Shown here: positions 1-64,000 of the stretch, piece after piece | Position numbering within the stretch: the first letter of the stretch is position 1 | How the letters are laid out: each line of letters starts with the position of its first letter | Sequence record: MN695334.1 | DNA: 64,000 nt | Strand: one strand, 5' to 3' | Program-made: the position numbers and the translations under genes | Notes under the pieces: generated by a model | Seen by the model: only the letters and a program-made list of their open reading frames with translations | Databases searched by the model: none | Told to the model about the DNA's origin: nothing

Positions 1-210
1 GTAAATACAAATCTATTAATTCTAGATGAAATTCTTGATGGCTCTATGGATGCTGAGGGAATCTCATTGTTTCTGGCAATTATTCGCAAAGAAATGAAGA
101 GTAAGAATATCTTTATGATATCGCATAGAGATAACATAGATGACAAGTTTGACGTTGTTATTAATTTTAAAAAAATAGGTCATTTTACATCTAAAGAACG
201 GATTAACTAA
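1..210 (+). CDS. gp46: Recombination endonuclease ATPase subunit (gp46/SbcC-like), C-terminal fragment; truncated by window start
   Basis: Frame 1 reads VNTNLLILDEILDGSMDAEG...IFMISHRDNIDDKF...GHFTSKERIN*: Walker B LILDE, D-loop and H-loop SH. Confidence 0.9.
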   Translation, partial: VNTNLLILDEILDGSMDAEGISLFLAIIRKEMKSKNIFMISHRDNIDDKFDVVINFKKIGHFTSKERIN

Positions 211-318
211 ATAATAGTGCCTGAATTAGTTCGCGCTTAACAGGTGGGGAGATTTATTTCTCCTCTCTATTAATAAAATTTTCTAAATATAAATAGCGAA
301 CTAATTTAGAGCAGAAAA
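208..318 (+). promoter_or_regulatory. Late promoters and structured leader of endonuclease gene
   Basis: TAAATA 208-213 and TATAAATA 288-295; perfect 11-bp inverted repeat AATTAGTTCGC 224-234 / GCGAACTAATT 296-306; inner hairpin 246-265. Confidence 0.7.
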
Positions 319-1404
319 ATGGTCAAGCAAAGTCCACGTATCTACGTATACAAAATTACGTTTGAAGAAGTCCAGTACTATTACTACGGATTTCATAAGG
401 AAAAGAAATTTGGTGAGTATTATATGGGCTCACCAGTTGTAAATAAATGGGTTTGGGAATACTATACTCCGAGGATACAGATTTTACAAGTTTTTGATTT
501 TACCGACGAGGGGTATAAACAAGCCAAAGAAATAGAAAATAGACTGATTAGACCTTTTTATAATACGGATCCCCTTTGTTTGAATGAACGATGTGGTGGT
601 AATTATTCACTAAAAATTTGTAGAGAGAACGGTAAAAAATCGGGACAGAAAACTTATGAACTGGGTATAGGAATTCATCGATTTTCTTCTGAAGAAAAAA
701 GTGAAGCTGGTAAAAAAGGAGGAAATACGAATAAACAAAATCGCACTGGAGTTTGTGGACTAACTCTAGATCAAAGAATTGAAGCCGGTAAAAAAGGAGG
801 AAAAATAAGTGGGGAAAAAACATATGAACTTGGTATAGGAGTTCACGGGAGATCTAAAGAACAAATGTCCAAAGATGGTAAAAAAGCTGCTCAAAAATGC
901 AAAGAACTTGGCGTTGGAATTTATGAACTAACTTTTGAGCAAAAAAGTGAAATTGGTAAAAAAGCTGCCGAAACAAATAAGAAAAATGGTACCGCACTTT
1001 TTTCAATGACTTCAGAAGAAAGAAGTGGAGCTGGTAAAAAGGGAGCACAGACAAATAAAGAAAATGGAACTGGTATTTATGGGATGACTTTTGATCAAAA
1101 AAGTGAAGTGGGTAAAAAAGCGGCCCAGACAAATAAAGAAAATAGAACTGCAATTTTTGCAATAACTCCAGAAGAAAGAAGTAAAATTGGTAAAAAAACG
1201 GGACAAAAAAATAAAGAAAATAAAACTGGTGTTTGTGGACAGTCCCAAGAAAAAATGAGTGAAAATGGCAAAAAAGCATCTAAAATTACCAACTCACAAA
1301 AATGGCAATGTAATGTGACTGGATTTATATCAAATGCTGGTCCACTTTCAAGATATCAAATAAAAAAAGAAATTAGTACTTCAAATAGAAGTCGAATTCA
1401 GTAG
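319..1404 (+). CDS. Free-standing GIY-YIG (Seg-like) homing endonuclease with about 8 tandem 26-aa C-terminal repeats
   Basis: N-terminal IYVYKITF...YYYGFH...YMGS, E..IENRLI and LNERCGG; repeats of GKK(A/G)xQTNKENxTGxxxxTxE(Q/E)xS; paralog at 61670. Confidence 0.8.
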   Translation: MVKQSPRIYVYKITFEEVQYYYYGFHKEKKFGEYYMGSPVVNKWVWEYYTPRIQILQVFDFTDEGYKQAKEIENRLIRPFYNTDPLCLNERCGGNYSLKICRENGKKSGQKTYELGIGIHRFSSEEKSEAGKKGGNTNKQNRTGVCGLTLDQRIEAGKKGGKISGEKTYELGIGVHGRSKEQMSKDGKKAAQKCKELGVGIYELTFEQKSEIGKKAAETNKKNGTALFSMTSEERSGAGKKGAQTNKENGTGIYGMTFDQKSEVGKKAAQTNKENRTAIFAITPEERSKIGKKTGQKNKENKTGVCGQSQEKMSENGKKASKITNSQKWQCNVTGFISNAGPLSRYQIKKEISTSNRSRIQ

Positions 1405-1457
1405 TTAAGTTTGAGAAAAAAGGCCATTTCACTCAAAAATTTGTTATAACCTAAATA
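1401..1457 (+). pseudogene. Vestigial second copy of the gp46 3' end
   Basis: Reads VVKFEKKGHFTQKFVIT* versus gp46 VINFKKIGHFTSKERIN* (157-210); same length, and both stops lie in TAAATA. Confidence 0.75.
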
Positions 1458-1482
1458 TTTAATATTAAAATATAATAAAAAG

Positions 1483-2502
1483 ATGAACTCTAGAATTTTT
1501 TGGGAATTAAATGAAGCCTATCAACTTGGTGTTTGTACTCAGGTTGATGAAGAAGTTCAAATTAAAGAAGTACTCACCGAAGAAGAGCTTGTCGGTATAC
1601 AAGAATGGGTAGAATGTTTGATTGAGGAAGGACATGATCTTGATGAATATACCGACGATGAGCTTTATGAGGCTTATTTGGAGGATCTAGATGAGGCAAA
1701 GGCAGATTCGTCATTGACTCTTCTTCAAAAAATTAGAAAAAGAAATAAAGAAGGAAATTTAGTAATGTCTGCTGGTGATCAAACTGGTGAACGTAGATCA
1801 TATCATAAAGCTGGAAGAGGTGAAAAAAAAGAAAAAGGTGATAAATATGATGCTCAAACTACTGTAGGAAAAGATAAATGGACCAGAGAAGCCGAAGTTA
1901 AAAAAAGCTATGGCTCTCAATATAGTGAAACAGGAAGACGCGAAAGAAATATAAGAGCAATTAAAAGTCAAGAAAAAGTAGGTGGAGCTAAAGGTCTTCC
2001 TGAAGAAGTTGATCTCTATGACATCGTTTCTGAATATCTAGTAACAGAAGGCTTCTGTGATTCACCTGAAGACGCTGATGTGCTTATGGTAAATATGAGT
2101 GAAGAGTGGAGAGAAAGTATTTTAGATGAGGCTGTTAGGGGTTCTGGGAGATCTATTGGGAACATGATCACTGGAAATGATATTCGCTCAGTATCTCGTT
2201 CTGATGGTAAATCTGTATATAAAAAACCAAAACAAAATGACAAAATTGAAACTAATGTAAGAAGAGAAGTTCTGGGTATAAAACTCAGAGCACAGGGAGA
2301 AAAAGAATATAAAAATGATCTGAGAGATCGTGAAAGACAAGCAACTAATTCTAAATCTATAAAAAGATTGAATGCGATAAAAAATGCGGGCGTAAAACAC
2401 GGAGATCATAAGGTAGACTTTACTACAAGTGATTCCAATTCTGGATATAGAGAAGTTCCTACCGACTATCGTGCCCGTAAACGTAGAGCATCAGGTAGGT
2501 GA
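1483..2502 (+). CDS. Late hypothetical protein with alternating acidic modules and basic segments (putative internal head protein)
   Basis: TAAATA at 1452; acidic blocks end in LDEA twice, each followed by a K/R-rich segment; module shared with ORF 13554. Confidence 0.6.
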   Translation: MNSRIFWELNEAYQLGVCTQVDEEVQIKEVLTEEELVGIQEWVECLIEEGHDLDEYTDDELYEAYLEDLDEAKADSSLTLLQKIRKRNKEGNLVMSAGDQTGERRSYHKAGRGEKKEKGDKYDAQTTVGKDKWTREAEVKKSYGSQYSETGRRERNIRAIKSQEKVGGAKGLPEEVDLYDIVSEYLVTEGFCDSPEDADVLMVNMSEEWRESILDEAVRGSGRSIGNMITGNDIRSVSRSDGKSVYKKPKQNDKIETNVRREVLGIKLRAQGEKEYKNDLRDRERQATNSKSIKRLNAIKNAGVKHGDHKVDFTTSDSNSGYREVPTDYRARKRRASGR

Positions 2503-2510
2503 TTTCTAAC

Positions 2511-2539
2511 TTGACAGGATTTTGAAGACATGCTACAAT
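2511..2539 (+). promoter_or_regulatory. Sigma70-type early promoter
   Basis: TTGACA-17 nt-TACAAT with extended TG. Confidence 0.8.
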
Positions 2540-2585
2540 ATTGGTTCTCCCTGCAAGGAGAGCCGATTTTTTATGTGATATTAAT

Positions 2586-2909
2586 ATGAAACCTAATCAT
2601 CTTTGGAAATACAATGAAGATAACATTCTGAAGGATATTGAAGAATATGTAACAAGTACTTATGGTGGCCATTATTGTGGTGAAGACGGAGAGTATGCGG
2701 ATATACAAACTATTGATTTGATGGCAGCCAAGAAATTGGCCTCTGGTTTTTGTCAAGCAAATATTATTAAGTACGGATCAAGATATGGTGAAAAAGATGG
2801 AAGAAACAAACGTGATTTGATGAAAGTCATTCACTATGCAATGCTACTTCTACATTTTGATGGCCATTATTCCCGTAGTAATAACGGACTCAATGAATTC
2901 TCTCGCTGA
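2586..2909 (+). CDS. Conserved T4-like phage protein, DUF3310-like (gp61.1-like)
   Basis: WKYNEDNILKDIEEY...HY...FCQANIIKYGSRYGEKDG...DLMKVIHYAML; start placed at ATG 2586 downstream of the promoter. Confidence 0.7.
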   Translation: MKPNHLWKYNEDNILKDIEEYVTSTYGGHYCGEDGEYADIQTIDLMAAKKLASGFCQANIIKYGSRYGEKDGRNKRDLMKVIHYAMLLLHFDGHYSRSNNGLNEFSR

Positions 2910-2914
2910 TTAAT

Positions 2915-3589
2915 ATGAAATTATCATCTGAAACACTTTCCATTCTTAAGAATTTTTCGGCCATTAACAAGTCTATTCGTGTAAAAATCGGAAATAATCT
3001 TAGGACAATTAAAGTATCAAAAAATGTTCTAGCCGAAGTTCAAATAAAGGAAAAGTTTGAATCTGAGTTTGCTTTATATGATTTAAATCAATTTTTAAGT
3101 AGCTTCAATCTCTTGGAGGATCCAGATTTGGATTTTACAAATGAGTCTTATATGTTACTTAAGGAGGGTAAAAAGACAATAAAATATTTTTATGCTGATC
3201 CGTCAGTAATTGTTTCCCCACCAGATAAAAAGCTTTCTTTGCCGACACAAGATATTACTTTTGTTCTAGATCAAGCACATCTAGATAAAATTATCAAAGC
3301 AAAACAGATCTATCAACTAGATGATCTATCTGTTGTTGGTGACGGCAAAGATATTAAATTGCTTGTGCAGGACAAGAAAAACGATACTTCTAATGAGTAT
3401 TCAATTCTAGTTGGAGAAACCACTGAGAAATTCTGTATGAATTTTAAAATTGAGAATCTACAGCTATTCCCTGGTAGTTATGAAGTTGTAATTTCTAGGA
3501 AGAATATCTCAAAATTTACCCACAAAAAAATGACCCTCACTTATTGGGTCGCAATGGAACCAGACTCAACATTTGAATCAACATCATGA
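2915..3589 (+). CDS. gp45: Sliding clamp
   Basis: MKLSSETLSILKNFSAINKSI, FALYDLNQFL, YFYADPSVI, TYWVAMEPDS; first gene of gp45-44-62-regA block. Confidence 0.95.
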   Translation: MKLSSETLSILKNFSAINKSIRVKIGNNLRTIKVSKNVLAEVQIKEKFESEFALYDLNQFLSSFNLLEDPDLDFTNESYMLLKEGKKTIKYFYADPSVIVSPPDKKLSLPTQDITFVLDQAHLDKIIKAKQIYQLDDLSVVGDGKDIKLLVQDKKNDTSNEYSILVGETTEKFCMNFKIENLQLFPGSYEVVISRKNISKFTHKKMTLTYWVAMEPDSTFESTS

Positions 3590-4521
3590 GTAAGAATTTT
3601 CTATTTGTAGAAAAATATGCATCCAAAAGTGTAGAAGAGTGTATTCTACCAAAATCAATTAAAAAGCTTTTTTTGGGGATCGAAAAGACTGGTAATGTCC
3701 CGAATATGATTTTGGCTGGGCCACCTGGAATAGGTAAAACTAATCTATGTAAGGCACTAGCACATAGCCTAGATCGGGATTTTATGATCATCAATGGATC
3801 CGATGAAAGATCGATTGATGTAATCAGGACCAAGGTAAAAAATTATGCTTCTACAGTATCTCTTTCAAATACTGGTAAAAAAATTCTTCTAATTGATGAG
3901 GGAGATAATCTCACCAATGATTCGCAATTAGCACTGAGAGCCGCTATTGAAGAATTACAACATAACTGTTCCTTTATCTTTACTTGTAACTACAAGAACA
4001 GAATCGATCCGGCATTGCATTCTAGATGTCCAGTGATCGATTTTATGATACCGAATAAAGAAAAACCTGAATTAGCCAAGCAATTTTTTGATAAAATTGT
4101 GTACATCCTAGAACAGGAGAATATAAAGTGTGAAAATGAGAATATCATATCAAAACTACTCATTAAATATTTTCCAGATTTTAGGAGAACATTAAACGTC
4201 TTAGATAAGTATTCCAATAGTGGTCTACTTGATTCATCTATTTTAGCCCAGGCTACGGATATTAAAATATCTGCGTTGTATGGATACTTAAAAAATAAGA
4301 ATTTTACTGAAGTTAGAAAATGGGTTGTTGATAATCTGGATAATGACCCAAACATGATTCTCAGGAAATTCTATGATGGAATTGAAAATGTGATGACTAA
4401 ACATTCCATACCACAAGCTATTTTAATTATACATGATCACATGGGTAAAAATGTTGTGGATAATGAGGTTAATCTAATTGCTTGTTTTATTAAAATTATG
4501 ATTGAATGTGAATGGATTTAA
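3586..4521 (+). CDS. gp44: Clamp loader large subunit (AAA+)
   Basis: FVEKY, Walker A GPPGIGKT, INGSDER, Walker B LIDEGD, ALHSRC. Confidence 0.95.
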   Translation: MSKNFLFVEKYASKSVEECILPKSIKKLFLGIEKTGNVPNMILAGPPGIGKTNLCKALAHSLDRDFMIINGSDERSIDVIRTKVKNYASTVSLSNTGKKILLIDEGDNLTNDSQLALRAAIEELQHNCSFIFTCNYKNRIDPALHSRCPVIDFMIPNKEKPELAKQFFDKIVYILEQENIKCENENIISKLLIKYFPDFRRTLNVLDKYSNSGLLDSSILAQATDIKISALYGYLKNKNFTEVRKWVVDNLDNDPNMILRKFYDGIENVMTKHSIPQAILIIHDHMGKNVVDNEVNLIACFIKIMIECEWI

Positions 4522-4886
4522 AAGACTGGTTAAAATCAATTTACTCAAGTAAACAAGATCTATTGAAGGATTTGGACAATGCGAATCAATACCCTGCTTT
4601 TATTGTCAATCGGATGTTATCTGGAAATATAGATACTGCTCTTTTTGCAAATGAGTTGAACGAGCGTTATACTATGGATAAGGATATGCAATATAAATTT
4701 TTATTGTATGCCATTCCATCCAAAAAAAGATATACGCCATATCTAAAAAAAAGTAAACTTGAAGATCTGGGTGTAATCAAACAGTATTATGGTTATAATA
4801 CTGAAAAAGCTTTAGATGCTCTAAAGTTATTAACTACGGAAGAAATTGAATATATCAAAAAAAAGTTAAGTACCGGAGGAATATAA
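4512..4886 (+). CDS. gp62: Clamp loader small subunit
   Basis: YPAFIVNRMLS, FANELN, QYKFLL, IKQYYGY..EKA; synteny. Confidence 0.9.
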   Translation: MDLKDWLKSIYSSKQDLLKDLDNANQYPAFIVNRMLSGNIDTALFANELNERYTMDKDMQYKFLLYAIPSKKRYTPYLKKSKLEDLGVIKQYYGYNTEKALDALKLLTTEEIEYIKKKLSTGGI

Positions 4887-4916
4887 ATAGTACATAATTA
4901 ATTATTTGAGGATTTT

Positions 4917-5366
4917 ATGAATACATATGAAATGGATGGTCAGTATGTGAAGTGGGTACCCGATTTGATGGTTGAAATAGAGTTGGATACTCCAGATGCT
5001 TTCTTGTTGGCTAAAGAAACACTCACGCGAATCGGTGTTGCATCTAGATATAAAAAAGAACTATATCAAACTGCACATATTTTATATAAAACCGGAAAAT
5101 ATTATTTGATTCATTATAAGTTTGGTTTCTGTTTGGATTCTAGATCTGCTACTATTAGCCAAAATGATCTAGAGAGATTGCATACGATTGCACATCTACT
5201 GGAGCAATGGGGTCTATTGCGTGTTAAAAATCCAGATCAGATCGAAGATAGAGCACCTTTGAATCAAATTAAAATAATTTCATATAAAGAAAAATCCGAA
5301 TGGAATCTAGTTGAGAAATATTCTCTAGGTAATAAGAAGAATAATACTGAACAAGTTAAAAAATAA
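4917..5366 (+). CDS. regA: Translational repressor RegA
   Basis: DAFLLAKETLTRIGVAS, LYQTAHIL, YYLIHYK, IAHLLEQWGL, W.LVEKYSLG. Confidence 0.92.
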   Translation: MNTYEMDGQYVKWVPDLMVEIELDTPDAFLLAKETLTRIGVASRYKKELYQTAHILYKTGKYYLIHYKFGFCLDSRSATISQNDLERLHTIAHLLEQWGLLRVKNPDQIEDRAPLNQIKIISYKEKSEWNLVEKYSLGNKKNNTEQVKK

Positions 5367-5387
5367 TTTTATGAAATTATCTTTGGC

Positions 5388-5416
5388 TTGACAGCCCCAC
5401 AAAAATGTGATACGAT
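5388..5416 (+). promoter_or_regulatory. Sigma70-type early promoter
   Basis: TTGACA-17 nt-TACGAT with extended TG. Confidence 0.8.
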
Positions 5417-5442
5417 GAGGGAGTTCATAGGCTCCTTTTTTC

Positions 5443-5694
5443 ATGGAAATCAAAGTTATATTATTCCCCAATTCAGATCTACTGATCACACAAATAGAAG
5501 AAATTGTACCGGATGAAATAGGGGAACCAAATTGTAGAATGATAGAACCATTTTTGATCAAGGGTGATTACCTTGAGCCATGGTTGATACAATACTCTAA
5601 TCAAAATACATTTATGATACATTCTGATAAGTTTGTAACTATTGCTGTACCCAATCCACCACTACTTGAAAAATATAAAGAACTTATTAAATAA
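5443..5694 (+). CDS. Conserved cyanophage hypothetical protein upstream of DNA polymerase
   Basis: 83-aa ORF, GEPNCRMIEPF...LEPWL...SDKFVTIAVP. Confidence 0.7.
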   Translation: MEIKVILFPNSDLLITQIEEIVPDEIGEPNCRMIEPFLIKGDYLEPWLIQYSNQNTFMIHSDKFVTIAVPNPPLLEKYKELIK

Positions 5695-5695
5695 A

Positions 5696-8188
5696 ATGTT
5701 TTATACTAGTGTCAAACAAATCGGAAATTTTATATATGAAAGAGGGTATGATGATCTAGGTGTTCCGTTTGCAGAAAGAGTTGAATACAAGCCAACTTTT
5801 TATATTACCACTAATAAAAAATCTGATTGGGTCACTTTAGATAATAAATCAGTCACACCCATAAAACCTGGAACAATTAAAGAATGTAGAAATTGGCTAG
5901 AGCAATATAAGGATGTAGATGGCGTATCGATATATGGCCACGAAACTGCGATGTATCAATATATTTCAGGCAAATACCCCGAGGAAATTGAATCTTTTGA
6001 TATTAGCAAAATTAAGCTATACACTCTTGATATTGAAACTACGGCTGAACATGGCGGTATAAACGTTGATGCTTGTTTGGAAGAAATTCTTTTAATCACA
6101 ATTCAGAATTACACAGATAAGAAAACATATACATGGGGCTCTAGACCTTTTGGACTTACTGTAGAAAATAACGTTTACTGTGAGTGCTCCAATGAAGTTG
6201 AACTATTAGAAAAGTTTTTAACTTTTTGGGAGCAAAATTATCCTGATGTATTGACTGGGTGGAATATTACTTTCTTCGATTGTCCTTATCTGGTCAATAG
6301 AATCACAAAGGTTCTAGGTGAAAGAGAGGCAAAAAGACTTTCTATCTGGAAATATATAAAACAAAAAGTTGTAGAAATTAATAATAGAGAGCAAACTACC
6401 TATGAGCTTGTGGGTATTGCGTCCTTGGATCTACTCGATCTATACAAGAAATATTCATTTAAAAAACCTGAAAATCATATGTTGGACACTATTGCCTATA
6501 ATGAACTAGGTGATAGAAAACTGGAACAGGAGTATGAAACCTTTAAGGATAGATATACAAAAGATTGGGATAATTTTGTTCGATATAATATACAAGACTG
6601 TTCTCTTGTTGACAGATTGGAGCAAAAACTTCAATTGATCAACATGTCAATTGATCTTGCATATCAGTCAAAGTCTAACTATGATGATGTTTTTTATCAG
6701 GTTAGGATGTGGGATAACATCATTTACAACTATTTGAAAAAAAAGAATATTGTTATTCCACTAAAAACAAGAAAGAATAAAACTGATAAATTTGCCGGGG
6801 CTTATGTTAAAGAACCTATTCCAGGCAAATATGGTTGGACTGTTTCTATGGACTTGTCGAGTCTATACCCACACATCATGATTAGTTCAAATATCAGCCC
6901 AGAAACCTTAGTGCCTGATGTTTTTCCTGATATTTCAGTAGATAAATTGCTTCAAAAGAAAGTAGATACTTCAATATATCCTGACTATTGCATTTGCCCA
7001 AATGGAGCGATGTTTAGGCGAGATCAGCTTGGGTTCTTTCCTTCTATCTTGTCTGAAATGTTCATGAAACGACAATTTTATAAGGATAAGATGATCGAGG
7101 CTGAAAAACAATATGAGAAAACTAAAAACAAGGACTTGCTTTTTGATATTGCAAATTATCAAGTAAAGCAGTTGAGCCTTAAGGTATGCCTAAATAGTGG
7201 GTATGGTGCAAGTGGAAACCAATACTTTAGATTCTATGAATTAAGGAATGCGGAAGCAGTCACCTTATCTGGCCAATTGGCAATTCGTTGGATCGAGAAT
7301 AAATTAAATTATTATTTTAATAAATTACTAAAGACGGAGAATGTTGATTATGTAATATGTGAAGATACTGATTCCTGCTTTCTTAATGTACAAACATTAG
7401 TTGATAAAATTTTTGAAAATAAAGATCCAGACAAAGAACAAATAGTAAATTTACTGGACAATATATTTTCAACTACAATAAAAGATTATATCGATAATTC
7501 ATATTCAGAATTGTCTGATTATCTCAATTTTTATGTGAATAAATTACACATGAAGCGAGAAAAAATCGCTGATCAATTTTTAATCACAGGTAAAAAGCAC
7601 TACATCATTAATGTTTGGGATAATGAAGGAGTTCGATATTCAGAGCCAAAGATTTCAATTACTGGGCTAGAGGCCGTAAAATCATCTACTCCGGCATACT
7701 GTAGGCAAAAATTCAAAGAGGCTTTTAATGTTCTTATGAATTCTGGTCAAGATGAAATGATTGATTTTATTGCAAGAACCAGAGAAGAATTTAAATCTTT
7801 GACTCCTGAACAAATTTCTTCTCCTAGATCAGTGAACAACTTGACAAAATACAAGAATGGCTCTACACTGTACTCTAAAGGAGCCCCATTGGCTGTTAGA
7901 GGATCTATATTATATAATCACCATATAAAAAGAAATAATCTACAAGACAAATATACCTTAATTAATAATGGCGATAAAATAAAATATTGCTATCTAAAAT
8001 TACCAAATCCAATCATGGAGAATGTAATTAGCTATATTCAAAAGTTTCCGGTTGAATTAAATTTATTAAAATATGTAGATTACGATTTACAGTTTGAAAA
8101 AACTTTTGTTCAGCCATTAAAATCCATATTGGACATTATTAATTGGGAAGTTGAAAAAACAGCAACCTTGGAAGATTTTTTCATCTAA
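5696..8188 (+). CDS. gp43: Family B DNA polymerase
   Basis: ExoI DIETT, ExoII GWNITFFD, DLSSLYP, KVCLNSGYG, DTDS; start placed at MFYTSV (ATG 5696). Confidence 0.97.
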   Translation: MFYTSVKQIGNFIYERGYDDLGVPFAERVEYKPTFYITTNKKSDWVTLDNKSVTPIKPGTIKECRNWLEQYKDVDGVSIYGHETAMYQYISGKYPEEIESFDISKIKLYTLDIETTAEHGGINVDACLEEILLITIQNYTDKKTYTWGSRPFGLTVENNVYCECSNEVELLEKFLTFWEQNYPDVLTGWNITFFDCPYLVNRITKVLGEREAKRLSIWKYIKQKVVEINNREQTTYELVGIASLDLLDLYKKYSFKKPENHMLDTIAYNELGDRKLEQEYETFKDRYTKDWDNFVRYNIQDCSLVDRLEQKLQLINMSIDLAYQSKSNYDDVFYQVRMWDNIIYNYLKKKNIVIPLKTRKNKTDKFAGAYVKEPIPGKYGWTVSMDLSSLYPHIMISSNISPETLVPDVFPDISVDKLLQKKVDTSIYPDYCICPNGAMFRRDQLGFFPSILSEMFMKRQFYKDKMIEAEKQYEKTKNKDLLFDIANYQVKQLSLKVCLNSGYGASGNQYFRFYELRNAEAVTLSGQLAIRWIENKLNYYFNKLLKTENVDYVICEDTDSCFLNVQTLVDKIFENKDPDKEQIVNLLDNIFSTTIKDYIDNSYSELSDYLNFYVNKLHMKREKIADQFLITGKKHYIINVWDNEGVRYSEPKISITGLEAVKSSTPAYCRQKFKEAFNVLMNSGQDEMIDFIARTREEFKSLTPEQISSPRSVNNLTKYKNGSTLYSKGAPLAVRGSILYNHHIKRNNLQDKYTLINNGDKIKYCYLKLPNPIMENVISYIQKFPVELNLLKYVDYDLQFEKTFVQPLKSILDIINWEVEKTATLEDFFI

Positions 8189-8216
8189 AACTATAAAAAT
8201 TAAACAGAGGAATTAA

Positions 8217-9272
8217 ATGGATTTTTTAAACGATGTAATCAAAGTAGTTGGGGGAGAATATACTCGATTAGCTCAGGAAATAGAAGAAGATGAATGTTAT
8301 GTTGATACTGGATCTCTTGTATTGAATGCACTTATAAGTGGAACTCTTTTTGGTGGGGTTTCTTCTAATAAGATTACCACTTTTTCTGGGCTACAGGGTT
8401 CAGGAAAAACTTTCTTTTCTCTTTCAGTCGTAAAGAATTTTTTGGATGATAATCCAAATGGATATTGTTTGTATTTTGATACAGAGGCTGCAGTAACTAA
8501 AAAAATGCTTACCACTAAAGGAATTGATCTTTCTAGGGTAATAGTTCTCAATGTGGTTACTATTGAAGAATTTAGAACAAAAGCACTTAAGGCTGTTGAT
8601 TTATACATGAAAACACCAAAAGAGAATCAAAAACCATGTATGTTTATTCTTGATTCACTTGGAATGCTTTCAACAAATAAAGAAATCAAGGATACACTCG
8701 AAGAAAATGATAAAAAGGATATGACCAAGGCTGGTCTTATTAAGGCCGCATTTAGAATGCTTACTTTAAAATTAGGTCAAGCAAATATTCCTATGATTGT
8801 AACCAATCACATATACGCTAATGTTGGTGGATATGGTCCAAAACAAATACAAAGCGGTGGCTCAGGAATGCTCTACTCGGCTTCAACTATTATTGAATTA
8901 TCTAAGTCTAAAGAAGAAGAAGGTAAAGAGGTTGTTGGTAACATTATCACAGCAAAAACATTCAAGTCTAGATTAAGTAAAGAAAATCAAGAAGTTCAAG
9001 TAAGATTGTATTATGATGCGAGAGGATTGGACAAATACTATGGTTTAGTTGAGCTAGGTGAAGAATCTGGTATTATTCCTAGAATTGGAAATCGATATGA
9101 AATAGATGGAAAAAGGTTGAATAAGAAAGATATTTATAAAAATCCAGAAAAATATTTTGTAGGAGAACTTCTTGAAAAATTGGATAAATATGCACAGAAA
9201 AAATTTAAATATGGTTCTAATATGAATGAAGTAATAGATACAGAAGAGAATGAAATCACTGAAGAAGAATAA
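8217..9272 (+). CDS. uvsX: RecA-like recombinase
   Basis: VDTGS, Walker A GLQGSGKT, YFDTE, ILDSLGML, VTNH, SGGSG..YSAS. Confidence 0.95.
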   Translation: MDFLNDVIKVVGGEYTRLAQEIEEDECYVDTGSLVLNALISGTLFGGVSSNKITTFSGLQGSGKTFFSLSVVKNFLDDNPNGYCLYFDTEAAVTKKMLTTKGIDLSRVIVLNVVTIEEFRTKALKAVDLYMKTPKENQKPCMFILDSLGMLSTNKEIKDTLEENDKKDMTKAGLIKAAFRMLTLKLGQANIPMIVTNHIYANVGGYGPKQIQSGGSGMLYSASTIIELSKSKEEEGKEVVGNIITAKTFKSRLSKENQEVQVRLYYDARGLDKYYGLVELGEESGIIPRIGNRYEIDGKRLNKKDIYKNPEKYFVGELLEKLDKYAQKKFKYGSNMNEVIDTEENEITEEE

Positions 9273-9832
9273 TGTCCATTGAACTTAATGATTTTATTCA
9301 TGTATATGAAAATGCTTTAGAACCAGGCATTTGTGATTTTTTAATTAATGTTTTTGACACAAATACTGAAAAACATGAAGTCATAAGAAATGATAAAAGA
9401 CCAAATTTTACCCAATTCAATTTGACTGAAAATTGTCAAATCAGTGAACAAGTTAATACAATTCATAATATTTTGATTGCAAAAGTCTTTGAATATAAGA
9501 AAAAGTATTATGAATTTGTACATGACAAATGCTTTCCTGCCATTAATAATTTTGAACAATTCAGAATTAAAAAATATAATCAAGGTGGCGAAGATTTGTT
9601 TGATACGCATGTTGATGTGTTAGACTATGATACCGCAAGACGATTTTTGTCGTTCATGTGGTATTTAAATGATGTTGATGAGGGGGGGGAAACAGTGTTT
9701 ACTGACATGCGAATTAAGCCCAAAAAAGGATCCTTATTGGTATTCCCCCCTCTGTGGTTATTTCCCCATCGGGGTGATGCTCCGATCAGCAATGCAAAAT
9801 ATATTATGAGTGTTTATCTCCACTACAAATAA
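9272..9832 (+). CDS. 2OG-Fe(II) oxygenase (prolyl-4-hydroxylase-like)
   Basis: HxD (THVD), RFLSFMWYLND..EGGETVF, FPHRG, KY. Confidence 0.88.
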   Translation: MSIELNDFIHVYENALEPGICDFLINVFDTNTEKHEVIRNDKRPNFTQFNLTENCQISEQVNTIHNILIAKVFEYKKKYYEFVHDKCFPAINNFEQFRIKKYNQGGEDLFDTHVDVLDYDTARRFLSFMWYLNDVDEGGETVFTDMRIKPKKGSLLVFPPLWLFPHRGDAPISNAKYIMSVYLHYK

Positions 9833-11199
9833 TGGAAAAAGTTGAGCTTCTAATTTTAAAAAACTTAATTTACAATGAAGAATATGTAAGAAAAATTCTA
9901 CCATACATACAATCTGATTACTTTCAAGACTATTCCCAAAAAGTCATATTTGAGGAAATACATCAGTTTTTCTCCACATATAATGAACTACCCACGAAAG
10001 AAGCAATTGAAATTGAAGTTGAAAATCGGACTGATCTAAATGAACAATCATACGCAGATTGTACTTCATTAATTTCGGATTTTGTTTATGAGCCAGTTGA
10101 GTTTAATTGGCTATGTGATACAAGTGAAAAGTGGTGTAAAGATAGAGCCATTTATTTGGCTCTTATGGAATCGATTCAAATTGCAGATGGGGGTGATCCC
10201 AATAGAACAAGAGATTCTATTCCTTCAATTCTTGAAAAGGCTCTTGCTGTTTCTTTTGATAATCATATTGGACATGATTATATTGAAGATGCAGAACTTC
10301 GTTTTGATCTATATCATAAAAAAGAACAAAAAATTCCTTTTGATATAACTTACTTTAATAAAATCACTGATGGTGGAATGTCACCCAAGACACTGAATCT
10401 GTTTGTGGCCGCTCCTGGTGTCGGTAAAAGTTTATTTTTATGTCATGTAACTTCTTCTATTTTAATAGAGAATAAAAATGTTCTATACATAACTCTTGAA
10501 ATGTCGGAAGAAAGAATTGCAGAAAGAATTGATGCAAATCTTTTGGACTACCCAGTACAAGAGCTTTCAAAAATAACAAAGGCGCAGTTTCTAAACAAAA
10601 CGGATAAGATTAGAGAAAAAACAAGAGGTAAACTAATCATCAAGGAATATCCACCTGGTGCAGTGAATTGTAATCATTTCAAGGCTTTACTCAAAGAACT
10701 TGAAATCAAAAAGAATTTTAAACCTGATGTAGTTGTAGTTGATTATCTGAATCTATGTGCATCCTCCAGGTATAAAACAAATAACACTAACACTTATGTT
10801 TATGTTAAGGCTGTAGCCGAAGAATTGAGAGCGATTGGTGTTGAATATAATATTCCTATACTTTCCGCCACACAATTCAATCGTAGTGGTGCATCAAGCA
10901 CTGAAGTTGATATGACAGACACATCAGATTCTTTTGGTATTGCATTTACTGTTGACATACTATTGGCTCTAATATCTACAGAAGAATTAGAACAAATGGG
11001 TCAAATTATGATTAAGCAATTGAAGAACAGATATGCACCACTTGATCGATATAGGAAGTTTGTGGTGGGGGTTGACAAATCTAAGATGCGAGTCTATGAT
11101 GTTGACCAGTCAGCCCAAGACGAATTAATCGAGACTAAAATAAACTCAAATAAAAATACAGACTTAAAAATTAAATTCAAATCCTTTAACTTTGATTAA
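9832..11199 (+). CDS. gp41: Replicative DNA helicase
   Basis: APGVGKSL, YITLEMSEERIAERID, IIKEYP, VVDYLN, SATQFNR, SDSFG, QLKNRY. Confidence 0.96.
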   Translation: MEKVELLILKNLIYNEEYVRKILPYIQSDYFQDYSQKVIFEEIHQFFSTYNELPTKEAIEIEVENRTDLNEQSYADCTSLISDFVYEPVEFNWLCDTSEKWCKDRAIYLALMESIQIADGGDPNRTRDSIPSILEKALAVSFDNHIGHDYIEDAELRFDLYHKKEQKIPFDITYFNKITDGGMSPKTLNLFVAAPGVGKSLFLCHVTSSILIENKNVLYITLEMSEERIAERIDANLLDYPVQELSKITKAQFLNKTDKIREKTRGKLIIKEYPPGAVNCNHFKALLKELEIKKNFKPDVVVVDYLNLCASSRYKTNNTNTYVYVKAVAEELRAIGVEYNIPILSATQFNRSGASSTEVDMTDTSDSFGIAFTVDILLALISTEELEQMGQIMIKQLKNRYAPLDRYRKFVVGVDKSKMRVYDVDQSAQDELIETKINSNKNTDLKIKFKSFNFD

Positions 11200-11202
11200 A
11201 TT

Positions 11203-11610
11203 ATGACTAATATTAATTCAACTGAATATATTGAATTCGTAAGACAAACAACCAGCCCATGTTCTTCGGACCCTGAAGAACTTATTGGTAGGATCCGTGA
11301 ACTTGAGAGTGAAGGCGTCAAATTAACGCACCTACTCACTTTTGCATTAGGTGCTTCGGCTGAAATTGGGGAAGCCGTTGAGATTGTTAAAAAGTGTTTA
11401 TTTCAGGGAAAATCTTTTAATGAGGATGCCAAGACACATTTAATAAAAGAATGTTCGGATACCTTTTGGTATTTGGCTCAGTTATGTATTGCTATGGGTG
11501 TTGATTTTGAAGATATTATGCAAATAAACTATGATAAACTCACAGCCCGTTATCCTGAGGGTCATTTTACAATAAGTCGATCAGAAAACCGAAAAGCTGG
11601 TGATATCTGA
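11203..11610 (+). CDS. mazG: MazG-like nucleotide pyrophosphohydrolase
   Basis: ALGASAEIGEAVEIVKK, HLIKECSD..WY..Q, N.DKL.ARYP. Confidence 0.9.
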   Translation: MTNINSTEYIEFVRQTTSPCSSDPEELIGRIRELESEGVKLTHLLTFALGASAEIGEAVEIVKKCLFQGKSFNEDAKTHLIKECSDTFWYLAQLCIAMGVDFEDIMQINYDKLTARYPEGHFTISRSENRKAGDI

Positions 11611-11631
11611 TAAAACATGAAATACTAAGTG

Positions 11632-11652
11632 AGCGCCTAATGGCGCTTTTTT
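11632..11652 (+). terminator. Rho-independent terminator
   Basis: AGCGCC-TAAT-GGCGCT followed by a T run. Confidence 0.8.
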
Positions 11653-11684
11653 AATAACTAAATAATTAAAATAGTTATATTGAA

Positions 11685-12305
11685 ATGTACGAATTAGTAG
11701 AATTCTTGATAGGGGAACAGTATTGCTATTCTGAAAAAGAAGCATATAAAATCATAGAAAGTGTCAGTGATGATTTCTATAACCATTTAGTGGAAGAAAG
11801 TGATGGATATTCTGATAAGGCTAAGCAGGTAAGAACATTAAATACAGAACTACAAAACCCAAGAACTTCTTCCGCTAGGCAACAAGAAATTCGTATTGCT
11901 CTAGCAAAATTAGGTAGAGAAAGAAGAATAGAAACACAGGGTCAAACTGCATTAAAAAAAATTCAAGGAAAAGAAACTAAACCGAGAGCTTCAAGTGGTA
12001 GAGCACAAACCACGGATATTGGTGTTACTAAAACAGCAGAAGCCAAAGCAAAAGCGCGAGGCATTCCCATGACTGGATCTACACTAAATACCCCAAGAGT
12101 TGCATCTGCTGCGTCCAGAGAGGCATCTAGATTGACTGGTACTACTGCAGAAGTAGGGAGAGCCGGTGGTTCTAGTCAATCTACTGGAGTTGTTAGAACT
12201 GGTAAATATTCAGATATGCAAGTTGGCGGCAGGGCAACTGCTTCTACTCCAAATCGAGGGCAATCGAGAACTGGTGTGAGATTTCCACGACAATTGGGTG
12301 AATAA
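11685..12305 (+). CDS. Late hypothetical protein with acidic N-terminus and basic remainder
   Basis: TAAATA 11659; acidic block ending LVEES, then R/K/G/S/T-rich tail. Confidence 0.6.
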   Translation: MYELVEFLIGEQYCYSEKEAYKIIESVSDDFYNHLVEESDGYSDKAKQVRTLNTELQNPRTSSARQQEIRIALAKLGRERRIETQGQTALKKIQGKETKPRASSGRAQTTDIGVTKTAEAKAKARGIPMTGSTLNTPRVASAASREASRLTGTTAEVGRAGGSSQSTGVVRTGKYSDMQVGGRATASTPNRGQSRTGVRFPRQLGE

Positions 12306-12316
12306 ATAGCAACAAA

Positions 12317-13549
12317 ATGAAAAAATATTTAGAATTTATAATTGAAGCACGGGGATCTAGAGCAGCTGAAAAAGCAGCTCAGTTTAATTTAGTGAGTGAT
12401 AATCATGGTATGTGGGTCGATAGATCAGGTAGACCAGTTGCAAAAACCGTAAAGGGTGATTTAGTATTTTTAAGAAAAAAATCACCAAAACCACAAAAAG
12501 TTGAAACACCTAAGTCTCCACCAAAACCAGCAAAAAGACAGGATCCGCCACTACAAAAAAGAGTTTCGGCTGAAAGACAGGTAAATCCACCCAAAGAAGA
12601 ACCTGGGGCACCAGAGATTGATCCCCAAAATACACTTACTGTTGTTTTTGGTAGGTTTAATCCACCAACTATAGGTCACGAAAGATTAATCAAGAAAGCA
12701 AACGAGATTGCACAGGGTAAAGATTTAAAAATATATCCATCTAGAATGTATGGTGATCCATTAAATCCTTTAGATCCACCTACAAAAATATTTTATATGA
12801 GAAAGGCATTTCCCAAATTTGCCGATAATATTATTAATGATGATGACATGAAAAGTATTTTTGATGTATTAGTGTCGGCAGAGGAGAGTGGATATAATTC
12901 TGTAAATATCGTAACCGGTATAAAAAGAAAAGCAGAAATTGATAGATTATCTAATCAATATAATGGAGAAATTTATAACTTATCTTCTATTAATGTGATT
13001 CCATTAGATAGTGAAGACCCAGACTTGGAAAATAGTCCAAATCCAACTTCGGCATCGAAGTTAAGAAAAAATGCGGTCGAAGATAATTTCTTTGATTTTC
13101 AAAAAGGACTACCTAAAAATTTGGATGATAAACAACAAAAAAGTTTATTCTTTGCTGTTCAGCGAGCACTTGAAGGCGAATTGCAAAATGAATCATGGAA
13201 ATTTGCACCTAAACTTAGTTTTAATCCTTTGAAGGAAGCATATTATCAAGAGAAAATATTTAAGACTGGTGACGTTGTAGAAAATCTTAATACTGGATTG
13301 ACTGGTAAGATTATTCGAAGAGGTCCAAATTATGTAATATGTGTAAATGAAAAATATAACATAATGTTTAAGTCTTGGATTCTTGATATCAGAGAGTGGA
13401 CGGAAGTTTCTGGTGTTCCAGCTAATCAACGAGAAGTTGGTACTGATGCATTAAGAGACTATGTGATGAAGTTGACTAAAACTGATGTCATATCAAACTT
13501 TATAAATAAGAGAAAGAAAAAGCTAAATAATAAAAAGATTCCAATATAA
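12317..13549 (+). CDS. Cytidylyltransferase-like (HxGH) nucleotidyltransferase
   Basis: VVFGRFNPPTIGHERL, SASKLR; TAAATA 12303; N-terminus MKKYLEFIIEA. Confidence 0.85.
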   Translation: MKKYLEFIIEARGSRAAEKAAQFNLVSDNHGMWVDRSGRPVAKTVKGDLVFLRKKSPKPQKVETPKSPPKPAKRQDPPLQKRVSAERQVNPPKEEPGAPEIDPQNTLTVVFGRFNPPTIGHERLIKKANEIAQGKDLKIYPSRMYGDPLNPLDPPTKIFYMRKAFPKFADNIINDDDMKSIFDVLVSAEESGYNSVNIVTGIKRKAEIDRLSNQYNGEIYNLSSINVIPLDSEDPDLENSPNPTSASKLRKNAVEDNFFDFQKGLPKNLDDKQQKSLFFAVQRALEGELQNESWKFAPKLSFNPLKEAYYQEKIFKTGDVVENLNTGLTGKIIRRGPNYVICVNEKYNIMFKSWILDIREWTEVSGVPANQREVGTDALRDYVMKLTKTDVISNFINKRKKKLNNKKIPI

Positions 13550-13553
13550 AATT

Positions 13554-14786
13554 ATGTCAGAACGTATTGTTAATGCTCTTGATGCAATGAAGCAATTGTA
13601 CCTAGAAACTATCGGTTCAAATGATTTAACTCAACAAAGAATCAATGAACAAACCGAACAAATCGAAGAATATAAAAATTCAAAATTAGATCCGGTTGGA
13701 AAAGAGGATTCTGATGTTGATAATGATGGTGATGTAGACAAATCAGATAAGTACCTAAAAAATAGAAGAAAAGTTATATCAGATAAAATTGGTAAAAAAA
13801 TTGTTGCTGAAATGAAGAGATTGGAGAATATTGAAATACCAAATACTGAGGATTTTGCTTTACACGTAAAACCACCAATAAGTGAGGCTTCACATTATCA
13901 GTGGAGAAATGATATCGGAGAGAAAGTTCTCTGGGAGATTCTTGGCACTGATGAGGAAAATGCTAAACAAGTAAAGGAAAAAAAAGTAAATAATTATGTC
14001 GGTAAAAATCCAGTAGTCAGAGTTAACCCTGAAACTAAGGCTGAGATTTCTGAAAATTATAAACTAGTTGAATCAGAGGAAATGAATGAGGAATTCATTG
14101 AAGAAGCTATTGACGTAGCCGCTAATTATCTTTGCTTGGAAGGATTATCAGAACAAGATGTTGTTGATCTTGTTGATGAATTAGGTGTGGAAGAATTTTC
14201 CGAATGGATTCTTGATATTGGTTATCAAAAAATACAAGAAGAAGCTCGACAGGGTGAATTATTGACCAAGGATCTAAAAGCAAGAAAAAATCCACAAACT
14301 ACAAATCGCCCTGGTGCTTCATCCGTAATTTCACATACACCATCAGTTAATAAGAGTGAAAAAACAAAAACTAATTCTAAAACATCACAAGGGCAGTTAA
14401 GTATTGATTATAGCCGACCAGCCAAAAAGCCTTTACCGCCTGGACAGGAAAGAATCATTAAAGCGGCTAAATCAACCGCTAAAAAAATGACATCACCCGA
14501 AACCGTAAAACCAATTCTTAGAGGTGCATTGGATACTGCTGCTAGAGCCGCTCTTTCTGGTTGGGCGGGACATAAGGCAGCAATGGCAACACAAAAGAAG
14601 GGTGGAACTGCTGGACAGGCTATCCGAAAAGGACTTGGGGCTGCAGCCTCCTCTTTCTTTAAGAAAGGCTCTGAGCATTTCAAGGAATGGGTAGATGAAC
14701 TTCTTGATGAAGGTTACGATCTTTCAGATTGGACTTGGGATGAGCTATACGAAGAATACGAAATCTTTCAAAAAAAATCTGTTTAA
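13554..14786 (+). CDS. Late hypothetical protein with acidic/basic modules
   Basis: LDPVGKEDSDVDNDGDVDKSDKYLKNRRK repeat; C-terminal WVDELLDEGYDLSDWTWDELYE module shared with ORF 1483. Confidence 0.65.
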   Translation: MSERIVNALDAMKQLYLETIGSNDLTQQRINEQTEQIEEYKNSKLDPVGKEDSDVDNDGDVDKSDKYLKNRRKVISDKIGKKIVAEMKRLENIEIPNTEDFALHVKPPISEASHYQWRNDIGEKVLWEILGTDEENAKQVKEKKVNNYVGKNPVVRVNPETKAEISENYKLVESEEMNEEFIEEAIDVAANYLCLEGLSEQDVVDLVDELGVEEFSEWILDIGYQKIQEEARQGELLTKDLKARKNPQTTNRPGASSVISHTPSVNKSEKTKTNSKTSQGQLSIDYSRPAKKPLPPGQERIIKAAKSTAKKMTSPETVKPILRGALDTAARAALSGWAGHKAAMATQKKGGTAGQAIRKGLGAAASSFFKKGSEHFKEWVDELLDEGYDLSDWTWDELYEEYEIFQKKSV

Positions 14787-14869
14787 GAAAGATAATTAAT
14801 TTATTCGAAAACTCGTTAATTCAATACAAGACTAAATAACTTTATACATTAGAAATAGGAAAAATAGCT

Positions 14870-15700
14870 ATGGCTTTATGGGGGGCAAAGGATAATATCG
14901 GTGCTAATGGCACAGTGTCACTTAACTACGCTACGCTAGTTGTTACTGGGGCTGGCACAAGTTTTGGACAAGTAGGTGCAGCTGGAACTGGTGATGTGAT
15001 TCGGTTTGGTCTACGGGCCGGGACTTATTTTGGTGATGCTGTGATTGTTGGTATTGCAAGCACCACAACCCTTTCAATTGCAAGCACCACTGGTTTAAGG
15101 GGTACTGCGATTGCTAGTACTAGTTTTACTGTAAGTCAGTTACCTAAATCTTCTATTTTAGATTCACATTACACTAAACTAGCCGGTGTTAATACTGGAT
15201 ATGATGCTCTTGTTTATGGTGCAGACGTAACAGAAACACAAGCAAGTGTAGAAACAGCATATTCATTAACACATGCTGGTTGGGTCGGAATTACCACATA
15301 TATGTGTGACGGCGTGATGCGAGTAAAGACAGAAACTCTAGTCGCAATGTCTAGCATTGAGAGTGATTCATCTGATGATCTTGTTTTACCTGATGCTGCT
15401 GTTGTCATCTTGATACAACCACAATCTATTGGTGTTGGAACTACTGGAACCGCAAGATTTAATGTAGTTGTTGAAATAATTCCATCAACTATACCACCAA
15501 CTTATCAGTGGCAATATTCTAGCACTGGAGTTGCATATACTGCTCTGACTAATAATGCTACATATTCAGGAACTACTACTGCTGGATTGGCTGTAACAAA
15601 TACTAGCTCTATATTGAATAACCATAGATATAGGGTGGTGGTTAGTGCAGCCGGTGCTACTAGTGTGACATCAGATCCTGCAATTATGACCGTTTCTTGA
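14870..15700 (+). CDS. Virion structural protein with C-terminal Ig-like domain
   Basis: TAAATA 14833; MALWG start, HAGWV, RVKTETLVAMS; C-terminal QPQS...F.V...TYQWQ...YRVVVS. Confidence 0.75.
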   Translation: MALWGAKDNIGANGTVSLNYATLVVTGAGTSFGQVGAAGTGDVIRFGLRAGTYFGDAVIVGIASTTTLSIASTTGLRGTAIASTSFTVSQLPKSSILDSHYTKLAGVNTGYDALVYGADVTETQASVETAYSLTHAGWVGITTYMCDGVMRVKTETLVAMSSIESDSSDDLVLPDAAVVILIQPQSIGVGTTGTARFNVVVEIIPSTIPPTYQWQYSSTGVAYTALTNNATYSGTTTAGLAVTNTSSILNNHRYRVVVSAAGATSVTSDPAIMTVS

Positions 15701-15708
15701 GTTTAAAA

Positions 15709-16095
15709 ATGTTTTTTGATGAACTGAGTGAAGAAAATTTTCTTTTATTTGCAATAAAGAATTACAATAATCCCCAGGGATTAACTGAAGAAGATTTTTA
15801 TAAAGATCTAAATCATTTTAAATATATCAAAAGGCATTTAAAAAAATATAAGGTTTCGGGAGAATTGAAAATACATCTTCTCCTGAAACACTTTATTATT
15901 TTATATAATATTTTTGGTGATGCAACGACCCCAATGTTATTCTTCAAGGTTCCGAATAATTTGTGGAGTTCAATGAAAACTTTCATTGTTTTTTTAAATA
16001 GACTTCCCGAATATCCAAAATGCTATATTCATGAGATTGAATTTGATTCATTTTGTATGGAAAAATTACAGGAGATCGTTAATGGAAAAGATTGA
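15709..16095 (+). CDS. Conserved T4-like hypothetical protein
   Basis: FDELSEENFLLFAIKNYNNPQ, DLNHFKYIKR, HFIILYNIFG. Confidence 0.75.
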   Translation: MFFDELSEENFLLFAIKNYNNPQGLTEEDFYKDLNHFKYIKRHLKKYKVSGELKIHLLLKHFIILYNIFGDATTPMLFFKVPNNLWSSMKTFIVFLNRLPEYPKCYIHEIEFDSFCMEKLQEIVNGKD

Positions 16096-16309
16096 TGAAA
16101 TTATAAAATTAGTAAGAGAAGAAATGACCGTAGCGAATCAACCTGGACAATCAGGTGGATTCGGTGAAAAATCACCAAGCGAAGGTCCAACCGCAGGAGT
16201 TTCACAACCAATGTTTGGTTTACCTATAAAAAGAAATGGTAAATTAGATAACAGAAACTCTTTTATTAAAAAGTACGAAACTTTATTAAAGTCTTTAGGA
16301 TTGGTTTAG
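16082..16309 (+). CDS. Hypothetical protein
   Basis: ATG overlaps the upstream gene end; 75-aa ORF. Confidence 0.6.
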   Translation: MEKIDEIIKLVREEMTVANQPGQSGGFGEKSPSEGPTAGVSQPMFGLPIKRNGKLDNRNSFIKKYETLLKSLGLV

Positions 16310-16313
16310 ATTA

Positions 16314-17063
16314 TTATTTGATATTGACTGTACCAATAATCTTACCGAAAATTCTATGTACTGGAGATGGATAAATAACCCTTCTTCTCATAATACTGGA
16401 TATTTGTGTATATAGATCTTCCATAAGATATATGTGCTCTTTTTCAATCAGTTCATCAATACGGAATAATTCGTCGGTGCAATTTGCTTGGTTTATATTT
16501 GTGTATTGAATTGACAATATAGCAATAGGTAGATTACCCACTACAACAAGACGGTTCCACATTTTCTTTATATCATTTTTTAGTAAATGATCTTTACATG
16601 ATTGAGGTAGGTCTTCTTTGTAGGTTACGCAAGTCCAATCTCCAGGATTACTGAACATCTGTTCAAGATCGTATGATATTTTACCTATTGGTAAATCTTT
16701 GATAGGATAAGCCATTCCACTGCTACCAGGAGCAGTATATGTATTAATTGTAGATAGTTTTTGTAAGTGATATCCCGCTGAATCTAGTGATCCATTATGA
16801 AAAGCTGCTAAAATCACTCTAGATGCTTTAGTGATAATTCCGATTTGAGCCAGAATGTTTGATAACTTTCTGGCCTCATCCACGGGAGTGAATATATTAT
16901 TTAATCTATCTCTAATCATAGGCCATATAACTTTAGTATAGATTCCCCAAATTATAATAGAACTTATTATAATAACATCTGTACTTATGTGTAAATTAAT
17001 GTCTGGGGCATCTTTTTTGTTATATGTGATGGGTACTTCAATGGTGGAAGATTTGTTATCCAT
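16314..17063 (-). CDS. Single-TM membrane protein with probable GAF-like domain (holin T-like architecture)
   Basis: Hydrophobic VIIISSIIIWGIYTKVIWPM, then SRVILAAFHNG...QKLS...PIAILSIQY; 249 aa, no competing + strand ORF. Confidence 0.55.
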   Translation of the reverse strand: MDNKSSTIEVPITYNKKDAPDINLHISTDVIIISSIIIWGIYTKVIWPMIRDRLNNIFTPVDEARKLSNILAQIGIITKASRVILAAFHNGSLDSAGYHLQKLSTINTYTAPGSSGMAYPIKDLPIGKISYDLEQMFSNPGDWTCVTYKEDLPQSCKDHLLKNDIKKMWNRLVVVGNLPIAILSIQYTNINQANCTDELFRIDELIEKEHIYLMEDLYTQISSIMRRRVIYPSPVHRIFGKIIGTVNIK

Positions 17064-17122
17064 TTAGTGATACAAAATTTAATATAACTATTTATTTTCT
17101 TGGTTGGCTCACCACATGGCAC

Positions 17123-17151
17123 TTGACAAGACCGACTGGATCCGGTATAGT
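17123..17151 (+). promoter_or_regulatory. Sigma70-type early promoter
   Basis: TTGACA-17 nt-TATAGT. Confidence 0.75.
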
Positions 17152-17179
17152 GGTCTGACTTAAGCCGTTATTTTGAGTA

Positions 17180-18142
17180 GTGGATTTTATTGATGAGACA
17201 TTTATTCAAAGAATATCATCTAAATTAGATAAATTTAAAAAAGTAAAGTCGGGGCTTTATAATTTTAGATGTACTTATTGTGGTGATTCAACCAAATCAA
17301 AAATTAGGGCAAGGGGATACTTATATTCTAAGAATAATAACACAAATTATAAGTGCCATAATTGTGGCATGAGTCTGTCCTTTAGTAATTTTCTAAAGGA
17401 TCTGGACCCTAATTTACATCGAGATTTTTGTATTGAAAAATATAAATCAGGATTTACTGGTAAGAATTTTGTTACCCCAGCGCCGAAATTTGATTTCGAA
17501 AAACCAACCTTTAGGGAAAAAGTTTATTTACCTAAAGCATCTGAGAATGAAAAAGCTAATGAGTATTTGATTAGAAGAAAATTAAATCCCAATCTTTTTT
17601 ATTACGCTGATAATTTTTCTAAATGGGTCAATGAAATTGCATATGAACCAAACTTAAGGGAAGAACCCAGAATTGTAATTCCTCTTTTTTATCATAAAAA
17701 ATTGATAGGAATTCAGGGGAGATCACTTGAACCTTCGGCAATCAAGTACATTACTATCATGCTTGATCCGAATGCTCCTAAAATTTATAACTACGATAAC
17801 GTAAATAAAAACAATATTGTTTATGTATTAGAGGGACCTTTTGACGCATCTTTATTGTTAAACTCAGTAGCAATGTGTGGGGCAGATATAAATTTAAAAG
17901 ATCTAAATATTCAATACCCGGTTTATGTGTATGACAACGAACCCCGAAACAAGGAAATACACACCAGAATGATTAAAGTCATAGAGAGTGGATTCCCGAT
18001 TGTCATATGGCCCGAAATAATCAAAGAAAAAGATATTAATGACATGATTTTAGCCGATCATTCAGTAAATGATATCTTGATTAAAAACACGTATAAGGGT
18101 TTAGAAGCAAACCTAAAATTTAACTTTTGGAAGAAAAAATGA
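17180..18142 (+). CDS. gp61: DNA primase
   Basis: Zn finger FRCTYCGDS...YKCHNC, IVIP, QGRSL, TOPRIM EGPFD, YDNEPRN, KDINDM. Confidence 0.95.
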   Translation: MDFIDETFIQRISSKLDKFKKVKSGLYNFRCTYCGDSTKSKIRARGYLYSKNNNTNYKCHNCGMSLSFSNFLKDLDPNLHRDFCIEKYKSGFTGKNFVTPAPKFDFEKPTFREKVYLPKASENEKANEYLIRRKLNPNLFYYADNFSKWVNEIAYEPNLREEPRIVIPLFYHKKLIGIQGRSLEPSAIKYITIMLDPNAPKIYNYDNVNKNNIVYVLEGPFDASLLLNSVAMCGADINLKDLNIQYPVYVYDNEPRNKEIHTRMIKVIESGFPIVIWPEIIKEKDINDMILADHSVNDILIKNTYKGLEANLKFNFWKKK

Positions 18143-20409
18143 ACGAAGAAATTAAAGTCAAAAAACGCAATGGCGGAATAGAACCTCTACAGCTATCAAA
18201 GCTACATGAGATGGTTTTCTGTGCCTGTGAGGGCCTCTCAGGCGTGTCTGTGTCGCAAGTTGAAATGGCATCAGGGATCCAAATATATGATGGAATTTCT
18301 ACTAATGAAATACAGGAGATTTTAATTAAATCTGCATCTGATCTGATTTCTCTTGATAATCCAAATTATCAGTATGTTGCGGCCCGACTTCTGCTATTTT
18401 CTATTAGGAAGAAAATTTACGGTGGAAGAATCGATACACCACATCTGAGGGAGCATGTTCGAAAATGTGTCGATATGGGCGTATACGACTCAGCAATTTA
18501 TGATAATTATACGGAAGAAGAGTTAGATCTTGCAAATTCTTTTGTTGATCATGATCGGGATAAACTATTCACATATGCAGCTATGCGTGAAGCTGTAGAC
18601 AAATATCTTGTTCAAGATCGAACCACAAAGACTTTATACGAGACTCCGCAGTTTATGTATATCATGATTGCATTAACTGCATTTTCAAGATATCCTAAAG
18701 AAACTAGAATGTCTTTTGTGAAGAGATTATATGACGCATCTAGTCGCCACAAGATTAATATTCCAACACCAGTTCTTGCTGGAGTTAGAACAAAAAAAAG
18801 ACAATATTCTAGTTGTACTCTTTTAGATTGCGGCGACTCCCTGGATTCGATTATTGCAACAAAATCTGCGTTACTTCGTTATGTTGCAAACAAAGCCGGA
18901 ATTGGTCTTAATGTGGGCAGAATCCGTGGTCTAGGAAAACCAATTCGTAATGGTGATGCTATACATACAGGATTGGTACCATTTATCAAGGCATTTGAGG
19001 CCGATTTAAATTCCTGTTCACAGGGTGGCATACGTAAAGGTTCTGCAACTATCTTCTTCCCCATTTGGCATCATGAAATTCGTGAGCTAATTGTATTAAA
19101 AAATGAAAAAGGTAATGATGAAAATCGGGCAAGATCCCTTGATTATGCCGTGAGTACATCAAAAATATTTTATGAGCGATTCATTAAAAACGAGAATATT
19201 ACGCTATTCTCACCTTATGATGTTCCTGGTCTTTACGATGCATTTGGAACCCCAGAATTTGATGAGCTTTATGTTAAGTATGAGAATGATCCAACCATAC
19301 CCAAAGAAACAATAAGTGCTCAAGAATTGACGCTCAATATTTTAGGCGAAAGAAGTGATACTGGTCGCATTTATTTGATGAATATTGACCATGTGAATAC
19401 ACATAGTCCATATAGACAAGTTGTAAGAATGAGCAACCTCTGTGTTGAAATTTGTCTTTTGACTGAGCCATTAGATCACGTAGATGACATTATTGGTATG
19501 ATTGCTCTCTGTATTCTTGCTGCGATTAATGTTGGATCACTGAAAAGCGAAAAGGAAATGGAAGAGTATTGTGAGCTTATTGTTAGGATGCTTGATGAAT
19601 TAATCGATCTACAAGAATATCCAGTGAAAGCAGCCGAAATTCCAACTAAAAAAAATAGACCACTGGGTGTTGGTATTACTGGTCTTGCACAATATCTTGC
19701 CAGACATGGTGTAAATTATGAAGATCCTGAAGCCGTTGCCCTCACCCACCGATTATCCGAAAGTCATCAATATTATCTGTTAAAGGCATCGGTTCAACTT
19801 GCAAAAGAAAAAGGGGCGTGTGGGGGATTTGTAAATACCAAATATATTGAAGGTATTCTTCCGATTGACACATATAAAAAAGAAATAGATGAATTTTGTT
19901 CTGAACCACTACAACACGATTGGGATTCTCTACGACAAGATATTGTCAAATACGGTCTAAGGCATACTACGCTCTCTGCTCAAATGCCATGTGAATCTTC
20001 AGTTAAATTACTTAATACTACAAACGGTATTGAGCCACCTAGAGGATATCTAACAATTAAGAGAAAGGTTCGCAACATCGTCCCACAATATACAAAACTG
20101 AAGAGTAATTATACATTGCTTTGGGACATGAGATCCAATGAAGGTTATTTTAATATTGTTGCAGTAATGCAAAAATTCTTTGATCAATCGATCAGTGCAA
20201 ACTGGAGTTACAATCCAGAGCACTACCCCGATAATAAAGTACCAATGAGTGTTATTGTTAAAGATTTCCTTTCAGCTTATGCCAAGGGACATAAAACGGC
20301 ATATTATCTCAATACCTATGATGGTAAAGAGGATGATATGGTTGTTGAAGGTTTAGTAGATGATATTTTAGATATGGAGGAAGAAAATTGTGACGCATGT
20401 AAACTCTGA
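18139..20409 (+). CDS. nrdA: Ribonucleotide reductase class Ia alpha subunit
   Basis: ATP cone VKKRNG, PTP, SSC, QGGIRKG, SNLCVEI, CILAAIN, MPCESS. Confidence 0.97.
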   Translation: MNEEIKVKKRNGGIEPLQLSKLHEMVFCACEGLSGVSVSQVEMASGIQIYDGISTNEIQEILIKSASDLISLDNPNYQYVAARLLLFSIRKKIYGGRIDTPHLREHVRKCVDMGVYDSAIYDNYTEEELDLANSFVDHDRDKLFTYAAMREAVDKYLVQDRTTKTLYETPQFMYIMIALTAFSRYPKETRMSFVKRLYDASSRHKINIPTPVLAGVRTKKRQYSSCTLLDCGDSLDSIIATKSALLRYVANKAGIGLNVGRIRGLGKPIRNGDAIHTGLVPFIKAFEADLNSCSQGGIRKGSATIFFPIWHHEIRELIVLKNEKGNDENRARSLDYAVSTSKIFYERFIKNENITLFSPYDVPGLYDAFGTPEFDELYVKYENDPTIPKETISAQELTLNILGERSDTGRIYLMNIDHVNTHSPYRQVVRMSNLCVEICLLTEPLDHVDDIIGMIALCILAAINVGSLKSEKEMEEYCELIVRMLDELIDLQEYPVKAAEIPTKKNRPLGVGITGLAQYLARHGVNYEDPEAVALTHRLSESHQYYLLKASVQLAKEKGACGGFVNTKYIEGILPIDTYKKEIDEFCSEPLQHDWDSLRQDIVKYGLRHTTLSAQMPCESSVKLLNTTNGIEPPRGYLTIKRKVRNIVPQYTKLKSNYTLLWDMRSNEGYFNIVAVMQKFFDQSISANWSYNPEHYPDNKVPMSVIVKDFLSAYAKGHKTAYYLNTYDGKEDDMVVEGLVDDILDMEEENCDACKL

Positions 20410-21559
20410 TATAAAAGGTATGACTGTTTTTAATAAAAATAAAGTAGACTCGATAAATCAACCAATGTTTTTTGGACAACCATTGGGCATACAAAGATAC
20501 GATGTTCATAGATTTCCGGTTTTTTATAAATTAACTCAACAGCAGTTGGGGGCATTTTGGCGGCCGGAAGCCTATCAATATATGTTCCCCAAAGACCGGG
20601 CGGATTATCAAAAACTTCGCACTGAGCAGAAACATATTTTTACTTCCAATTTAAAGTATCAAATCATGCTTGATTCTGTTCAGGGGCGAGGACCTGGTAT
20701 GGCCTTTATTCCATATTGCTCTCTACCTGAATTGGAATCAGCAATGATCTGTTGGGAATTTATGGAAATGATTCATAGTTATTCTTACACATTCATCATT
20801 AAAAACATATATTCTAATCCATCTGATATTTTCGATACAATTATTACGGATGATAATATTTTAGAAAGGGCAAAGAGTGTTACTGCATCTTATGATGATT
20901 ATTTGCAATCGGCCAATAGTTATTCTTCTTCTAATCTTTGGCAATTCAATAACGAGGGTTTTGAATTGGGTAAAACTGAACTATATGAAGTAAAAAGAAA
21001 ACTCTACAGAGCAATTTCTAATGTGAATATCCTAGAAGGAATCCGTTTTTATGTTTCTTTTGCTTGTTCTTTTGCCTTTGGTGAACTTCATTTGATGGAA
21101 GGATCAGCCAAGATCATTTCTAAAATCGCGCTAGATGAAAGACTGCATCTTTTCTTAACTCAGAACATTCTAACTAAGTGGAAAAACGGATCAGATGATC
21201 CAGACATGAAAAAGATTGCACAAGAAGAGGAAGGTTATGTTTATGAAATGTTTAAAAAAGTCGTTGATGAGGAAAAGCGTTGGGCACAATATCTATTTAA
21301 AGATGGCTCAATGATTGGCCTAAACGATAAACTTCTTTATAATTATGTTGAGTGGATTGCGAATAGAAGAATGCGATCAATTGGACTCAAACCTCTTTAT
21401 GATGTACCTGCGAATAATAATCCCCTACCATGGACAGAAAATTGGTTGAATAGTAAAAATGTACAGAATCCACCCCAAGAAGAGCCATTGGAATCTTACA
21501 TTGTTGGTGGTCTTAATCAAGACGTACAACCAGATGCATTCAGTGATTTTAAACTATAA
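20390..21559 (+). CDS. nrdB: Ribonucleotide reductase beta subunit
   Basis: FWRPE, LDSVQGRG, EMIHSYSY, LEGIRFYVSF, DERLH, PQEE..ESY. Confidence 0.96.
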   Translation: MTHVNSDIKGMTVFNKNKVDSINQPMFFGQPLGIQRYDVHRFPVFYKLTQQQLGAFWRPEAYQYMFPKDRADYQKLRTEQKHIFTSNLKYQIMLDSVQGRGPGMAFIPYCSLPELESAMICWEFMEMIHSYSYTFIIKNIYSNPSDIFDTIITDDNILERAKSVTASYDDYLQSANSYSSSNLWQFNNEGFELGKTELYEVKRKLYRAISNVNILEGIRFYVSFACSFAFGELHLMEGSAKIISKIALDERLHLFLTQNILTKWKNGSDDPDMKKIAQEEEGYVYEMFKKVVDEEKRWAQYLFKDGSMIGLNDKLLYNYVEWIANRRMRSIGLKPLYDVPANNNPLPWTENWLNSKNVQNPPQEEPLESYIVGGLNQDVQPDAFSDFKL

Positions 21560-21563
21560 TTCT

Positions 21564-21583
21564 AAGAGCCGAAAGGCTCTTTT
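21564..21583 (+). terminator. Rho-independent terminator
   Basis: AAGAGCC-GAAA-GGCTCTT plus T tail. Confidence 0.85.
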
Positions 21584-21631
21584 AATGTTTAAAAAGCATA
21601 AATAATAGGAGAAAACTTATTTAAAATCGAT

Positions 21632-22891
21632 ATGACAATTTACAGTCTCACTGAAGCCTATTCTGAAATTTATGATTTAAGAAAAGTAGAAGAGATCGAT
21701 GATAATCTCCGCTTTATTGATTATATGCTTGATGAGGATATTGAGGAAGTGGTCGAATCTTTAGTTTGGGAATTCCGTGATTATGGAAATACTTTAGATG
21801 AATCTTTCGATCTACTTGAATATTCTGCTAGCAGTGAAGTAATTAATGAATCTTATACTCAAATTATAGAAGATCTTTTAAATGAAGCAACTGTCACATA
21901 TGGTAGGGGTGACGTTCTTGCAAATAAAGCAAAAGCAGATGAACTAGCAAAAAGAAATAAAGATAGAAGTACTGCACAAAGAAAAGAAGTTAGACGAGCT
22001 AGAGTTGATGGTGCAATTAGTAAAGTAAAGGCTGCTATGGCTGGTGCCAAAGGTGGTATGGGTCGGGCTTCCAAGGCTTTAGGTGGTGCAGTTAGTAAAG
22101 GCCGGAATCTAGTTGGCGCTGTCGCACAAAAGGGTAAGGCTCTACTTGGCCGACTTCTTCGCAAGGGTGCCAGCGCAACAGGAAAGGTAGTATCTGGTGT
22201 TGGTAAGACCATACAGAAAAGTGGTGAAACTGCTGCATCAGCATCCAGAGCCGAAAGAACTGTTAGAGTCCCAGGTGGTGAGTATGTAAGAGATCCAGGT
22301 GGTAGTAAGAGACAAACTGTAGGAAAAGCCGTTCGTAAAGTCGGAGTCGCCTTACAGAGAATGAGTAAAGGTGAAAAATCTACTCCAACAAAACCAGAAG
22401 CCCCTAAAATGAAGGCTTTACCTCCAGCTAGACCAGAGACAGAAAATCGTCGTGCAGCAGTACAAAGAAAACTTGATACTGCAAATAAAGGATCTACTGG
22501 TGATAAAAGAGTGGGTTCTCCTTCTCCTACGTTGGCTTTACCAGCAAAAACTTCCGGTAAACCCGCCGTAGAGAGAGTTATTTCACAACGCAAACTACAG
22601 GCCGCTGCTAAATTACAAAGATCTGCAACTGGATCTCGGGCTCGTGGTATAAGATTTGCTGGCCCTAATTCAAAATTATCTTCCACTAGAGCCAATACTG
22701 GATATAAAGAAAAGCTTGCAAAATTTGCTAGCAAATTAAACAATGAAGATTATGAAATTTTAATTGATTATATCATTGAGGATATAATTTCTTCTGGATA
22801 TGCTTTAGATGAGATGGCTGCTCTTGATATATTTGAAAATCTCACCGAAGATACTATTGCCGACATCGCATTAGAATATCTGAACGACTGA
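21632..22891 (+). CDS. Late hypothetical protein: acidic - long basic - acidic
   Basis: TAAATA 21599; acidic N-terminus ending LLNEA, about 290-aa K/R/A/G-rich core, acidic C-terminus. Confidence 0.65.
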   Translation: MTIYSLTEAYSEIYDLRKVEEIDDNLRFIDYMLDEDIEEVVESLVWEFRDYGNTLDESFDLLEYSASSEVINESYTQIIEDLLNEATVTYGRGDVLANKAKADELAKRNKDRSTAQRKEVRRARVDGAISKVKAAMAGAKGGMGRASKALGGAVSKGRNLVGAVAQKGKALLGRLLRKGASATGKVVSGVGKTIQKSGETAASASRAERTVRVPGGEYVRDPGGSKRQTVGKAVRKVGVALQRMSKGEKSTPTKPEAPKMKALPPARPETENRRAAVQRKLDTANKGSTGDKRVGSPSPTLALPAKTSGKPAVERVISQRKLQAAAKLQRSATGSRARGIRFAGPNSKLSSTRANTGYKEKLAKFASKLNNEDYEILIDYIIEDIISSGYALDEMAALDIFENLTEDTIADIALEYLND

Positions 22892-23043
22892 TGATACATG
22901 TAACTGACGTTTATGATTTAAAAGCAAAACTTAATCTTTTAAAGCATAAGCTAAGGGATGAAAAAAGATCACAAAAAGAAAAGGACTTTGTTGACGAATA
23001 CCTCAATGAGGTCCTCTTTTTAGTGGATTCGATGCTTCTGTAA
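22891..23043 (+). CDS. Small hypothetical protein (50 aa, below ORF-track cutoff)
   Basis: MIHVTDVYDLKAKLNLLKHKL...[14 protein letters not shown]; start coupled to upstream TGA. Confidence 0.55.
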   Translation: MIHVTDVYDLKAKLNLLKHKLRDEKRSQKEKDFVDEYLNEVLFLVDSMLL

Positions 23044-23440
23044 CTAGATTGTATATCCTATCTACTTCACTGCTATAAAATTTGCCTTCTATATTAGTGT
23101 TGTAATAAGTTTCATCAAGTAAAACATTTCTATTAAATTGCTCGTATGTCTCATAATAGGACATGCTTTTTTTGTGTGGACATAGATATAATATTTCTCT
23201 TTTAAACTTTTCTTTACCTAAATTTTTCACATCTTCTTTAAGGTCATCACAACTACCAAAGTAATTTCTCCAATCACTTTCTTTGGTTTGTCTTCTCCCG
23301 GTCTTTGGATTTTTTCTTCTTTCCCAGAAATGCTTTTTACCAACGTATCTCATTCCATTTTCCTGATTTGTAATTAGATAAACAAATCCTTCGTATTTTT
23401 TATCTACTTCATCAAAAATTTTACCATTGAATGTCCACAT
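23003..23440 (-). CDS. GIY-YIG nuclease, endonuclease II (DenA)-like
   Basis: MWTFNG start, GFVYLITN...[27 protein letters not shown]. Confidence 0.8.
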
Positions 23441-23480
23441 CGGGATACTAAATACTAATGAAATATTATTTATTGTGGAT

Positions 23481-24743
23481 ATGATAGGACCAAAAAAATC
23501 ACCCAAAGATTTTGGCTTTAAAGAAGGAGATACTCATGTTGTAGTTAATGATATTACAGAAACTGCAAAGGCGTATGATTTTTCGGGCAAACTTCTGTGG
23601 GAAATTCCTGCTCTCGCTAGAGGACAAGAAACTGACCTTGAATTTAGATATGTAAAAACAGATACTCCCCCAGGTCTTTATAAACTCGGAACAATATATA
23701 AAGATTATGAGAAAGTTGGTGCAAATCCAGCTTATGATAGAACTCTAATGTCATATGGCTGGTATTCTTTTGATATGAATGAACTAGAAGGCCAAATGAG
23801 TAAATATGGTAGATCAGGTATTATGCTTCATGGTGGTGGTTCAGCCGCTGGTTGGCCTGGTGCATGGGCACCCAATCAACCTCTTTTTTCAACACATGGT
23901 TGTGTCCGGTTGAGAAACGTGGACCTAAGAGATAAGATTCTTCCTTTATGTAAAAAGGGAACTGTTTATATTTCAGTTTATCAAGAAGCTAATTCTGTAA
24001 TTTCTCCTGTATCTACACAAAAATCCAATACACCAAAACCAGATACAACAAAACCAACGGTTACAGTACCACAGAATGGACCGATTAAATTCACTAATGC
24101 CGCAAAATTCTTTAAGGGGGAACCACAGCAAATTGACGCATTTGATTACTTAGAAAAAAATACTTCAGATGATGTTAAGCAGGAATTTGGAAAAAGATAT
24201 CGAAATTCACCCGAACCACAAGAAAAAGAATATTTTACTAAAGAACAACTAAAACAGGTGTGGAAAAGGACACCAACGGATGCACAGGTAACAGAACTTA
24301 ATTCAGCACTTGAACGATTTGATATTACAACTAAATCGAGACTTGCCCATTTTATTTCACAGATTTCACATGAATCTGGTGGTGGTAAATGGATGAAAGA
24401 ACTCGCATCCGGCGAGGATTATGAGGGTAGAGATGATCTAGGTAATTCCCAACCTGGCGATGGTAAAAAATATAAAGGAGCCGGGTATATTCAGTTAACC
24501 GGAAGATATAATTATCAAAAATTCGCTGATTATATTAAAGACCCTAAAGTGATGGATGGTGTCGATTATGTTTCTGTGAAGTATCCTGCAACTAGTGCTG
24601 GTTTTTGGTGGATGAATAATAGAATGAATGCTTTGTGTGATACTAACCCAACCGTAGAGCAAGTCACAAGACGGGTAAATGGTGGTGTCAATGGATTAGC
24701 TGACCGTGAAATGTACTATGATCGTTGTTTGGAAGTAATTTAA
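23481..24743 (+). CDS. Putative endolysin: N-terminal YkuD/L,D-transpeptidase-like domain plus C-terminal GH19 domain
   Basis: GIMLHGGG...STHGCVRL; [48 protein letters not shown]; TAAATA 23449. Confidence 0.85.
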
Positions 24744-24752
24744 TAAATAATA

Positions 24753-24860
24753 ATGCCAAACTATATCGACAACAAAATATATAATAAATATTTAATTGAC
24801 GTTGATTCGGTGTGGAAAAAGGGGCAAAAAAATAAATTAAACTTCGAGGGGATACAATGA
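24753..24860 (+). CDS. Possible 35-aa mini-ORF
   Basis: Fills the intergenic gap and has an ATGA overlap with the next gene; nothing else supports it. Confidence 0.3.
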   Translation: MPNYIDNKIYNKYLIDVDSVWKKGQKNKLNFEGIQ

Positions 24861-25420
24861 GAGTTCCATTGGAAATAACTAATCTCATAATCTTTAAGGG
24901 TGCTGATTTTGAAGATGGTTTTCAATTAATTAATGAAAACGGAACTCCGATTGATTTAACTAATTGTCAAGTTTTGGCAAAAATTAAAAAATTTCCAACA
25001 TCAAAAACTTTCAACACCTTTGATATTATTTTTTCCAATAGATCTGAGGGTATTATAAAATTATTAATGGGGGGTTCTTCTACTCTGTTTTTGACAGAGG
25101 GTCGAAATTATTTTGATGTTTTTGTTGTTTATCCAACGTCTAGAATAGAGCCTGTAATTAGAGGAACAATACTGGTAGAAGAAACTGCAATGGCTATATC
25201 TGTCGAGGGCCATAGAATTGGTGATCTTGGAAAAGTTGACACTAGTGATATACAAGATGGTGAAGTCCTTATGTTTAATTCTGAACAGCAACAACTCGAA
25301 TTTGTTAATCCAGATGAAGTTCTCGACAAGGCGGCTGAAGATGGGTTACCTGAAGAATTTGTTGAAGTAGTCAAAGATCAAATTGATAATAAGTTTGATA
25401 TTGATCTTGGTGAATACTGA
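24857..25420 (+). CDS. Tail/baseplate-associated adaptor-like protein
   Basis: LIIFKGADFE...PIDLT..QVLAKIKK...YFDVFV...GTILV beta-sandwich pattern. Confidence 0.6.
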   Translation: MRVPLEITNLIIFKGADFEDGFQLINENGTPIDLTNCQVLAKIKKFPTSKTFNTFDIIFSNRSEGIIKLLMGGSSTLFLTEGRNYFDVFVVYPTSRIEPVIRGTILVEETAMAISVEGHRIGDLGKVDTSDIQDGEVLMFNSEQQQLEFVNPDEVLDKAAEDGLPEEFVEVVKDQIDNKFDIDLGEY

Positions 25421-25713
25421 TGAGAATATTTAAAGTAAGAGTAATTTCAGGTCAAGATAAAAAAGTTAAATCAGGTGTCCCATCTAGCGAAATACCTACT
25501 ATTGGGGTTTCAAGTGAAAGGTATATAGACTATACTAATTTTAAGGATGGTTATGTTATGACTTTCGATGAAGAAAGAAATAGATATTATTTCGAAAATC
25601 CAGATAATATTTTAAATAAAAGTTTTGAGGAAATACCATATCCAGAAATATTCACCAACACGCTTTCTGATGAAGTAGAGAAAACAATTGATATCGATAT
25701 GGGCGAATATTAG
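25420..25713 (+). CDS. Hypothetical protein, paralogous to the C-terminus of the preceding ORF
   Basis: DG.V(L/M).F...F.NPD..L...DID(L/M)GEY shared. Confidence 0.65.
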   Translation: MRIFKVRVISGQDKKVKSGVPSSEIPTIGVSSERYIDYTNFKDGYVMTFDEERNRYYFENPDNILNKSFEEIPYPEIFTNTLSDEVEKTIDIDMGEY

Positions 25714-25771
25714 TTTTATATAAATAACTAATAACCAGTATATACTGGGGTTAACGGTAAATACCAGATAC

Positions 25772-28700
25772 ATGAATACACTTCCGTCTATAAAATACCC
25801 TAGATCTTTTGTCCCTGGAAAGGCTCCGACACCAGAGCAGCTTCCGTTTGGTTTGATGGCAATAAACCATTATGATGGAGATATTTTTGTAAAACGATCA
25901 AGGAGTGGTATTGGAACCGATGTAGTAAAAGTAGGTTCTGGTGCAACTACTACAAATTTAATTTGGGTAACAAAGGACGGTAAGGATACAAATACTGGTA
26001 AAAAACAGGGTGACGCAAAGGCAACAATTAAGGCGGCAGTTGCAGATTCAAAAGAAGGAACTGTAATTCGTGTAACTGCCGGGATTTATGAGGAAGATAA
26101 TCCAATTAAACTCCCACCACAAGTTAGCATAGTTGGGGATAGCCTTAGGGAAGTAACAGTTACTCCATTAAATGATGATGATCTTTTTTATGTTGGGGCC
26201 GGTAATTATATTACTGGTATGTCTTATGTAAAAGAGCAAAATACATATCCTTTAGCTATAGTATCTTTCGATCCTAGCGATAAACCATATATTAATCAAT
26301 CGACTTACGTTCAAAATTGTACTAATTTCATTCCTAATAGTATAGGAATGAAAATTGATGGTAATAATGCCTTGGGGCCATTGAAGTCAATGGTTCTCGA
26401 CAGCTTCACTCAATATAATCCGAATGGTATTGGTATTTCTATTACTAATGAGGGATACGCCCAGTTAGTATCACTTTTTACCATTTGTTCGGACATATCA
26501 GTTTATTGTGGTACTGGTGGGGCATGTGATTTAACAAATAGTAATTCTTCTTTCGGTAATAAAGCTTTAGTTGCAAATGGTGTCAGTCCTCTTAAATATA
26601 ATGCGAGAGTGGCCACTGAAATAAATCCCAGTGATTTTATTATTGAAGTTGATTTATCTACTCCATCTTTTTATGTGACTGATGCTAGTTACAACAATAT
26701 AACTGGTGATGTTCAAATTTATACTGATTCCCCGCATGAATTTGTATCAGGAATGAGTGTAGAAATTGTTGGACTCGCCTTCACTTGTAATTCTTCTCCT
26801 AATTTTGTAAATATTGGGAGATATCAAGATGCGGCAAATATGATTCTTCTGAATAAGCAAGAAATTGTAGATAAATCTCTTGCTTCTATCGCTTTGGGTC
26901 ATTCTGATTTTTACTTTCCTGGAGATAATCAAACCACAGCATACTCAAGATATAAGGATTCGTATAGACTCATTATAAAAAATAAGGAAGAAATTGTAGA
27001 TAAATCTTTAGCATCTATTGCGATTGGATATCCTGACTTTTATTTTCCCGGTGATACGCAAACTAATTCAAGATCTCAATATTTTGATTCTTATCGTTTA
27101 ATTCAGTTAAATAAATCTGAAATAGTTGGTATTGCATGGACTGCAATTATTAATCAATATCCTACAGTATCTTCAACTGAAACAAAGTGTAAGCGAGATT
27201 TGGGATATTTTGTTGATGCTATTTCTACTGATATATTTACGGGTGGAAATCGATATTCGAGAGATTTTACTAAACAATATTTTGATTCGGATGGAAATCC
27301 AATTACAAATGGTATTAATGATATAGAAGAAATAAATGCAGCCTTGGTTGGATTTACGACAGTTAGAGAATTGATGAAACAAGCAATTACCAATACTCTT
27401 GTCGGTTCTGCTTATAGTGATCTTACAATTACAGCAGATCCAAATCCACTAAATGGGCCGATATCAAACACAAATCCAACTTCTTGTGATGGAGTCCAAC
27501 ATCAAATTAATACTCTAGTTAGTATTGTGACAACTGTTATTGGTAATTCTAACGTTGGATTTTTGACTACTTTTACTGAAAATAAAGGAGTATTTACTCC
27601 AGGATCATCTAAATGCATGAGAGATCTCGGATATTTTGTTGATGCTGTTTCGACTGATATTTTCCTGGGTGGAAATAAGTATTCTAGAGACTTTACTAAA
27701 CAATATTTTAATGTCGTTGGTGTCGCTATCACTAATGGATTGGTTGGAGAAGAATCTCAATCTGTTTATGCTTTTAATGCTGCAAGAGATTGGATGAAGG
27801 CGGCAATTTCCAATCAATTAAATAATAAAGATTCTGGCATTAGCGTTGGTCCCGCTGAATATGGTGGTGGGGGTGGAAATTTACCAAACATTAGTCCAAA
27901 TTCATGTACCGATGTCAAGAATGCAGTAGACACTTTAGTTGGCATTGTCACAAATGTTTTGGGAACTAACAATATTGGATTTTTGACCACTTTTAATGAG
28001 ACTACAAGAACCTTTATTCCCTTAGGTGAAGATAAGTGTAGTCGGGATATTGGATATGTTGTGGACGCCTTAGTAAATGATCTTAAATTTAATACTAATG
28101 CAAATATATTTGAAGCGGCAAATGCATACTTTGATTCTTCTGGGGTCCCAATTTCAAATGGCTTAGTGGATGAGGAAGCTGAATCAATCACCGCATTTAC
28201 AGCTGTAAGGGAATATTCAAAACTTGCAATTAATAATCAATTAAACAAAAAAGATTTTACTTTAATTCCAGATCCCCTAACCGGATCGAATAATGCTGAA
28301 AATTCTTGCTCAAACGCAAAGACTACTATAGATAATTTAATTGGTATTTTAAATAACTCAATTGCCACCGCAACTCGCCCTGGAAATCCTACATTACCTC
28401 CCAATATTTTAATATATCCAAGTGGTAAAAAAGGTAATATATTTGAGGTTATATATACTTCTCCTGGAAGATATCTTGATGCCGCTGATCGAATTGAAGC
28501 AAATAGAAAGGAGATTTTAGATAAATCTTTAGTTGGAATCGCCCTTTCCTATTCGGACTTTACATATCCAAATGATAATATAAATGATTTGAGTTATCGT
28601 TTCAAGGATGCTACTAGATTAGTTTTAAAGAATAAGAGCGAGATTGTTGGTGTTGCCTGGACGAATACATACAATGAATTTGTTTGTAATTTAAATGAAG

Positions 28701-30265
28701 TCCAGGATGTAGAATCTAAATGTAAAAGGGATCTTGGTTATTTTGTGGATGCCGTAACTACAGATTTATATACTGGCGGTAATTATTATAGTATTGAGTT
28801 TGTTAAACAGTATTTTAATGGCTCCACTCCAATCTCTGGTGGATTGATAGGTGAGGAAGTCGAATCAGTTTATGCATTTAATCAAGCAAGAGATCTGATG
28901 AAACGGGCAATTACTAATCAATTGACATATCAGGAAGTTGGTATCAGTACTGGTCCTATACAGTATGGTGGATCAGGTGGAAATGTTTCGAATACAAGTT
29001 TAAATTCCTGTACGGATGTTCAAAATACAGTAGATACTTTAGTTAGTATCATCACCACTGTAATTGGTTCAGGTAGTCTTTCAACTCTACCAACGGTAAA
29101 TCCAGGTATTTTCCTTAATGGTGAAAATGTATGTAGACGAGATCTTGGATATATTTTAGATGCAATTATAAGTGATTTGCGAAGCTATACAAACGAAAAG
29201 ACTTTATTGGCACGAGATGCCTATTTTAATCAAAGTGGCATTATTGGAATTTCCTCTGAAAGGCAACAATCAATTGTAGGATTTACTTCATTAAGAGAAT
29301 ATGCGAAACTCGCAATTAATAATCAATTAAATAATAAGGATTTGGCTTTAATTGACGATCCACTTACACAATCTAATGCTAATATAAATTCTTGTTCTGA
29401 TGTCCAGAGTTTTATTGACAATTTAATTTCTTATTTAATTACTGATTTGACTAATCAAACACCGGGAAATTATCCAACTAATCTTACCAGTCAATCTTTT
29501 ACAGTGAATGTTGGAGTTTCTACTTTGCAACATTACTATGCTTTTGGTGGTAAAGTTAAAAATTATGTAAGCAGGCCATATGATGGCCAGGTATTATATT
29601 TTGATGATCTTTATTCTGAAGTCGCTTCGATAGAAATTATCAATGGTGGTTCTGGATATCAAGAATCTCCCGATTTCATTTTTTCTGAAGCAGAAACTGA
29701 TTGGGGAATTCCAGCACAAGCAATCGCCACCATACGCAATGGAACTATTACTGAGGTTAACTTAGTTTCAAGTGGAAGAGGATACTTATTACTCCCAACA
29801 CTAGAAATCACCACCCCAAATGCTGGAATAAATACTGCAACATTCGCATTCACAATGAAGCCTACATACTTTAGTGTTTCTAGTTCAACGCCAATTGATT
29901 CAACTGGAATTACCACAATTACTTTGAATGAAAATATTCCTTATTTTGTGAATTCTGGGGCTGGAGTAAAGTTTTTCAAACAAAGTAAAATTCTTGCATC
30001 TAGCCATTGTATGGAATATATTGGAACAGGGCCTGATATTCAAAGGGCTATTCCTGTTTTGGGTGGTGTTCCAATACAAGAAAATGAAACGATTTCAATT
30101 AATGGTGGTTTGGTTGTATATACCACGACTGATCAGGCTGGAAATTTTAGAATTGGTGAAGGAGTTGTAATTAATCAAAATACTGGTCGAGTGTCTGGTA
30201 CGGATTATACAAAGAGTCTTTTTGCAACACTGACCCCATTCATACTATCATTAGGAGGAGAATAA
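25772..30265 (+). CDS. Large tail fibre/baseplate-associated structural protein with five internal repeats
   Basis: TATAAATA 25719; N-terminal VPGKAPT, beta-helix-like region, five C.RD(L/I)GY..DA modules. Confidence 0.75.
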   Translation: MNTLPSIKYPRSFVPGKAPTPEQLPFGLMAINHYDGDIFVKRSRSGIGTDVVKVGSGATTTNLIWVTKDGKDTNTGKKQGDAKATIKAAVADSKEGTVIRVTAGIYEEDNPIKLPPQVSIVGDSLREVTVTPLNDDDLFYVGAGNYITGMSYVKEQNTYPLAIVSFDPSDKPYINQSTYVQNCTNFIPNSIGMKIDGNNALGPLKSMVLDSFTQYNPNGIGISITNEGYAQLVSLFTICSDISVYCGTGGACDLTNSNSSFGNKALVANGVSPLKYNARVATEINPSDFIIEVDLSTPSFYVTDASYNNITGDVQIYTDSPHEFVSGMSVEIVGLAFTCNSSPNFVNIGRYQDAANMILLNKQEIVDKSLASIALGHSDFYFPGDNQTTAYSRYKDSYRLIIKNKEEIVDKSLASIAIGYPDFYFPGDTQTNSRSQYFDSYRLIQLNKSEIVGIAWTAIINQYPTVSSTETKCKRDLGYFVDAISTDIFTGGNRYSRDFTKQYFDSDGNPITNGINDIEEINAALVGFTTVRELMKQAITNTLVGSAYSDLTITADPNPLNGPISNTNPTSCDGVQHQINTLVSIVTTVIGNSNVGFLTTFTENKGVFTPGSSKCMRDLGYFVDAVSTDIFLGGNKYSRDFTKQYFNVVGVAITNGLVGEESQSVYAFNAARDWMKAAISNQLNNKDSGISVGPAEYGGGGGNLPNISPNSCTDVKNAVDTLVGIVTNVLGTNNIGFLTTFNETTRTFIPLGEDKCSRDIGYVVDALVNDLKFNTNANIFEAANAYFDSSGVPISNGLVDEEAESITAFTAVREYSKLAINNQLNKKDFTLIPDPLTGSNNAENSCSNAKTTIDNLIGILNNSIATATRPGNPTLPPNILIYPSGKKGNIFEVIYTSPGRYLDAADRIEANRKEILDKSLVGIALSYSDFTYPNDNINDLSYRFKDATRLVLKNKSEIVGVAWTNTYNEFVCNLNEVQDVESKCKRDLGYFVDAVTTDLYTGGNYYSIEFVKQYFNGSTPISGGLIGEEVESVYAFNQARDLMKRAITNQLTYQEVGISTGPIQYGGSGGNVSNTSLNSCTDVQNTVDTLVSIITTVIGSGSLSTLPTVNPGIFLNGENVCRRDLGYILDAIISDLRSYTNEKTLLARDAYFNQSGIIGISSERQQSIVGFTSLREYAKLAINNQLNNKDLALIDDPLTQSNANINSCSDVQSFIDNLISYLITDLTNQTPGNYPTNLTSQSFTVNVGVSTLQHYYAFGGKVKNYVSRPYDGQVLYFDDLYSEVASIEIINGGSGYQESPDFIFSEAETDWGIPAQAIATIRNGTITEVNLVSSGRGYLLLPTLEITTPNAGINTATFAFTMKPTYFSVSSSTPIDSTGITTITLNENIPYFVNSGAGVKFFKQSKILASSHCMEYIGTGPDIQRAIPVLGGVPIQENETISINGGLVVYTTTDQAGNFRIGEGVVINQNTGRVSGTDYTKSLFATLTPFILSLGGE

Positions 30266-30266
30266 A

Positions 30267-30620
30267 ATGGCATTAGCATTAAATCTATATAAAACAAGAA
30301 CTGGAATAGCGACTACAACTCCGGTTAGTATCTATAGAGCACCTGTTGGATACACTGGTGTAGTTTTATTATCTAATATAGCAAATGTGGGTGGAAATAC
30401 CGAAACGATTACGCTAATACATAATAGAGTTACTAATATTTCTGGAACTATCACTACAACGAGAACTGAATTTTTTGAAGATTTTCCTATTGAACCAAAT
30501 GACGCAATCACAGCAATAAAGGGAAAATGTTGTTTAGAACCGGGGGATTCTTTAATAATTTCTTCAAGTGCTGCAGTTGGAATCAAATATATTTTTAGTA
30601 TTTTAGAGACACTTAATTAA
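30267..30620 (+). CDS. Tail-fibre-associated small protein
   Basis: MALALNLYKT...Y.APVGYTGVVLLSNIAN...LEPGDSL...SILETLN. Confidence 0.65.
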   Translation: MALALNLYKTRTGIATTTPVSIYRAPVGYTGVVLLSNIANVGGNTETITLIHNRVTNISGTITTTRTEFFEDFPIEPNDAITAIKGKCCLEPGDSLIISSSAAVGIKYIFSILETLN

Positions 30621-30629
30621 TTAAAGAAA

Positions 30630-33600
30630 ATGCCAGAATATTTAAGCGGTAAAAAAAGAACACAAAAAATAGGTATTAACAGCTATTCAGAAAATACTGA
30701 TACGACTGAAATTGTTGGTAATATTTTAGTTAATTCTGGTAAAATTGGTGTGGGTACAACTGTCCCAACACAAGATGTAGATGTAGAAACAATACGTATA
30801 AGAGATGATTTATATGATTATACTAATTTTCCTGGGTCGTTAGGTTATTTTTTAAGTAAAGATGCTGGCGGAATTAAATGGGTTGAAGTTCCGCCTATTG
30901 ATTCCTCGTCTATACTTGTTTCTGAAAATAATAATATTGTAGGGGTAAGTTCTTTTATTGGAATTAATATTATTTCGGATGATTTTCCAATTGTTAATCC
31001 AAATCCATCGAATCCGAATATTGCGGATATTAATTTAGTTCAAAGATGGGTAAAGAGTGGTGATTCTGGAATATATACTACAAAAAATGTAGGTATTGGA
31101 ACGACTATTCCAGTAACGGATTTCCAGGTTGGGTTTGGGACAACTGGTGTTACTATTGATGGGGGAGTTGGTGTCGTTAGTGCATTAGGTTATTTTGGAG
31201 AATATGCCAACATTAATGATTTAATTGTAGACCAAGTAACTGTTACAAATACGTTAAATGTCACAGGTTTGGGTGGATCCAATATTTCTGTATCTCTTGC
31301 CTCAAATGGTGGAATAACTACCACAGGAGGTGACCTTTATGTTGGTGGTCTTTTAGTTGCAGGTTTAATAGAAATTGAAAGTTTAGAGGTTAAAAATATA
31401 AATTCGACTGGTATTTCAACTTTCAATATTGCAAATATTAATGTTGGTATTTTGACTGATCTTGTCGTAACCGGATTAACATCGACAAAAAATATAAACG
31501 TAGATGGAAATCTTATTGCATCTGGTATAATAACTTCACCCATTTTTGTTGGTGATCTGATAGGGAATGCAACTACTGCAGATTATGCAACACTTGCTGG
31601 ATTTGCTTCCGCTTCTGCTGGTATAGCAACTTTTGCGGCATTTGCTGGATATGCAACCTCTGCCGGTATAGCGACATATTCTTCTTTTGCGGGTATATCT
31701 ACTTTTGCAACCTCTGCGGGATATGCCGCAACTGCTGGTATAGCGACATATGCAATTTCTGCAGGTATAGCTACATATTCCTCTTCTGCAGGTATAGCCA
31801 CCTTTGCAACTACTGCTGGATATGCTGTAATTGCTGGTGTAGCTACATATTCCTCTTCCGCCGGTATATCTACTTTTGCAACCTCTGCGGGATATGCCGC
31901 AACTGCTGGTATAGCGACATATGCAACCTCTGCAGGTATAGCGACCTTTGCAATCTCTGCTGGATACGCCGCAACTGCTGGTGTAGCCACATATTCTTCT
32001 TTTGCTGGTATAGCGACATTTGCAACTACTGCTGGATACGCCGCAACTGCTGGTGTAGCCACATATTCTTCTTTTGCTGGTATAGCCACCTTTGCAACTA
32101 CTGCTGGATATGCAAGAACTGCAGGTATATCTACTTTTGCAATCTCTGCTGGATATGCCGCAACGGCTGGTATAGCGACCTTTGCTACCTTTGCTGCTTC
32201 TTCTGCAGGTATAGCCACTTTTGCGGCATTTGCTGGGTATGCCACCTCTGCTGGTATAGCGACCTTTGCTACCTTTGCTGCTTCTTCTGCAGGTATAGCC
32301 ACTTTTGCGACATTTGCTGGATATGCAACTTCTGCCGGTATATCGTCATACGCTTCTTCTGCTGGTATATCTACTTTTGCAACTACTGCTGGTATAGCCA
32401 CTTTTGCGGCCTTTGCTGGATATGCAACCTCCGCAGGTATATCTACTTTTGCAACTACCGCTGGTATAGCGACATTTGCAATCTCTGCTGGATATGCCGC
32501 AACCGCAGGTATATCTACTTTTGCAACTACTGCTGGTATAGCCACCTTTGCAACTACTGCTGGATATGCAAGAACTGCAGGTATATCTACTTTTGCAACT
32601 ACCGCTGGTATAGCGACCTTTGCAACTACTGCTGGATATGCAGCAACTGCAGGTATAGCGACCTTTGCTCAATTTGCTGCTTCTTCCGCCGGTATAGCGA
32701 CTTTTGCGGCCATTTCTGGGTATGCTGCAACTGCAGGTATAGCGACCTTTGCAACCTCTGCTGGATACGCAGCAACTGCTGGCATAGCCACCTTTGCAAC
32801 TACTGCTGGCATAGCCACCTTTGCAACTACTGCTGGATATGCAGCAACTGCAGGTATAGCCACTTTTGCTACCTTTGCTGCTTCTTCTGCAGGTATAGCC
32901 ACTTTTGCGGCATTTGCTGGATATGCAACTTCTGCAGGTATAGCGACCTTTGCAACTACTGCTGGATATGCAAGAACTGCAGGTATATCTACTTTTGCAA
33001 CTACCGCTGGTATAGCGACCTTTGCAACTACTGCTGGTATAGCCACCTTTGCAACTACTGCTGGATATGCAGCAACTGCAGGTATAGCGACCTTTGCTCA
33101 ATTTGCTGCTTCTTCCGCCGGTATAGCGACTTTTGCGGCCATTTCTGGGTATGCTGCAACTGCAGGTATAGCCACTTTTGCGGCATTTGCTGGATATGCA
33201 ACTTCTGCCGGTATAGCGACCTTTGCAACTACNGCTGGTATAGCGACATTTGCAACTACCGCTGGATATGCCGCAACTGCAGGTATAGCGACCTTTGCAA
33301 CTACTGCTGGTATAGCCACCTTTGCAACTACCGCTGGATATGCCGCAACTGCAGGTATAGCGACCTTTGCAACTACCGCTGGATACGCAGCAACTGCTGG
33401 TATAGCCACTTTTGCGGCCTTTGCTGGGTATGCCACCTCTGCAGGTATAGCTACCTTTGCTCAATTTGCTGCTTCTTCTTCTGGTATAGCAACTATTGCG
33501 ACCTTTGCAACTACTGCTGGATATGCTGCAACTGCTGGCATAGCCACCTTTGCTCAATTTGCCGCTTCTTCTGCAGGTATAGCCACTTTTGCGGCCACTG

Positions 33601-34322
33601 CAGGCATAGCGACCTTTGCAATCTCTTCTGGATATGCAACTACCGCTGGTATAGCGACCTTTGCAACTACCGCTGGATATGCAGCAACTGCAGGTATAGC
33701 CACTTTTGCGGCATTTGCTGGTATATCCTCTTATGCAACTTCCGCTGGTATGGCCACATATGCAACCTCTGCAGGTATAGCTACCTTTTCAACTACCGCT
33801 GGTATAGCGACCTTTGCAACTACTGCTGGTATAGCNACCTTTGCAACTACCGCTGGATTTGCTTCTTCTTCCGCTGGTATAGCNACCTTTGCAACTACCG
33901 CTGGATANGCNNNNACTGCAGGTATANCNACNTTTGCAACTACCGCTGGATTTGTAGTAAACGCTGGATATGCNGCAACTGCAGGTATAGCNACCTTTGC
34001 AACTACNGCTGGATATGCGAGAACTGCAGGTATATCTACTTTTGCAACTACCGCTGGTATAGCGACCTTTGCAACCTCTTCTGGATATGCAACCTCGGCA
34101 GGTATAGCTACCTTTGCAACTACTGTTGGATTTGCTGCTACTGCTGGCTATGCAAGAACTGCAGGTATTATTGTTAGATCTAATGATACTTTAGTATCAC
34201 CGGATCCAGTAGCAACAATCAATTTTCTTGGTATTGGCAATACCTTTTCAGTTGAGGGTGATGTTGTCAATGTTTACCACACTGCTGGATTTGCTGCAGG
34301 TCTTGCTATTGCTTTTTCATAA
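30630..34322 (+). CDS. Tail fibre-like protein with about 2.6 kb of AGIATFATT-type repeats
   Basis: MPEYLSG start, VGVGTT.P motifs, long low-complexity repeat; contains N bases. Confidence 0.7.
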   Translation: MPEYLSGKKRTQKIGINSYSENTDTTEIVGNILVNSGKIGVGTTVPTQDVDVETIRIRDDLYDYTNFPGSLGYFLSKDAGGIKWVEVPPIDSSSILVSENNNIVGVSSFIGINIISDDFPIVNPNPSNPNIADINLVQRWVKSGDSGIYTTKNVGIGTTIPVTDFQVGFGTTGVTIDGGVGVVSALGYFGEYANINDLIVDQVTVTNTLNVTGLGGSNISVSLASNGGITTTGGDLYVGGLLVAGLIEIESLEVKNINSTGISTFNIANINVGILTDLVVTGLTSTKNINVDGNLIASGIITSPIFVGDLIGNATTADYATLAGFASASAGIATFAAFAGYATSAGIATYSSFAGISTFATSAGYAATAGIATYAISAGIATYSSSAGIATFATTAGYAVIAGVATYSSSAGISTFATSAGYAATAGIATYATSAGIATFAISAGYAATAGVATYSSFAGIATFATTAGYAATAGVATYSSFAGIATFATTAGYARTAGISTFAISAGYAATAGIATFATFAASSAGIATFAAFAGYATSAGIATFATFAASSAGIATFATFAGYATSAGISSYASSAGISTFATTAGIATFAAFAGYATSAGISTFATTAGIATFAISAGYAATAGISTFATTAGIATFATTAGYARTAGISTFATTAGIATFATTAGYAATAGIATFAQFAASSAGIATFAAISGYAATAGIATFATSAGYAATAGIATFATTAGIATFATTAGYAATAGIATFATFAASSAGIATFAAFAGYATSAGIATFATTAGYARTAGISTFATTAGIATFATTAGIATFATTAGYAATAGIATFAQFAASSAGIATFAAISGYAATAGIATFAAFAGYATSAGIATFATXAGIATFATTAGYAATAGIATFATTAGIATFATTAGYAATAGIATFATTAGYAATAGIATFAAFAGYATSAGIATFAQFAASSSGIATIATFATTAGYAATAGIATFAQFAASSAGIATFAATAGIATFAISSGYATTAGIATFATTAGYAATAGIATFAAFAGISSYATSAGMATYATSAGIATFSTTAGIATFATTAGIXTFATTAGFASSSAGIXTFATTAGXXXTAGIXXFATTAGFVVNAGYXATAGIXTFATXAGYARTAGISTFATTAGIATFATSSGYATSAGIATFATTVGFAATAGYARTAGIIVRSNDTLVSPDPVATINFLGIGNTFSVEGDVVNVYHTAGFAAGLAIAFS
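31580..34170 (+). repeat. Coding tandem repeat built from short AGIATF/AGYA modules
   Basis: GCTGGTATAGCGACCTTTGCAACTACT-like units repeated many times; ambiguous bases at 33233 and 33836-34007. Confidence 0.95.
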
Positions 34323-34371
34323 ATAGTATGAAATTCAAACCACCTAATCCCACTGCTCATATAAAATAATC

Positions 34372-35034
34372 ATGAAACGTCAAGCTACCAGTTACACCTT
34401 TAATGCTTTGGCTAAAACCATCACTTTTTCGGGGTTTATTCCGGCGAGCTTGGAAAGCATTCTTTTTGTTGATAACCGCACTACTGGAACTCTGATGTTG
34501 GCTCCGGCTGGTGGTGCGTTGTTGACTGGAACTTATGCTAGCCCAGTCTTAACTTTGGCTGTTCCTACTGGGGGTATGACAAATACTGATGATCTACTTA
34601 TTTTTGTAGATGATGGTTCAGCGACGGTGGCGATATCGGCCACATCTTTACCAATATCTGTTGGAGCCGCTACTAGCTCATTGCAGGGTATTGGTAATAG
34701 TACCTTAAATAGTATTAACGTCAAGATCCCAGCACTGGTAAATGGATTGGTGCCTGTTGACATATTAAGTATTCCTGGTCAACCTAGATCTGTTGCGGCT
34801 GTGAATACTTCAACTAACCTAGCACTGACCACAACTTGTCGGCGTATTAGTATTACGGCTCGGGACGCCAACATTAGATTTAGTGTTGGAGTTGGTGCGC
34901 AGACAGCTTCTGCTACATCCCATTATATTTGGCAAGGAGAGAGGTTGGACTTTGCTGTGCCCGCAACTGCGAATATTGCTGCAATTCGCGCAGGAACATT
35001 AGATGGTACATTAGAAATTAGTGAATATCTATGA
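34372..35034 (+). CDS. Hypothetical structural protein
   Basis: 220-aa A/T/S/G-rich ORF; YTFNALAKTITF N-terminus. Confidence 0.65.
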   Translation: MKRQATSYTFNALAKTITFSGFIPASLESILFVDNRTTGTLMLAPAGGALLTGTYASPVLTLAVPTGGMTNTDDLLIFVDDGSATVAISATSLPISVGAATSSLQGIGNSTLNSINVKIPALVNGLVPVDILSIPGQPRSVAAVNTSTNLALTTTCRRISITARDANIRFSVGVGAQTASATSHYIWQGERLDFAVPATANIAAIRAGTLDGTLEISEYL

Positions 35035-35996
35035 GAATAAGTTCTACACGACGAACTATATCCAGAAATAGTGGGCGATTAAAGTTACCAGGAGAGGCTT
35101 GGCGTCGATGGGAAACTATAGATAATCAATGGAGATCTGTTTGCTTTTCTGAATCTCTTGGGATATTCTGTGCAGTATCAGCTAGTGGTACAGGTAATCG
35201 TGTCATGACATCACCAGATGGAATGAAATGGACCCTAAGAACATCGTCAGCCGATAACAATTGGAATTGTGTTTGCTTTGCTGAATCTCTTGGGTTGTTT
35301 TGTGCAGTAGCCAACAACGGCGTAACCAATTCAGTCATGACATCACCGGATGGAGTGACCTGGACTACAAGAACAGCCCCAAATGCCAACAACTGGGGTT
35401 CTGTGTGTTTTGCTGAATCTCTTGGGTTGTTTTGTGCAGTATCACAGAGTGGTACAGGTAATCGTGTCATGACATCACCGGATGGAGTGACATGGACCCA
35501 AAGAACCTCGGCATTTGATACCGTCTGGTATTCTGTCTGCTTTTCTGAATCTCTTGGGTTGTTTTGTGCAATATCATCCAACCGTACAATGATATCGTCG
35601 GATGGCGTGAACTGGACTGCAAACACAATTCCAAATAGTCTTTGGGGTTCCGTCATCTATGCTGAACCCCTTGGGTTGTTCTATGGGGTAACCGCTAATG
35701 GTAATGCTACCAATTCGGTCATAACATCACCAGATGGCGTGACATGGACTACAAGAGCAACTATAGATAACAACTGGGCTTCTGTATGTTTTTCTAAATC
35801 TTTCGGGTTGTTATGTGCTGTAGCCCGATTCGGCACAGGTAATCGTGTCATGACATCACCAGATGGCGTTACATGGACTGCAGGTACATCGGCAGCCGAT
35901 AACACCTGGACTACTGTATGTTTTTCTGAATCCCTTGGGTTGTTATGTGCTGTAGCCAACAACACCGTATTTGATTCAGTTATGACATCACCTTAA
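35031..35996 (+). CDS. BNR/Asp-box repeat beta-propeller protein
   Basis: Six to seven repeats of W.SVCF.ESLGLFCAV...VMTSPDGVTWT. Confidence 0.85.
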   Translation: MRISSTRRTISRNSGRLKLPGEAWRRWETIDNQWRSVCFSESLGIFCAVSASGTGNRVMTSPDGMKWTLRTSSADNNWNCVCFAESLGLFCAVANNGVTNSVMTSPDGVTWTTRTAPNANNWGSVCFAESLGLFCAVSQSGTGNRVMTSPDGVTWTQRTSAFDTVWYSVCFSESLGLFCAISSNRTMISSDGVNWTANTIPNSLWGSVIYAEPLGLFYGVTANGNATNSVITSPDGVTWTTRATIDNNWASVCFSKSFGLLCAVARFGTGNRVMTSPDGVTWTAGTSAADNTWTTVCFSESLGLLCAVANNTVFDSVMTSP

Positions 35997-36015
35997 ACCA
36001 AATTACTTTAAACTA

Positions 36016-36462
36016 ATGAACATCACTATTGGATCTACAGTTATTCGCGCTAATGAAGCGCCTCCTAATCTCGCCACCGTTCTTGATATTAGGGGCGACA
36101 CGGCTCACATTGAATATGAGGAGGGTGGAAATGGATATTGGCCAGTCGATACTCTGGAAATATATAATGCTCTACCGCCTCCTCGCTGGGTTGAGTTTGT
36201 TCTGTCATTGGCCACCGATGTGGCCGTAACTCAGTTTATCGTTGGTGTTTCTCAGGTAGCGCCGATGTTGGATCGTATGTTGACTGTGGGATTAGGTCAG
36301 GCGTCTCAAGGTGATTCACAAACATTCCTGGCTGCATGGGGAACAGCTTTAGCGTCAGGGATGGTACCACCACAATTGATTACATATCTACAAACCATTG
36401 CAGCTTCATATGACCTACCACCAGAATTTATTGCAGCTTTGTCACCACCGATAGTGGAGTGA
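36016..36462 (+). CDS. Hypothetical protein
   Basis: 148-aa ORF continuing the operon. Confidence 0.65.
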   Translation: MNITIGSTVIRANEAPPNLATVLDIRGDTAHIEYEEGGNGYWPVDTLEIYNALPPPRWVEFVLSLATDVAVTQFIVGVSQVAPMLDRMLTVGLGQASQGDSQTFLAAWGTALASGMVPPQLITYLQTIAASYDLPPEFIAALSPPIVE

Positions 36463-36550
36463 GTTTTTGATTATTGGTATATTGATTGAGTCTGTATAAA
36501 TATTGGTTACGACGATAACCTAAATAAATTAAATAATTGAGATACTCTTT

Positions 36551-36790
36551 ATGATTAAAATAACATGTAGGATGTGTGGAAAAGAAGTCCACACTCAAGG
36601 AATTTGTGGTTGCCCTAATATGGCGTCAATTCACAATGATAAAATTACTGCTTTCGATTTATCACAAATTGTTATGACCGAATCTACTAGCAATAATAAT
36701 TCCAATAGACATCTAACTAACATGGATCTAATGTGGCAAGAAGAAAGAAGGCGTCGAAAAATAAAGAAATTAGATTTTGATGAGAGATGA
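36551..36790 (+). CDS. Small Cys-containing hypothetical protein
   Basis: CRMC...CGCPN; TATAAATA 36495. Confidence 0.65.
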   Translation: MIKITCRMCGKEVHTQGICGCPNMASIHNDKITAFDLSQIVMTESTSNNNSNRHLTNMDLMWQEERRRRKIKKLDFDER

Positions 36791-37161
36791 ACTATAAACA
36801 ATTTTTAAGAGAATCTACGGAAAAACAAATTAAATCTTTTACTGAATTTGTAAAGGATTACCTTGAATTGGATTCACTGCCAAAAATTGTTGTAATTAAT
36901 GATCCAAAGTTTTCTATTGAAAATAAAACATTTGGTTGTTTTGATTTGATGAATGATGTAATTAAAATTCAAATTTCAAACAGACACCCCTTAGATGTTT
37001 TTAGAACTCTCGCGCATGAGTTAGTACACTTTCAACAGAAAAAAAGTGGTAAAGAAATGTCAGGGGAAACTGGTTCTGATTGTGAAAATGAAGCAAATTC
37101 AGTGGCAGGTGAAATATTAAGACATTATACCAAAACTGTTTCTAATCACGGATACAAATAA
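36787..37161 (+). CDS. Zn-metallopeptidase-like protein (HExxH)
   Basis: DVFRTLAHELVH..Q, E.EAN..AG; N-terminus MNYKQFLRES. Confidence 0.75.
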   Translation: MNYKQFLRESTEKQIKSFTEFVKDYLELDSLPKIVVINDPKFSIENKTFGCFDLMNDVIKIQISNRHPLDVFRTLAHELVHFQQKKSGKEMSGETGSDCENEANSVAGEILRHYTKTVSNHGYK

Positions 37162-37166
37162 AAATT

Positions 37167-37634
37167 ATGAAATTTAACTTTAACTTTGGAAGTAAAGAAA
37201 AAACTATTTTTGATTGGGTCAAAATTTCTTTGATTCTTGAAAGTATTCTTGAGTTTGTTTCAAGGACACTTAAGATCCCTAAGGATAAATTGTGGCCATT
37301 TATAGATGAAATTCAGCGAGAATTATTGAGAAGGGGTTGGATAGATGATACCGTAAATGAGTACATTATAGAAACCCCTGAACTGTTAGAACAAAGAGTG
37401 AAGCGAGATGTGGATGATGCTATTGTTGATTATGTGAAACAAGAGCCCGAAGAAATTAATATGAAAAATGAGACTATCTTGGCCGAGATAGAAAAAGACA
37501 AGTATACAGAAGAACAGAAGAAAACGGTAAAAGAAGCTATATTTTATGAAAAACAGCCTGATGGGAGTGCCGCCCAGGCCCTACTAGGTGGGGAAATGGG
37601 CATAAAGGGGAAATGGGTTGACAAAACCCAATAA
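37167..37634 (+). CDS. Hypothetical protein
   Basis: 155-aa ORF. Confidence 0.65.
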   Translation: MKFNFNFGSKEKTIFDWVKISLILESILEFVSRTLKIPKDKLWPFIDEIQRELLRRGWIDDTVNEYIIETPELLEQRVKRDVDDAIVDYVKQEPEEINMKNETILAEIEKDKYTEEQKKTVKEAIFYEKQPDGSAAQALLGGEMGIKGKWVDKTQ

Positions 37635-37655
37635 ACCTGCTATATAGTATATGAC

Positions 37656-37730
37656 CGGGTATTAGCTCAGTTTGGCCAGAGCGTTCCGTTTGGGGCGGAA
37701 AAGTCAAAGGTTCGAATCCTTTATACCCGA
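37656..37730 (+). tRNA. tRNA-Pro(TGG)
   Basis: Acceptor CGGGTAT/ATACCCG, anticodon arm TTCCG-TTTGGGG-CGGAA, T arm AAAGG-TTCGAAT-CCTTT; no encoded CCA. Confidence 0.95.
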
Positions 37731-37771
37731 TTGGTTGATTGACCAAACACACACACAGTAGAATAAAAATT

Positions 37772-37948
37772 ATGTCATTAACACCATACGAATTAAGGTT
37801 TAATATATTTCAGTTAGCTCAGTCGCATTTACTGGAAGAATATCATAATAAAATCGATACAAGTAATCCGGTTCAATTTCCTAATTATGAACAAATTAGT
37901 ATTTTAGCCGAAAAAATTAATAATTTTGTCTCAAGAGATACCAAATGA
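37772..37948 (+). CDS. Hypothetical protein
   Basis: MSLTPYELRFNIF...EKINNFVS. Confidence 0.6.
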   Translation: MSLTPYELRFNIFQLAQSHLLEEYHNKIDTSNPVQFPNYEQISILAEKINNFVSRDTK

Positions 37949-38187
37949 CAGCAATTGAATTTTGTTATTGGCTACAAGGATTTTTTGAAATTGATGGAGC
38001 AAGTTCACGGGCAGGTATTTCTCTTACTGACGCACAAGTTGAAATTATTCAACGACATCTTGCTCTTGTTTTTAAACATGATATTGACCCCAAAGCTGGC
38101 TCAATAGCATATCAAGCAGAATTACAACAAATACATGACGGTAAACCGACAAATACAGGACATGGATCTGTACTTTTTAGGTGTTAA
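37945..38187 (+). CDS. Hypothetical protein
   Basis: FCYWLQGFFEI...IQRHL.LVF; ATGA overlap. Confidence 0.65.
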   Translation: MTAIEFCYWLQGFFEIDGASSRAGISLTDAQVEIIQRHLALVFKHDIDPKAGSIAYQAELQQIHDGKPTNTGHGSVLFRC

Positions 38188-38189
38188 TT

Positions 38190-38435
38190 ATGAAAACAGA
38201 CCAAGAATTATTTGAGCGTTTTCAGTCATTAACAAGAGACATTATGGCAACAGCATCAGTTGTTCAAAATGATCATGATCGACTTATTGTTGATGGTATG
38301 ATTAAATATGAGGATGTTATAGAAACATGGCGTCAATTCCTACAGAGATTTTCTGATCATAGAGAAGAACTGGATTGTCTTTTTTCAGATGTAAATATAA
38401 GACTGGTCGAGGTTTTAAATAAATTAAAATATTAA
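38190..38435 (+). CDS. Hypothetical protein
   Basis: 81-aa ORF in operon. Confidence 0.55.
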   Translation: MKTDQELFERFQSLTRDIMATASVVQNDHDRLIVDGMIKYEDVIETWRQFLQRFSDHREELDCLFSDVNIRLVEVLNKLKY

Positions 38436-38446
38436 TTTCACACAAA

Positions 38447-38677
38447 ATGGCAAAGACTTCTTATAGCAGGCACCAAGCACAAAAGCTTAAGAATAAATGG
38501 GAGAGGTTGAGTAAACATTTAGAATATATTCCCGAAAGTTCACTTTCTTTTGGTAAACTATTTAAACAGGATCCATGTGATTGTGGGAATCCAAAATGTG
38601 CCATTTGTAGCTACCCTAAGCGTTTTCGTAAAAACAAACTAAACAAAAACACCGAAGTTTTTGATGAGTTTGCCTGA
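38447..38677 (+). CDS. Basic hypothetical protein with CDCG.PKC.IC..P.R motif
   Basis: 76-aa ORF. Confidence 0.6.
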   Translation: MAKTSYSRHQAQKLKNKWERLSKHLEYIPESSLSFGKLFKQDPCDCGNPKCAICSYPKRFRKNKLNKNTEVFDEFA

Positions 38678-38704
38678 GACGGATCATCAACTGGCACAAG
38701 CCAT

Positions 38705-38733
38705 TTGGCTTCTAAGCCAATCGGTGGTACATT
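38705..38733 (+). promoter_or_regulatory. Possible sigma70 promoter for the DUF2828 leader
   Basis: TTGGCT-17 nt-TACATT with upstream TGG; non-consensus -35. Confidence 0.45.
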
Positions 38734-38780
38734 ACATGTGTTGGTGAGTCGTCCGGCACATAGCCGGAAAAGACGCCATC

Positions 38781-38843
38781 TAAGATCAGTCAGCAACAAC
38801 ACATACAGTAGTCTCTTAAACTAACCCGTAAAAACTGATCTTG
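38781..38843 (+). ncRNA. Hairpin element copy 1 (stem + CAGCAA + A-rich loop)
   Basis: AAGATCAGT 38782-38790 / ACTGATCTT 38834-38842; CAGCAA 38791-38796. Confidence 0.7.
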
Positions 38844-38846
38844 CCT

Positions 38847-38899
38847 TAAGTTGATACAGCATAAAAAACTGTAGCAAAAAAACAAACCCAATCAACTTG
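38847..38899 (+). ncRNA. Hairpin element copy 2
   Basis: AAGTTGAT 38848-38855 / ATCAACTT 38891-38898; ACAGCAT follows the 5' strand; ends 7 nt before ATG. Confidence 0.7.
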
Positions 38900-38906
38900 T
38901 GAAAAA

Positions 38907-40382
38907 ATGACTTTTATTACTGCACTTGAATCTGAATTGAATACCACCGAAACTCTAAATGGAGCTAAGGCATATAAATCTACTCTCAACAAATGCCTGG
39001 ATCTTTTTGGTAAGATCGGCGCATGTCGCAATAATATCAAACAGGCAGAAAAACTGTTTGATCTAGCATATCGAGAAGATCCTGAAACTGCAACTCGTAT
39101 TCTTTTCTGGGTAAGGGATGTACGTGGAGGTAGCGGTGAGCGTAGTATCTTCCGCACTCTATTTAAAAATCTTGTCCAAAAGAATCAAGAGCTTGGCCAA
39201 AAGCTAGTAGCACTTGTTCCTGAGTATGGTCGTTGGGACGATCTGCTCGTTCTGGAAAATACTTCCGTTTGGAATCAAGTTTTAGATTTGATTACACATC
39301 AACTGAATACCGACCAAATTATGATGGCCAGTGGTGGTCAGGTTTCTCTACTCGCTAAGTGGCTTCCAAGCATTAACGCATCCAGTAAAGACAGCAAGCG
39401 TCTTGGACGTGAAATCGCTGAACATATGGTACTGACTGAAAGGCAGTATCGGAAAACTCTGGCTCGTCTTCGCTCTCATATTAAAATTGTGGAGCAGCAA
39501 ATGTGCTCTAAGGAATGGTCTGCCATTGATTATTCCAAAGTACCTTCACGAGCTTCTTTCATGTATCGTAAGGCATTTGGAAAACAGGATCCTACCCGAT
39601 ATCAGAAATATCTAACTGATGTTGAGAATGGCAAGGCAAAAATCAATGCGAGCACCCTATATCCATATGATGTTGTAGATCAGTATCTCAATAAGGGAGC
39701 ACGGGGAGATAAGACTATTGATCTTCAATGGGAAGCTCTACCAAACTATATGGGTGATAATCTCCTAAATGGTCTTGTTGTAGCTGATGTTTCTGGTTCC
39801 ATGACTCAAAATAATGGACTACCGTTGGCCGTTTCTATCTCTCTTGCGATGTATATTGCAGAGAGAAATGCATCACCAGTTTGGAAAGACAAGTTCATTA
39901 CTTTCTCTAGTCAACCTGAGTTGCAAACTGTTGTTGGTAAAACTATTGGAGAACGTATTCAAAATCTTTCCAGAGCAGATTGGGGATATAATACTGATCT
40001 CATCAGCGTATTCAAAACTATTCTGAAAGCAGCTAAGAGTAAAGATGTTGCTCCAGTGGATATGCCACAAAAAGTAATTATTGTTTCTGATATGCAATTT
40101 GATCAAGCTTGTGTTTCTAACAAACGAACTAGCTTTGAGCATATTGAAAAACTCTATCGTGCTTCTGGGTATGAGTTACCTCAACTGGTCTTTTGGAATG
40201 TCAATGCAATTGGAGCTAATGTTCCAATGACCGTTGCTGATTACAATACCTGTTTGGTTTCTGGTTGTTCCCCATCCATCTTAAAATCTGTTCTCAAAGG
40301 TGAAATTGTCACTGCTGTGGATATGATGAGTGATGCTGTATATTCTGAAAGGTATGTGCAGGTCGGAGCGGCATTCAACTAA
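38907..40382 (+). CDS. DUF2828-family TROVE-related/vWA protein (Ro60-like architecture)
   Basis: TETLNGA, FWVRDVRGGSGER, YGRWDDL, LLAKWLPS, MIDAS DVSGS, SDMQFD, FWNVN. Confidence 0.85.
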   Translation: MTFITALESELNTTETLNGAKAYKSTLNKCLDLFGKIGACRNNIKQAEKLFDLAYREDPETATRILFWVRDVRGGSGERSIFRTLFKNLVQKNQELGQKLVALVPEYGRWDDLLVLENTSVWNQVLDLITHQLNTDQIMMASGGQVSLLAKWLPSINASSKDSKRLGREIAEHMVLTERQYRKTLARLRSHIKIVEQQMCSKEWSAIDYSKVPSRASFMYRKAFGKQDPTRYQKYLTDVENGKAKINASTLYPYDVVDQYLNKGARGDKTIDLQWEALPNYMGDNLLNGLVVADVSGSMTQNNGLPLAVSISLAMYIAERNASPVWKDKFITFSSQPELQTVVGKTIGERIQNLSRADWGYNTDLISVFKTILKAAKSKDVAPVDMPQKVIIVSDMQFDQACVSNKRTSFEHIEKLYRASGYELPQLVFWNVNAIGANVPMTVADYNTCLVSGCSPSILKSVLKGEIVTAVDMMSDAVYSERYVQVGAAFN

Positions 40383-40414
40383 TTTAACTAAAATTATCCA
40401 AAGAGGCTAAACTA

Positions 40415-40582
40415 GTGGAAATTTATGTTCGATGGATTGGTGGAAAGTATGCAGAGGTTCATGTTGACTTTACTGGGGGTCACATTGAAAGTGGACTTCT
40501 CAATTGCAACGAACAAGTTGCTTATGGTGCCATGTTTCGTGAATTAGCGAATGAATTGGACCCAGAAACGACTGATGATTGA
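40415..40582 (+). CDS. Small hypothetical protein (55 aa, GTG start)
   Basis: AGAGG Shine-Dalgarno at 40402; MEIYVRWIGGKYAEVHVDF...ELDPETTDD*. Confidence 0.5.
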   Translation: MEIYVRWIGGKYAEVHVDFTGGHIESGLLNCNEQVAYGAMFRELANELDPETTDD

Positions 40583-40621
40583 CCGCAATGGCCCAGTGGC
40601 CATTAATTTCGAAAAGGGGGG

Positions 40622-40650
40622 TTGACAAGCTCGCCCCCCTCTGCTAAGAT
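40622..40650 (+). promoter_or_regulatory. Sigma70-type promoter driving the RNA array
   Basis: TTGACA-17 nt-TAAGAT with extended TG; first hairpin starts 8 nt downstream. Confidence 0.8.
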
Positions 40651-40657
40651 AAATTCA

Positions 40658-40709
40658 TAGATGATTCAGCCATTAAACTTTTTTTGGTAAAAAACACAAC
40701 ATCATCTAG
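40658..40709 (+). ncRNA. Hairpin element copy 3
   Basis: TAGATGAT / ATCATCTA stem, TCAGCCA, inner T7-GGT-A6 hairpin. Confidence 0.75.
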
Positions 40710-40720
40710 ATTTAAAACCT

Positions 40721-40767
40721 TAGGTGGTTCAGCAACTAAAAACATAGTAAGTTAAAAAACCACCTAG
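40721..40767 (+). ncRNA. Hairpin element copy 4
   Basis: TAGGTGGTT / AACCACCTA 9-bp stem, CAGCAA. Confidence 0.75.
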
Positions 40768-40774
40768 TTAATTT

Positions 40775-40884
40775 CGGGGAATAGCTCAATGGTAGAGCAA
40801 CGTAAAATATATCTAGTTTAGATATTAACTGCAATTTAAAGCATTCGGAGCCGTTGGTTGTAGGTTCGAATCCTGCTTCCCCGA
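40775..40884 (+). tRNA. tRNA with TCG anticodon (Arg) carrying a 38-nt insertion (40803-40840) in the anticodon stem
   Basis: Acceptor CGGGGAA/TTCCCCG, D arm GCTC/GAGC, T arm GTAGG-TTCGAAT-CCTGC; deleting 40803-40840 gives ACGGC-ATTCGGA-GCCGT. Confidence 0.8.
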
Positions 40885-40885
40885 T

Positions 40886-40936
40886 TAGATGATTCAGCCA
40901 TTAAACTTTTTTTTGGTAAAAAACAACATCATCTAG
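40886..40936 (+). ncRNA. Hairpin element copy 5 (near-identical to copy 3)
   Basis: TAGATGAT / ATCATCTA, TCAGCCA; differs from copy 3 only in T-run length and a CA. Confidence 0.75.
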
Positions 40937-40954
40937 ATTTTTTGAATGTCTCCT

Positions 40955-41027
40955 GGGCGCATGGTGAAGTGGATTATCACTAGGAGCTTCTACCTCCTCA
41001 TCCCTGGTTCGAATCCAGGTGCGCCTG
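40955..41027 (+). tRNA. tRNA-Arg(TCT)
   Basis: Acceptor GGGCGCA/TGCGCCT, anticodon arm AGGAG-CTTCTAC-CTCCT, T arm CCTGG-TTCGAAT-CCAGG. Confidence 0.93.
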
Positions 41028-41069
41028 TTAAAGTGACATACTTCCTTCTTTTACTATATAATATATAAT

Positions 41070-41142
41070 GCGAAATTAGTTCAGCGGCTAGAACGCTATC
41101 CTTCCAAGTTAGATGTCACCGGTTCGAATCCGGTATTTCGCT
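41070..41142 (+). tRNA. tRNA-Gly(TCC)
   Basis: Acceptor GCGAAAT/ATTTCGC, loop CTTCCAA, T arm ACCGG-TTCGAAT-CCGGT. Confidence 0.93.
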
Positions 41143-41179
41143 TAACAATCAATGACAAACGTATTACGATTGTGTGAAC

Positions 41180-41253
41180 GGGAACGTAGCTCAATTGGTT
41201 AGAGCACCCACCTTATAAGTGGGAGGTTCTGGGTTCAATCCCCAGCGTTCCTA
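41180..41253 (+). tRNA. tRNA-Ile(TAT)
   Basis: Acceptor GGGAACG/CGTTCCT, anticodon arm CCCAC-CTTATAA-GTGGG, T arm CTGGG-TTCAATC-CCCAG. Confidence 0.92.
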
Positions 41254-41282
41254 TTGACTTTTGAATTTCCCTCGCTGGGGGC

Positions 41283-41312
41283 TTGACAGGCCAGGATCTC
41301 CTGTGCTATGAT
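41283..41312 (+). promoter_or_regulatory. Sigma70-type promoter
   Basis: TTGACA-18 nt-TATGAT with extended TG; GGCC-GCAA-GGCC hairpin and TAAATA just downstream. Confidence 0.7.
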
Positions 41313-41342
41313 CAACGTAAGGCCGCAAGGCCCATAAATATC

Positions 41343-41591
41343 ATGGATTCAAATTTCGTTAACTCATTCAAATCAATGTCACTGACCACAAAATTTAAAA
41401 AAGATATTCAGGTACTGCGGCAAGCTGCTAATGGTGAATTTTATTTGGACGTAAAAAATCCAAAACTTTTTAAAAAAGTAAAACGTTACTATGAAGATGT
41501 TGGTGTAGTTTTTTCTGGTGATCCTGAAGATGATTATGAAATGCTGATCGATTACCTATATGAAGATCTTGAAGTACAACCGGTTGCGTAA
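41343..41591 (+). CDS. Conserved cyanophage hypothetical protein
   Basis: TKFKKDI..LR.AANGE.YLDVKNPKLFKKV.RYYE..GVVFSGDP; start could be 41343 or a later ATG. Confidence 0.7.
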   Translation: MDSNFVNSFKSMSLTTKFKKDIQVLRQAANGEFYLDVKNPKLFKKVKRYYEDVGVVFSGDPEDDYEMLIDYLYEDLEVQPVA

Positions 41592-41817
41592 TTTAGATAA
41601 GTTTACAACTTATAGATATCTTGGAAATTTACTTATTATCGTTGGATACTACATTCTACTTTGGCAAAGTGAGTCTGTCGGTTTAATCATAAAGCTAGTT
41701 GGGACTCTCATGGCCATACCTTCACTTTATGTCCTTAAGTTGTGGGATGCTTTGGTTATATGTGGATTCTTTGCTCTGATTGAATTTTCAAGATTACTTT
41801 ATTTAATAAATCAATGA
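41560..41817 (+). CDS. Small membrane protein
   Basis: RYLGNLLIIVGYYILLW...; three hydrophobic stretches; start uncertain. Confidence 0.6.
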   Translation: MKILKYNRLRNLDKFTTYRYLGNLLIIVGYYILLWQSESVGLIIKLVGTLMAIPSLYVLKLWDALVICGFFALIEFSRLLYLINQ

Positions 41818-42605
41818 TAGGATTTAACTCTTTGGGTTTACTGGGTAGATTGGGTAATCAAATGTTTCAATATGCTTCTTTAAAAGGTATTGCAAATAAG
41901 AATAATTACCAATATTGTATTCCCCCCTCACATAATATTGATGAATGGAGAGATCATCAACTCTTCAACTACTTTACTCTTAAGAATCTTAGTAAATTAA
42001 ATATTCAGTATATTAAAGCTGGAAGACCTGTAGTACATGAAGCGTCTTTTGGTTTTGATGAAAAGCTTTTTGATGAATGTCCTTTTTGGGTCAGTTTAGT
42101 TGGGTTTTTTCAATCTGAAAAATATTTTAAGCATATTGAACGAGAAATTAGAGAAGACTTTACCTTTGTGAATTCGATTTTAATTCCATGTCAAGAAGCT
42201 ATTACAGATCTGAAAAATCCAGTTTCATTACATATACGAAGAACTGATTACTTAACTAATCCGAATCATCATTGTTTACCTTTAAGTTATTATGAAAAAG
42301 CACTTGGGCAGTTTGATAGTGATAGAGCAGTAATCATTTTTACGGACGATCCAGATTGGATCTATACGCAAAAATTATTTTCAGATGATCGATTTGTTGT
42401 TTCTCAGGGTCAATCAAACTACATGGATCTTTGTTTAATGTCTTTGTGTGGTGGACACATTATCGCAAACAGTAGTTTTTCTTGGTGGGGTGCCTGGTTA
42501 TCAAAATCTCGAAAAATCATCGCACCTTCGGATTGGTTTATTGGTTCTAGCAATGCACACCTAGATACTAAGGATTTAATTCCAAGTGAATGGGAGCTAT
42601 TATGA
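41814..42605 (+). CDS. GT11 alpha-1,2-fucosyltransferase-like
   Basis: GRLGNQMFQYA, GFFQSEKYF, SLHIRRTDY, IANSSFSWWGAWL. Confidence 0.92.
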   Translation: MIGFNSLGLLGRLGNQMFQYASLKGIANKNNYQYCIPPSHNIDEWRDHQLFNYFTLKNLSKLNIQYIKAGRPVVHEASFGFDEKLFDECPFWVSLVGFFQSEKYFKHIEREIREDFTFVNSILIPCQEAITDLKNPVSLHIRRTDYLTNPNHHCLPLSYYEKALGQFDSDRAVIIFTDDPDWIYTQKLFSDDRFVVSQGQSNYMDLCLMSLCGGHIIANSSFSWWGAWLSKSRKIIAPSDWFIGSSNAHLDTKDLIPSEWELL

Positions 42606-43324
42606 AAGTTGCAATTATTTTTATCGGAACATCAAATTATATTAATTTTCTTCCACTTTATTATGAAAAGTGTGAAGAAAATTTTCTTGTAAATACGGAT
42701 AAAACGTATTTCGTTTTCACTGACGGTGAGCTTTCCGACTCACCCGAAAACGTTTTACCATATTATCAAGATCATTTGGATTGGCCATATATTACTTTGA
42801 ATCGTTTTCAAATCATTAATACGATTAAAAAAGACTTAGAGGATTTCGATTGGCTTGTTTTTATGGATGCAGATACACTGGTCGTGGATAAAGTGTTGGA
42901 GAATGAATTCTTTACAGATAAACCTTTTTTTGGAGTGCATCACCCCTGCGCCTATATGAAAATGTCGCCCCACGAGACCCCTCCAGGGGCCTATGAGGCC
43001 GATCCACGGTCCAGGGCTTACGTTGACACCGGCATTGATGGGAATTTTGGCCCATACCTCCAAGGCTGTCTGTGGGGCGGAAAAACTCCCGAGATTTTTT
43101 CTTTGATTGATGAGTTAGAGGAAAACATAAAAAAAGATTTGGAAGATAATATTATTGCGGTGTGGCACGATGAAAGTCATTTGAATCATTATTTCATGAA
43201 GCATAAAGAAATGGTTCATTTGCTTGGACCACAATATGCTTATCCTGAGATATTTGCTCAACATTGTCAATTCGAACCAAAGATTGTACATTTAGCAAAA
43301 GATAATGGTAAGTATCAACAATGA
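42602..43324 (+). CDS. GT6-family glycosyltransferase (ABO-like)
   Basis: IFIGTSNY, YFVFTD, FMDAD (DxD), GCLWGG, WHDESHLNHY. Confidence 0.88.
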   Translation: MKVAIIFIGTSNYINFLPLYYEKCEENFLVNTDKTYFVFTDGELSDSPENVLPYYQDHLDWPYITLNRFQIINTIKKDLEDFDWLVFMDADTLVVDKVLENEFFTDKPFFGVHHPCAYMKMSPHETPPGAYEADPRSRAYVDTGIDGNFGPYLQGCLWGGKTPEIFSLIDELEENIKKDLEDNIIAVWHDESHLNHYFMKHKEMVHLLGPQYAYPEIFAQHCQFEPKIVHLAKDNGKYQQ

Positions 43325-44046
43325 AAATTGCAGTTTGTTATCGAGGATTCTTAAGAACTATCACGCAAACATTTCAAAATCATCAAGAGAAATTATTTAA
43401 GGATCATGATGTAGATTTCTTTGTTCATACATGGAATAAATATTCAGAAGAGATAGCTTACGTTCAACGAAATCTAAACCCCAAAAGAATCTTAATTGAA
43501 GATACAAAAAGACTAGAAGTTAATCCATATAACTCGATTCAGTTTAATTCTATAAATTTTCAACCCGATTTCAACAAAAACAAAAAATTATCTAATAATG
43601 GGTTGCACTCAAAACCATATAATGTTTTGAGTATGTTATACTCTTTGATGATGGTTAATTCCTTACGTAAAGAATATTCTGATGAATATCGCTTAATTAT
43701 TTCAATTAGACCTGATATCTTTTTTTATGATGATTTAGATCTAAATCAAGCACAACCAAATCATTTGAATATCTCTTGGTTTGAAAATATTGGCGATCAT
43801 TTAAATCATTCTGATTCAATTATTGATCATATTGCAATTGGAGATTCAAATACGATTAATCGATATTCTGATTGTTTTTTATATGTACCATCATATTATT
43901 TTAATTTTGGGGTTCAATTGGTTCCAGAAATTTTGCTTGGTTATCATGCGAGACATCATCAAAATTTAAAAGTTAATATGCTAAACTCTAGACATTCTGT
44001 AATTAGAATTGCAAATTATAATTCACTCGATAATACTGACAAATGA
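43321..44046 (+). CDS. Glycosyltransferase-like protein (MKIA.C..G..R family)
   Basis: MKIAVCYRGFLR, DFFVHTW, MLYSL, IRPDI; paralog of 48225. Confidence 0.6.
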   Translation: MKIAVCYRGFLRTITQTFQNHQEKLFKDHDVDFFVHTWNKYSEEIAYVQRNLNPKRILIEDTKRLEVNPYNSIQFNSINFQPDFNKNKKLSNNGLHSKPYNVLSMLYSLMMVNSLRKEYSDEYRLIISIRPDIFFYDDLDLNQAQPNHLNISWFENIGDHLNHSDSIIDHIAIGDSNTINRYSDCFLYVPSYYFNFGVQLVPEILLGYHARHHQNLKVNMLNSRHSVIRIANYNSLDNTDK

Positions 44047-44738
44047 ACCTAAAGGATTTAGAATTAATTAGTGTAGACCAAAAACTTTATGATGGATTCA
44101 ATGATTTTATCATGAGTTCAGATCTAAAGGTTTTTGGTAAACTACTGGCCAGGACTTTATTATTTCAGAAAGTAAAAGATATTCCGGGGGATATTGTTGA
44201 ATGTGGCGTTTTTAAGGGCAGTGGATTATTTACTTTTTTGAAATTGAAAAGATATTTTTGTCCTAACACGTATAAGAAAGTAATTGGATTTGATTTCTTT
44301 GATTCAAAAAAATTAACTGAATCTCTTTCTTCACACGACAAACAGACAATGACTCTTTTGTTTGAACAAAGAAATTTCACACATGACTTGTTTTATAACA
44401 ATTTCTTAGAAAAGAAATTTATTGATTGTGGATTCATGGATCATGAATTTGAATTAATAGCGGGTGATATATCAAAGTCAGTTCTGCATTTTGTAGAGAA
44501 CAGACCAGGTGCCAAAATTTCACTACTTTATCTTGATTTGGATTTAGAGATTCCTACTTATGACACTTTAACTTCCTTGTGGAATAGAGTATCTTCCGGT
44601 GGAATTGTTATTTTTGATGAGTATGCATATCATAATTGGTCTGAATCAATTGGGGTGGATAAATTCTTCAAAGACAAAAACGTAAAAATAGAATCCTTAA
44701 ATTATGTTGCCCCCTCTGCATATGTAATAAAACCATGA
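44043..44738 (+). CDS. TylF/MycF-family O-methyltransferase
   Basis: PGDIVECGVFKGSG, GFDFF, LLYLDLD, GGIVIFDEY. Confidence 0.85.
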   Translation: MNLKDLELISVDQKLYDGFNDFIMSSDLKVFGKLLARTLLFQKVKDIPGDIVECGVFKGSGLFTFLKLKRYFCPNTYKKVIGFDFFDSKKLTESLSSHDKQTMTLLFEQRNFTHDLFYNNFLEKKFIDCGFMDHEFELIAGDISKSVLHFVENRPGAKISLLYLDLDLEIPTYDTLTSLWNRVSSGGIVIFDEYAYHNWSESIGVDKFFKDKNVKIESLNYVAPSAYVIKP

Positions 44739-44763
44739 ATAGTGGTTAATGTAGTTATATATA

Positions 44764-45429
44764 TTATAACATTCCTAATTCCCAGCCCACTCCAGGGTGC
44801 TCGGCTAAAAGTTTGTTGATATGTCCATTATTATACCATTTTCTACCTTTATTCGTTGGTTTTTGATTTAATCTACCTAATTTCCATTCTGGCCCTGGGC
44901 AACTAGTTGTAAAAGAATTTACTTCTCCATTATTATACCAAGAGCATTTTTTATTATGATCCGATTTTTTTGATGATAGAATTTTCTTTGTTTCTAAGCT
45001 GTGTGTTGAACCTAACATAGGATTATTTTCACTTAACATATAGTTTCTCCTTTTTTCTTTAAAATCATCACTTCTTTTTATACCCTTTAAAACTTTTTTC
45101 AATTTTAATTTTGTCTCAGTGGAAACTATTGTACCTTCACCACCAGTCGTAGAATTATAACCTTTAGTGTAACTTTCTTCTTGTAAAATAAAATGGCATT
45201 CCATATCTTTTATGTGTGATAGTTCGGTTGATTGATAAATGATTATACAATCAAAGTTATGTGGGCCATATTTTCTTATTGCTTTGTAGAACTTTATATT
45301 ATAAAGTTTTGAATTTTTATTATACGCAGTTCTAAAATGTTGTTTAATTCTTCTATCAAAATTTTTTGTTATTCCAATATAGCATTTTCCTGTTAACTTA
45401 TTTGTTATTTTATATGCACTATATACCAT
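44764..45429 (-). CDS. Free-standing GIY-YIG homing endonuclease with NUMOD3-like DNA-binding region
   Basis: AYKITNKLTGKCYIGIT...R.KQH, GYNSTTGG, NPMLGSTHS.ETK, WYNNG repeats. Confidence 0.88.
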   Translation of the reverse strand: MVYSAYKITNKLTGKCYIGITKNFDRRIKQHFRTAYNKNSKLYNIKFYKAIRKYGPHNFDCIIIYQSTELSHIKDMECHFILQEESYTKGYNSTTGGEGTIVSTETKLKLKKVLKGIKRSDDFKEKRRNYMLSENNPMLGSTHSLETKKILSSKKSDHNKKCSWYNNGEVNSFTTSCPGPEWKLGRLNQKPTNKGRKWYNNGHINKLLAEHPGVGWELGML

Positions 45430-45454
45430 ATACGACCTTTGAATTGGATGGAGT

Positions 45455-46828
45455 ATGAATAATTATTTATCAATCTTTGACCTTGATGGTGTTTTAATTG
45501 AAAGCCGAGAAATGCATTATAATGCATTGAATCAAGCATTAGAGAATGTAGATCCGAAGTTTGTAATATCTAAAGAAGAACATTTGAGTTCTTATGATGG
45601 TTTGCCGACTTCTAGTAAGTTGAGTCTATTGACGGAAAACAAAGGTCTACCTATTGACAAACACCAACAAATATGGGAAGATAAACAGAAAGCAACTATT
45701 GAAATCTTTTCAGAGCTAGAAAATGATTATGAATTAATGAGTTATTTTAAACAACTTAAAAATCATAATTATCGTATTGCGGTTGCGAGTAATAGTATAC
45801 GCAATACTGTAAAGTTAGTTCTTTTAAAATTGGGACTTCTTGAATTTATTGATTATTATGTCAGCAATGAAGATGTCATTAGAAATAAGCCATTTCCTGA
45901 AATGTATTGGAAATGTATGTCTGCTTGTAACTGCATTCCAAAGCACACTGTAATTTTTGAGGATAGTCATATTGGAAGACAAGGTGCCATAGATAGTGGG
46001 GCTCACTTAATTCCAATCGAGAACAGATTTGACTTGAATCAAGCAAAGATCAATAAAATTTTTGATATATTTGAAAATCAATGCGTAACTCACATACCAT
46101 GGAGATCTGAAAAAATGAATGTGCTTATTCCTATGGCTGGAGCCGGTAGTCGATTTGCCGATGCTGGATATACTTTTCCCAAGCCATTGATTGAAGTAAA
46201 TGGGAAACCAATGATTCAAGTGGTTGTGGAGAATCTTAATATTGAGGCAAACTATACTTTTATTGTACAGAAAGAACATTATTTAAAGTATAGTCTACAA
46301 TACCTCTTGAACTTGATTGCGCCAAATTGTAATATTGTTCAGGTGGATCAATTAACTCAAGGTGCAGCATGTACCACATTACTTGCGAGTGAATTTATTG
46401 ATAATGATTCACCACTTCTGATCGCTAACTCTGATCAATTTGTTGAATGGAATAGTAATGAATGTCTCTATGCATTTAGTGCTGACGGTATTGATGGTGG
46501 AATATTAACATTTAAAAATTGCCATCCAAAATGGTCATTTGCTAAAATTGGAAGTGATGGTTTCGTATCTGAAGTAGCAGAAAAAAAACCAATTAGCGAT
46601 AATGCCAGTGTTGGCATCTACTATTGGTCAAGGGGATCTGATTATGTTAAATATGCCCAACAAATGATTAGTAAAGGTATCACAACAAAAAATGAATATT
46701 ATGTATGTCCGGTTTTTAATGAGGCTATCGCAGATGGTAAAAAAATCAGAATGAAGGAAATTCAAAAAATGTGGGGACTCGGAACTCCAGAAGATCTTGA
46801 CTACTTTTTGGAGCATTATAACGCATGA
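45455..46828 (+). CDS. Fused HAD phosphatase and sugar nucleotidyltransferase
   Basis: IFDLDGVL, NKPFPEMY, IFEDS; MNVLIPMAGAGSRF, PKPLI, GLGTPEDL. Confidence 0.88.
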   Translation: MNNYLSIFDLDGVLIESREMHYNALNQALENVDPKFVISKEEHLSSYDGLPTSSKLSLLTENKGLPIDKHQQIWEDKQKATIEIFSELENDYELMSYFKQLKNHNYRIAVASNSIRNTVKLVLLKLGLLEFIDYYVSNEDVIRNKPFPEMYWKCMSACNCIPKHTVIFEDSHIGRQGAIDSGAHLIPIENRFDLNQAKINKIFDIFENQCVTHIPWRSEKMNVLIPMAGAGSRFADAGYTFPKPLIEVNGKPMIQVVVENLNIEANYTFIVQKEHYLKYSLQYLLNLIAPNCNIVQVDQLTQGAACTTLLASEFIDNDSPLLIANSDQFVEWNSNECLYAFSADGIDGGILTFKNCHPKWSFAKIGSDGFVSEVAEKKPISDNASVGIYYWSRGSDYVKYAQQMISKGITTKNEYYVCPVFNEAIADGKKIRMKEIQKMWGLGTPEDLDYFLEHYNA

Positions 46829-47277
46829 AATTGATAGCACATCGTGGTAATGTTCATGGCCCGAAACCAGATCGGGAAAATAGTATTGCTTATATTCAAG
46901 AAGCAATTACTGAAGGATATGATGTTGAAATTGATCTAAGAGTTGAGAACAATAGATGCTATCTTGGGCACGACAATCCTGAATATGTCGTAACTATGGA
47001 CTGGTTGAGAAAATACAAAGAGATTCTTTGGATTCATTGTAAGAATCATGAAGCACTTGAAAAAATTTCTAGTTGTTTTGTGGAATTTAATTACTTTTGG
47101 CACGAAACGGATAGCTATACTATCACCAGTAAAGGTATAGGATGGGTATATCCAGGCAAACAACCATATTCAAAATCTGTTATAGTTATGCCAGAAAATC
47201 TTGGTGGAGACATTAAAATACTTAAGGAGTGTGACTGTTATGGTATTTGTAGTGATTATGTGGGAGAGCTTTTTTAA
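46825..47277 (+). CDS. Glycerophosphodiester phosphodiesterase/PLC-like protein
   Basis: MKLIAHRGN, ENS, DVEID, WIHCKN, GICSDY. Confidence 0.75.
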   Translation: MKLIAHRGNVHGPKPDRENSIAYIQEAITEGYDVEIDLRVENNRCYLGHDNPEYVVTMDWLRKYKEILWIHCKNHEALEKISSCFVEFNYFWHETDSYTITSKGIGWVYPGKQPYSKSVIVMPENLGGDIKILKECDCYGICSDYVGELF

Positions 47278-48215
47278 TGTATAAAAATAAAAAAATGATT
47301 GCCTGTTCCCCAGTCGGAAGAAAGGAATCCATGAAATGTCTTTTTAATCACATGCTGAGACATAAGCAGGTGATTGATGAATATCATCTTTGGGTGAATA
47401 CTGTAGTCCAAGATGATTTGGAGTTCATTCAAGAATTCTATGAATCTAATAAAGATTTTGTTCATCTTAAATATGGATGCGAAGAGCTAGATCCATTACA
47501 AATGGGTAGAGCCAATAACGTTAAACGATTTTATAATTATTGCGTTGAACCTGATACATTTTATTTTAAAATTGACGATGACATCATATTCGTTGAAGAT
47601 GGTACATTTGAGAAGTTAGCCCAGTACAAATTAGATAATCCAGAAACATTTTTAACATATCCAATAATCATTAATAATTATTGGTGTACACATTTTCTTA
47701 GAAAATATGATGCTATTGATGTGCCATCATGTCCAATTTGCGATGGTATTTGGTATGACTTATTCGAACAAAATAGAGAAGCAATAAAAAATACGGATCA
47801 GACATTGAGTGATAATCTAGAAGAACCTAAACCAAGAGACTTTATACCAGAGCAATACTTTTTCAGTCCTTTGTATTGGAGAGATTCACAATTTTCATAT
47901 TCAATTTTGAATGAAACATACAATTATATAAAAGAAAACAAACTTTCAGATTTGGATATTGAAAACATAGTTCTTGATTATGAGCCAGTTTCTATTCAAT
48001 TTATTATGTGGTCTGGTGAAGATTTTGCAAAATTTGATGGTAATGTAAAATCAGTAGGTGATGAACCATGGCTCTCGATGTTTTATCCTATTAAGTATGA
48101 TCTGAAAAATGCAATAGTGGGCAATACGAGAGTTGTTCATTATGCATATTGGCCACAAAGAGATTACCTGAATTCTACGGGTATTCTAGACTTATATGAA
48201 ACCCTTTACTCATAA
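47277..48215 (+). CDS. Glycosyltransferase-like protein
   Basis: PVGRK..MKCL, EYHLWVNT, FKIDDDI (DxD), VVHYAY. Confidence 0.6.
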   Translation: MYKNKKMIACSPVGRKESMKCLFNHMLRHKQVIDEYHLWVNTVVQDDLEFIQEFYESNKDFVHLKYGCEELDPLQMGRANNVKRFYNYCVEPDTFYFKIDDDIIFVEDGTFEKLAQYKLDNPETFLTYPIIINNYWCTHFLRKYDAIDVPSCPICDGIWYDLFEQNREAIKNTDQTLSDNLEEPKPRDFIPEQYFFSPLYWRDSQFSYSILNETYNYIKENKLSDLDIENIVLDYEPVSIQFIMWSGEDFAKFDGNVKSVGDEPWLSMFYPIKYDLKNAIVGNTRVVHYAYWPQRDYLNSTGILDLYETLYS

Positions 48216-48224
48216 TTTAATCTA

Positions 48225-48995
48225 ATGAAAATAGCCTTATGTTTTTCTGGTCAACCCAGATTTGTAAATGAAGTATATAATTATATTCAACAAAATGTAT
48301 GTGATGGATATGATGTTGATGTGTTTATGCATCTTTGGTTTGATGAAGAGCTACAGACTAAACCATACAAATATGGTGGAAATGGTAACTGGGTAGATCA
48401 AAGAATTTCACCTGATGCAATAAAATATGCCGAAGCATTATATTCACCTAAAAAATTAAAAGTTGAGAAAAGTAGAATATTTAGAGACTCCAATATTGTA
48501 ACTGATTATTGTTATGACTTAAACGATAATCTTATTGATTGGACAAAACATTGGAAGGAAAGTCAGGAGCCGGATTACAGAAACAGAATGGTCAATAATT
48601 GGCTGTCTTCATTCTATAGTTTAAATCAAGTTAATATTCTGAAGAAAGAATATGAATATGAGAATGATTTCAAATATGATTTTGTGGTTAGATGCAGAAC
48701 CGATTCTGTTGTACATACGAAAATTGTATATGAACAATACGACCCTCGCGTTGTGTATTATACTGATATATTAAATCAACCTGATGGTATGATTGCTGAT
48801 TATTTAAATCTTGGTGGTTCAAAGGTGATGGATTGCTTTATGAGTACCTTCAATTATATTGACCGTATCTTTGACATATGCAATCAAGATCTTGGAGGAG
48901 CCTGGAGTAATGAAATGCTACATAGAAAGACACTTGATTTTTTTGGAATCCCACATGAATCACGATCAATTGTTATTACTTTACCTAGGTTTTAA
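48225..48995 (+). CDS. Glycosyltransferase-like protein (MKIALCFSGQPR family)
   Basis: MKIALCFSGQPR, DVFMHLW, YDFVVRCRTD. Confidence 0.6.
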   Translation: MKIALCFSGQPRFVNEVYNYIQQNVCDGYDVDVFMHLWFDEELQTKPYKYGGNGNWVDQRISPDAIKYAEALYSPKKLKVEKSRIFRDSNIVTDYCYDLNDNLIDWTKHWKESQEPDYRNRMVNNWLSSFYSLNQVNILKKEYEYENDFKYDFVVRCRTDSVVHTKIVYEQYDPRVVYYTDILNQPDGMIADYLNLGGSKVMDCFMSTFNYIDRIFDICNQDLGGAWSNEMLHRKTLDFFGIPHESRSIVITLPRF

Positions 48996-49073
48996 TTGTG
49001 GGAAATTCTATCTTTGAAGATATATATCTTGTCGAATCTGTATTATTTTATTGTATATTGATATAAAAACTTT

Positions 49074-50081
49074 ATGAAACCCAAAATCATTATCTGGGGA
49101 TTTCCTTTAGATACCCACACACACTCTTATATACATGCTGCTTGGTATAAGACTTTCAAATTTCTTGGTTATGAGACCTATTGGTTTCATGATGGAAACT
49201 ATCCAGAAAATTTTGATTATAAAAATTGCCTTTTTATATCAGAAGAATATGCTGCTAGTAAAATTCCCATCGAGGCTTCTTCGACTTATTTCATACACAA
49301 CGCAATCAATCCATCAAAATATTTGGATAAAGGGGCTCGGTTAATTGATATACGTTTTAATGTATATGGAATTAATGATGTTAATTATAAGCTCAATGTA
49401 AATAAGGCGGAATTAGTTAAGCTTGATGATGTAACTTTTTACAATCCTAAAGCAGATGATAGCGTCTTAGCTGATCAATGGGAGAAGGGAATCTCTGGTT
49501 ATGAAGCAATACATCTAACTTGGGCAACTGATTTACTACCACATGAATTTTATTATGATGATGCATTGATTAAAAGGCATCAAGAATACTATCATGTTGG
49601 ATCTATTATTGGTAGTAACATCAAAGAAATGCAGAAGGTGGTTTCAGCATTACAAAGTTTAAATATCCCATTTGCGCATATTGACCCATGGAGAAATCCA
49701 GTTTCTTTTGAGGATGGTAAAAGATATATGCAATTGTCTAGGCTTTCACTTGATGTACGAGGAACCGAAACCAAGGAAATCGTAAATGGTAAACCTGGAA
49801 ATGGTGGTGATCACAAAAATATTGGATATATTCCATGTAGGACCTTTAAGGCGATTAGTTATGGTAGAATAACCGGAACTAACTCAAAAGCCGTAAAGGA
49901 TGTTTTCGGTGATTACGTAATTTATAATGATGATGAATATCAATTGGTTTATGATATGAACGAAGCAGAAAAAAGAGACAAGGTTCAATTAGTTATCGAA
50001 TCCATGCGATGGGTACAGGAAAATCATACCTATATTAATAGAGTTAATTGTCTTATGCAAGTATATAATCAGGAGCTTTGA
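49074..50081 (+). CDS. GT-B fold glycosyltransferase-like protein
   Basis: IIIWG..L.THTHSYIH, WATDLLP, GYIPCRTFKAISYG, HTYINRV. Confidence 0.7.
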   Translation: MKPKIIIWGFPLDTHTHSYIHAAWYKTFKFLGYETYWFHDGNYPENFDYKNCLFISEEYAASKIPIEASSTYFIHNAINPSKYLDKGARLIDIRFNVYGINDVNYKLNVNKAELVKLDDVTFYNPKADDSVLADQWEKGISGYEAIHLTWATDLLPHEFYYDDALIKRHQEYYHVGSIIGSNIKEMQKVVSALQSLNIPFAHIDPWRNPVSFEDGKRYMQLSRLSLDVRGTETKEIVNGKPGNGGDHKNIGYIPCRTFKAISYGRITGTNSKAVKDVFGDYVIYNDDEYQLVYDMNEAEKRDKVQLVIESMRWVQENHTYINRVNCLMQVYNQEL

Positions 50082-50082
50082 T

Positions 50083-50889
50083 ATGTCAGATATTACGTTA
50101 GTTACTGCCCTTTACGATATTAATCGAGATATATATGGTGATGGCCGAACATTTGAAGAATACCTTGTATGGTTCAGTAAAACTCTAAAAATTACCACTC
50201 CAATGGTAATTTATGTGGATGAATCATTAGTAGATTTTGTGAAAAAAGAAAGAGGGTCTTTACCCACTAAGATTATTACACAATCTCTAGAGGAGGTTCC
50301 GTATTATTCATTAAATGAATCTATTAATAATATTTTAATGTCTGATAATTACAGGCTAAAAATAGATGCGCCCGATAGAATTGAGTGTAAAATGAGTATG
50401 TACAATGTAATTATTTACTCTAAATTCAAATGGGTAGAATTAGCCGTTAAGAATAATTATTTTAATTCTCAATATTTTATGTGGGTGGATGCTGGATTGT
50501 CCAGATTCTTTGGTGGAATCGACAACAATTATCCATCAAAGAATGCGACAGAAACTTTAATTGGGTGTGCGGACCATATTTTAATTCAAACCTCAATGTC
50601 GTATTATCCTGATTTAGTGGAGGCCGAGGGTTGTTCTGGAAAATACTTTTGGGATTCTCGTAGTTGGGTAATGGCTGGACTATGGGGCGGTGGTAATAAA
50701 ATTATGCTAGAATTCTGTAATGAAATTGAAAATATTTTAACACAGAAAATGATCAAAAATAATGTCGTGAACAATGAGCAAATTGCAATGGCGTATTTGT
50801 ATAAAAATAAACCAAATATGTTCATAGAATTTGAAAATTATGCACATATACATCGACAATATGAGTTAATACAGGAGTTAGGTAAATGA
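50083..50889 (+). CDS. HtrL/YibB-like protein
   Basis: TLVTALYDINR, SKFKWV, YFMWVDAG, AGLWGG, NNEQ. Confidence 0.7.
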   Translation: MSDITLVTALYDINRDIYGDGRTFEEYLVWFSKTLKITTPMVIYVDESLVDFVKKERGSLPTKIITQSLEEVPYYSLNESINNILMSDNYRLKIDAPDRIECKMSMYNVIIYSKFKWVELAVKNNYFNSQYFMWVDAGLSRFFGGIDNNYPSKNATETLIGCADHILIQTSMSYYPDLVEAEGCSGKYFWDSRSWVMAGLWGGGNKIMLEFCNEIENILTQKMIKNNVVNNEQIAMAYLYKNKPNMFIEFENYAHIHRQYELIQELGK

Positions 50890-51836
50890 AACTTACATTA
50901 GTTGGACCCGGAATTATGCCGATTCCCCCAAGTGGGTGGGGTGCTGTAGAGATTCTTATTTGGGATACTAAATGTGCACTGGAAAAATTAGGACATGAAG
51001 TACAGATAATCAACACCAAAGATTGTCAACAAATTATCAATGATATTAATAAATTTTCACCCGATTTTGTTCATGTACATTATGATGAATTCATCTCTAT
51101 AGTTCCATATATTCAATACCCAAATGCAATCACAAGTCATTTTGGGTACCTGGAACGACCAGAAATGTTCAATGGTTATGCTAATATTGCAAATGAATTC
51201 GCAAGAATTAAACCAAATATATTTTGTCTTTCTGATGGAATCGAGAAAGTATATAATTTGATGTTTGATATACCCAAAGAAAATACTTATGTTACTCCTA
51301 ATGGAGTAAATACAGCTAGCTTTAAATATAAGGAGATTCCTGAATATCTTGATAGGAGCATTTATCTTGCAAAAATTGATTATCGTAAAAGGCAACATCT
51401 TTTTCAGTCTATTGATAGTCTTTGGTTTGCAGGTAATCTGGCTGATAATAGATTTGACGTAAATAAAAATTATCTTGGGGAATGGAGTAAACCTGATCTG
51501 TATGAGAAACTTACTGATTATGGTAACTTAGTTCTCTTATCCGATGGTGAAGCGCATCCTTTGGTGTGTATGGAGGCTCTTGCGGCAGGTTTAGGTGTAG
51601 TTGTATGTGAATGGGGTAAATCAAATCTAGATGTTGATAAAGATTTTATCACGATCATACCCGAAAAAAAAATTGATGACATTGATTACGTAGAAAAACA
51701 AATTATCGAAAATAGAAAATATTCCGTTAATCATCGCGATGAAATTGTTGAATATTCAAAGCAATTCGACTGGAATAAAATTATAGAAACATACTATATA
51801 CCCAATGTTAAAAAAATAATTGAACGCCATGTATGA
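50886..51836 (+). CDS. GT4-like glycosyltransferase
   Basis: GPGIMPIPP.GWGAVE, TPNGV, LSDGEAHPLV.MEALAAG. Confidence 0.85.
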   Translation: MKLTLVGPGIMPIPPSGWGAVEILIWDTKCALEKLGHEVQIINTKDCQQIINDINKFSPDFVHVHYDEFISIVPYIQYPNAITSHFGYLERPEMFNGYANIANEFARIKPNIFCLSDGIEKVYNLMFDIPKENTYVTPNGVNTASFKYKEIPEYLDRSIYLAKIDYRKRQHLFQSIDSLWFAGNLADNRFDVNKNYLGEWSKPDLYEKLTDYGNLVLLSDGEAHPLVCMEALAAGLGVVVCEWGKSNLDVDKDFITIIPEKKIDDIDYVEKQIIENRKYSVNHRDEIVEYSKQFDWNKIIETYYIPNVKKIIERHV

Positions 51837-52626
51837 TACTATTTTAGAAAAAAATAAATCCATATATAAACTTGACAAATTTGGTCCAATTTATTATATA
51901 AATTTGGATGATCAACCCGAAAGGCGGGAGTATATGGAATCTCAATTTAAGTATTGGGGAATCGATAATTACACTAGAATTTCTGCTTATGATGGCCGAA
52001 ATGATGATTTGAGTGACATCATAAAGGGTAAATACCCCGAGAATGTTTCAGCTTCTGAACTGGGTTGTTTGACTAGTCATCTAAAATCAATCAAACATTG
52101 GTATGATACTAGTGAAACACCATATGCCATCTTCATGGAGGATGATTGTATTATTAATAATGCAAAATATTGGAATTTTACTTGGCAGGAATTTATATGC
52201 CGAGTTCCCTATAATTGGGATTGCTTACAGTTGGCCGTCATAGTTACTGGCGATATACACTTACAAATACACAAACATTATAGTAATGAATTCTCAACTG
52301 CTTGTTATGTTATAACAAGGCGATATGCAAAAAAATTAATCGATCTTCATGTGAAAGATAGTAAATATAGATTAGATCAAGATATTCGACCCAGGGCAGT
52401 TGCTGATGATGTATTATATAATACGGGAGTTACCTACACAGTACCCCTATTTTTGTATGAACTTAAATTAGGATCAACTATACACCCAGATCATATTGAC
52501 ACATTTCATAAAAATTCTTATGAAAGTTTGAGTCAATTTTGGCAAAATAAAGGATCAGAATTGACGGTAGATGCTATTACTGATTATAATCCTTATTTTA
52601 ATAGTATCGTTGGATCTACACAATAA
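51829..52626 (+). CDS. GT25-family glycosyltransferase
   Basis: YYINLD...ERR, RISAYDG, ELGC..SHLK.I, FMEDD, STACY. Confidence 0.85.
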   Translation: MYDTILEKNKSIYKLDKFGPIYYINLDDQPERREYMESQFKYWGIDNYTRISAYDGRNDDLSDIIKGKYPENVSASELGCLTSHLKSIKHWYDTSETPYAIFMEDDCIINNAKYWNFTWQEFICRVPYNWDCLQLAVIVTGDIHLQIHKHYSNEFSTACYVITRRYAKKLIDLHVKDSKYRLDQDIRPRAVADDVLYNTGVTYTVPLFLYELKLGSTIHPDHIDTFHKNSYESLSQFWQNKGSELTVDAITDYNPYFNSIVGSTQ

Positions 52627-52639
52627 ACGCAGCCAGGGG

Positions 52640-52668
52640 TTGACAGATCCTAAATAATCACTTATTAT
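52640..52668 (+). promoter_or_regulatory. Overlapping early and late promoters
   Basis: TTGACA-17 nt-TATTAT with TAAATA (52651-52656) in the spacer. Confidence 0.7.
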
Positions 52669-52671
52669 GCA

Positions 52672-52765
52672 GGTGCCTCGAAATTGAGGCTTGGTGAAAC
52701 GAGAGCTAGGGGTGCTACTCTTTTTAAGAGGAGTTGCGATAGCACCAAAGCCTAGATGTAGAATT
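52672..52765 (+). ncRNA. Candidate structured 5' leader of rlpA
   Basis: GCCTC/GAGGC hairpin; nested CTAGG/CCTAG, GGTGCTA/TAGCACC and CTCTT/AAGAG helices. Confidence 0.5.
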
Positions 52766-52777
52766 CTATTATTTTTA

Positions 52778-53257
52778 ATGCTTTTTAACAACAAAATTTT
52801 AACCTCTATTGTTTGTGGGACTATTGGGGCCACTGCACTGAGCCCTATTCCAACACAAGCTATTTCTGTGACCTCATCTATCGAATCTATGACCGCTCCT
52901 GCGAAAAGTCAAGATTGGTATTTAAAACTCGAAAAAGTGCTTCCAAATTACAAAGCACCTACAGCAAGTGCCCAATATGGTAATGCTAGTTGGTATGGTC
53001 CTGGATTTTATGGAAACCGAACCGCAAATGGTGAAGTTTACCGACCAGGTTCAATGACGGCGGCACACAAATATTTACCTTTTGGTACTAGGGTTCTGGT
53101 CACAAATCTTAACAATGGACGATCTGCTGTTCTTCGAATTAATGATCGTGGTCCATTTTATGGAGGTAGAATTATTGATCTATCCGAAACAGCGGCTGGT
53201 GTCTTGGGGCTTAAAAGTCCTGGAGTCGGTCCAGTTAAAGTAAAGGTTCTAAATTAA
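52778..53257 (+). CDS. rlpA: RlpA-like (DPBB) lytic transglycosylase with N-terminal signal/TM segment
   Basis: GNASWYGPGFYG.RTANGE, TAAHKYLPFGT, RINDRGPF, IIDLS. Confidence 0.9.
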   Translation: MLFNNKILTSIVCGTIGATALSPIPTQAISVTSSIESMTAPAKSQDWYLKLEKVLPNYKAPTASAQYGNASWYGPGFYGNRTANGEVYRPGSMTAAHKYLPFGTRVLVTNLNNGRSAVLRINDRGPFYGGRIIDLSETAAGVLGLKSPGVGPVKVKVLN

Positions 53258-53273
53258 TTTTATAAATATTATA

Positions 53274-53468
53274 ATGACTGTAACAACTAATGAACATGGA
53301 CAACAAAACATGTTTGCCAAGGAACCAGAAATGTATTATGAAGATTATGGTACGGAAACTCCGAACCAAATTAAAGAGAAATACAATGGTCGTTGGGCAA
53401 TGTGTGGAATTGTCTCTGGACTTATTTCATATACTTTAACCGGTAAACTTTTCTTTGGTATTTTCTGA
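53274..53468 (+). CDS. hli: High-light-inducible protein
   Basis: NMFAKEP, EKYNGRWAM chlorophyll-binding motif plus TM helix. Confidence 0.85.
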   Translation: MTVTTNEHGQQNMFAKEPEMYYEDYGTETPNQIKEKYNGRWAMCGIVSGLISYTLTGKLFFGIF

Positions 53469-53562
53469 TAACCCAAGTACTTTTACCATGACAAGTATTG
53501 CCTTTATTGTGCCTTTGGCACATTCTATTAACTTACTTTTTGAAACTTATAGAGGAAAAACA

Positions 53563-53685
53563 ATGAAAAACTTTGGATGGACTGAACAGGCGGAATTAGC
53601 AAACGGAAGACTAGCTATGTGCGCCTTTGTTATTGCTGTCGGCACTTATTTGACTACTGGACAATTAATTCCCGGTATTCTTTGA
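53563..53685 (+). CDS. hli: High-light-inducible protein
   Basis: FGWTEQAELANGRLAM...TGQLIPGI; AGAGG Shine-Dalgarno before ATG 53563. Confidence 0.9.
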   Translation: MKNFGWTEQAELANGRLAMCAFVIAVGTYLTTGQLIPGIL

Positions 53686-53693
53686 TTTCACCT

Positions 53694-53714
53694 GGGGGCT
53701 ATAGCCCCCATTTT
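53694..53714 (+). terminator. Putative terminator hairpin
   Basis: GGGGGCTA/TAGCCCCC followed by ATTTT. Confidence 0.6.
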
Positions 53715-53726
53715 AATTAATCAATA

Positions 53727-54062
53727 ATGGAAAAAAAATGCATCAGATGTAACAATATCAAATCTATTAATAATTTTTCTACGAGTAAGAGAGGAACTCG
53801 TAATGTTTGTAAAGAATGTATAAATTTAAGCAGTAGAATCGTCAATAATTTAAAAAAAACCGCACCACCAAAGCCAGTACCTGAGGTATGTCAGTGTTGC
53901 AGAAAAAAAAGTAAATTAGTATTAGATCATTGCCATGAAACCAGCAAATTCCGAGGCTGGATTTGTCACCAATGCAACATGGCTATAGGTAATTTGGGCG
54001 ATAATATAGCCGGGCTTATGAATGCTGTACTGTATCTTGCGGAATGTCACGAAACTAAATAG
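53727..54062 (+). CDS. Endonuclease VII-like His-Me finger protein
   Basis: CIRC...C..C; CQCC...LDHCH...FRGWICHQCN.AIG.LGDN. Confidence 0.82.
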   Translation: MEKKCIRCNNIKSINNFSTSKRGTRNVCKECINLSSRIVNNLKKTAPPKPVPEVCQCCRKKSKLVLDHCHETSKFRGWICHQCNMAIGNLGDNIAGLMNAVLYLAECHETK

Positions 54063-54082
54063 CTTAAATTGTAACATGTTTG

Positions 54083-54316
54083 ATGATAGGATTCATAACT
54101 GATGATGGTGAATACGGGGTATTTCCGTATAATAAAAAATGGATGGTGATATACCACAATCAACAATTGGAGGTGTTTAATACACCAACTCAATGTAAAA
54201 AATATATCAAAACCCATTCAGCCAGTTTGAAAAATGGCCTAGCAGACCCCACATCAGAAAAAAAACCGACTATGGTAAGACAGACTTCGAATAAACAAAT
54301 CGTAAATAAGAAATAA
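54083..54316 (+). CDS. Hypothetical protein
   Basis: GFITDDGEYGVFPY.KKWMVIY. Confidence 0.6.
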   Translation: MIGFITDDGEYGVFPYNKKWMVIYHNQQLEVFNTPTQCKKYIKTHSASLKNGLADPTSEKKPTMVRQTSNKQIVNKK

Positions 54317-54627
54317 TGATTTCAACTAAAATTCGTCTACAACTTGAAGAAATTTGTGAAAGAATTGAAAATAGAAAAAAAGTCGCCTTGGCTGAAATGG
54401 TTTTAATTGAAAAGTATGCAAAGGCGAATCGAATCGTATTCGACATGCTACAGAGAGCCCGTCGAAGGGCCACCCAGGGGCCAATTCCAGAAGGAGGTCC
54501 AGATGAGTTCTTAGATCAAATGAATCTCGGAAACCCGGACCCAACGACACATATTACTGGTGCTAGTAATATTGATGATATTGTGAATTTTTTTAGAAAT
54601 GATACTGATCACATGAGGAGAGATTGA
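54316..54627 (+). CDS. Conserved cyanophage hypothetical protein
   Basis: MISTKIRLQLE.IC.RI, QARR, D.FL..M.LG.PDP, RRD end. Confidence 0.7.
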   Translation: MISTKIRLQLEEICERIENRKKVALAEMVLIEKYAKANRIVFDMLQRARRRATQGPIPEGGPDEFLDQMNLGNPDPTTHITGASNIDDIVNFFRNDTDHMRRD

Positions 54628-54875
54628 TGTTCACTAATGGTTATTATTTAAGTTTATTTTTTATTTTTTGTTTATTGTGCTATGCCATTGTGGTAGATAA
54701 AAATGTAGGTGAATATATTGTTCTGTCTCTACAACTAATGAAAATTACATTCACAAGATATGTTATGTTGATTAAACTACATCCACATAATCCAATTACA
54801 AATTATATGGCTAGGGTGAGATACTCAAAAATAGCAAAAGACCTACACGCCGAATTAAACAAAAAAACCCCTTGA
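54627..54875 (+). CDS. Small membrane protein
   Basis: N-terminal hydrophobic segment, LHPHNPI. Confidence 0.6.
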   Translation: MFTNGYYLSLFFIFCLLCYAIVVDKNVGEYIVLSLQLMKITFTRYVMLIKLHPHNPITNYMARVRYSKIAKDLHAELNKKTP

Positions 54876-54900
54876 CCAATCTGGGGTCATGTGCTATGAT
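54872..54900 (+). promoter_or_regulatory. Sigma70-type promoter
   Basis: TTGACC-17 nt-TATGAT with extended TG. Confidence 0.75.
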
Positions 54901-54916
54901 ATGGAGAACTTAAAAA

Positions 54917-55519
54917 ATGACCATGGCTGAAGACTCAATCAATTTAAAGTTTCTGCAATCGCGGATTAATGACATCAAACAAGAAGGTCAAGAATCTGTC
55001 GATTTTACAATCGAATATCTTCAATGTCTTATAGCTCGACATGATCTAATGGAATCTATTCCTGATGATTTTGAGCTTGATGATGTTCCGGATAGTATTT
55101 TGGATACTCTTCGTAAAGGAGAAATTCCAACAAAAGACGAGATCATTCTCATGGATACGGAGATTCAAAATTATTTTCTATTTGAACTGATTTGGTTGTG
55201 TGGTATGACTGCTATTGCATATTATACTTCCGACGAATCGGACAACGAACAACAAAACAATCCGAATACATTTGACGTTATTGTGAGTATGTTAGAAGTA
55301 TCCCCTGGACATGCGACAGGTTGTTATCTGATTGCAGTTTTTACTCTTCTTATGAGTCAGCTTCCAACAGAAGCAATGATTTCTAATATTACTAATAATT
55401 TCTCAGATGATTTTGATCAATGTCAAAAAAATATGGATTATTTTGTAGAACTAGCTTCTTCAATCTTGACCAGACATAAAGAAGATAAATTATATATGAG
55501 TGGAATCGATCTTGCCTGA
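54917..55519 (+). CDS. Acidic hypothetical protein
   Basis: 200-aa ORF with GGAGA Shine-Dalgarno. Confidence 0.7.
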   Translation: MTMAEDSINLKFLQSRINDIKQEGQESVDFTIEYLQCLIARHDLMESIPDDFELDDVPDSILDTLRKGEIPTKDEIILMDTEIQNYFLFELIWLCGMTAIAYYTSDESDNEQQNNPNTFDVIVSMLEVSPGHATGCYLIAVFTLLMSQLPTEAMISNITNNFSDDFDQCQKNMDYFVELASSILTRHKEDKLYMSGIDLA

Positions 55520-55676
55520 CTTTGATGTAACATCCCCATGGTTTGAATTCAATAGCTATTGCTTTTGTTGTGAATCATTGGGTGTGGTTCCCACCATAAC
55601 AAAATTTTTACGTTATAATCAATTTTATAAAAATAACTTTAATGAAAAAACGCAAAGGTTTGACGACCAAAATTAA
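55512..55676 (+). CDS. Small hypothetical protein (54 aa, TTG start)
   Basis: MPDFDVTSPWFEFNSYCFCCESLGVVPTITKFLRY...; fills an apparent intergenic gap. Confidence 0.5.
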   Translation: MPDFDVTSPWFEFNSYCFCCESLGVVPTITKFLRYNQFYKNNFNEKTQRFDDQN

Positions 55677-55884
55677 ACCACTAGCGAATACAATTTCACC
55701 ACGAAATTGTACGACCCCATTTCATGAAGCCTTCCCAATTAAATTGACATACATAGATAATAAAGTAGAAAAAAATTGTTACTTTGTCTGTAAGGAACAT
55801 CTACAATCTTACATAACTAGATATAATATAAAAAAAGACGAAGCTAAAATAGAAAAAACATTACCACAAACTGGAGTAAATTAA
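55642..55884 (+). CDS. Hypothetical protein
   Basis: PFHEAFPIKL...CYFVC.EHL..YI.RY. Confidence 0.65.
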   Translation: MKKRKGLTTKIKPLANTISPRNCTTPFHEAFPIKLTYIDNKVEKNCYFVCKEHLQSYITRYNIKKDEAKIEKTLPQTGVN

Positions 55885-55885
55885 A

Positions 55886-56116
55886 ATGGCATTGAGTGAT
55901 AAAGTAGAAGATAAACTAAAAGAAGCAGAAGGTGTTTTGCGGGACGCAATTTACTGGGCAGCTAAGAATGAAAATCCCGTTGTAATTAGTTCAATTTCTA
56001 AAATTATTTGTGAAATTGACATGTTAATGAAAATCGATAAGTTTCAGGACAAACTTGAAGAGTTAATGAAAAAGCAAAACGGCAATGATTCTGGATTTCT
56101 TGGTGGATTTTTTTGA
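55886..56116 (+). CDS. Hypothetical protein
   Basis: MALS..VE.KL.EA...LR.A...AA.NE. Confidence 0.65.
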   Translation: MALSDKVEDKLKEAEGVLRDAIYWAAKNENPVVISSISKIICEIDMLMKIDKFQDKLEELMKKQNGNDSGFLGGFF

Positions 56117-56134
56117 TAATTATAGGATAATATA

Positions 56135-56335
56135 ATGGATTTTATAGCTGGCCTAATTGTTGGTGCTTTTGTTGTTGGTGGTATGGCTCAACTATACTCA
56201 ATGCGGGACTCAAATAATGGATGGATACAGTGTAAATTGCAACCTAAAATATGTGAAGCAAGATTCACACAATATAAAGCTCAAATAAAACTTGAAAAAT
56301 TAAGAGAAAAAAATCAAAAAGAATTTGGTTTTTAG
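56135..56335 (+). CDS. Small membrane protein
   Basis: N-terminal hydrophobic helix. Confidence 0.5.
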   Translation: MDFIAGLIVGAFVVGGMAQLYSMRDSNNGWIQCKLQPKICEARFTQYKAQIKLEKLREKNQKEFGF

Positions 56336-56379
56336 TTAAAAATTATTTTAGTCGTATGTCAAAACAGTGAGGAATAAAT

Positions 56380-56889
56380 TTGAATATTTTTGTCACATCA
56401 AAATTTCCTGCAGAAAGTGCTATTGTACTTCCCGATAAACATATAACAAAAATGCCACTTGAATCATGCCAAATGCTTTCAATCGTTGCATCGAAGTGGT
56501 ATCATGATTATGGTAATTTAATGAAATCTGATGGAACACCATACAAGACGGAAAAGGGAGCTTTTCGAAATCATCCATGCACTAAGTGGGCAGCCGAATC
56601 AATTCATAATGCTTATTGGTTAATCAAGCATGGTATGAATCTATGTGATGAATTTCAACTACGTTATGGGAAGCCACACGCATGTTATAATACTTTAGTC
56701 GATGCGTATTACTTATTCCCTAAAGGTAAAATTACTGAAGTATCTTCTTTTGTGCGAGCGATGCCGGATGAATTTAAACTTGACGAAACCATTGACACTT
56801 TTACTGCTTACAAGATGTACATTGGGTCCAAACCTTGGGTTGCATCTAATTATCTTCGTATGCCAAGCCGAAAGCCTGAGTGGGTCTAA
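56380..56889 (+). CDS. Pyrimidine-dimer DNA glycosylase (DenV)-like family protein
   Basis: MNIF...DKH..KM.LESCQML, HPCT.W, EF..RYGK.H, RAMPD. Confidence 0.7.
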   Translation: MNIFVTSKFPAESAIVLPDKHITKMPLESCQMLSIVASKWYHDYGNLMKSDGTPYKTEKGAFRNHPCTKWAAESIHNAYWLIKHGMNLCDEFQLRYGKPHACYNTLVDAYYLFPKGKITEVSSFVRAMPDEFKLDETIDTFTAYKMYIGSKPWVASNYLRMPSRKPEWV

Positions 56890-56987
56890 ATATTTCTAAA
56901 GACATTTATTACATAAAAATTATACAAAAATTTGTATAGAACAATTTAAAGCAAAATCCAAACTTTACAACAATATATAAATCAAAA

Positions 56988-57242
56988 ATGAGATTTTTCA
57001 TTTATTCCAAGAACAATTGCCCATACTGTGAAAAGATTAAAACCGTCATGGCGACGTATAATTTTGAACATGTAGTATATACTTTAGATGAGGATTTTAC
57101 TCGACAACAATTTATTGAGAAACATGGTGTGGGCTCAACTTTCCCCCAGGTGATTATGCAAGAGGATATTGGTTTGGAAGGAATTGAATTGGGTGGCTGT
57201 GTGGATACGGTAAAATACCTAAGAGAAAATGGTTTTATATAA
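56988..57242 (+). CDS. nrdC: Glutaredoxin
   Basis: CPYC, TFPQV, GGC.D. Confidence 0.88.
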   Translation: MRFFIYSKNNCPYCEKIKTVMATYNFEHVVYTLDEDFTRQQFIEKHGVGSTFPQVIMQEDIGLEGIELGGCVDTVKYLRENGFI

Positions 57243-57592
57243 TGGAAGAAGCATTTTATGATATAGAGAAAGCAATAGATTATGCTTTCACTGAAAGAAA
57301 ATTCGTTATGAATTTCTACTCTTATTTAAAAGTCAAGAATGCAAGAAGAATCGATGCTCAGTCATTTAAAGAAAGTTTAACGGCTAGGAACATACAGAAT
57401 CTAGCCGAGGAATTACATCTTTATATTGATGGTGGGCAGACAAATAATGCAAAAATGCTAAGAGAAGCATATGGGCATATTTCAAAACCCGAGGCCAGAA
57501 AAATCGAAAATTACCTTCTTAAGTTCATATCCGATTGCGATCAATATATTAAAGATAAAAATGCCAAAAAGGGAAGAAAGCAAGCTAAATAA
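57242..57592 (+). CDS. Conserved cyanophage hypothetical protein
   Basis: IEKAIDYAF, LREAYGHI.KPEARKI..YL. Confidence 0.7.
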   Translation: MEEAFYDIEKAIDYAFTERKFVMNFYSYLKVKNARRIDAQSFKESLTARNIQNLAEELHLYIDGGQTNNAKMLREAYGHISKPEARKIENYLLKFISDCDQYIKDKNAKKGRKQAK

Positions 57593-57737
57593 TACAGGAA
57601 ATCGAGGATTTGAATGGATGCTCGATTCGGAAAGTAATAATAAACAAAAGGAGGAATCTGTTTTTAGTTATAGATTTAAGAAATTCATTTCTTTTCTTTA
57701 TGAGAGAATCAAATTCTTAAGAAATTATCCAAGATAA
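57561..57737 (+). CDS. Small hypothetical protein
   Basis: LNNTGNRGFEWML; start placed at ATG 57561. Confidence 0.45.
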   Translation: MPKREESKLNNTGNRGFEWMLDSESNNKQKEESVFSYRFKKFISFLYERIKFLRNYPR

Positions 57738-57757
57738 AAACTATTCGGAGAATATAA

Positions 57758-58015
57758 ATGTATACAATTGCTGTTTTTATGAGCGTTGTTTTAACATTAT
57801 TACTTTTTATTGTAGGGGGCATTGTTGGTTGGATCGCAACACTGTATTTGAATACTTTAGGTACGCAACAGCCTTTTATTCATCCAGAATTTTTTGATAG
57901 TAATGGTAACATTATACCAGACGAGATCATTGCAGTAAGAATTACACCTAAATTAAACATTGAAGAAGACTATTATGACACAGACAGCAACGAGGAAGCC
58001 GAGGACTACAGCTAG
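57758..58015 (+). CDS. Small membrane protein
   Basis: N-terminal TM, HPEFFD.NGNIIPDEI. Confidence 0.7.
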   Translation: MYTIAVFMSVVLTLLLFIVGGIVGWIATLYLNTLGTQQPFIHPEFFDSNGNIIPDEIIAVRITPKLNIEEDYYDTDSNEEAEDYS

Positions 58016-58550
58016 TGCGGCAAAAAAGGTAAGTTTGGATTTACCAGCAAATCCTTTTCAACATGAAATACTAGAACTAGCATGTAAACAGAAAACAAAG
58101 GCTAAAAAAATTGAAGTTCTACAAAAATATGCTAACGACGCACTAACTAGTCTCATAATTTGGAATTATGATGAGACCGTTATTACGCTATTACCTTTTG
58201 GGGATGTTCCATATTCAAAAGTCGCTGATATCTTACCTGGAAACTCGACTCTGACTGAATCGATCACTCATCAAATCGATGATAAAATGGTTGATGCCGT
58301 TGGTGGAAATCAAAGAACCACCCTAAGGACGGAATATACAAAATTCCATAATTTTATTCAGGGTGGAAATAATACCCTCAGCACCATTCGAAGAGAGACT
58401 ATTTTTATTCAACTTCTAGAGGGCCTACATCCCAAAGAAGCAGAAATCGTATGTTTGGTCAAGGATAAGAAATTGGCAACTAAGTATAATTTATCCTTTG
58501 ATCTTATTAAGGAAGCCTACCCCCATATTGTCTGGGGTGGTAGATCCTAA
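57975..58550 (+). CDS. Conserved T4-like hypothetical protein
   Basis: EIL....K..K..K...LQ, LP.G.VPY, RRE.IFIQLLEGLHP.EA. Confidence 0.75.
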   Translation: MTQTATRKPRTTASAAKKVSLDLPANPFQHEILELACKQKTKAKKIEVLQKYANDALTSLIIWNYDETVITLLPFGDVPYSKVADILPGNSTLTESITHQIDDKMVDAVGGNQRTTLRTEYTKFHNFIQGGNNTLSTIRRETIFIQLLEGLHPKEAEIVCLVKDKKLATKYNLSFDLIKEAYPHIVWGGRS

Positions 58551-58583
58551 TTTATAAATTATAAAACAACAGAGAGAATACCA

Positions 58584-58775
58584 ATGTCAAATGGGTTCAG
58601 TAATTCTATTAAGGTCTCTTTACGTAAAGATGGCATTAATGAATTACTTAAAAAATATAAAAATGCTAAAAAAATAATGAAATCTAATTTATACCAAGTC
58701 CAGGTTATGGATGGCACTGAAAAATATATTTCATCATTGATTTGTGAAGCCAATGAGAACCCCCCTGACCTCTGA
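58584..58775 (+). CDS. Hypothetical protein
   Basis: 63-aa ORF coupled to speD. Confidence 0.55.
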   Translation: MSNGFSNSIKVSLRKDGINELLKKYKNAKKIMKSNLYQVQVMDGTEKYISSLICEANENPPDL

Positions 58776-59101
58776 TGGGAAAACATTACTTACTAGACCT
58801 ATATGGTTGCGAATTTGAAGTATTAGATAATCTAGAATTTCTACTACAACTTCTAGTAGATTCGGCTCTTCTTTGTGGTGCAACTATTTTGAATAAGTGC
58901 TATCATAAATTTGAGCCACAAGGGGTTACAATTATTCTCTTATTGGCCGAGTCACATATTTCAATACATACTGTACCTGAGAAGGGAGAGGCATATGTTG
59001 ATGTGTATACTTGTAGTATAGTAGATCCAGAAATTTCATGTCTTAAAATTATTGATGAAATAAAACCATCACGACATAATTTAAGATTATTTGATAGGTA
59101 G
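58775..59101 (+). CDS. speD: S-adenosylmethionine decarboxylase proenzyme
   Basis: MGKH...DLYGC, FEPQGVT, LAESHISIHT.PE (ES self-cleavage site), VDVYTC. Confidence 0.9.
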   Translation: MGKHYLLDLYGCEFEVLDNLEFLLQLLVDSALLCGATILNKCYHKFEPQGVTIILLLAESHISIHTVPEKGEAYVDVYTCSIVDPEISCLKIIDEIKPSRHNLRLFDR

Positions 59102-59170
59102 GTGATTTAGAAAGTATCTAATCTTCCCTTTTGGGTAAAATAATATAAACTTTAAGATATAGTGGTGTAT

Positions 59171-59410
59171 ATGCGAGACGAAAGAATTAAACTAATTATT
59201 AAAAATATAGATCTTCTTCTTAGACAATTAAAGTTGGAATTTGGGGAAGATGTTGAACCGGAATTAACTGAAGAAAAATCTAACAAATCTAATTTGATTA
59301 GTATTCGGGATTTACTTATGCCGGAGGATTATGAGGAACCTCCGTATTACGAAGAACCCGAAAAAGATTTACCTAATATTTCTGTAAGATGGAGAAACAA
59401 AAATGTATGA
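59171..59410 (+). CDS. Hypothetical protein
   Basis: ER.KLI.KN..LL...LK.E motif, acidic. Confidence 0.55.
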   Translation: MRDERIKLIIKNIDLLLRQLKLEFGEDVEPELTEEKSNKSNLISIRDLLMPEDYEEPPYYEEPEKDLPNISVRWRNKNV

Positions 59411-59564
59411 TTTAACTGACTTTGAAAAAGAACTGGGAAAATTTTCCGATAGAATTGAAATCATTGTTGCCCTTGAAATTGGGGGTAAGATTTCGGCAGA
59501 TGATGCATATGCAATGGTCAAGGAAGAATATAAAAAATTAAAAAAAATGCATAAATCGAATTAA
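59403..59564 (+). CDS. Small conserved cyanophage hypothetical protein (53 aa)
   Basis: MYDLTDFEKELGKFSDRIEIIVALEIGGKISADDAY..VK.EYKKLKK. Confidence 0.6.
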   Translation: MYDLTDFEKELGKFSDRIEIIVALEIGGKISADDAYAMVKEEYKKLKKMHKSN

Positions 59565-59566
59565 TT

Positions 59567-60319
59567 ATGAAACCAATAAAAGCGAATGATCTTCTTGAAT
59601 TAGATCAAAGATTACAGACTGTGCTTCTACAGTGCTATCCAATTCCAGAACAGGTCATTTATCAAGCAGGTAAGAATGATTATTCGGAAATTCCCATTCA
59701 TGAACAAGTAATACCAAACCCAAAAGAATGTGGTGAGTGGATTGTAGATGAACTTCTGAGTAATGATAAGGGCCATTATGGGCCACTAGAACATCCAGGT
59801 ATTACTTTTTCTGTGTCTGGTTATGTACATAATGTAATGGTGCAAGGAAGAACTCATCGAATTGGAACATCGTGGGATGTTCAGTCACAGCGTTATACTG
59901 GAAAGCGTGTGACCAAAGTTGCTACAGGCGAACTTGCAGTTGACGATGTTTTCTATATACGTCCTCCTGGTTTTTATACAAACAGAAAAGGTAAAAAGTA
60001 TGATTGGACGCAGGATGACTATAATGATGAATTGGAGTTTATTCTGCTGGGCTGTAAGCGATATGCACAAAAATATGAAAAGGGAATGTGTGAGGAACAT
60101 ATTCGGGATTATCTAGTGCAAGCAATTCGTCAAAATTTTGTGGTTTCGTTTAATCTCCGGTCTGTTCTACACTTTTTAGATCTGAGAGCCAAAATGGATG
60201 CACAATTAGAAATTCAGGCCCTTTGTGCTCAACTTGCCCCATTACTTGAAAGATGGGCACCTAATGTTTGGAAGTATTATGAGCTAAAGCGACTACATCG
60301 AGCTAAACTAAGTCCATAA
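59567..60319 (+). CDS. thyX: FAD-dependent thymidylate synthase
   Basis: H.GPLEH, QGRTHRIGTSWDVQSQRY, EE..R..L, NLRS..HFLDLR, AQLEI. Confidence 0.92.
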   Translation: MKPIKANDLLELDQRLQTVLLQCYPIPEQVIYQAGKNDYSEIPIHEQVIPNPKECGEWIVDELLSNDKGHYGPLEHPGITFSVSGYVHNVMVQGRTHRIGTSWDVQSQRYTGKRVTKVATGELAVDDVFYIRPPGFYTNRKGKKYDWTQDDYNDELEFILLGCKRYAQKYEKGMCEEHIRDYLVQAIRQNFVVSFNLRSVLHFLDLRAKMDAQLEIQALCAQLAPLLERWAPNVWKYYELKRLHRAKLSP

Positions 60320-60343
60320 ATAAATCGCCAGATAAGTGGAATT

Positions 60344-60502
60344 ATGAGAAATTGGTGCGTAAAAGTCGTCAAAACTGGCGACATATTTAAGGTATTTTTA
60401 ACTGAAAATGAATTTAGAGAGTTTCTTGTTGAGAATCCAGAAATAGGAGAGTGTATCGAGTGTGTCGATTGTGACGATGCGCCATCACTATTAATCGAAT
60501 AA
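60344..60502 (+). CDS. Small hypothetical protein (52 aa)
   Basis: MRNWCVKVVKTGDIFKVFLTENEFREFL.ENPEI.EC..C.DC; TAAATA upstream. Confidence 0.5.
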   Translation: MRNWCVKVVKTGDIFKVFLTENEFREFLVENPEIGECIECVDCDDAPSLLIE

Positions 60503-60535
60503 ATAGAACACATTCATATAATTGAGGTTTAGTAA

Positions 60536-60784
60536 TTGGCCATTTATCCGATCTATAATCCGGTAACGGGAGAAAAAAGAGTTGTTGAAATGAGCGTACA
60601 TGAAATTACACAATGGTATAAAGATAATCCCCCCTGGTCTAGGGATTGGGGTGAAGGTGGCGCTTCTATTGGGTCTGAAGGTGAATGGAAAGATAAATTA
60701 AATAAATCTCACCCATCATGGAATGAGATTCTAAAAAATGCAAAAAAAACTGGTGGTATGAATTCAAGAGTGGAGACTTTATGA
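60536..60784 (+). CDS. Conserved cyanophage hypothetical protein
   Basis: TTG start, IYP..NP.TGEK...MSVHE...W.K.NP.W.RDW. Confidence 0.7.
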   Translation: MAIYPIYNPVTGEKRVVEMSVHEITQWYKDNPPWSRDWGEGGASIGSEGEWKDKLNKSHPSWNEILKNAKKTGGMNSRVETL

Positions 60785-61542
60785 CAAGGGCACGACGTAA
60801 AACACGGCAACAAGCAAACATTCCGTTAAACAAGAAAAAGACTCAAAATCCTTTAGTAACATTAGATCATTTAATTGAGTTACAGCCACTCACTGAAAAT
60901 CAAGAAAAACTATTTGCTTCTTATGATAAAGGAAAAAATATCGTCGCTCATGGGTATCCTGGTACAGGAAAGAGCCTATGCTTGCTCTACAAGGCCCTGG
61001 AAGACGTTCTAGACCCTAAGACGCCCTACAAGAAGGTCATCATGGTAAGATCCACTGTAGCCACCAGAGACATTGGATTTCTGAAGGGCAGTGTGGAAGA
61101 AAAAATTGGTGAGTATGAAAAGCCATATAAGTACATGATCAAAAATCTTTTTGATTTTAACTCAGATGAGCAGTATGAACTTCTTTATGGGAATTTAAAG
61201 GCACAGAAATCATTCTATTTCATGTCAACTAGTTTTGTTCGTGGAATGACCTTTGATGAATGTGTTTTGATTGTTGATGAATTTTCTAATATGTCTTTTC
61301 ATGAATTGGATTCTTTGATTACTCGTGTTGGTATGGATTCTAAGATTCATTTCAGTGGTGATCTCGCCCAATCCGATCTTGTAAAAAAATCAGAGAGAGA
61401 TGGGGCTTCGACCTTTTTACCGATTCTTAGTGAAATGGAATCTTTTGAAAGGATAGATTTTGGTATTGATGATATATGCAGAAGTGGACTTGTGAAAGAA
61501 TACATCGTTGCAAAACATGACCTTGGATTATTTTTTGATTAA
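60781..61542 (+). CDS. phoH: PhoH-family ATPase
   Basis: PLTENQ, GYPGTGKS, RS.V.TRDIGFL.G, STSFVRG.T, VDEFSN, GDLAQSD, RSGLV. Confidence 0.93.
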   Translation: MTRARRKTRQQANIPLNKKKTQNPLVTLDHLIELQPLTENQEKLFASYDKGKNIVAHGYPGTGKSLCLLYKALEDVLDPKTPYKKVIMVRSTVATRDIGFLKGSVEEKIGEYEKPYKYMIKNLFDFNSDEQYELLYGNLKAQKSFYFMSTSFVRGMTFDECVLIVDEFSNMSFHELDSLITRVGMDSKIHFSGDLAQSDLVKKSERDGASTFLPILSEMESFERIDFGIDDICRSGLVKEYIVAKHDLGLFFD

Positions 61543-61547
61543 TTGAC

Positions 61548-61669
61548 TAAATAGTACGTCTGTCTAGACTGCAATCTCTACGGGCAAGGCTAGGTGCTCT
61601 TTATTGGTCATCTAGCCTTCTATAAAAAATTATTTAAATAAATAATAGTGCAGTCTAGATAGAATAGTA
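61548..61669 (+). promoter_or_regulatory. Late promoters and structured leader of endonuclease gene
   Basis: TAAATA 61548 and 61635/61639; inverted repeat TCTAGACTGCA 61563-61573 / TGCAGTCTAGA 61649-61659; inner AAGGCTAG/CTAGCCTT hairpin. Confidence 0.7.
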
Positions 61670-62341
61670 ATGACTAAACAAAGTCCACGTATTTACGTAT
61701 ACAAAATTACGTTTGAAGAAGTTCAGTATTATTATTACGGATGCCATAAAGAAAAAAAGTTTGGTGAGCATTATATGGGGTCGCCAGTTACAAATAAATG
61801 GGTGTGGAACCATTATACTCCCCAAATACAAATTCTACAGTGTTTTGAATTTAGTGATGAAGGTTATAGACAAGCTAGAGAAATAGAAAATAGATTAGTC
61901 GGGTCTGTTTTTAATAAAGATAGATGGTGTTTAAATGAACACTGTGGTGGAACACATTCTTTAAAAATTCTTAAAGAGAATGGCCAAAAAACCTATGAAC
62001 TTGGTATTGGAGTTCATGGGAGAACTAAAAAACAAATGAGTGAAGATGGTAGAAAAGCTGGTCAAAAAAATTATGAAAATGGCACCGGATGTTTTTCACT
62101 GACTCCAGAACAAAGAAGCATTGTTAGTAGAAGAGCAGGACAAAGAACATATGAAAATGGCACCGGAATTTTTTCGATGACATTAGAAAAAGCAAGTGCG
62201 GCTCGTAAAAAAGGAACCCAAACAATCAACTCTAGAAAATATCAATGCACTAAAACTGGATATATTTCTACTGCTGGGCCACTTTCTGTATATCAAAAAG
62301 CCAGAAGAATTGACACTTCTAATAGAGTCCGAATACAGTGA
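61670..62341 (+). CDS. Free-standing GIY-YIG homing endonuclease, short-repeat paralog of 319-1404
   Basis: Near-identical N-terminus KQSPRIYVYKITFEEVQYYYYG and similar C-terminus; only about 3 repeats. Confidence 0.8.
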   Translation: MTKQSPRIYVYKITFEEVQYYYYGCHKEKKFGEHYMGSPVTNKWVWNHYTPQIQILQCFEFSDEGYRQAREIENRLVGSVFNKDRWCLNEHCGGTHSLKILKENGQKTYELGIGVHGRTKKQMSEDGRKAGQKNYENGTGCFSLTPEQRSIVSRRAGQRTYENGTGIFSMTLEKASAARKKGTQTINSRKYQCTKTGYISTAGPLSVYQKARRIDTSNRVRIQ

Positions 62342-62344
62342 CAC

Positions 62345-62373
62345 TTGACGAAATTGAGAGACCATGCTACGAT
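62345..62373 (+). promoter_or_regulatory. Sigma70-type promoter
   Basis: TTGACG-17 nt-TACGAT with extended TG. Confidence 0.75.
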
Positions 62374-62396
62374 ACCAGAAGGTCTGAAGATACTAA

Positions 62397-63068
62397 ATGC
62401 AATTTACACATAATATTCTGGATGTCCCTAAGTTAAAGAGATTTCATCTTGACGGTAAGAGATTCTATCAAAATCCCAATTCTGATACGATAAAAAATTA
62501 TATTTCGATCACGACTATTACTTCACATTACAATAAAGAGAAGTTTAAGGCGTGGAGAGAAAGAGTCGGAGAAGAAGAAGCCAATAGGATTACGAATGCC
62601 GCGACTAGCCGTGGTACACAAATGCATACCTTGGTGGAGCACTATATTGGAAACGAACCACTTCCAAAAGCCGCTCCACTACCAAGAATGTTGTTTGACG
62701 TAGCAAGGCCAGAGTTAAATAAGATAAATAATATATTAGGTATCGAAATTCCACTCTTTTCAGAGTATTTCGGTATAGCCGGTACTTGCGATACTGTTGC
62801 TGAATATAATAATATTCTGAGCATTATCGACTATAAGACTTCCGAAAAACCAAAACCGAGAGAATGGATTGATTCATATTTCGTTCAAGCATTAGCGTAT
62901 AGTATAATGCTTTATGAAATGACCGGAATTAAAGCAAAACAACTTGTCATTATTATGGCATGTGAAAACGGAGAGGTTGAAGTTTATATCGAAACTGATT
63001 TCAAAAAATACCTCAAAATGCTTGTCGAATACATCAAAAAATTTAAACAGGATCATGACAGCAACTAA
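62397..63068 (+). CDS. Cas4-like PD-(D/E)xK exonuclease
   Basis: SITTI, WR..VGEEEAN, RGT.MH, AGTCD, IIDYKTS, YF.Q...YS. Confidence 0.88.
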   Translation: MQFTHNILDVPKLKRFHLDGKRFYQNPNSDTIKNYISITTITSHYNKEKFKAWRERVGEEEANRITNAATSRGTQMHTLVEHYIGNEPLPKAAPLPRMLFDVARPELNKINNILGIEIPLFSEYFGIAGTCDTVAEYNNILSIIDYKTSEKPKPREWIDSYFVQALAYSIMLYEMTGIKAKQLVIIMACENGEVEVYIETDFKKYLKMLVEYIKKFKQDHDSN

Positions 63069-63327
63069 TTATAAACAAGAATTACAAGAAGAACTAGAGA
63101 AGAAGTTTCACTCACCTGAAAAATTTGCACAGGGGGTCGAACTAATATTAAAGACAAATACAGAACATAATTACATTACTGCGATTGTGGAATATTGTGA
63201 ACTAAACCAAATAGATATTGAACTTGTACCCAAGCTCATGACAAAGCCACTGAAAGAAAAACTTAAGTGGACTGCAATGGAACTAAACTTTCTGAAAAAA
63301 ACTTCTCTCGGTAAATTGCCAATCTGA
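63055..63327 (+). CDS. gp33: Late promoter transcription coactivator
   Basis: KFA..VE, NYI.AIV.YCE.N.ID.E.V.KL..K.LKEKLK..A..LNFLK; synteny with gp59. Confidence 0.85.
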   Translation: MTATNYKQELQEELEKKFHSPEKFAQGVELILKTNTEHNYITAIVEYCELNQIDIELVPKLMTKPLKEKLKWTAMELNFLKKTSLGKLPI

Positions 63328-63337
63328 ACAATTACTT

Positions 63338-63940
63338 ATGTTGACCCCATATGATGTTTATGTGCTTTATTTGGCCTTGAAGTTACACTTCACTAGTCCC
63401 AGTTATAATTATTTCAAATATGGTGGAAAAATTAAGGCAAACGTACAATCCTTCAATAAACGGAAAGATCGATATTTCTTTGAGCACTTATCTAGAAAAA
63501 AACAAAAAACGGATTTGATCAATTATTTTGTATCTAACTTTATTGTATCTTCCGACCTATCAAAAATGTGGGTGGGTGAATTGAGAGAAAAGGGTGATGA
63601 TAACTACATTAAATGGAAAAGCAGAATACAATCTTTGCGTTATCTATTTGCACAAGATATTAATACTTTAATTAGAGAAGATCATATATACGAGACTTTG
63701 GTTGCCAAACCAAATACGCATCCTAAAGCCGTTAAATATTATTTGTCTGGTAAAATTTCATTAGAGACTCTAGTTATATTAAACGATATTACGTCTTTTG
63801 CTGATAAATTAGAGTCATCTTTGAGTCACGATCCGATATTTCATATCGTGTTAAATAAGATAAGAAAGTATAAATCATTTTTTGTTTATGACAAGCCGTC
63901 ATATGTAGAAGAATTTAAGGCCAAAATTTTTATTAAGTAA
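63338..63940 (+). CDS. gp59: Helicase loader
   Basis: Y..YLALK.HF....YNYFKY.GK, F.KRKD.YFF, YLSG.IS.ETL. Confidence 0.88.
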   Translation: MLTPYDVYVLYLALKLHFTSPSYNYFKYGGKIKANVQSFNKRKDRYFFEHLSRKKQKTDLINYFVSNFIVSSDLSKMWVGELREKGDDNYIKWKSRIQSLRYLFAQDINTLIREDHIYETLVAKPNTHPKAVKYYLSGKISLETLVILNDITSFADKLESSLSHDPIFHIVLNKIRKYKSFFVYDKPSYVEEFKAKIFIK

Positions 63941-64000
63941 TTTTCGGGTTGGTAAACCCAGTAAAAAAGTTTCCAATGTACCGTTATTTTAAAAATTAAA

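Follow-up and report, generated by a model that had tools for sequence, protein, structure and literature searches.

A conserved leader family of free-standing homing-endonuclease genes in freshwater and estuarine cyanophages

Known leaders of this kind and the two loci of phage B3

Homing endonucleases need enough expression to spread, but not so much that they harm the phage that carries them. The PeSL promoter/stem-loop cassettes of T4-type phages, which reportedly (Arbiol et al., in 2010) border mobile or variable genes and may help to shuffle them, resemble the leaders described here in being short, repeated modules of stem-loop and promoter located by mobile genes; their promoters, however, are early ones, no long-range arms surround the stem-loop, and they are not known to have been assigned a role in translation. 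In the leaders of T4 I-TevI, I-TevII, I-TevIII and segB, of Aeh1 mobE, and of genes e and soc, a late promoter lies inside an inhibitory hairpin (PMC2988022, PMC3014915). Translation in the T4 scheme is confined to late transcripts, and with such gene-specific hairpins T4 strikes the balance between spread and harm. The earlier note on the DNA analysed here had likened its leaders to the T4 homing-endonuclease hairpins with a late promoter, and the comparison is apt: in both cases an RNA helix (predicted in our case) occludes the ribosome-binding region of transcripts that arrive from upstream, a TATAAATA-type late promoter (in our case known from its motif only) is embedded in that structure, leaving late transcripts without the 5' arm, and the gene regulated is that of a homing endonuclease (PMC2988022). 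T4 genes e (lysozyme) and soc are similar in that their early read-through transcripts fold an inhibitory structure (PMC3014915), but they are host-phage genes and have no embedded terminator, second promoter at the 5' arm, or alternative hairpin.

The B3-type leaders differ from the T4 endonuclease leaders in several ways. Their helix is long-range and encloses a putative intrinsic terminator; a second invariant late-promoter box (P1 below) stands exactly at the 5' arm; that arm has a conserved, covarying alternative hairpin (HA below); they lack a consensus Shine-Dalgarno sequence, and their AUG is not part of the helix; and a single homologous, portable family extends over at least three endonuclease families, whereas the T4 hairpins are gene-specific. 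A comparable cyanophage case is the free-standing endonuclease gene F-CphI of the marine phage S-PM2, for which regulation at the RNA level has been proposed and an antisense RNA, CfrI, described (PMC2984593). Its leader is like ours in that a terminator hairpin is followed directly by TATAAATA, and the adjacent ORF has the same C-terminal repeat domain, but there are no P1 box and no complementary arms, and CfrI is a true antisense RNA from the opposite strand. Another marine phage, S-B05, has a 7-bp arm pair without P1; the versions in these marine relatives are thus simpler than ours.

The window, that is, the whole stretch of DNA that was analysed, is the final 64 kb of the genome of Synechococcus phage B3 (MN695334.1, 244,930 bp, Kyanoviridae), its base 1 being base 180931 of the record; phage B23 is identical in sequence over the same 64 kb. 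Gene a is located after the recombination gene gp46 and gene b after phoH, and their leaders occupy 206-318 and 61546-61669, respectively (Table 1). The earlier note had described the same layout upstream of both paralogs, with perfect 11-bp arms extended outward by G-U, U-A and C-G pairs, and every element that it named was found, letters and positions included.

Table 1. Features of the leaders of genes a and b (positions are those of the window)
Feature	Locus	Position	Strand	Basis and remarks
P1 box, CTAAATA	a	207-213	+	Late-promoter-like motif; TAA stop of gp46 (208-210) lies inside the box (TAAATA 208-213); predicted start near 219
Left arm of long-range helix	a	218-234	+	Fold, covariation; core AATTAGTTCGC at 224-234
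Alternative 5' hairpin (HA)	a	219-245	+	Upstream part folded alone; 219-223 pairs with 241-245, inner pairs 228-230 with 235-237; HA columns covary (alignment columns 14-19 with 38-43)
Internal terminator-like hairpin and U-rich tail	a	246-275 (hairpin 246-265)	+	Fold, terminator scan
P2 boxes	a	283-295	+	Motif, invariant TAAATA; two overlapping boxes, CTAAATA 283-289 and (T)ATAAATA 288-295; spacing to ATG typical of the phage's other boxes
Right arm	a	296-313	+	Fold, covariation; core GCGAACTAATT at 296-306; outward extension of 221-223 with 307-309 (C-G, U-A, G-U); ends 5 nt before ATG (319)
Putative endonuclease gene a, 361 aa	a	319-1404	+	GIY-YIG-like N-terminal domain (predicted) and C-terminal repeats
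P1 box, CTAAATA	b	61547-61553	+	Motif; 5 nt past phoH stop; predicted start 61559
Left arm	b	61559-61573	+	Arm complementarity, fold, covariation
Alternative 5' hairpin	b	61558-61585 (61558-61563 with 61580-61585)	+	Partial fold, covariation
Internal hairpin	b	61586-61619 (arms 61586-61596, 61609-61619)	+	U tract weaker than family consensus
P2 boxes	b	61635-61644 (TAAATA 61635-61640, 61639-61644)	+	Motif; predicted start G61650
Right arm	b	61649-61663	+	Arm complementarity, fold, covariation; ends 6 nt before ATG (61670)
Putative endonuclease gene b, 223 aa	b	61670-62341	+	Paralog of gene a

In the minimum-energy fold of the locus a leader the long-range helix joins 218-234 with 296-309 and 311-313 and leaves 5 nt before the AUG; the arms of locus b are 15 nt long and 93% complementary. 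Fold energies are -34.5 kcal/mol (z -5.65) for locus a and -43.8 kcal/mol (z -6.68) for locus b, values reached in neither case by any of 200 shuffles, and at both loci the helix encloses the internal hairpin. When the upstream part was folded without the right arm, two adjacent hairpins, HA and the internal hairpin, formed at both loci. HA of locus a occupies the 5' half of the left arm, and the pairings by which the earlier note had supposed that the left arm refolds locally are those seen in these partial folds.

The products of genes a and b are 67% identical over the part that they share and differ in the number of C-terminal repeats; no further copy of this protein family beyond these two was found in B3. 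Pfam gave no match for the main protein family and a sequence search of the PDB found nothing for it, while PHROG 314 ("homing endonuclease") matches gene b (E 3.7e-7). An AlphaFold (AF2) model of the N-terminal 110 residues, made from 48 sequences (pLDDT 82.7), matches the catalytic domain of I-TevI best in structure (Z 6.8; 77 residues at rmsd 2.6), and next come the GIY-YIG nucleases T4 EndoII, UvrC, HIGLE and Slx1; Foldseek also ranked I-TevI first, although weakly (E 0.39). Tyr11, Tyr21, Tyr22, Gly24, Glu73 and Asn89 are invariant in the family and Tyr9 is present in >90% of its members, and the model has the alpha/beta fold of GIY-YIG domains with their conserved Tyr, Gly, Glu and Asn positions. 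Identification of the family as a nuclease depends on this fold comparison, since the Pfam and PDB sequence searches did not identify it. The earlier note's label "endonuclease" is reasonable on the predicted fold; there are no cleavage data, and cleavage activity is an inference only.

A leader family of endonuclease genes

Homologs were sought in viral contigs and in metagenome contigs (80 loci each, mostly from lakes, reservoirs and estuaries), and one full-length protein homolog is present in phage S-SRM01. The leaders extracted numbered 155, of which 128 were unique, and 122 distinct leaders from freshwater and estuarine phage contigs make up the alignment (A2) on which the counts below are based unless another total is given. 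A TAAATA box is located 90-122 nt upstream of the ATG in 127 of the 128 unique leaders (the exception is L010), and nearly all of them have the same order of parts with different arms. Chance is excluded as the origin of the layout at loci a and b because the same layout, with different arms, recurs in the 122 distinct homologous leaders.

When the entire B3 genome was searched with a covariance model of the leader, three copies came up, namely the two in the window and a third outside it (record 41,442-41,541; L176:1442-1541) before a classical GIY-YIG/NUMOD3 endonuclease gene. The model also detects the leader upstream of HNH endonuclease genes whose products have the C-terminal repeat domain in common with the main family (L012, L013 and L007). 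An independent scan for the architecture alone (two boxes 50-115 nt apart and a duplex of -17 kcal/mol or better), run over both strands of the 245-kb B3 genome and about 180 fetched loci, gave 183 hits. All but one of these, where no ORF could be called, precede endonuclease-type ORFs in the orientation of the gene, and the scan gave no hits elsewhere in B3 beyond the three endonuclease leaders. A further classical GIY-YIG gene (L025:2960) has a leader that belongs to the sequence class of the main family, and the leader therefore moves between endonuclease families.

The element is thus a conserved leader family specific to the free-standing homing-endonuclease genes of these phages. As judged from sequence, it is common to at least three endonuclease families and precedes more than 130 endonuclease genes of freshwater and estuarine cyanophages. 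The earlier note had described an architecture common to two endonuclease genes; that much is correct, but its scope was understated, as there are at least three families and a third copy in B3 itself. That one homologous leader of about 100 nt stands before more than 130 such genes suggests that mobility extends to the regulatory module itself.

Comparison with Rfam at the gathering threshold matched only tRNAs, and at E up to 10 gave only chance-level matches; no prior description of the element was found in the papers searched. A well-defined RNA motif that most likely extends the kind of control known from T4 is therefore absent from Rfam and from those papers. Because the main protein family has no Pfam match, the leader is also a practical marker for free-standing endonuclease genes that profile libraries miss.

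Covariation of two mutually exclusive helices

In a 16-pair version, the long-range helix has standard pairs in 94.4% of alignment cells, compared with 70.9% in shuffled alignments (0 of 500 shuffles reached the observed value) and 31-45% when the helix partner was slid. Changes on both sides occur at 14 of the 16 pairs (476 cells), and RNAalifold, with no structure given, recovers the same helix, 11 of its 12 pairs having compensatory changes. The set contains 84 distinct left arms, and each leader's arms fit only one another, with duplex energies of -23.5 ± 1.8 kcal/mol for a leader's own arms against -10.5 ± 4.5 kcal/mol for arms combined across leaders. The helix is 13-21 bp long, and in 90 of the 122 leaders its last pair falls 5-6 nt short of the ATG. 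On the tree of the downstream coding DNA, parsimony counts 351 double changes in the long helix as against 10-35 in slid controls, and 79 in HA as against 1-7. These totals are not numbers of independent compensatory mutations, since they arise partly by exchange of whole leaders between genes, and that exchange, together with relatedness of the sequences, inflates the covariation counts in general. The leader structure is selected at the RNA level. The earlier note had inferred selection on structure from arms that differ while their pairing is kept, and had set covariation among homologous leaders as the check on it; extensive covariation of the long helix, compensatory at 14 of 16 pairs, is what the 122 leaders contain.

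Pairing of this kind could also reside in DNA. The inverted repeats beside the boxes might be operators bound by the endonuclease, or a cruciform or recombination site used in movement of the cassette, and it is true that each arm comes directly after a promoter box, that the arms differ from gene to gene, as might be expected of target specificity, and that I-TevI binds an operator overlapping its own late promoter in autorepression (PMC2988022). However, a DNA inverted repeat, cruciform or protein site would treat G-U and A-C alike, and the two are very unequal here: G-U exceeds A-C by 183 to 21 (about 9:1) in the long helix and by 87 to 19 (4.6:1) in HA, an asymmetry that points to plus-strand RNA and not to a DNA repeat. 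Moreover, a third segment (the 3' strand of HA) covaries with the same left-arm bases, and leaders of essentially one class stand before endonucleases whose DNA-binding domains are unrelated (for example the NUMOD3 type and the repeat type). We thus give hardly any credence to this alternative; the earlier note had proposed a test for binding of the endonuclease to the inverted repeat in DNA.

The uniformity of the own-arm duplexes is striking, and together with the 13-21 bp length and a predicted P1 start flush with the helix (below) it would suit another use of the RNA, in which the long helix stacked on the terminator hairpin is an RNase III-type site or a 5'-terminal protective helix that separates the endonuclease mRNA from the upstream message or sets its half-life, without affecting ribosome binding. 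Processing by RNase E is reported for T4 segB and segG and for Aeh1 mobE (PMC2988022). We consider this explanation quite unlikely: a helix of 13-21 bp is short for RNase III, no cleavage site can be identified in the sequence, and processing does not explain why the helix ends so consistently 5-6 nt from the AUG.

The six outer pairs of HA are also maintained, being paired in 92.2% of cells versus 80.0% in shuffled alignments and 17-47% in slid ones, and five of the six have double changes. Alignment columns 15 and 16, in the left arm, covary with both of their alternative partners; one left-arm column and its two partners read T/A/A in 60 leaders and C/G/G in 53, and another C/G/G in 88 and T/A/A in 21. 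In the MAFFT alignment the columns of the HA inner stem are out of register across subfamilies and give mixed counts, and our claim for HA is for that reason limited to the outer six pairs. The two-state fold that the earlier note had offered as an inference has real support, because the alternative local hairpin, like the long helix, covaries, and this is a rare case of two mutually exclusive helices with covariation in each.

Promoter boxes, terminator-like hairpin and possible modes of control

TAAATA is invariant at both P1 and P2 in 122/122 leaders, always preceded by A or C, and one such box is 4-6 nt before the right arm in all of them. The reported late promoter of cyanomyoviruses is NATAAATA (PMC2984593). 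MTAAATA is rarer in the window than expected (44 copies against 60 ± 7), falls on the coding strand 36 times and on the other strand 8 times, and is mostly intergenic, typically 21-32 nt before an ORF start; in this genome it thus has the behaviour of a signal. An 8-bp box spanning -13 to -6 is the whole of a T4 late promoter (PMC2988020). The first paired base is 5-7 nt past P1 in 102 of 122 leaders and 5 nt past P2 in 92 of 122, so that T4 geometry would have RNA from P1 begin at the first pair of the left arm and RNA from P2 one base into the right arm, at its second base. An embedded late promoter, which would give late transcripts without the 5' arm, is thus present as a motif only; promoters, start sites and termination all remain predictions, because the RNA runs searched held no data for B3 or its relatives.

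Between the left arm and P2, a terminator-like hairpin (a G+C-rich stem-loop with a U tract, by the criteria of the scanning tool) is present in 119/122 leaders. The tool flags the internal hairpin of locus a, while that of locus b has a good stem and a poor U tract. The leader is not a terminator/antiterminator attenuator or riboswitch: HA and the terminator (T) abut without overlap, there are no terminator and antiterminator helices that share bases, and Rfam has no match. The partner of the left arm is downstream of T and so cannot prevent T from forming; without a possible antiterminator, this candidate was rejected.

The best supported model, which we think rather likely without being confident of it, is that the leader holds the endonuclease genes silent except when transcription starts at their own late promoter. 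It rests on features established here for the family, namely a layout that is conserved, two helices that both covary, a pairing asymmetry that points to one strand, two invariant boxes and the predicted accessibilities given below. The order of parts would be P1, left arm, the segment that pairs back to form HA, T, P2, right arm, 5-6 free bases and AUG. In RNA that enters from the upstream gene or starts at P1, HA would fold first and transcription would then mostly stop at T. Should the polymerase read through, the right arm would be made and would pair with the left arm, whose nucleation site for the long helix would already be displayed in the HA loop. The resulting helix of 13-21 bp would bury about -22 to -6 of the translation-initiation region, and for this reason the long RNA should be poorly translated. 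RNA from P2, by contrast, would start inside the right arm, lack the left arm and have a short, open leader that can be translated, so that the gene would be shielded from transcription of its neighbours and would depend for expression on its own late promoter alone. A leader RNA of this kind would travel with the free-standing homing-endonuclease genes of T4-like cyanophages and limit the timing of endonuclease synthesis; in effect it would be the T4 I-TevI/segB/mobE scheme to which a terminator, an upstream promoter box and an alternative fold have been added. Promoter activity, the start sites, termination and the effect on translation are inferred parts of this model.

Predicted accessibility agrees with the model in part. 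Over -22..-8 the unpaired probability averages 0.13 in the long (P1) transcript and 0.67 in the P2 transcript, but for -14..+5 the difference is modest (0.39 versus 0.55). Occlusion of the ribosome-binding region in upstream-started RNA is therefore supported in silico only, and two features weigh against it, as the AUG is outside the helix and no leader has a consensus Shine-Dalgarno sequence (GGAG-type) in the stem, where the 3' edge of the helix has only A/G-rich stretches, for instance AGAG or TAGAA. Since the terminator should stop most incoming transcription, the helix would act on read-through; yet if the terminator were efficient, little would be left for the helix to do, and at locus b the poor U tract is itself a weakness of the model. 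The inflation of covariation counts by relatedness and leader exchange, and the lack of RNA data (above), also count against it. Finally, it gives no reason for a conserved P1 exactly at the left arm, which would be unnecessary if the leader served only to silence read-through, and it leaves unexplained the conservation of HA and the presence of nearly the whole right arm in the P2 transcript.

These last features have an explanation if the leader encodes an RNA that acts in trans. A stable RNA of about 60 nt, running from P1 to T, might pair with the 5' end of the P2 mRNA, its HA loop and 5' strand being complementary to the extreme 5' end of that message, and the pairing might block ribosome entry or mark the mRNA for a double-strand RNase and so set a threshold on endonuclease synthesis. 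This is compatible with the cis model; we regard it as plausible, though less likely than not. It would account for a P1 that is flush with the helix, for the conserved HA and for the retained right arm. It resembles IS10 RNA-OUT, a stable stem-loop whose loop can pair with the very 5' end of the transposase mRNA (RNA-IN), the ribosome-binding region included. Complementarity of this sort, presented in a loop, is predicted here as well; a difference is that RNA-OUT is transcribed from the opposite strand, whereas the boxes and arms of our leaders are all on the plus strand and the putative regulator would come from the same strand, upstream of its target, with complementarity supplied by the inverted repeat. 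To our knowledge no same-strand, inverted-repeat-encoded antisense pair that controls homing endonucleases has been described. That these leaders are such a pair in the form of a portable cassette, P2 being about 90 nt downstream, can be put forward only tentatively, and the runs searched gave no RNA data for it. The earlier note, too, had offered a small RNA from the first promoter as an inference, which it still is.

Several details agree with a trans-acting RNA. P1 is an invariant 7-mer, (A/C)TAAATA, and the start predicted from it is the first base pair of HA, as expected of a stable hairpin flush with the 5' end. The P1 box and the terminator-like element, both motifs only, would give such a regulator its own promoter and a defined 3' end, with a predicted median length of 60 nt. 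An mRNA that begins where predicted for P2, at base 2 of the right arm, would keep almost all of the complementarity, and the HA loop holds a nearly invariant GCA of the left arm opposite a UGC that varies hardly at all and lies at the 5' end of that mRNA. When the two predicted RNAs are cofolded, 10 or more intermolecular pairs form in 99% of 138 leaders and the net gain is -14.1 ± 2.9 kcal/mol, which makes the pairing feasible in thermodynamic terms. No arms are shared among the three B3 copies or among other co-resident copies, and with arms private to each gene copy co-resident leaders would not cross-talk. On the other hand, orthogonality is no greater between the arms of co-resident copies (-9.4 kcal/mol, 22 pairs) than between those of random pairs (-10.8 kcal/mol). 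Selection for specificity is therefore not in evidence, and this test does not separate cis from trans action. No such RNA has been observed, as no run that holds the locus was found among the RNA runs searched, and it is not obvious what regulation would gain from a fixed-ratio repressor whose promoter belongs to the same class. Within one phage the copies have different arms, which makes these leaders a clean natural system in which to distinguish cis occlusion from trans antisense action.

P1 may also persist for other reasons, which weakens its use as evidence for a trans-acting RNA. The stop codon of the upstream gene is inside the P1 box in 53 of 109 cases, and P1 of locus a is the positional counterpart of a native promoter, that of the neighbouring (next) gene. 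A short ORF beginning at an ATG after P1 was considered as well and rejected, as it is absent in several subfamilies. As a general origin of P1, duplication of a native promoter was likewise rejected, a diverged duplicate of the upstream flank, located after the gene, being clearly above shuffled controls at only 5 of 123 loci. At locus a, gene a is followed by a diverged remnant of the gp46 C-terminus and a CTAAATA box (1405-1457), and the flank-duplicate score there is near the top of those obtained (19), although barely above its own controls.

Leader copies outside the window and in marine relatives

The B3 record holds a third copy of the leader (Table), located outside the window and followed by a gene for a classical GIY-YIG endonuclease of 207 aa that contains NUMOD3 motifs (Pfam PF07460, E 7.9e-16). 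The arm sequences of this leader are unlike those of either window copy. Reduced versions are found in two marine relatives, as follows: the S-PM2 leader, ahead of the free-standing endonuclease gene F-CphI, has a terminator hairpin with TATAAATA immediately 3' of it, and in S-B05 a small hairpin is enclosed by a 7-bp arm pair, and the first box is absent from that leader region. Only one homolog in the main family of GIY-YIG-like endonucleases, at locus L010, has no leader; upstream of its ATG there is a GC-rich terminator hairpin only, and this locus is thus a natural control for leader function.

Coordinates of the features described
Feature	Location
Third B3 leader and endonuclease gene	B3 record 41,442-42,162 (L176:1442-2162)
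S-PM2 reduced leader	L184:690-765
S-B05 leader region	L185:1225-1335
Homolog without leader	L010:1300-1503
Gene a C-terminal half	window 640-1400
Gene b C-terminal half	window 61990-62340
S-PM2p181	L184:1186-1815
gp46 remnant	window 1405-1457
gp46 segment compared	window 150-213
ATG of next gene	window 1483
tRNA-model cluster	window 37656-41253
Long tRNA-model match	window 40775-40884

C-terminal repeats and the gp46 remnant

The C-terminal halves of genes a and b consist of repeats of ~25-30 aa each, variable in number, with the approximate pattern ...NGTGIF..T.EE.S..GKK.G..., for which Pfam has no model. They are common to the GIY-YIG-like and HNH endonucleases (the latter at loci L012 and L013) and occur also in S-PM2p181, the ORF adjoining F-CphI. 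A possible role for the repeats is as a modular array that binds DNA.

Directly 3' of gene a lies a diverged copy of the gp46 C-terminus (~62% identity) that covers the last ~18 gp46 codons and a CTAAATA box, and we therefore infer that gene a came with a replacement gp46 C-terminus. Judged from sequence alone, the original gp46 end persists as this remnant and is still the putative source of the next gene's promoter box.

Promoter-like heptamers and tRNA matches

Across the whole window (+ strand) the late-promoter-like MTAAATA is rarer than expected (44 vs ~60) and strongly strand-biased (36:8 in favor of the coding strand), and it usually lies 21-32 nt upstream of an ORF start; it could serve as a marker in mapping B3 late transcription units. 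Five tRNA-model matches are clustered in the window, one of which is 110 nt long and therefore contains an insertion.

What the first reader, a model, noticed from the sequence alone, without database searches (positions are those of the whole stretch)
38781..40936. Candidate phage Ro60-like RNP system: DUF2828/vWA protein plus an array of motif-bearing small hairpin RNAs
Seen in sequence: five elements flank the gene (38781-38843, 38847-38899, 40658-40709, 40721-40767, 40886-40936). Each has an 8-9 bp stem joining its ends, starts TAG/TAAG, ends CTAG/CTTG, and has W-CAGC-M-W right after the 5' strand, then an A-rich loop of variable length. Four different stem sequences keep full pairing. Three elements sit behind a dedicated sigma70 promoter, interleaved with tRNAs. 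Established: TROVE/Ro60 proteins have a helical ring plus a MIDAS vWA domain, bind the terminal stem of Y RNAs, and occur near tRNA and RNA-repair genes. Inference: these elements are Y-RNA analogues for the DUF2828 clade, perhaps protecting, chaperoning or repairing tRNAs against host anticodon nucleases. They do not match the classical Y RNA stem. I know of no description of this motif but could not search.
Basis: partly seen in the sequence, partly recalled or inferred. Interest (0 to 1): 0.92.

Follow-up and report, generated by a model that had tools for sequence, protein, structure and literature searches.

The report
Phage Ro60-like protein with partner RNAs
A cyanophage gene for a Ro60-like RNA-binding protein is flanked by small hairpin RNAs and a tRNA look-alike that share one conserved motif, and the same motif sits beside this gene family in many unrelated phages, which points to a widespread protein-RNA particle that I could not find described.

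Summary
The window is the last 64 kb of Synechococcus phage B3. All five hairpins are exactly as described. A sixth copy of the motif, circularly permuted, sits inside the 'pseudo-tRNA' at 40775-40884.

The module is a 6-9 bp helix (WAGRY.../...RYCUW), a conserved G after its 3' strand, CAGCAAU on one side and an A-rich strand on the other.

**Specificity.** A covariance model finds it nowhere else in the 245 kb B3 genome, and not in a control cyanophage tRNA cluster.

**Recurrence.** It recurs beside homologs of the DUF2828 gene, always on the gene's strand. This includes FelixO1/Bas63, mycobacteriophages, and Listeria, Staphylococcus, Campylobacter and Bacillus phages. In independent bacterial genome contigs all 55 hits were on the gene's strand. 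The helix covaries.

**Reverse test.** A search with the RNA pattern alone recovers the gene in 40 of 80 stretches, all on the same strand.

**tRNA mimicry.** Many copies enclose a permuted tRNA-like domain, as YrlA Y RNAs do.

**The protein.** It folds like Ro60 (best PDB matches) but is not TROVE by sequence.

**Prior art.** Rfam 15 and the searchable literature hold no description of these RNAs. The protein's Ro60 likeness is already known, as is an anti-defence role for the Bas63 homolog.

Binding and function remain untested.

The parts
38781..38843 (+). Hairpin RNA element 1. It has a 9-10 bp terminal helix (TAAGATCAGT/ACTGATCTTG), CAGCAAC, an inner small hairpin and an A-rich 3' loop side.
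   Evidence: R1 gives 32.8 bits, E 7e-4. Orthologous elements sit about 130 nt upstream of the gene in more than 40 related loci.
38847..38899 (+). Hairpin RNA element 2 (helix AAGTTGAT/ATCAACTT, CAGCAUA). It ends 8 nt before the start codon of the protein gene, so it may also be part of the mRNA leader.
   Evidence: The element at about -65 is conserved in position and stem in related loci. R1 does not report it.
38907..40382 (+). Gene gp345, 491 aa. It is a DUF2828 + DUF7788 (vWA) protein with a predicted Ro60-like fold and MIDAS residues.
   Evidence: - Pfam PF11443 E 1.3e-39 and PF25043 E 3.4e-50.
- phrog_850 'RNA-binding protein'.
- AF2 model with pLDDT 80.
- Foldseek top 8 PDB hits are all Ro60/TROVE.
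- Invariant D294-x-S296-x-S298, T363 and D395.
40622..40650 (+). Sigma-70-like promoter (TTGACA, 17 nt spacer, TGn-TAAGAT). Its expected start site coincides with the first base of element 3. The -35 hexamer lies in the loop of a G6/C6 hairpin (40616-40639).
   Evidence: (10 of 12 matches, extended -10) and the sequence. This is a consensus match only. The same layout, promoter then hairpin start, is seen in Bacillus phage vB_BcoS-136.
40658..40709 (+). Hairpin RNA element 3 (helix TAGATGAT/ATCATCTA, CAGCCAU).
   Evidence: R1 gives 41.4 bits, E 1e-5.
40721..40767 (+). Hairpin RNA element 4 (helix TAGGTGGTT/AACCACCTA, CAGCAAC).
   Evidence: The fold has z = -3.7. R1 gives 39.4 bits, E 3e-5.
40775..40884 (+). 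tRNA-like RNA (annotated tRNA-Pseudo-GCA). Its anticodon arm is interrupted by the same module in capped, circularly permuted form:
- AAAAU
- ATATCTA (40809-40815)
- GTT
- TAGATAT (40819-40825)
- TAA
- CTGCAAT (40829-40835)
   Evidence: - Rfam tRNA 51.4 bits.
- ARAGORN needs a 40 nt 'intron' to call it.
- 30 of 30 related tRNA-like genes carry the module.
- Acceptor, D and T arms covary in 14 of 15 pairs.
- It is the only capped module in the B3 genome.
40886..40936 (+). Hairpin RNA element 5, a near-duplicate of element 3. It is wedged between the tRNA-like gene and tRNA-Arg.
   Evidence: R1 gives 38.8 bits, E 4e-5.
40954..41253 (+). tRNA-Arg(UCU), tRNA-Gly(UCC) and tRNA-Ile(UAU). They lie downstream in the same presumed transcript. 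Their processing would release the neighbouring elements.
   Evidence: ARAGORN and Rfam. Co-transcription and processing are inferred.

Best explanation
The hairpins and the interrupted tRNA-like gene are small non-coding RNAs that carry a common protein-binding module. They are most likely the cognate RNA partners of the adjacent Ro60-like protein (DUF2828 ring plus vWA domain), as Y RNAs are for Ro60.

**Shown here**
- The module is a covarying 6-9 bp helix with conserved outer pairs. A conserved G follows its 3' strand. CAGCAAU lies on the 5' side of the adjoining loop or junction and an A-rich strand on the 3' side.
- It occurs in two topologies. In one it is an open-ended terminal stem with variable cargo in the loop. 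In the other it is a capped stem-loop grafted where a tRNA's anticodon arm would be.
- It is tightly and strand-specifically linked to DUF2828 genes across very distant phages.
- The protein has a Ro60-like fold.

**Inferred**
- The RNAs are transcribed with the gene or from the promoter at 40622-40650.
- They are cut free by tRNA-processing enzymes.
- The protein binds the helix and the CAGCAAU junction, while the variable part (A-rich loop, T arm, or whole tRNA mimic) recruits or decoys other factors.
- By analogy with Rsr-YrlA-RtcB operons, and from frequent RtcB or RNA-ligase neighbours, the particle most likely acts in RNA (tRNA) surveillance or repair during infection, or in counter-defence.
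- Element 2, 8 nt before the start codon, may also let the protein repress its own translation.
For: **Forward association**
- A hairpin scan of 61 related loci gives 5.2 hits/kb on the gene strand within 250 nt upstream and 0.78/kb within 2.5 kb downstream. Elsewhere and on the other strand it gives about 0.02-0.2/kb.
- Model R1 gives 55 plus-strand and 0 minus-strand hits in 623 kb of viral loci.
- R1 gives 55 plus-strand and 0 minus-strand hits in 504 kb of independent bacterial-genome loci, mostly within 600 nt of the gene.
- Hits occur next to the gene in FelixO1, Bas63, Mycobacterium phage Nicholasp3, Bacillus phage 136, Listeria LMTA-57, Staphylococcus S-CoN_Ph6 and Campylobacter NCTC12673.

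**Reverse association**
- An RNA-only pattern search of IMG/VR found a DUF2828 gene in 40 of 80 stored stretches. The gene was on the motif's strand in 40 of 40.

**Controls**
- The rest of the B3 genome, including its main tRNA cluster, has none.
- The S-CRM01 tRNA-rich region has none.

**Structure**
- In the 64 selected elements 90% of helix cells pair and 155 compensatory cells are seen against 56 in shuffles (0/500).
- In the independent set 93% pair and 124 compensatory cells are seen against 40 (0/500).
- CAGCA is invariant in 50 of 50 and the 3' G is conserved in 48 of 50.
- The same module, with its G, is in 30 of 30 tRNA-like genes.

**YrlA-like design**
- The design is terminal stem, T arm, acceptor-like hairpin, then D arm.

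**Protein**
- Foldseek top hits are Ro60 of Thermus phage phiLo, Rsr and Xenopus Ro (E 4.5e-7 to 1e-3, about 510 aligned columns).
- A MIDAS motif is present.

**Neighbours**
- RtcB lies within 3 kb in 20 of 80 genome loci.

**Precedent**
- Y RNAs lie within 4 kb of Ro60 genes and on the same strand (PMC4201824).
- phiLo Ro60 binds two RNAs encoded upstream of its gene (PMC12135203).
Against: - No binding, expression or processing data exist for these RNAs.
- Bas63 gp130 counters the Ppl defence when expressed alone from a plasmid or from T7, so at least that activity does not need the phage RNAs.
- Only about 40-50% of DUF2828 loci show a detectable element within 3-4 kb. None was found near the gene in Vibrio phage nt-1 or Cronobacter phage GAP32.
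- The helix has no bulge and no sequence likeness to the classical Ro-binding helix. The Rfam Y_RNA and YrlA models do not match.
- The protein is not TROVE by sequence, and structural TM-scores are moderate (0.39-0.56).
- The elements used for the first covariation count were selected for having a stem.
Confidence: 0.7

Rival explanations
1. The elements act only in cis. They would be processing, stability or translation-control structures of the DUF2828/tRNA transcripts, for example nuclease entry or stop sites between tRNAs, or an autoregulatory operator in the mRNA leader. They would not be free RNAs that form a particle.
For: - Elements 1 and 2 lie in the leader of the gene, and element 2 ends 8 nt before the ATG.
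- Many copies sit between tRNAs.
- The strand-specific linkage to the gene fits cis control as well.
Against: - In mycobacteriophage, Staphylococcus-phage and other loci the elements lie downstream of the gene, with no tRNAs around them.
- B3's main tRNA cluster and the S-CRM01 tRNA cluster lack them.
- The cargo includes complete tRNA mimics.
- The module is also grafted inside tRNA-like genes. That is hard to explain for a mere punctuation signal.
Confidence: 0.13
2. The RNAs are functional on their own, for example as tRNA decoys for host nucleases or modification enzymes. They would be linked to the DUF2828 gene only because both serve the same pathway, and the protein would not bind them.
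For: - tRNA-like cargo and T arms.
- Variable anticodon-like triplets in the B3-clade tRNA-like genes.
- gp130 of Bas63 works without them against Ppl.
Against: - The invariant part is not the tRNA-like cargo. It is the helix, CAGCAA and G module, which is retained even in minimal hairpins with featureless A-rich loops. That argues for a dedicated reader of the module.
- The only gene constantly next to it is the Ro60-like RNA-binding protein.
Confidence: 0.1
3. The interrupted tRNA-like genes are real tRNAs with a new class of short intron, and the free hairpins are related intron-like or selfish mobile cassettes that spread within tRNA arrays.
For: - ARAGORN can restore a cloverleaf by removing 19-60 nt.
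- The cassette of hairpin, hairpin and tRNA-like gene is duplicated in tandem in a 99% identical relative, L002.
Against: - The anticodons ARAGORN assigns to orthologous genes are inconsistent.
- In other phages the tRNA-like domain is permuted with a closed acceptor stem and can never be a tRNA.
- Stems differ between copies with compensatory changes, rather than being conserved terminal repeats.
- No splicing endonuclease is evident.
- Copies are confined to the DUF2828 locus.
Confidence: 0.05

Closest known systems
Bacterial Ro60 (Rsr) with YrlA/YrlB Y RNAs, often in rsr-yrlBA-rtcBA RNA repair operons (Chen et al. 2014, PMC4201824)
   Same: - One to several small RNAs are encoded within a few kb of the protein gene and on its strand.
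- A terminal stem is formed by the two ends.
- The effector domain mimics tRNA, with T arm, acceptor-like hairpin and D arm in permuted order.
- The protein is a helical ring plus a vWA/MIDAS domain.
- RtcB is a frequent neighbour.
   Different: - The protein is DUF2828/DUF7788, not TROVE, by sequence.
- The RNA module differs: an unbulged helix WAGRY/RYCUW-G plus CAGCAAU and an A-rich strand, instead of the bulged Ro helix and the GNCGAA motif.
- The Rfam YrlA and Y_RNA models do not match.
- Many members are minimal 45-65 nt hairpins.
- In the B3 clade the module is capped and inserted into an otherwise normal-order tRNA body with open acceptor ends.
Ro60 homolog of Thermus phage phiLo with Yrl1/Yrl2 (PMC12135203; PDB 9KOP, 9L5Y)
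   Same: - It is a phage-encoded Ro60-type ring protein with two partner RNAs encoded just upstream of its gene.
- It is the best structural match to the B3 protein model.
- The authors propose a role against host defence.
   Different: - The phiLo RNAs were picked by the YrlA-type CGAA motif and a stem-bulge-stem shape.
- No sequence relation of the proteins is detectable.
- The phiLo RNAs have been shown to bind their protein and host PNPase. Nothing has been shown here.
Bas63 (Felixounavirus) gp130, counter of the Ppl defence system (bioRxiv 10.1101/2024.10.10.617714)
   Same: - It is a true homolog of the B3 protein (35% identity, E 6e-90, full length).
- Its gene sits directly upstream of a tRNA array.
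- The authors noted the Ro60-like fold and guessed that some neighbouring 'tRNA genes' might be Y RNAs.
   Different: - The preprint did not identify the RNAs.
- Here four elements are located in the unannotated gaps of the Bas63 tRNA array, one of them a YrlA-like tRNA mimic.
- gp130 acted against Ppl without these RNAs.
Small stable RNAs in the phage T4 tRNA cluster (species 1 and 2; recalled from memory, not checked here)
   Same: They are non-tRNA stable RNAs interleaved with phage tRNA genes and released by tRNA-processing enzymes.
   Different: No known protein partner or shared motif. The relation was not tested.

Membership tests
Y RNA / YrlA (Rfam RF00019, RF02553) | Encoded close to, and on the same strand as, the gene of a Ro60-type protein | tested here: met
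   - All window elements lie within 130 nt upstream or 560 nt downstream of gp345, on the same strand.
- 110 of 110 model hits in 151 other loci are on the gene's strand.
- The protein is Ro60-like by fold only.
Y RNA / YrlA (Rfam RF00019, RF02553) | The 5' and 3' ends pair into a terminal stem that carries the protein-binding site | tested here: inconclusive
   The terminal helix is present and covaries. The predicted start site coincides with the base of element 3. RNA ends and binding have not been determined.
Y RNA / YrlA (Rfam RF00019, RF02553) | Conserved bulged Ro-binding helix or GNCGAA motif; match to the family covariance models | tested here: not met
   There is no Y_RNA hit. The only YrlA hit in the scanned loci is a 26-bit chance-level match inside a tRNA array (gathering score 69). 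The helix is unbulged and has its own consensus.
Y RNA / YrlA (Rfam RF00019, RF02553) | tRNA-like effector domain (T arm, acceptor-like stem-loop, D arm) attached to the binding stem | tested here: met
   It is present in relatives in FelixO1, Bas63, mycobacteriophage, Bacillus phage and metagenomic loci. In the window it occurs as a topological variant: a normal-order tRNA body with the module capped in the anticodon position, at 40775-40884.
Y RNA / YrlA (Rfam RF00019, RF02553) | Physical association with the Ro60-type protein | not testable with these tools
   Needs RIP/CLIP or gel shifts.
Ro60 / TROVE proteins | TROVE domain detectable by sequence (Pfam PF05731) | tested here: not met
   There is no TROVE hit even at E<=10. 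Single-sequence and profile searches of PDB sequences find no Ro60.
Ro60 / TROVE proteins | Helical-repeat ring followed by a vWA domain (fold) | tested here: met
   The AF2 model has pLDDT 80. The eight best PDB matches are Ro60/TROVE structures over about 505-570 columns, with E 4.5e-7 to 2e-3 and TM 0.39-0.56.
Ro60 / TROVE proteins | MIDAS metal site in the vWA domain (DxSxS...T...D) | tested here: met
   D294, S296, S298, T363 and D395 are invariant in 18 homologs down to 28% identity.
tRNA (RF00005), for 40775-40884 | Acceptor, D and T arms | tested here: met
   Rfam tRNA gives 51.4 bits. 14 of 15 pairs covary among 30 relatives.
tRNA (RF00005), for 40775-40884 | Uninterrupted anticodon stem-loop with a conserved anticodon | tested here: not met
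   A 40 nt insert carries the module. The anticodons ARAGORN calls for orthologs are inconsistent.
Rsr-Y RNA-RtcB type RNA repair operon | RNA ligase (RtcB or Rnl) in the same gene cluster | tested here: not met
   - There is no RtcB or Rnl homolog in the 64 kb window.
- B3 gp24, 188 kb away on the record, is a borderline PHA02142/RNA_ligase match.
- The feature is met in relatives. RtcB lies next to the RNAs and gene in 20 of 80 genome loci. RtcB is also a neighbour in Listeria phage LMTA-57, and an RNA ligase in GAP32.

The most novel reading that the evidence does not exclude
The helix-CAGCAAU-G module may be a portable 'handle' that phages graft onto tRNA bodies in either topology, so that a Ro60-like ring can carry tRNA look-alikes.

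In the B3 clade these look-alikes keep open acceptor ends. They also show fast-changing anticodon-like triplets, including CUA and UUA. They might therefore be processed, CCA-tailed and presented as decoys or sensors for tRNA-targeting host defences, or even act as handled tRNAs.

That would make this a new kind of counter-defence particle rather than a quality-control one.
Probability: 0.15. Interest if true: 0.9.

Novelty: new variant of a known kind. Interest (0 to 1): 0.8.

Why it matters
Ro60 and its Y RNAs are a long-studied but functionally elusive particle. Phage versions have only just begun to be examined.

This finding defines, by sequence and structure, the likely RNA partners of a second, much larger phage family of Ro60-like proteins. 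Homologs occur in 711 of 50,697 phage records, and thousands more turn up in metagenomes. The family includes tractable model phages: FelixO1, Bas63 on E. coli K-12, and cluster-type mycobacteriophages on M. smegmatis.

One member of the protein family is already known to defeat a bacterial defence system. Knowing the RNAs makes several questions directly testable:
- How does a Ro-type ring read its RNA?
- What do the tRNA-mimic cargos recruit?
- Does the particle repair RNAs, decoy defences or regulate?

It also gives annotators a model for dozens of unannotated or mis-annotated stretches in phage tRNA regions, such as tiny spurious ORFs and 'pseudo-tRNAs'.

Tried and rejected
- **Rfam 15.** Scans at permissive E-values of the window region and of nine related loci found only tRNAs and chance-level hits. 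There was no Y_RNA or YrlA match.
- **PDB by sequence.** Single-sequence and profile searches found no Ro60. Only the fold comparison did.
- **Literature.** 'DUF2828' gave only plant and tardigrade papers. Two reviews on bacterial Y RNAs were not held. The supplement of Chen et al. 2014 listing phages was not held, so I cannot exclude that a few DUF2828 phages were in their set.
- **'A feature of phage tRNA clusters in general.'** Rejected. B3's own main tRNA cluster and the 33-tRNA region of S-CRM01 lack the motif.
- **'Terminators.'** Rejected. There are no U-tracts, and the terminator scan lists only tRNA T arms and one intragenic stem.
- **'Transposon-like inverted repeats.'** Rejected. 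The stems differ between copies with compensatory changes, and the module also occurs permuted.
- **RNAalifold on the tRNA-like alignment.** It did not recover the module helix because of gaps. A direct per-sequence scan did.
- **Model R1 limits.** R1 misses element 2 and most long, cargo-bearing members, so its locus counts are lower bounds.
- **RNA ligases.** No RtcB or Rnl homolog was found in the window.


Full report
**Identity of the window.** The window is the last 64 kb of Synechococcus phage B3 (MN695334, 244.9 kb; B23 is identical over the region). The gene at 38907-40382 is gp345, annotated hypothetical. It matches Pfam DUF2828 and DUF7788 and PHROG 850 'RNA-binding protein'.

**The observation.** They have fully paired terminal helices of 8-10 bp with four different sequences, CAGC 0-1 nt after the 5' strand, and A-rich loops. 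Each folds as a terminal-stem hairpin (z -1.9 to -3.7). In the whole window no other intergenic hairpin of this type exists. A consensus promoter (TTGACA, 17 nt spacer, TGn-TAAGAT) ends 7 nt before element 3, so the expected start site is the first base of the helix. This is a pattern match only.

**A sixth copy.** The 'tRNA-Pseudo-GCA' at 40775-40884 scores as tRNA in Rfam (51 bits). ARAGORN accepts it only with a 40 nt 'intron'. The insert reads AAAAU-ATATCTA-GTT-TAGATAT-TAA-CTGCAAT. That is the same helix, the same following G, the same CWGCAAU and the same A-rich strand as in the hairpins. Here, however, the helix is closed by a small loop at its outer end, and the two single strands run into the tRNA body.
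- All 30 related interrupted tRNA-like genes examined carry this capped module.
- Their acceptor, D and T arms covary in 14 of 15 pairs.
- The anticodons a tRNA finder assigns to orthologs are inconsistent.

A structure kept through circular permutation is an RNA-level feature, not a DNA repeat.

**Is it linked to the gene?**

*Forward test.*
- In 61 IMG/VR loci encoding homologs, a simple scan (stem of at least 8 bp plus CAGC) finds 5.2 elements/kb on the gene's strand within 250 nt upstream and 0.78/kb within 2.5 kb downstream. Elsewhere or on the other strand it finds about 0.02-0.2/kb. These loci are related, so the counts are not independent.
- I therefore aligned 64 diverse simple elements and built covariance model R1.
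- R1 finds four of the five window elements at E 1e-5 to 1e-3. It finds nothing else below E=1 in the complete B3 genome, which has a separate cluster of about 19 tRNAs. It also finds nothing in the tRNA-rich 40 kb of cyanophage S-CRM01, which lacks the gene.
- In 71 viral loci with 35-46% identical homologs R1 gives 55 hits, all on the gene's strand.
- In 80 loci from bacterial genome assemblies, none used for training, it again gives 55 hits, all on the gene's strand. They fall in 34 loci, mostly within 600 nt upstream of the gene or just downstream.
- Named phages with elements beside the gene are:
  - FelixO1 (4 elements)
  - Bas63 (4)
  - Mycobacterium phage Nicholasp3 (3)
  - Bacillus phage vB_BcoS-136 (7)
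  - Listeria phage LMTA-57 (3)
  - Staphylococcus phage S-CoN_Ph6 (3)
  - Campylobacter phage NCTC12673 (2)

.
- None was seen near the gene in Vibrio phage nt-1 or Cronobacter phage GAP32.

*Reverse test.* An RNA-only pattern (AGACAC-NN-ACAGCAA, 20-50 nt, GTGTCT) pulled more than 113 stretches from IMG/VR. Of the 80 stored, 40 contain a DUF2828 homolog, in all 40 on the motif's strand and usually 30-250 nt away. Many of the rest have the motif at the edge of the stored piece. The gene occurs in only 711 of 50,697 phage records.

**Anatomy.**
- The consensus from 50 independent hits is (A/U)AG-R-Y-R-S-N, then 1-3 nt (usually WA), then CAGCAA(U/A). CAGCA is invariant in 50 of 50. A variable loop follows, then an A-rich run and the complementary strand ending CU(U/A). 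A conserved unpaired G (48 of 50) comes next, usually followed by U.
- All eight helix pairs show compensatory changes. In the curated set 90% of cells pair and 155 double changes are seen against 56 in shuffles (0/500). In the independent set the figures are 93% and 124 against 40 (0/500). With slid partners only 33-44% of cells pair. The first set was chosen for having a stem, so its percentage paired is partly circular. The second set is fitted to the model. The diversity of compensated stems is the stronger evidence.
- The loop cargo ranges from featureless A-rich sequence, through a lone T arm, to a complete tRNA mimic. The mimic runs in the order T arm, acceptor-like stem-loop, D arm, closed by an inner helix. 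That is the layout of YrlA described by Chen et al. (PMC4201824). Some copies enclose a normal-order tRNA-like sequence (L051, L066, L090).

**The protein.**
- An AlphaFold model built on 18 homologs (pLDDT 80) has as its eight best PDB matches only Ro60/TROVE structures. They are Thermus phage phiLo Ro60 (E 4.5e-7, TM 0.53-0.56), D. radiodurans Rsr and Xenopus Ro60, each aligned over about 505-570 columns.
- The vWA part keeps a MIDAS motif: D294, S296, S298, T363 and D395 are invariant.
- By sequence it is not a TROVE protein.

It works like Ro60 by fold and context, but it is a separate family.

**Gene neighbours.** RtcB lies within 3 kb in 20 of 80 bacterial-genome loci, in the order RtcB, RNAs, gene (PF01139, E 2.6e-106). 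It also lies 1.3 kb downstream in Listeria phage LMTA-57. GAP32 has an RNA ligase directly upstream. The window itself has none. B3 gp24, far away on the record, is a borderline PHA02142/RNA_ligase match, and gp211 is a CCA-adding enzyme. This parallels the bacterial rsr-yrlBA-rtcBA arrangement.

**What is already known.**
- Mycobacteriophage homologs are annotated 'Ro-like RNA binding protein' and others 'RNA-binding protein'.
- A 2024 preprint found that Bas63 gp130 resembles Ro60 and counters the Ppl defence system. I show here that gp130 is a full-length homolog of the B3 protein (35% identity, E 6e-90). gp130 keeps this activity when moved alone to a plasmid or into T7. The authors guessed that some neighbouring tRNA genes might be Y RNAs.
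- The phiLo study showed that a phage Ro60 binds two RNAs encoded upstream of its gene, and host PNPase.
- Chen et al. searched only around TROVE-annotated genes.
- I found no paper or Rfam family describing the CAGCAA module or these RNAs. The searchable library is incomplete.

**Most likely mechanism.** The elements are transcribed with the gene, or from their own promoter together with tRNAs. tRNA-processing enzymes release them, and the Ro60-like protein binds them through the helix-CAGCAAU-G module. The variable cargo then tethers or decoys other factors. Everything in this chain after 'are encoded' is inference. The RtcB neighbours and the tRNA mimicry point to RNA, probably tRNA, surveillance or repair during infection. 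The Bas63 result points to counter-defence, and the two are compatible. Element 2, 8 nt from the start codon, may double as an operator for autoregulation.

**Rivals.** The rivals are cis-only processing signals, protein-independent decoys, and short introns or selfish cassettes. Each is weakened by three points: the module is restricted to DUF2828 loci, it persists without tRNAs, and it occurs in permuted form.

**Verdict.** The feature is real and its recurrence beside the DUF2828 gene is statistically robust. The RNA family and its two topologies appear to be new. It is a new variant of the Ro60-Y RNA kind, and it can be tested directly in laboratory phage-host pairs.

Noticed in passing
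window 40616-40639: A G6/C6 hairpin (GGGGGG-TTGACAAGCTCG-CCCCCC) holds the -35 hexamer of the promoter-like site in its loop. It recalls the promoter stem-loop cassettes described for T4-type phages (from memory).
   Followed up: no
window 40587-40604: A perfect 7 bp hairpin (AATGGCC-CAGT-GGCCATT) lies just after the stop of the 55-aa ORF gp346 (40415-40582). It has no U-tract. gp346 itself has no Pfam or PHROG match and is absent from most related loci, so it may not be a gene.
   Followed up: partly
L002 6832-7363 (99% identical relative of B3): The cassette of hairpin, hairpin and tRNA-like gene is present twice in tandem, followed by a final hairpin. B3 has one cassette plus the final hairpin. 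Copy number therefore changes by tandem duplication of a unit of about 240 nt.
   Followed up: partly
L147 (Bas63) 22749-23023; L346 (Staphylococcus phage S-CoN_Ph6) 5513-5860: Tiny annotated 'hypothetical protein' ORFs overlap the RNA elements (bas63_0137, bas63_0138, CoNPh6_CDS0028, CoNPh6_CDS0029). They are probably spurious calls over non-coding RNA genes.
   Followed up: partly
related loci: L013 7586-7699, L022 7732-7844, L024 7835-7948 and 8096-8209, L043 8434-8548; window 40844-40850: In the tRNA-like genes closest to the window's, the 7 nt stretch that would be the anticodon loop is UU-NNN-AG. Its triplet changes between orthologs (CGG, GGG, GUA, CUA, UGA) while the acceptor stem stays nearly constant. 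This is either an unconstrained linker or a fast-evolving anticodon-like site.
   Followed up: partly
B3 record 31793-33118 (L148) and 99227-99958 (L149), outside the window: gp24 is a borderline PHA02142 OB-fold plus RNA_ligase match (27.8 and 24.9 bits). gp211 is annotated as a CCA tRNA nucleotidyltransferase. B3 therefore carries tRNA end-repair functions away from the locus.
   Followed up: partly
L155-L173 and other genome-contig loci (Oscillospiraceae and other Clostridia MAGs), about 1130-2420: RtcB lies immediately upstream of the RNA elements and the DUF2828 gene. This makes a compact RtcB-RNAs-Ro-like cluster like the Salmonella rsr-yrlBA-rtcBA operon. Whether these are prophages was not examined.
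   Followed up: partly
window 38447-38677: gp344 (76 aa), just upstream of element 1, has a Cys-rich CxC...CxxC stretch and matches phrog_4499 (unknown function).
   Followed up: no
L006 9240-9349: A sub-threshold match to the wcaG RNA motif (RF01761: 34 bits, gathering score 42) lies about 1.8 kb downstream of the gene in a 258 kb relative.
   Followed up: no

What the first reader, a model, noticed from the sequence alone, without database searches (positions are those of the whole stretch)
40775..40884. tRNA(UCG) interrupted in the anticodon stem by a circularly permuted copy of the hairpin element
Acceptor, D and T arms are canonical. Removing exactly 40803-40840 (TAAAATATATCTAGTTTAGATATTAACTGCAATTTAAA) between positions 29 and 30 restores a perfect ACGGC/GCCGT stem with a 7-nt loop ATTCGGA (U33, UCG, G37). 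The insert holds a stem ATATCTA/TAGATAT closed by GTT and followed by ACTGCAA. This is the free elements' stem plus motif with strand order reversed, so the tRNA body takes the place of the variable loop. It is too small for a group I intron and not at the usual 37/38 site. Possibilities (inference): a protein-spliced intron needing a nuclease and an RtcB-type ligase, or an unspliced tRNA mimic tethered to the Ro-like protein, like bacterial YrlA where the Ro-binding stem occupies the anticodon side. A32 and U20 are atypical for an arginine acceptor, which favours a mimic or decoy.
Basis: partly seen in the sequence, partly recalled or inferred. Interest (0 to 1): 0.9.

Follow-up and report, generated by a model that had tools for sequence, protein, structure and literature searches.

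The report
tRNA-shaped Y-like RNA beside phage Ro-like gene
The "interrupted tRNA" is most likely not a broken or intron-bearing tRNA but a conserved tRNA-shaped small RNA carrying a probable docking module for the neighbouring Ro60-like phage protein, one member of a large and apparently undescribed RNA family found next to such genes in many phages.

Summary
Window 40775-40884 (Synechococcus phage B3/B23) is a full tRNA cloverleaf (Rfam tRNA 51.4 bits). A 38-nt insert, 40803-40840, splits the anticodon stem. It holds a 7-bp hairpin followed by CUGCAAUU.

The insert is a conserved module: an A-rich strand, a covarying helix, then CNGCAAUU. A model built without the window scores it 40.2 bits (E about 6e-8), the only significant hit in 64 kb. 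The capped form occurs 73 times in 31 related cyanophage loci, always on the strand of a DUF2828/DUF7788 gene.

The predicted fold of that protein matches only Ro60/TROVE structures over its full length. The same module also occurs uncapped, with the helix formed by the RNA ends. This holds in the window, in relatives, and beside DUF2828 genes of mycobacteriophage LeBron, Felix O1, Listeria P100 and a Campylobacter phage. Rotating the cyanophage RNAs at the hairpin cap aligns them colinearly with the Felix O1 and LeBron RNAs, which have YrlA topology.

The "anticodon" differs among orthologs and is absent in about a third of family members. The intron and pseudogene readings are therefore disfavoured. 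Best reading: an unspliced, circularly permuted, Y-RNA-like tRNA mimic bound by the Ro-like protein. Binding and expression are inferred, not shown.

The parts
38781..38843 (+). Free (uncapped) module in the leader of the Ro-like gene. Arms are UAAGAUCAGU (38781-90) and ACUGAUCUUG (38834-43). CAGCAA is at 38791-96, and an A-rich run precedes the 3' arm.
   Evidence: Equivalent elements lie 10-140 nt upstream of the gene in many relatives, and in Listeria P100 and Campylobacter Los1.
38907..40382 (+). gp345, 491 aa. It has DUF2828 and DUF7788 domains and a predicted Ro60-like fold: a helical-repeat part plus a vWA domain with an invariant MIDAS-type D294-x-S296-x-S298 ... T363 ... D395.
   Evidence: Pfam hits 1.3e-39 and 3.4e-50. 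AlphaFold2 model pLDDT 81. The top 13 PDB fold hits are all Ro60/TROVE, with E down to 3.5e-9 and TM 0.37-0.57.
40616..40650 (+). G6/C6 hairpin (40616-21 / 40634-39) enclosing a promoter-like site, TTGACA (40622-27)-17 nt-TAAGAT (40645-50). It is the likely start of the small-RNA/tRNA transcript.
   Evidence: The same GGGGG-TTGACA...CCCCC-TAAGAT/TAAAAT design is seen after the gene in relatives. A loose consensus (TTGACA, 16-18 nt, TAnnWT) is found within 1200 nt downstream in 24 of 44 loci. A similar hairpin-embedded -35 is seen in Felix O1a. Function is inferred.
40658..40708 (+). Free module A1. Arms are UAGAUGAU and AUCAUCUA. CAGCCA is at 40667-72, with an inner U6-GGU-A6 hairpin and an A-rich 3' side.
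   Evidence: (I21).
40720..40767 (+). Free module B1. Arms are UUAGGUGGUU and AACCACCUAG. CAGCAA is at 40730-35. The loop varies between B3 and L002.
   Evidence: I16; z = -3.5.
40775..40884 (+). The finding: a tRNA-shaped RNA carrying a capped module.
- Acceptor: 40775-81 / 40877-83
- D arm: 40784-98
- Split stem: ACG 40800-02 / CGU 40852-54
- A-rich strand: 40803-08
- Module helix: 40809-15 / 40819-25, cap GUU
- Spacer: UAA
- Motif: CUGCAAUU 40829-36
- Anticodon-like hairpin: GC-AUUCGGA-GC 40841-51
- T arm: 40860-76
- Discriminator: A40884
   Evidence: Rfam tRNA 51.4 bits. Model R1, built without the window, scores 40.2 bits, E about 6e-8. Family table. Helix covariation. Permutation alignment.
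40885..40936 (+). Free module A2, a near copy of A1. Arms are UUAGAUGAU and AUCAUCUAG. CAGCCA is at 40895-900.
   Evidence: (D3, I23). L002 carries an extra [A][B][tRNA-shaped] unit at this point.
40954..41253 (+). Three ordinary tRNA genes on the same strand directly downstream: Arg-UCU 40954-41028, Gly-UCC 41070-41142 and Ile-UAU 41180-41253. They may belong to the same transcription unit.

Best explanation
Window 40775-40884 encodes an unspliced, tRNA-shaped non-coding RNA of about 110 nt that works like a bacterial Y RNA of the YrlA type.

Proposed mechanism (all steps inferred). The RNA is transcribed from the promoter at 40622-40650, together with the free hairpin RNAs and possibly the three downstream tRNAs. 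Ordinary tRNA processing cuts it out, because its acceptor stem, D arm and T arm are intact. In place of a continuous anticodon stem it carries a module: an A-rich strand, a 7-bp helix, then CUGCAAUU. That module is the docking site for gp345, the Ro60-like DUF2828/DUF7788 protein encoded 390 nt upstream. The tRNA body then serves as a handle that brings tRNA-recognising enzymes or substrates to the Ro-like ring.

The free hairpins in the window carry the same module with the helix formed by the RNA ends, which is the classical Y RNA topology. The tRNA-shaped form is a circular permutation of the YrlA-like RNAs found beside DUF2828 genes in other phages. The ends have moved to the acceptor stem and the docking helix has been capped.

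Shown here: the module, its covariation, its strand- and locus-specific link to DUF2828 genes across distant phages, the permutation, and the Ro60-like fold. Inferred: transcription, processing, protein binding and the downstream role.
For: 1. Family membership. Introns-allowed ARAGORN finds 84 tRNA-shaped elements (53 unique) just downstream of DUF2828 genes in related IMG/VR loci. All carry a hairpin followed by CNGCA. Model R1, built without the window, scores the window insert 40.2 bits (E about 6e-8). The next hit in the window is 17.3 bits and lies in coding sequence. R1 gives 73 hits at E<=1e-3 in 31 close loci, all on the gene strand.

2. Structure under selection. In 40 distinct modules, 5 of 7 helix pairs show compensatory changes. 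Paired cells are 88% against 75% when shuffled. The covariation score is 0.332 against 0.129, reached by 0 of 500 shuffles, and slid registers give at most 0.12. C, G, C and A of the motif are invariant.

3. Same module, other topology. Arm plus CNGCMA occurs 145 times on the gene strand and once on the other strand. 79 of these have a perfect 9-bp partner downstream with an A-rich lead-in. For motif matches elsewhere in IMG/VR the figure is 0 of 80, and on DUF2828 contigs it is 15 of 22.

4. Deep conservation with the protein. Modules flank DUF2828 genes in LeBron, Felix O1a, Listeria P100 and Campylobacter Los1.

5. Permutation. Rotated cyanophage RNAs align colinearly with the native Felix O1a (L065 5445-5569) and LeBron (L064 4022-4143) RNAs. 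The LeBron RNA matches Rfam YrlA over the full model at 39.8 bits, E 1.7e-7, below the gathering score of 69.

6. Protein. The AlphaFold2 model has pLDDT 81. All 13 hits with E<=0.001 are Ro60/TROVE structures, including phage phiLo Ro60, which binds phage Y-like RNAs (PMC12135203). Invariant MIDAS residues are present.

7. Against a decoder role. Orthologs of the window type have UCG, UGG, UCU, UGU or GUU in the loop. About 19 of 53 family members have no anticodon hairpin, and others have 4-, 6-, 8- or 9-nt loops, C33 or a pyrimidine at 37.

8. Precedent. Ro60 genes with adjacent same-strand tRNA-like Y RNAs are established in bacteria and 22 phages (PMC4201824).
Against: - There is no expression, end-mapping or binding data for this or any DUF2828-associated RNA.
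- The protein matches no TROVE Pfam model and no PDB sequence. The Ro60 relationship rests on a predicted fold with TM 0.37-0.57.
- The conserved motif CAGCAAUU differs from the GNCGAA motif implicated in Ro60 binding.
- In the window's own subfamily the loop keeps tRNA-like features (7 nt, U33, purine 37) in most members. That hints at some selection on anticodon-loop shape that a pure scaffold model does not need.
- The free modules could act in cis on the pre-tRNA transcript rather than as stable RNAs.
- Evidence outside cyanophages is one genome per lineage, inspected with a permissive arm finder.
Confidence: 0.68

Rival explanations
1. Cis-acting element of the phage tRNA operon. The modules, free and embedded, are recognition sites within the polycistronic precursor. 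The Ro-like protein or a host RNase uses them to guide trimming, quality control or decay of the phage tRNA array. The tRNA-shaped copy is then a processing by-product or a punctuation unit, not a stable trans-acting RNA.
For: Modules alternate with tRNA-shaped units and true tRNAs on one strand behind one promoter. The helix ends lie 2-4 nt from neighbouring tRNA-like ends. DUF2828 genes sit in or beside tRNA clusters in cyanophages, Felix O1, P100 and Los1. Bacterial Ro60 acts with exonucleases in RNA maturation and decay (PMC4201824).
Against: Modules also lie upstream of the gene where no tRNA follows (window 38781-38843; P100). Embedding a processing site inside a well-conserved, covarying tRNA body is hard to explain. 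YrlA-topology members look like self-contained RNAs.
Confidence: 0.15
2. A genuine intron-containing tRNA-Arg(UCG). The 38-nt insert is removed by a protein endonuclease and an RtcB- or Rnl-type ligase, yielding a 72-nt decoder. The module is the splicing signal.
For: Removing 40803-40840 restores a perfect 5-bp stem and a 7-nt loop with U33 and G37. Most of the window's subfamily keeps the split stem ACG|GC...GCCGU and a tRNA-like loop. Some DUF2828 phages encode an RNA ligase and a polynucleotide kinase (LeBron, PMC13148394).
Against: The module position differs between family members: 26/27, 29/30, replacing the loop, or 38/39. About 19 of 53 members would give no anticodon arm after removal, and several give 4-, 6-, 8- or 9-nt loops. 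The anticodon varies among orthologs sharing one body. The same module occurs in RNAs with no tRNA body and in permuted RNAs where splicing has no meaning. There is no group I intron signature in Rfam. By eye (no motif search run), no bulge-helix-bulge fits at the junctions. U20 instead of A20 is poor for ArgRS recognition, from the sequence plus the established E. coli identity rules.
Confidence: 0.07
3. A dead tRNA gene hit by a mobile hairpin repeat. It is a pseudogene, as GenBank annotates it, with no function.
For: GenBank flags it as a pseudo tRNA. The hairpin elements are repeated nearby. B3 lacks one [A][B][tRNA-shaped] unit that L002 has, so units are gained and lost.
Against: All arms of the cloverleaf and the module are conserved, with compensatory changes, across dozens of diverged loci whose protein identity falls to 61%. 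The strand bias is absolute. The same composite architecture in permuted form exists in phages of other bacterial phyla.
Confidence: 0.04

Closest known systems
YrlA-type bacterial and phage Y RNAs (Rfam RF02553) with Ro60/Rsr (Chen et al. 2014, PMC4201824)
   Same: Both are small RNAs encoded next to, and on the strand of, a Ro60-fold protein gene. Both combine a protein-docking helix bearing a short conserved single-stranded motif with a tRNA-like domain (D arm, T arm, acceptor stem). Several copies occur per genome. The LeBron relative of this family matches the YrlA model over its full length, and the Felix O1 and LeBron members have YrlA topology.
   Different: The window RNA has tRNA topology: its ends are at the acceptor stem and the docking helix is capped. 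That is a circular permutation of YrlA. The motif is CNGCAAUU rather than GNCGAA. The partner protein is DUF2828/DUF7788, not a Pfam TROVE protein. Neither the window nor the cyanophage relatives hit the YrlA model. Arrays hold up to about ten module RNAs interleaved with tRNAs.
Thermus phage phiLo Ro60 with Yrl1/Yrl2 (PMC12135203; PDB 9KOP, 9L5Y)
   Same: It is a phage-encoded Ro60-fold protein with phage-encoded Y-like RNAs next to its gene. It is the best structural match to the gp345 model.
   Different: phiLo Ro60 is a recognisable Ro60 homologue. Its RNAs are stem-bulge-stem Y RNAs with a CGAA motif and no reported tRNA-shaped permuted form. Sequence identity to gp345 in the structural alignment is about 15%.
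Intron-containing and circularly permuted tRNA genes (archaeal bulge-helix-bulge introns, algal and archaeal permuted tRNAs; bacterial group I introns in tRNA)
   Same: Both have a tRNA gene whose anticodon arm is interrupted. Both involve a circular-permutation relationship between related genes.
   Different: In those systems processing restores a standard decoder. Here the inserted part is the most conserved part, the anticodon is dispensable, no bulge-helix-bulge or group I features are present, and the permutation relates two non-coding RNA topologies.
Viral and cellular tRNA-like structures used as handles (for example mascRNA, plant-virus 3' tRNA-like structures)
   Same: tRNA mimicry is used to engage tRNA-processing enzymes rather than to decode.
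   Different: There is no sequence or genomic relationship. Those lack a dedicated Ro-like partner module.

Membership tests
Canonical decoding tRNA | Cloverleaf with acceptor, D and T arms and the conserved elbow nucleotides | tested here: met
   Rfam RF00005 scores 51.4 bits over model positions 1-71. GG is present in the D loop and UUCGAAU in the T loop.
Canonical decoding tRNA | Continuous 5-bp anticodon stem with a 7-nt loop, and an anticodon conserved among orthologs | tested here: not met
   A 38-nt insert splits the stem. Orthologs carry UCG, UGG, UCU, UGU or GUU. About 19 of 53 family members have no anticodon hairpin.
tRNA with a group I intron | Self-splicing intron of roughly 200 nt or more, with a group I core, in the anticodon loop | tested here: not met
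   The insert is 38 nt and lies at 29/30. There is no Intron_gpI match at the gathering threshold over the window, or at E<=1 in 40300-41600.
tRNA with a protein-spliced (bulge-helix-bulge) intron | Bulge-helix-bulge at the exon-intron junctions, and a mature decoder after excision in all members | tested here: not met
   By eye only (no motif search run), no 3-nt bulge / 4-bp helix / 3-nt bulge can be drawn at 40802/03 and 40840/41. Excision would not give an anticodon arm in about a third of members. The presence of a splicing endonuclease was not tested.
YrlA Y RNA (Rfam RF02553) | Score at or above the family gathering threshold of 69 bits | tested here: not met
   There is no YrlA hit in the window or in 12 related cyanophage loci. 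The LeBron relative scores 39.8 bits, E 1.7e-7.
YrlA Y RNA (Rfam RF02553) | Encoded within a few kb of, and on the same strand as, a Ro60 orthologue | tested here: inconclusive
   It lies 390 nt downstream on the same strand as gp345. gp345 is Ro60-like by predicted fold only and is not a Pfam TROVE protein.
YrlA Y RNA (Rfam RF02553) | Terminal 5'/3' stem carrying GNCGAA, with a tRNA-like domain whose acceptor stem is closed | tested here: not met
   In the window RNA the docking helix is capped, the ends are at the acceptor stem and the motif is CUGCAAUU. The tRNA-like domain itself is present.
DUF2828-associated CNGCAAUU-module RNAs (family defined here) | A-rich strand, covarying helix and CNGCAAUU, on the strand of and near a DUF2828 gene | tested here: met
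   Model R1, built without the window, scores 40.2 bits, E about 6e-8, the only significant hit in the window.
Ro60/TROVE proteins (for gp345) | Helical-repeat ring plus a vWA domain with a MIDAS site | tested here: inconclusive
   The predicted model (pLDDT 81) hits only Ro60 structures over its full length, with E 3.5e-9 to 2e-5 and TM 0.37-0.57. DxSxS...T...D is invariant. There is no TROVE Pfam hit, and vWA_Ro60 reaches E 0.12 in 2 of 23 members. Ring closure and RNA binding were not testable.

The most novel reading that the evidence does not exclude
DUF2828/DUF7788 proteins, present in more than 700 sequenced phage genomes including Felix O1-like, P100/A511-like and cluster L mycobacteriophages, form a previously unrecognised phage-wide Ro-like ribonucleoprotein system. 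Its RNA partners share one docking module but swap topology freely. In B3-like cyanophages the partner has regained true tRNA ends. It would then be matured by RNase P and the CCA-adding enzyme, and might be charged. In that form it could act as a tRNA-shaped adaptor or decoy, coupling the Ro-like ring and a recruited exonuclease or repair enzyme to tRNA-directed host defences, or to quality control of the phage's own tRNA arrays.
Probability: 0.2. Interest if true: 0.9.

Novelty: new variant of a known kind. Interest (0 to 1): 0.8.

Why it matters
**Annotation.** An element annotated as a pseudo-tRNA is probably a functional RNA. tRNA finders will mislabel this family in B3-like cyanophages as pseudo-tRNAs or intron-bearing tRNAs with arbitrary anticodons.

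**A candidate partner for a widespread protein.** DUF2828/DUF7788 is a 'domain of unknown function' protein, annotated 'Ro-like' only by remote homology. The module gives it a concrete, testable RNA partner and a defined binding motif.

**Reach of Ro60/Y RNA biology.** The Ro60-Y RNA partnership would extend to many more phages, including ones that grow on laboratory strains of E. coli K-12, Salmonella and M. smegmatis. What tRNA mimicry does for Ro-type ribonucleoproteins could then be tested genetically.

**RNA evolution.** It is a clean natural example of circular permutation of a structured RNA between a Y RNA topology and a tRNA topology.

Tried and rejected
- **Bare motif.** WCWGCMW is not enriched in the window. 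Only the composite of arm plus motif is informative.
- **Loose partner test.** My first test for a structural partner (8 of 9 pairs, G-U allowed, within 140 nt) passes about half of chance matches in AT-rich DNA. I replaced it with a strict 9-of-9 criterion. The 38 'orphan' IMG/VR matches are chance hits in coding sequence.
- **Sequence searches for gp345.** Sequence-only searches against PDB found nothing useful. Only the fold comparison linked it to Ro60.
- **Rfam.** No family other than tRNA matches in the window or the cyanophage loci.
- **Three-base-pair interaction.** MFE folding suggested pairing between GUA (40802-04) and the UGC of the motif. By eye, three other CUGCA members (L010, L011, L056) have no matching upstream partner, so I dropped it.
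- **Other R1 hit in the window.** 63028-63068 (17.3 bits) lies in a gene overlap (ATGACAGCAACTAA) and is chance.
- **Window 61559-61663.** It has 10-bp arms plus CUGCAA but lacks the WAGRU arm consensus and the A-rich lead-in. I did not count it.
- **Literature.** Searches for DUF2828, Ro-like phage proteins, YrlA in phages, cyanophage tRNA-like RNAs and the B3/B23 genome paper found no description of these RNAs. Only the held library was searched.
- **RNA ligase or endonuclease genes in B3.** I did not search for them. Annotation is sparse and I had no safe query sequence.

Full report
**Source and annotation.** The window is the last 64 kb of Synechococcus phage B3, identical to B23 over the stretch compared. 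B3 is a 245-kb T4-like freshwater cyanophage. GenBank labels 40775-40884 'tRNA-OTHER / tRNA-Pseudo-GCA'. The genome announcement does not discuss it or the neighbouring gene (PMC7171214).

**Observation.**
- Rfam's tRNA model matches 40775-40884 end to end at 51.4 bits, with a 49-nt insertion in the anticodon arm.
- Default ARAGORN misses it. With introns allowed, ARAGORN calls Pro(CGG). tRNAscan-SE, as recorded in GenBank, calls a pseudogene with GCA. Three readings give three anticodons, which already argues against a clear decoder.
- The identical sequence occurs in two isolates and in one metagenomic contig. It is therefore not an assembly artefact.

**Neighbour gene.** ORF 38907-40382 (gp345) carries Pfam DUF2828 and DUF7788.
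- Sequence searches against PDB find nothing, and no TROVE Pfam model matches.
- An AlphaFold2 model built from 23 homologues (pLDDT 81) matches only Ro60/TROVE structures over its full length. The top 13 Foldseek hits are phage phiLo Ro60, Xenopus and human Ro60 and Deinococcus Rsr, with E from 3.5e-9 to 2e-5 and TM 0.37-0.57. After those come isolated vWA domains.
- A MIDAS-type D-x-S-x-S...T...D is invariant.
- Homologues occur in 711 phage records, and some are already annotated 'Ro-like RNA binding protein'.

**The insert is a conserved module.** Using gp345 as bait I fetched 61 related viral loci.
- Introns-allowed ARAGORN finds 84 tRNA-shaped elements of 110-125 nt (53 unique) just downstream of the gene in the closer relatives.
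- Every one has a short hairpin followed within 0-4 nt by CNGCA(AUU) and preceded by an A-rich strand. The tRNA bodies fall into at least five different types.
- In an alignment of 40 distinct modules, C, G, C and A of the motif are invariant.
- The helix covaries. Five of 7 pairs have compensatory changes. 88% of cells are paired against 75% in shuffles. The covariation score is 0.332 against 0.129 ± 0.017, reached by 0 of 500 shuffles, and slid registers give at most 0.12.
- A covariance model built without the window sequence scores 40794-40838 at 40.2 bits (E about 6e-8, rough calibration). This is the only significant hit in the window.
- The same model gives 73 hits at E<=1e-3 in 31 close loci, all on the gene strand. 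It gives none at E<=0.1 in 22 distant loci. The capped, tRNA-embedded form is therefore specific to the B3-like cyanophage clade.

**The free hairpins are the same module with the other connectivity.** In the window, 40658-40708, 40720-40767, 40885-40936 and 38781-38843 read: 5' arm (WAGRUNNNN), CAGCMA, variable loop, A-rich run, 3' arm. The strand that precedes the motif is the 3' arm of the capped hairpin in the tRNA-shaped RNA and the 5' arm in the free elements. The A-rich strand precedes the other arm in both.
- Across the related loci the composite pattern occurs 145 times on the gene strand and once on the opposite strand.
- 79 of the 145 have a perfect 9-bp partner downstream.
- In a reverse test I scanned IMG/VR for TAGATNNTTCAGCAATT. 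Structured copies were found only on contigs known to carry DUF2828 (15 of 22). None of the 80 matches on other contigs was structured. I read 19 of those and all looked like chance matches in coding sequence.
- blastn of the window's free elements finds only B3 and B23 among 50,697 phage records.
- Modules cluster within 1 kb downstream (138), 1-2.5 kb downstream (36) or within 300 nt upstream (26) of the gene.
- A conserved promoter-like site inside a G/C hairpin follows the gene.
- The near-identical contig L002 has one more [A][B][tRNA-shaped] unit than B3.

**Conservation beyond cyanophages, and the permutation.** Beside DUF2828 genes that are only 34-41% identical I find the same arm - N2-3 - CAGCAA(UU) ... 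A-rich - arm' elements.
- Three copies lie after LeBron gp53.
- Four lie in the tRNA cluster after Felix O1a gp42.
- Three lie behind a promoter upstream of Listeria P100 gp165.
- One lies directly upstream of the Campylobacter Los1 gene.

Felix O1a 5445-5569 and LeBron 4022-4143 read: arm, CAGCAA, anticodon-like hairpin, T arm, acceptor stem closed by a loop, D arm, A-rich run, arm'. That is YrlA topology. The LeBron RNA matches Rfam YrlA over the whole model at 39.8 bits (E 1.7e-7), below the gathering score of 69.

When the cyanophage RNAs are cut at the hairpin cap and rejoined at the acceptor ends, they align colinearly with these native RNAs. Shared segments include AUUUCU-loop-AGAAAAGG and UGGUGUAAUGGUAGCACUUAA. 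The window RNA is thus a circular permutation of a YrlA-like RNA. Other relatives place the module helix where the acceptor stem would be (L058 3377-3473, L052 3615-3715), or enclose only a T arm.

**Why not an intron or a pseudogene.**
- Relative to the tRNA frame, the module lies at 26/27, at 29/30 (the window type), in place of the whole loop, or at 38/39.
- After conceptual excision about 19 of 53 unique members have no anticodon hairpin. Others have 4-, 6-, 8- or 9-nt loops, C33 or a pyrimidine at position 37.
- Orthologs of the window type share the body but carry UCG, UGG, UCU, UGU or GUU.
- The module also occurs where there is nothing to splice.
- There is no group I signature. By eye (no motif search run), no bulge-helix-bulge fits at the junctions.
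- Conservation with compensatory change, together with an absolute strand bias, argues against a decaying pseudogene.
- One point remains unexplained. The window subfamily keeps a tRNA-like 7-nt loop with U33 and a purine at 37 in most members, so something may still read that loop.

**Mechanism proposed (inferred).** The promoter at 40622-40650 drives a precursor that contains free module RNAs, the tRNA-shaped RNA and possibly tRNA-Arg, tRNA-Gly and tRNA-Ile. tRNA end-processing releases the units. The Ro-like protein docks on the helix plus CNGCAAUU junction, as Ro60 docks on the Y RNA stem. The tRNA body supplies an elbow and acceptor end that can recruit tRNA-recognising factors. The module in the gene's own leader (38781-38843) may allow feedback on gp345 expression. 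Established precedent: Ro60 with adjacent, same-strand, tRNA-like Y RNAs in bacteria and 22 phages (PMC4201824), and phage phiLo Ro60 binding phage Y-like RNAs and host PNPase (PMC12135203). LeBron gp53 is moderately toxic when overexpressed, and no RNA partner is discussed for it (PMC13148394).

**Novelty.** I found no description of these RNAs, or of any RNA partner for DUF2828 proteins, in the searchable library, and Rfam 15 has no matching family. The kind is known: a Ro-type protein with a tRNA-mimicking Y RNA. What is new is the protein clade, the docking motif, the array organisation and the tRNA-topology permutation. I rate it a new variant of a known kind, with high interest, because it is widespread and directly testable in laboratory phage-host pairs.

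Noticed in passing
L002 5985-6300, compared with window 40885-40953: A metagenomic phage whose Ro-like protein is 99% identical carries one extra [free A][free B][tRNA-shaped] unit, with a GUU-type loop and a CCGCAA motif. B3 lacks this unit. It looks like a recent gain or loss by recombination between the A elements.
   Followed up: partly
L066 (Listeria phage P100) 1459-2010: There is a sub-threshold full-length match to ROOL RNA (86 bits against a gathering score of 99.1, E 4e-16). It lies about 1 kb upstream of the DUF2828 gene, in the same tRNA-rich region.
   Followed up: no
window 40616-40650; L065 (Felix O1a) 4413-4445: In both the cyanophage and Felix O1a, the -35 hexamer TTGACA that follows the DUF2828 gene sits inside a G/C-rich hairpin (GGGGGG-TTGACA...CCCCCC and GGGTATTGACA...TACCC). 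This could be a combined terminator and promoter, or a regulated promoter.
   Followed up: partly
window 38781-38843; L008 3863-3925 and equivalents; L066 2652-2918; L068 2901-2979: A free module lies in the leader of the DUF2828 gene itself in many lineages. This suggests co-transcription or autoregulation of the protein by its own RNA site.
   Followed up: partly
L006 5708-5815, and similar in L008, L011, L019 and L043: A further variant has an acceptor-like stem (GGGGAAG/CUUCUCC), a T arm and a capped module, but no recognisable D arm. It is preceded by a UCAGACAG...CUGUCUG hairpin.
   Followed up: no
L058 3377-3473; L052 3615-3715: In distant relatives the module helix replaces the acceptor stem of an otherwise complete tRNA. 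L058 has a D arm, an anticodon arm with loop CUUUUAA, and a T arm. Rfam's tRNA model matches only positions 8-63.
   Followed up: partly
window 61559-61663: 10-bp inverted arms (UCUGUCUAGA / UCUAGAUAGA) flank a CUGCAA. The element lacks the arm consensus and the A-rich lead-in, so it is probably unrelated.
   Followed up: no
window 41180-41254, minus strand: Rfam 'Plastid-ycf2' matches the reverse complement of tRNA-Ile at 33 bits (gathering score 65.7). This is a tRNA-derived false positive.
   Followed up: yes
window 40415-40582: A 55-aa ORF (gp346) lies between the Ro-like gene and the promoter. It has no Pfam match. In the relatives inspected (for example L006, L008, L011, L019) the promoter follows the gene stop directly.
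   Followed up: partly
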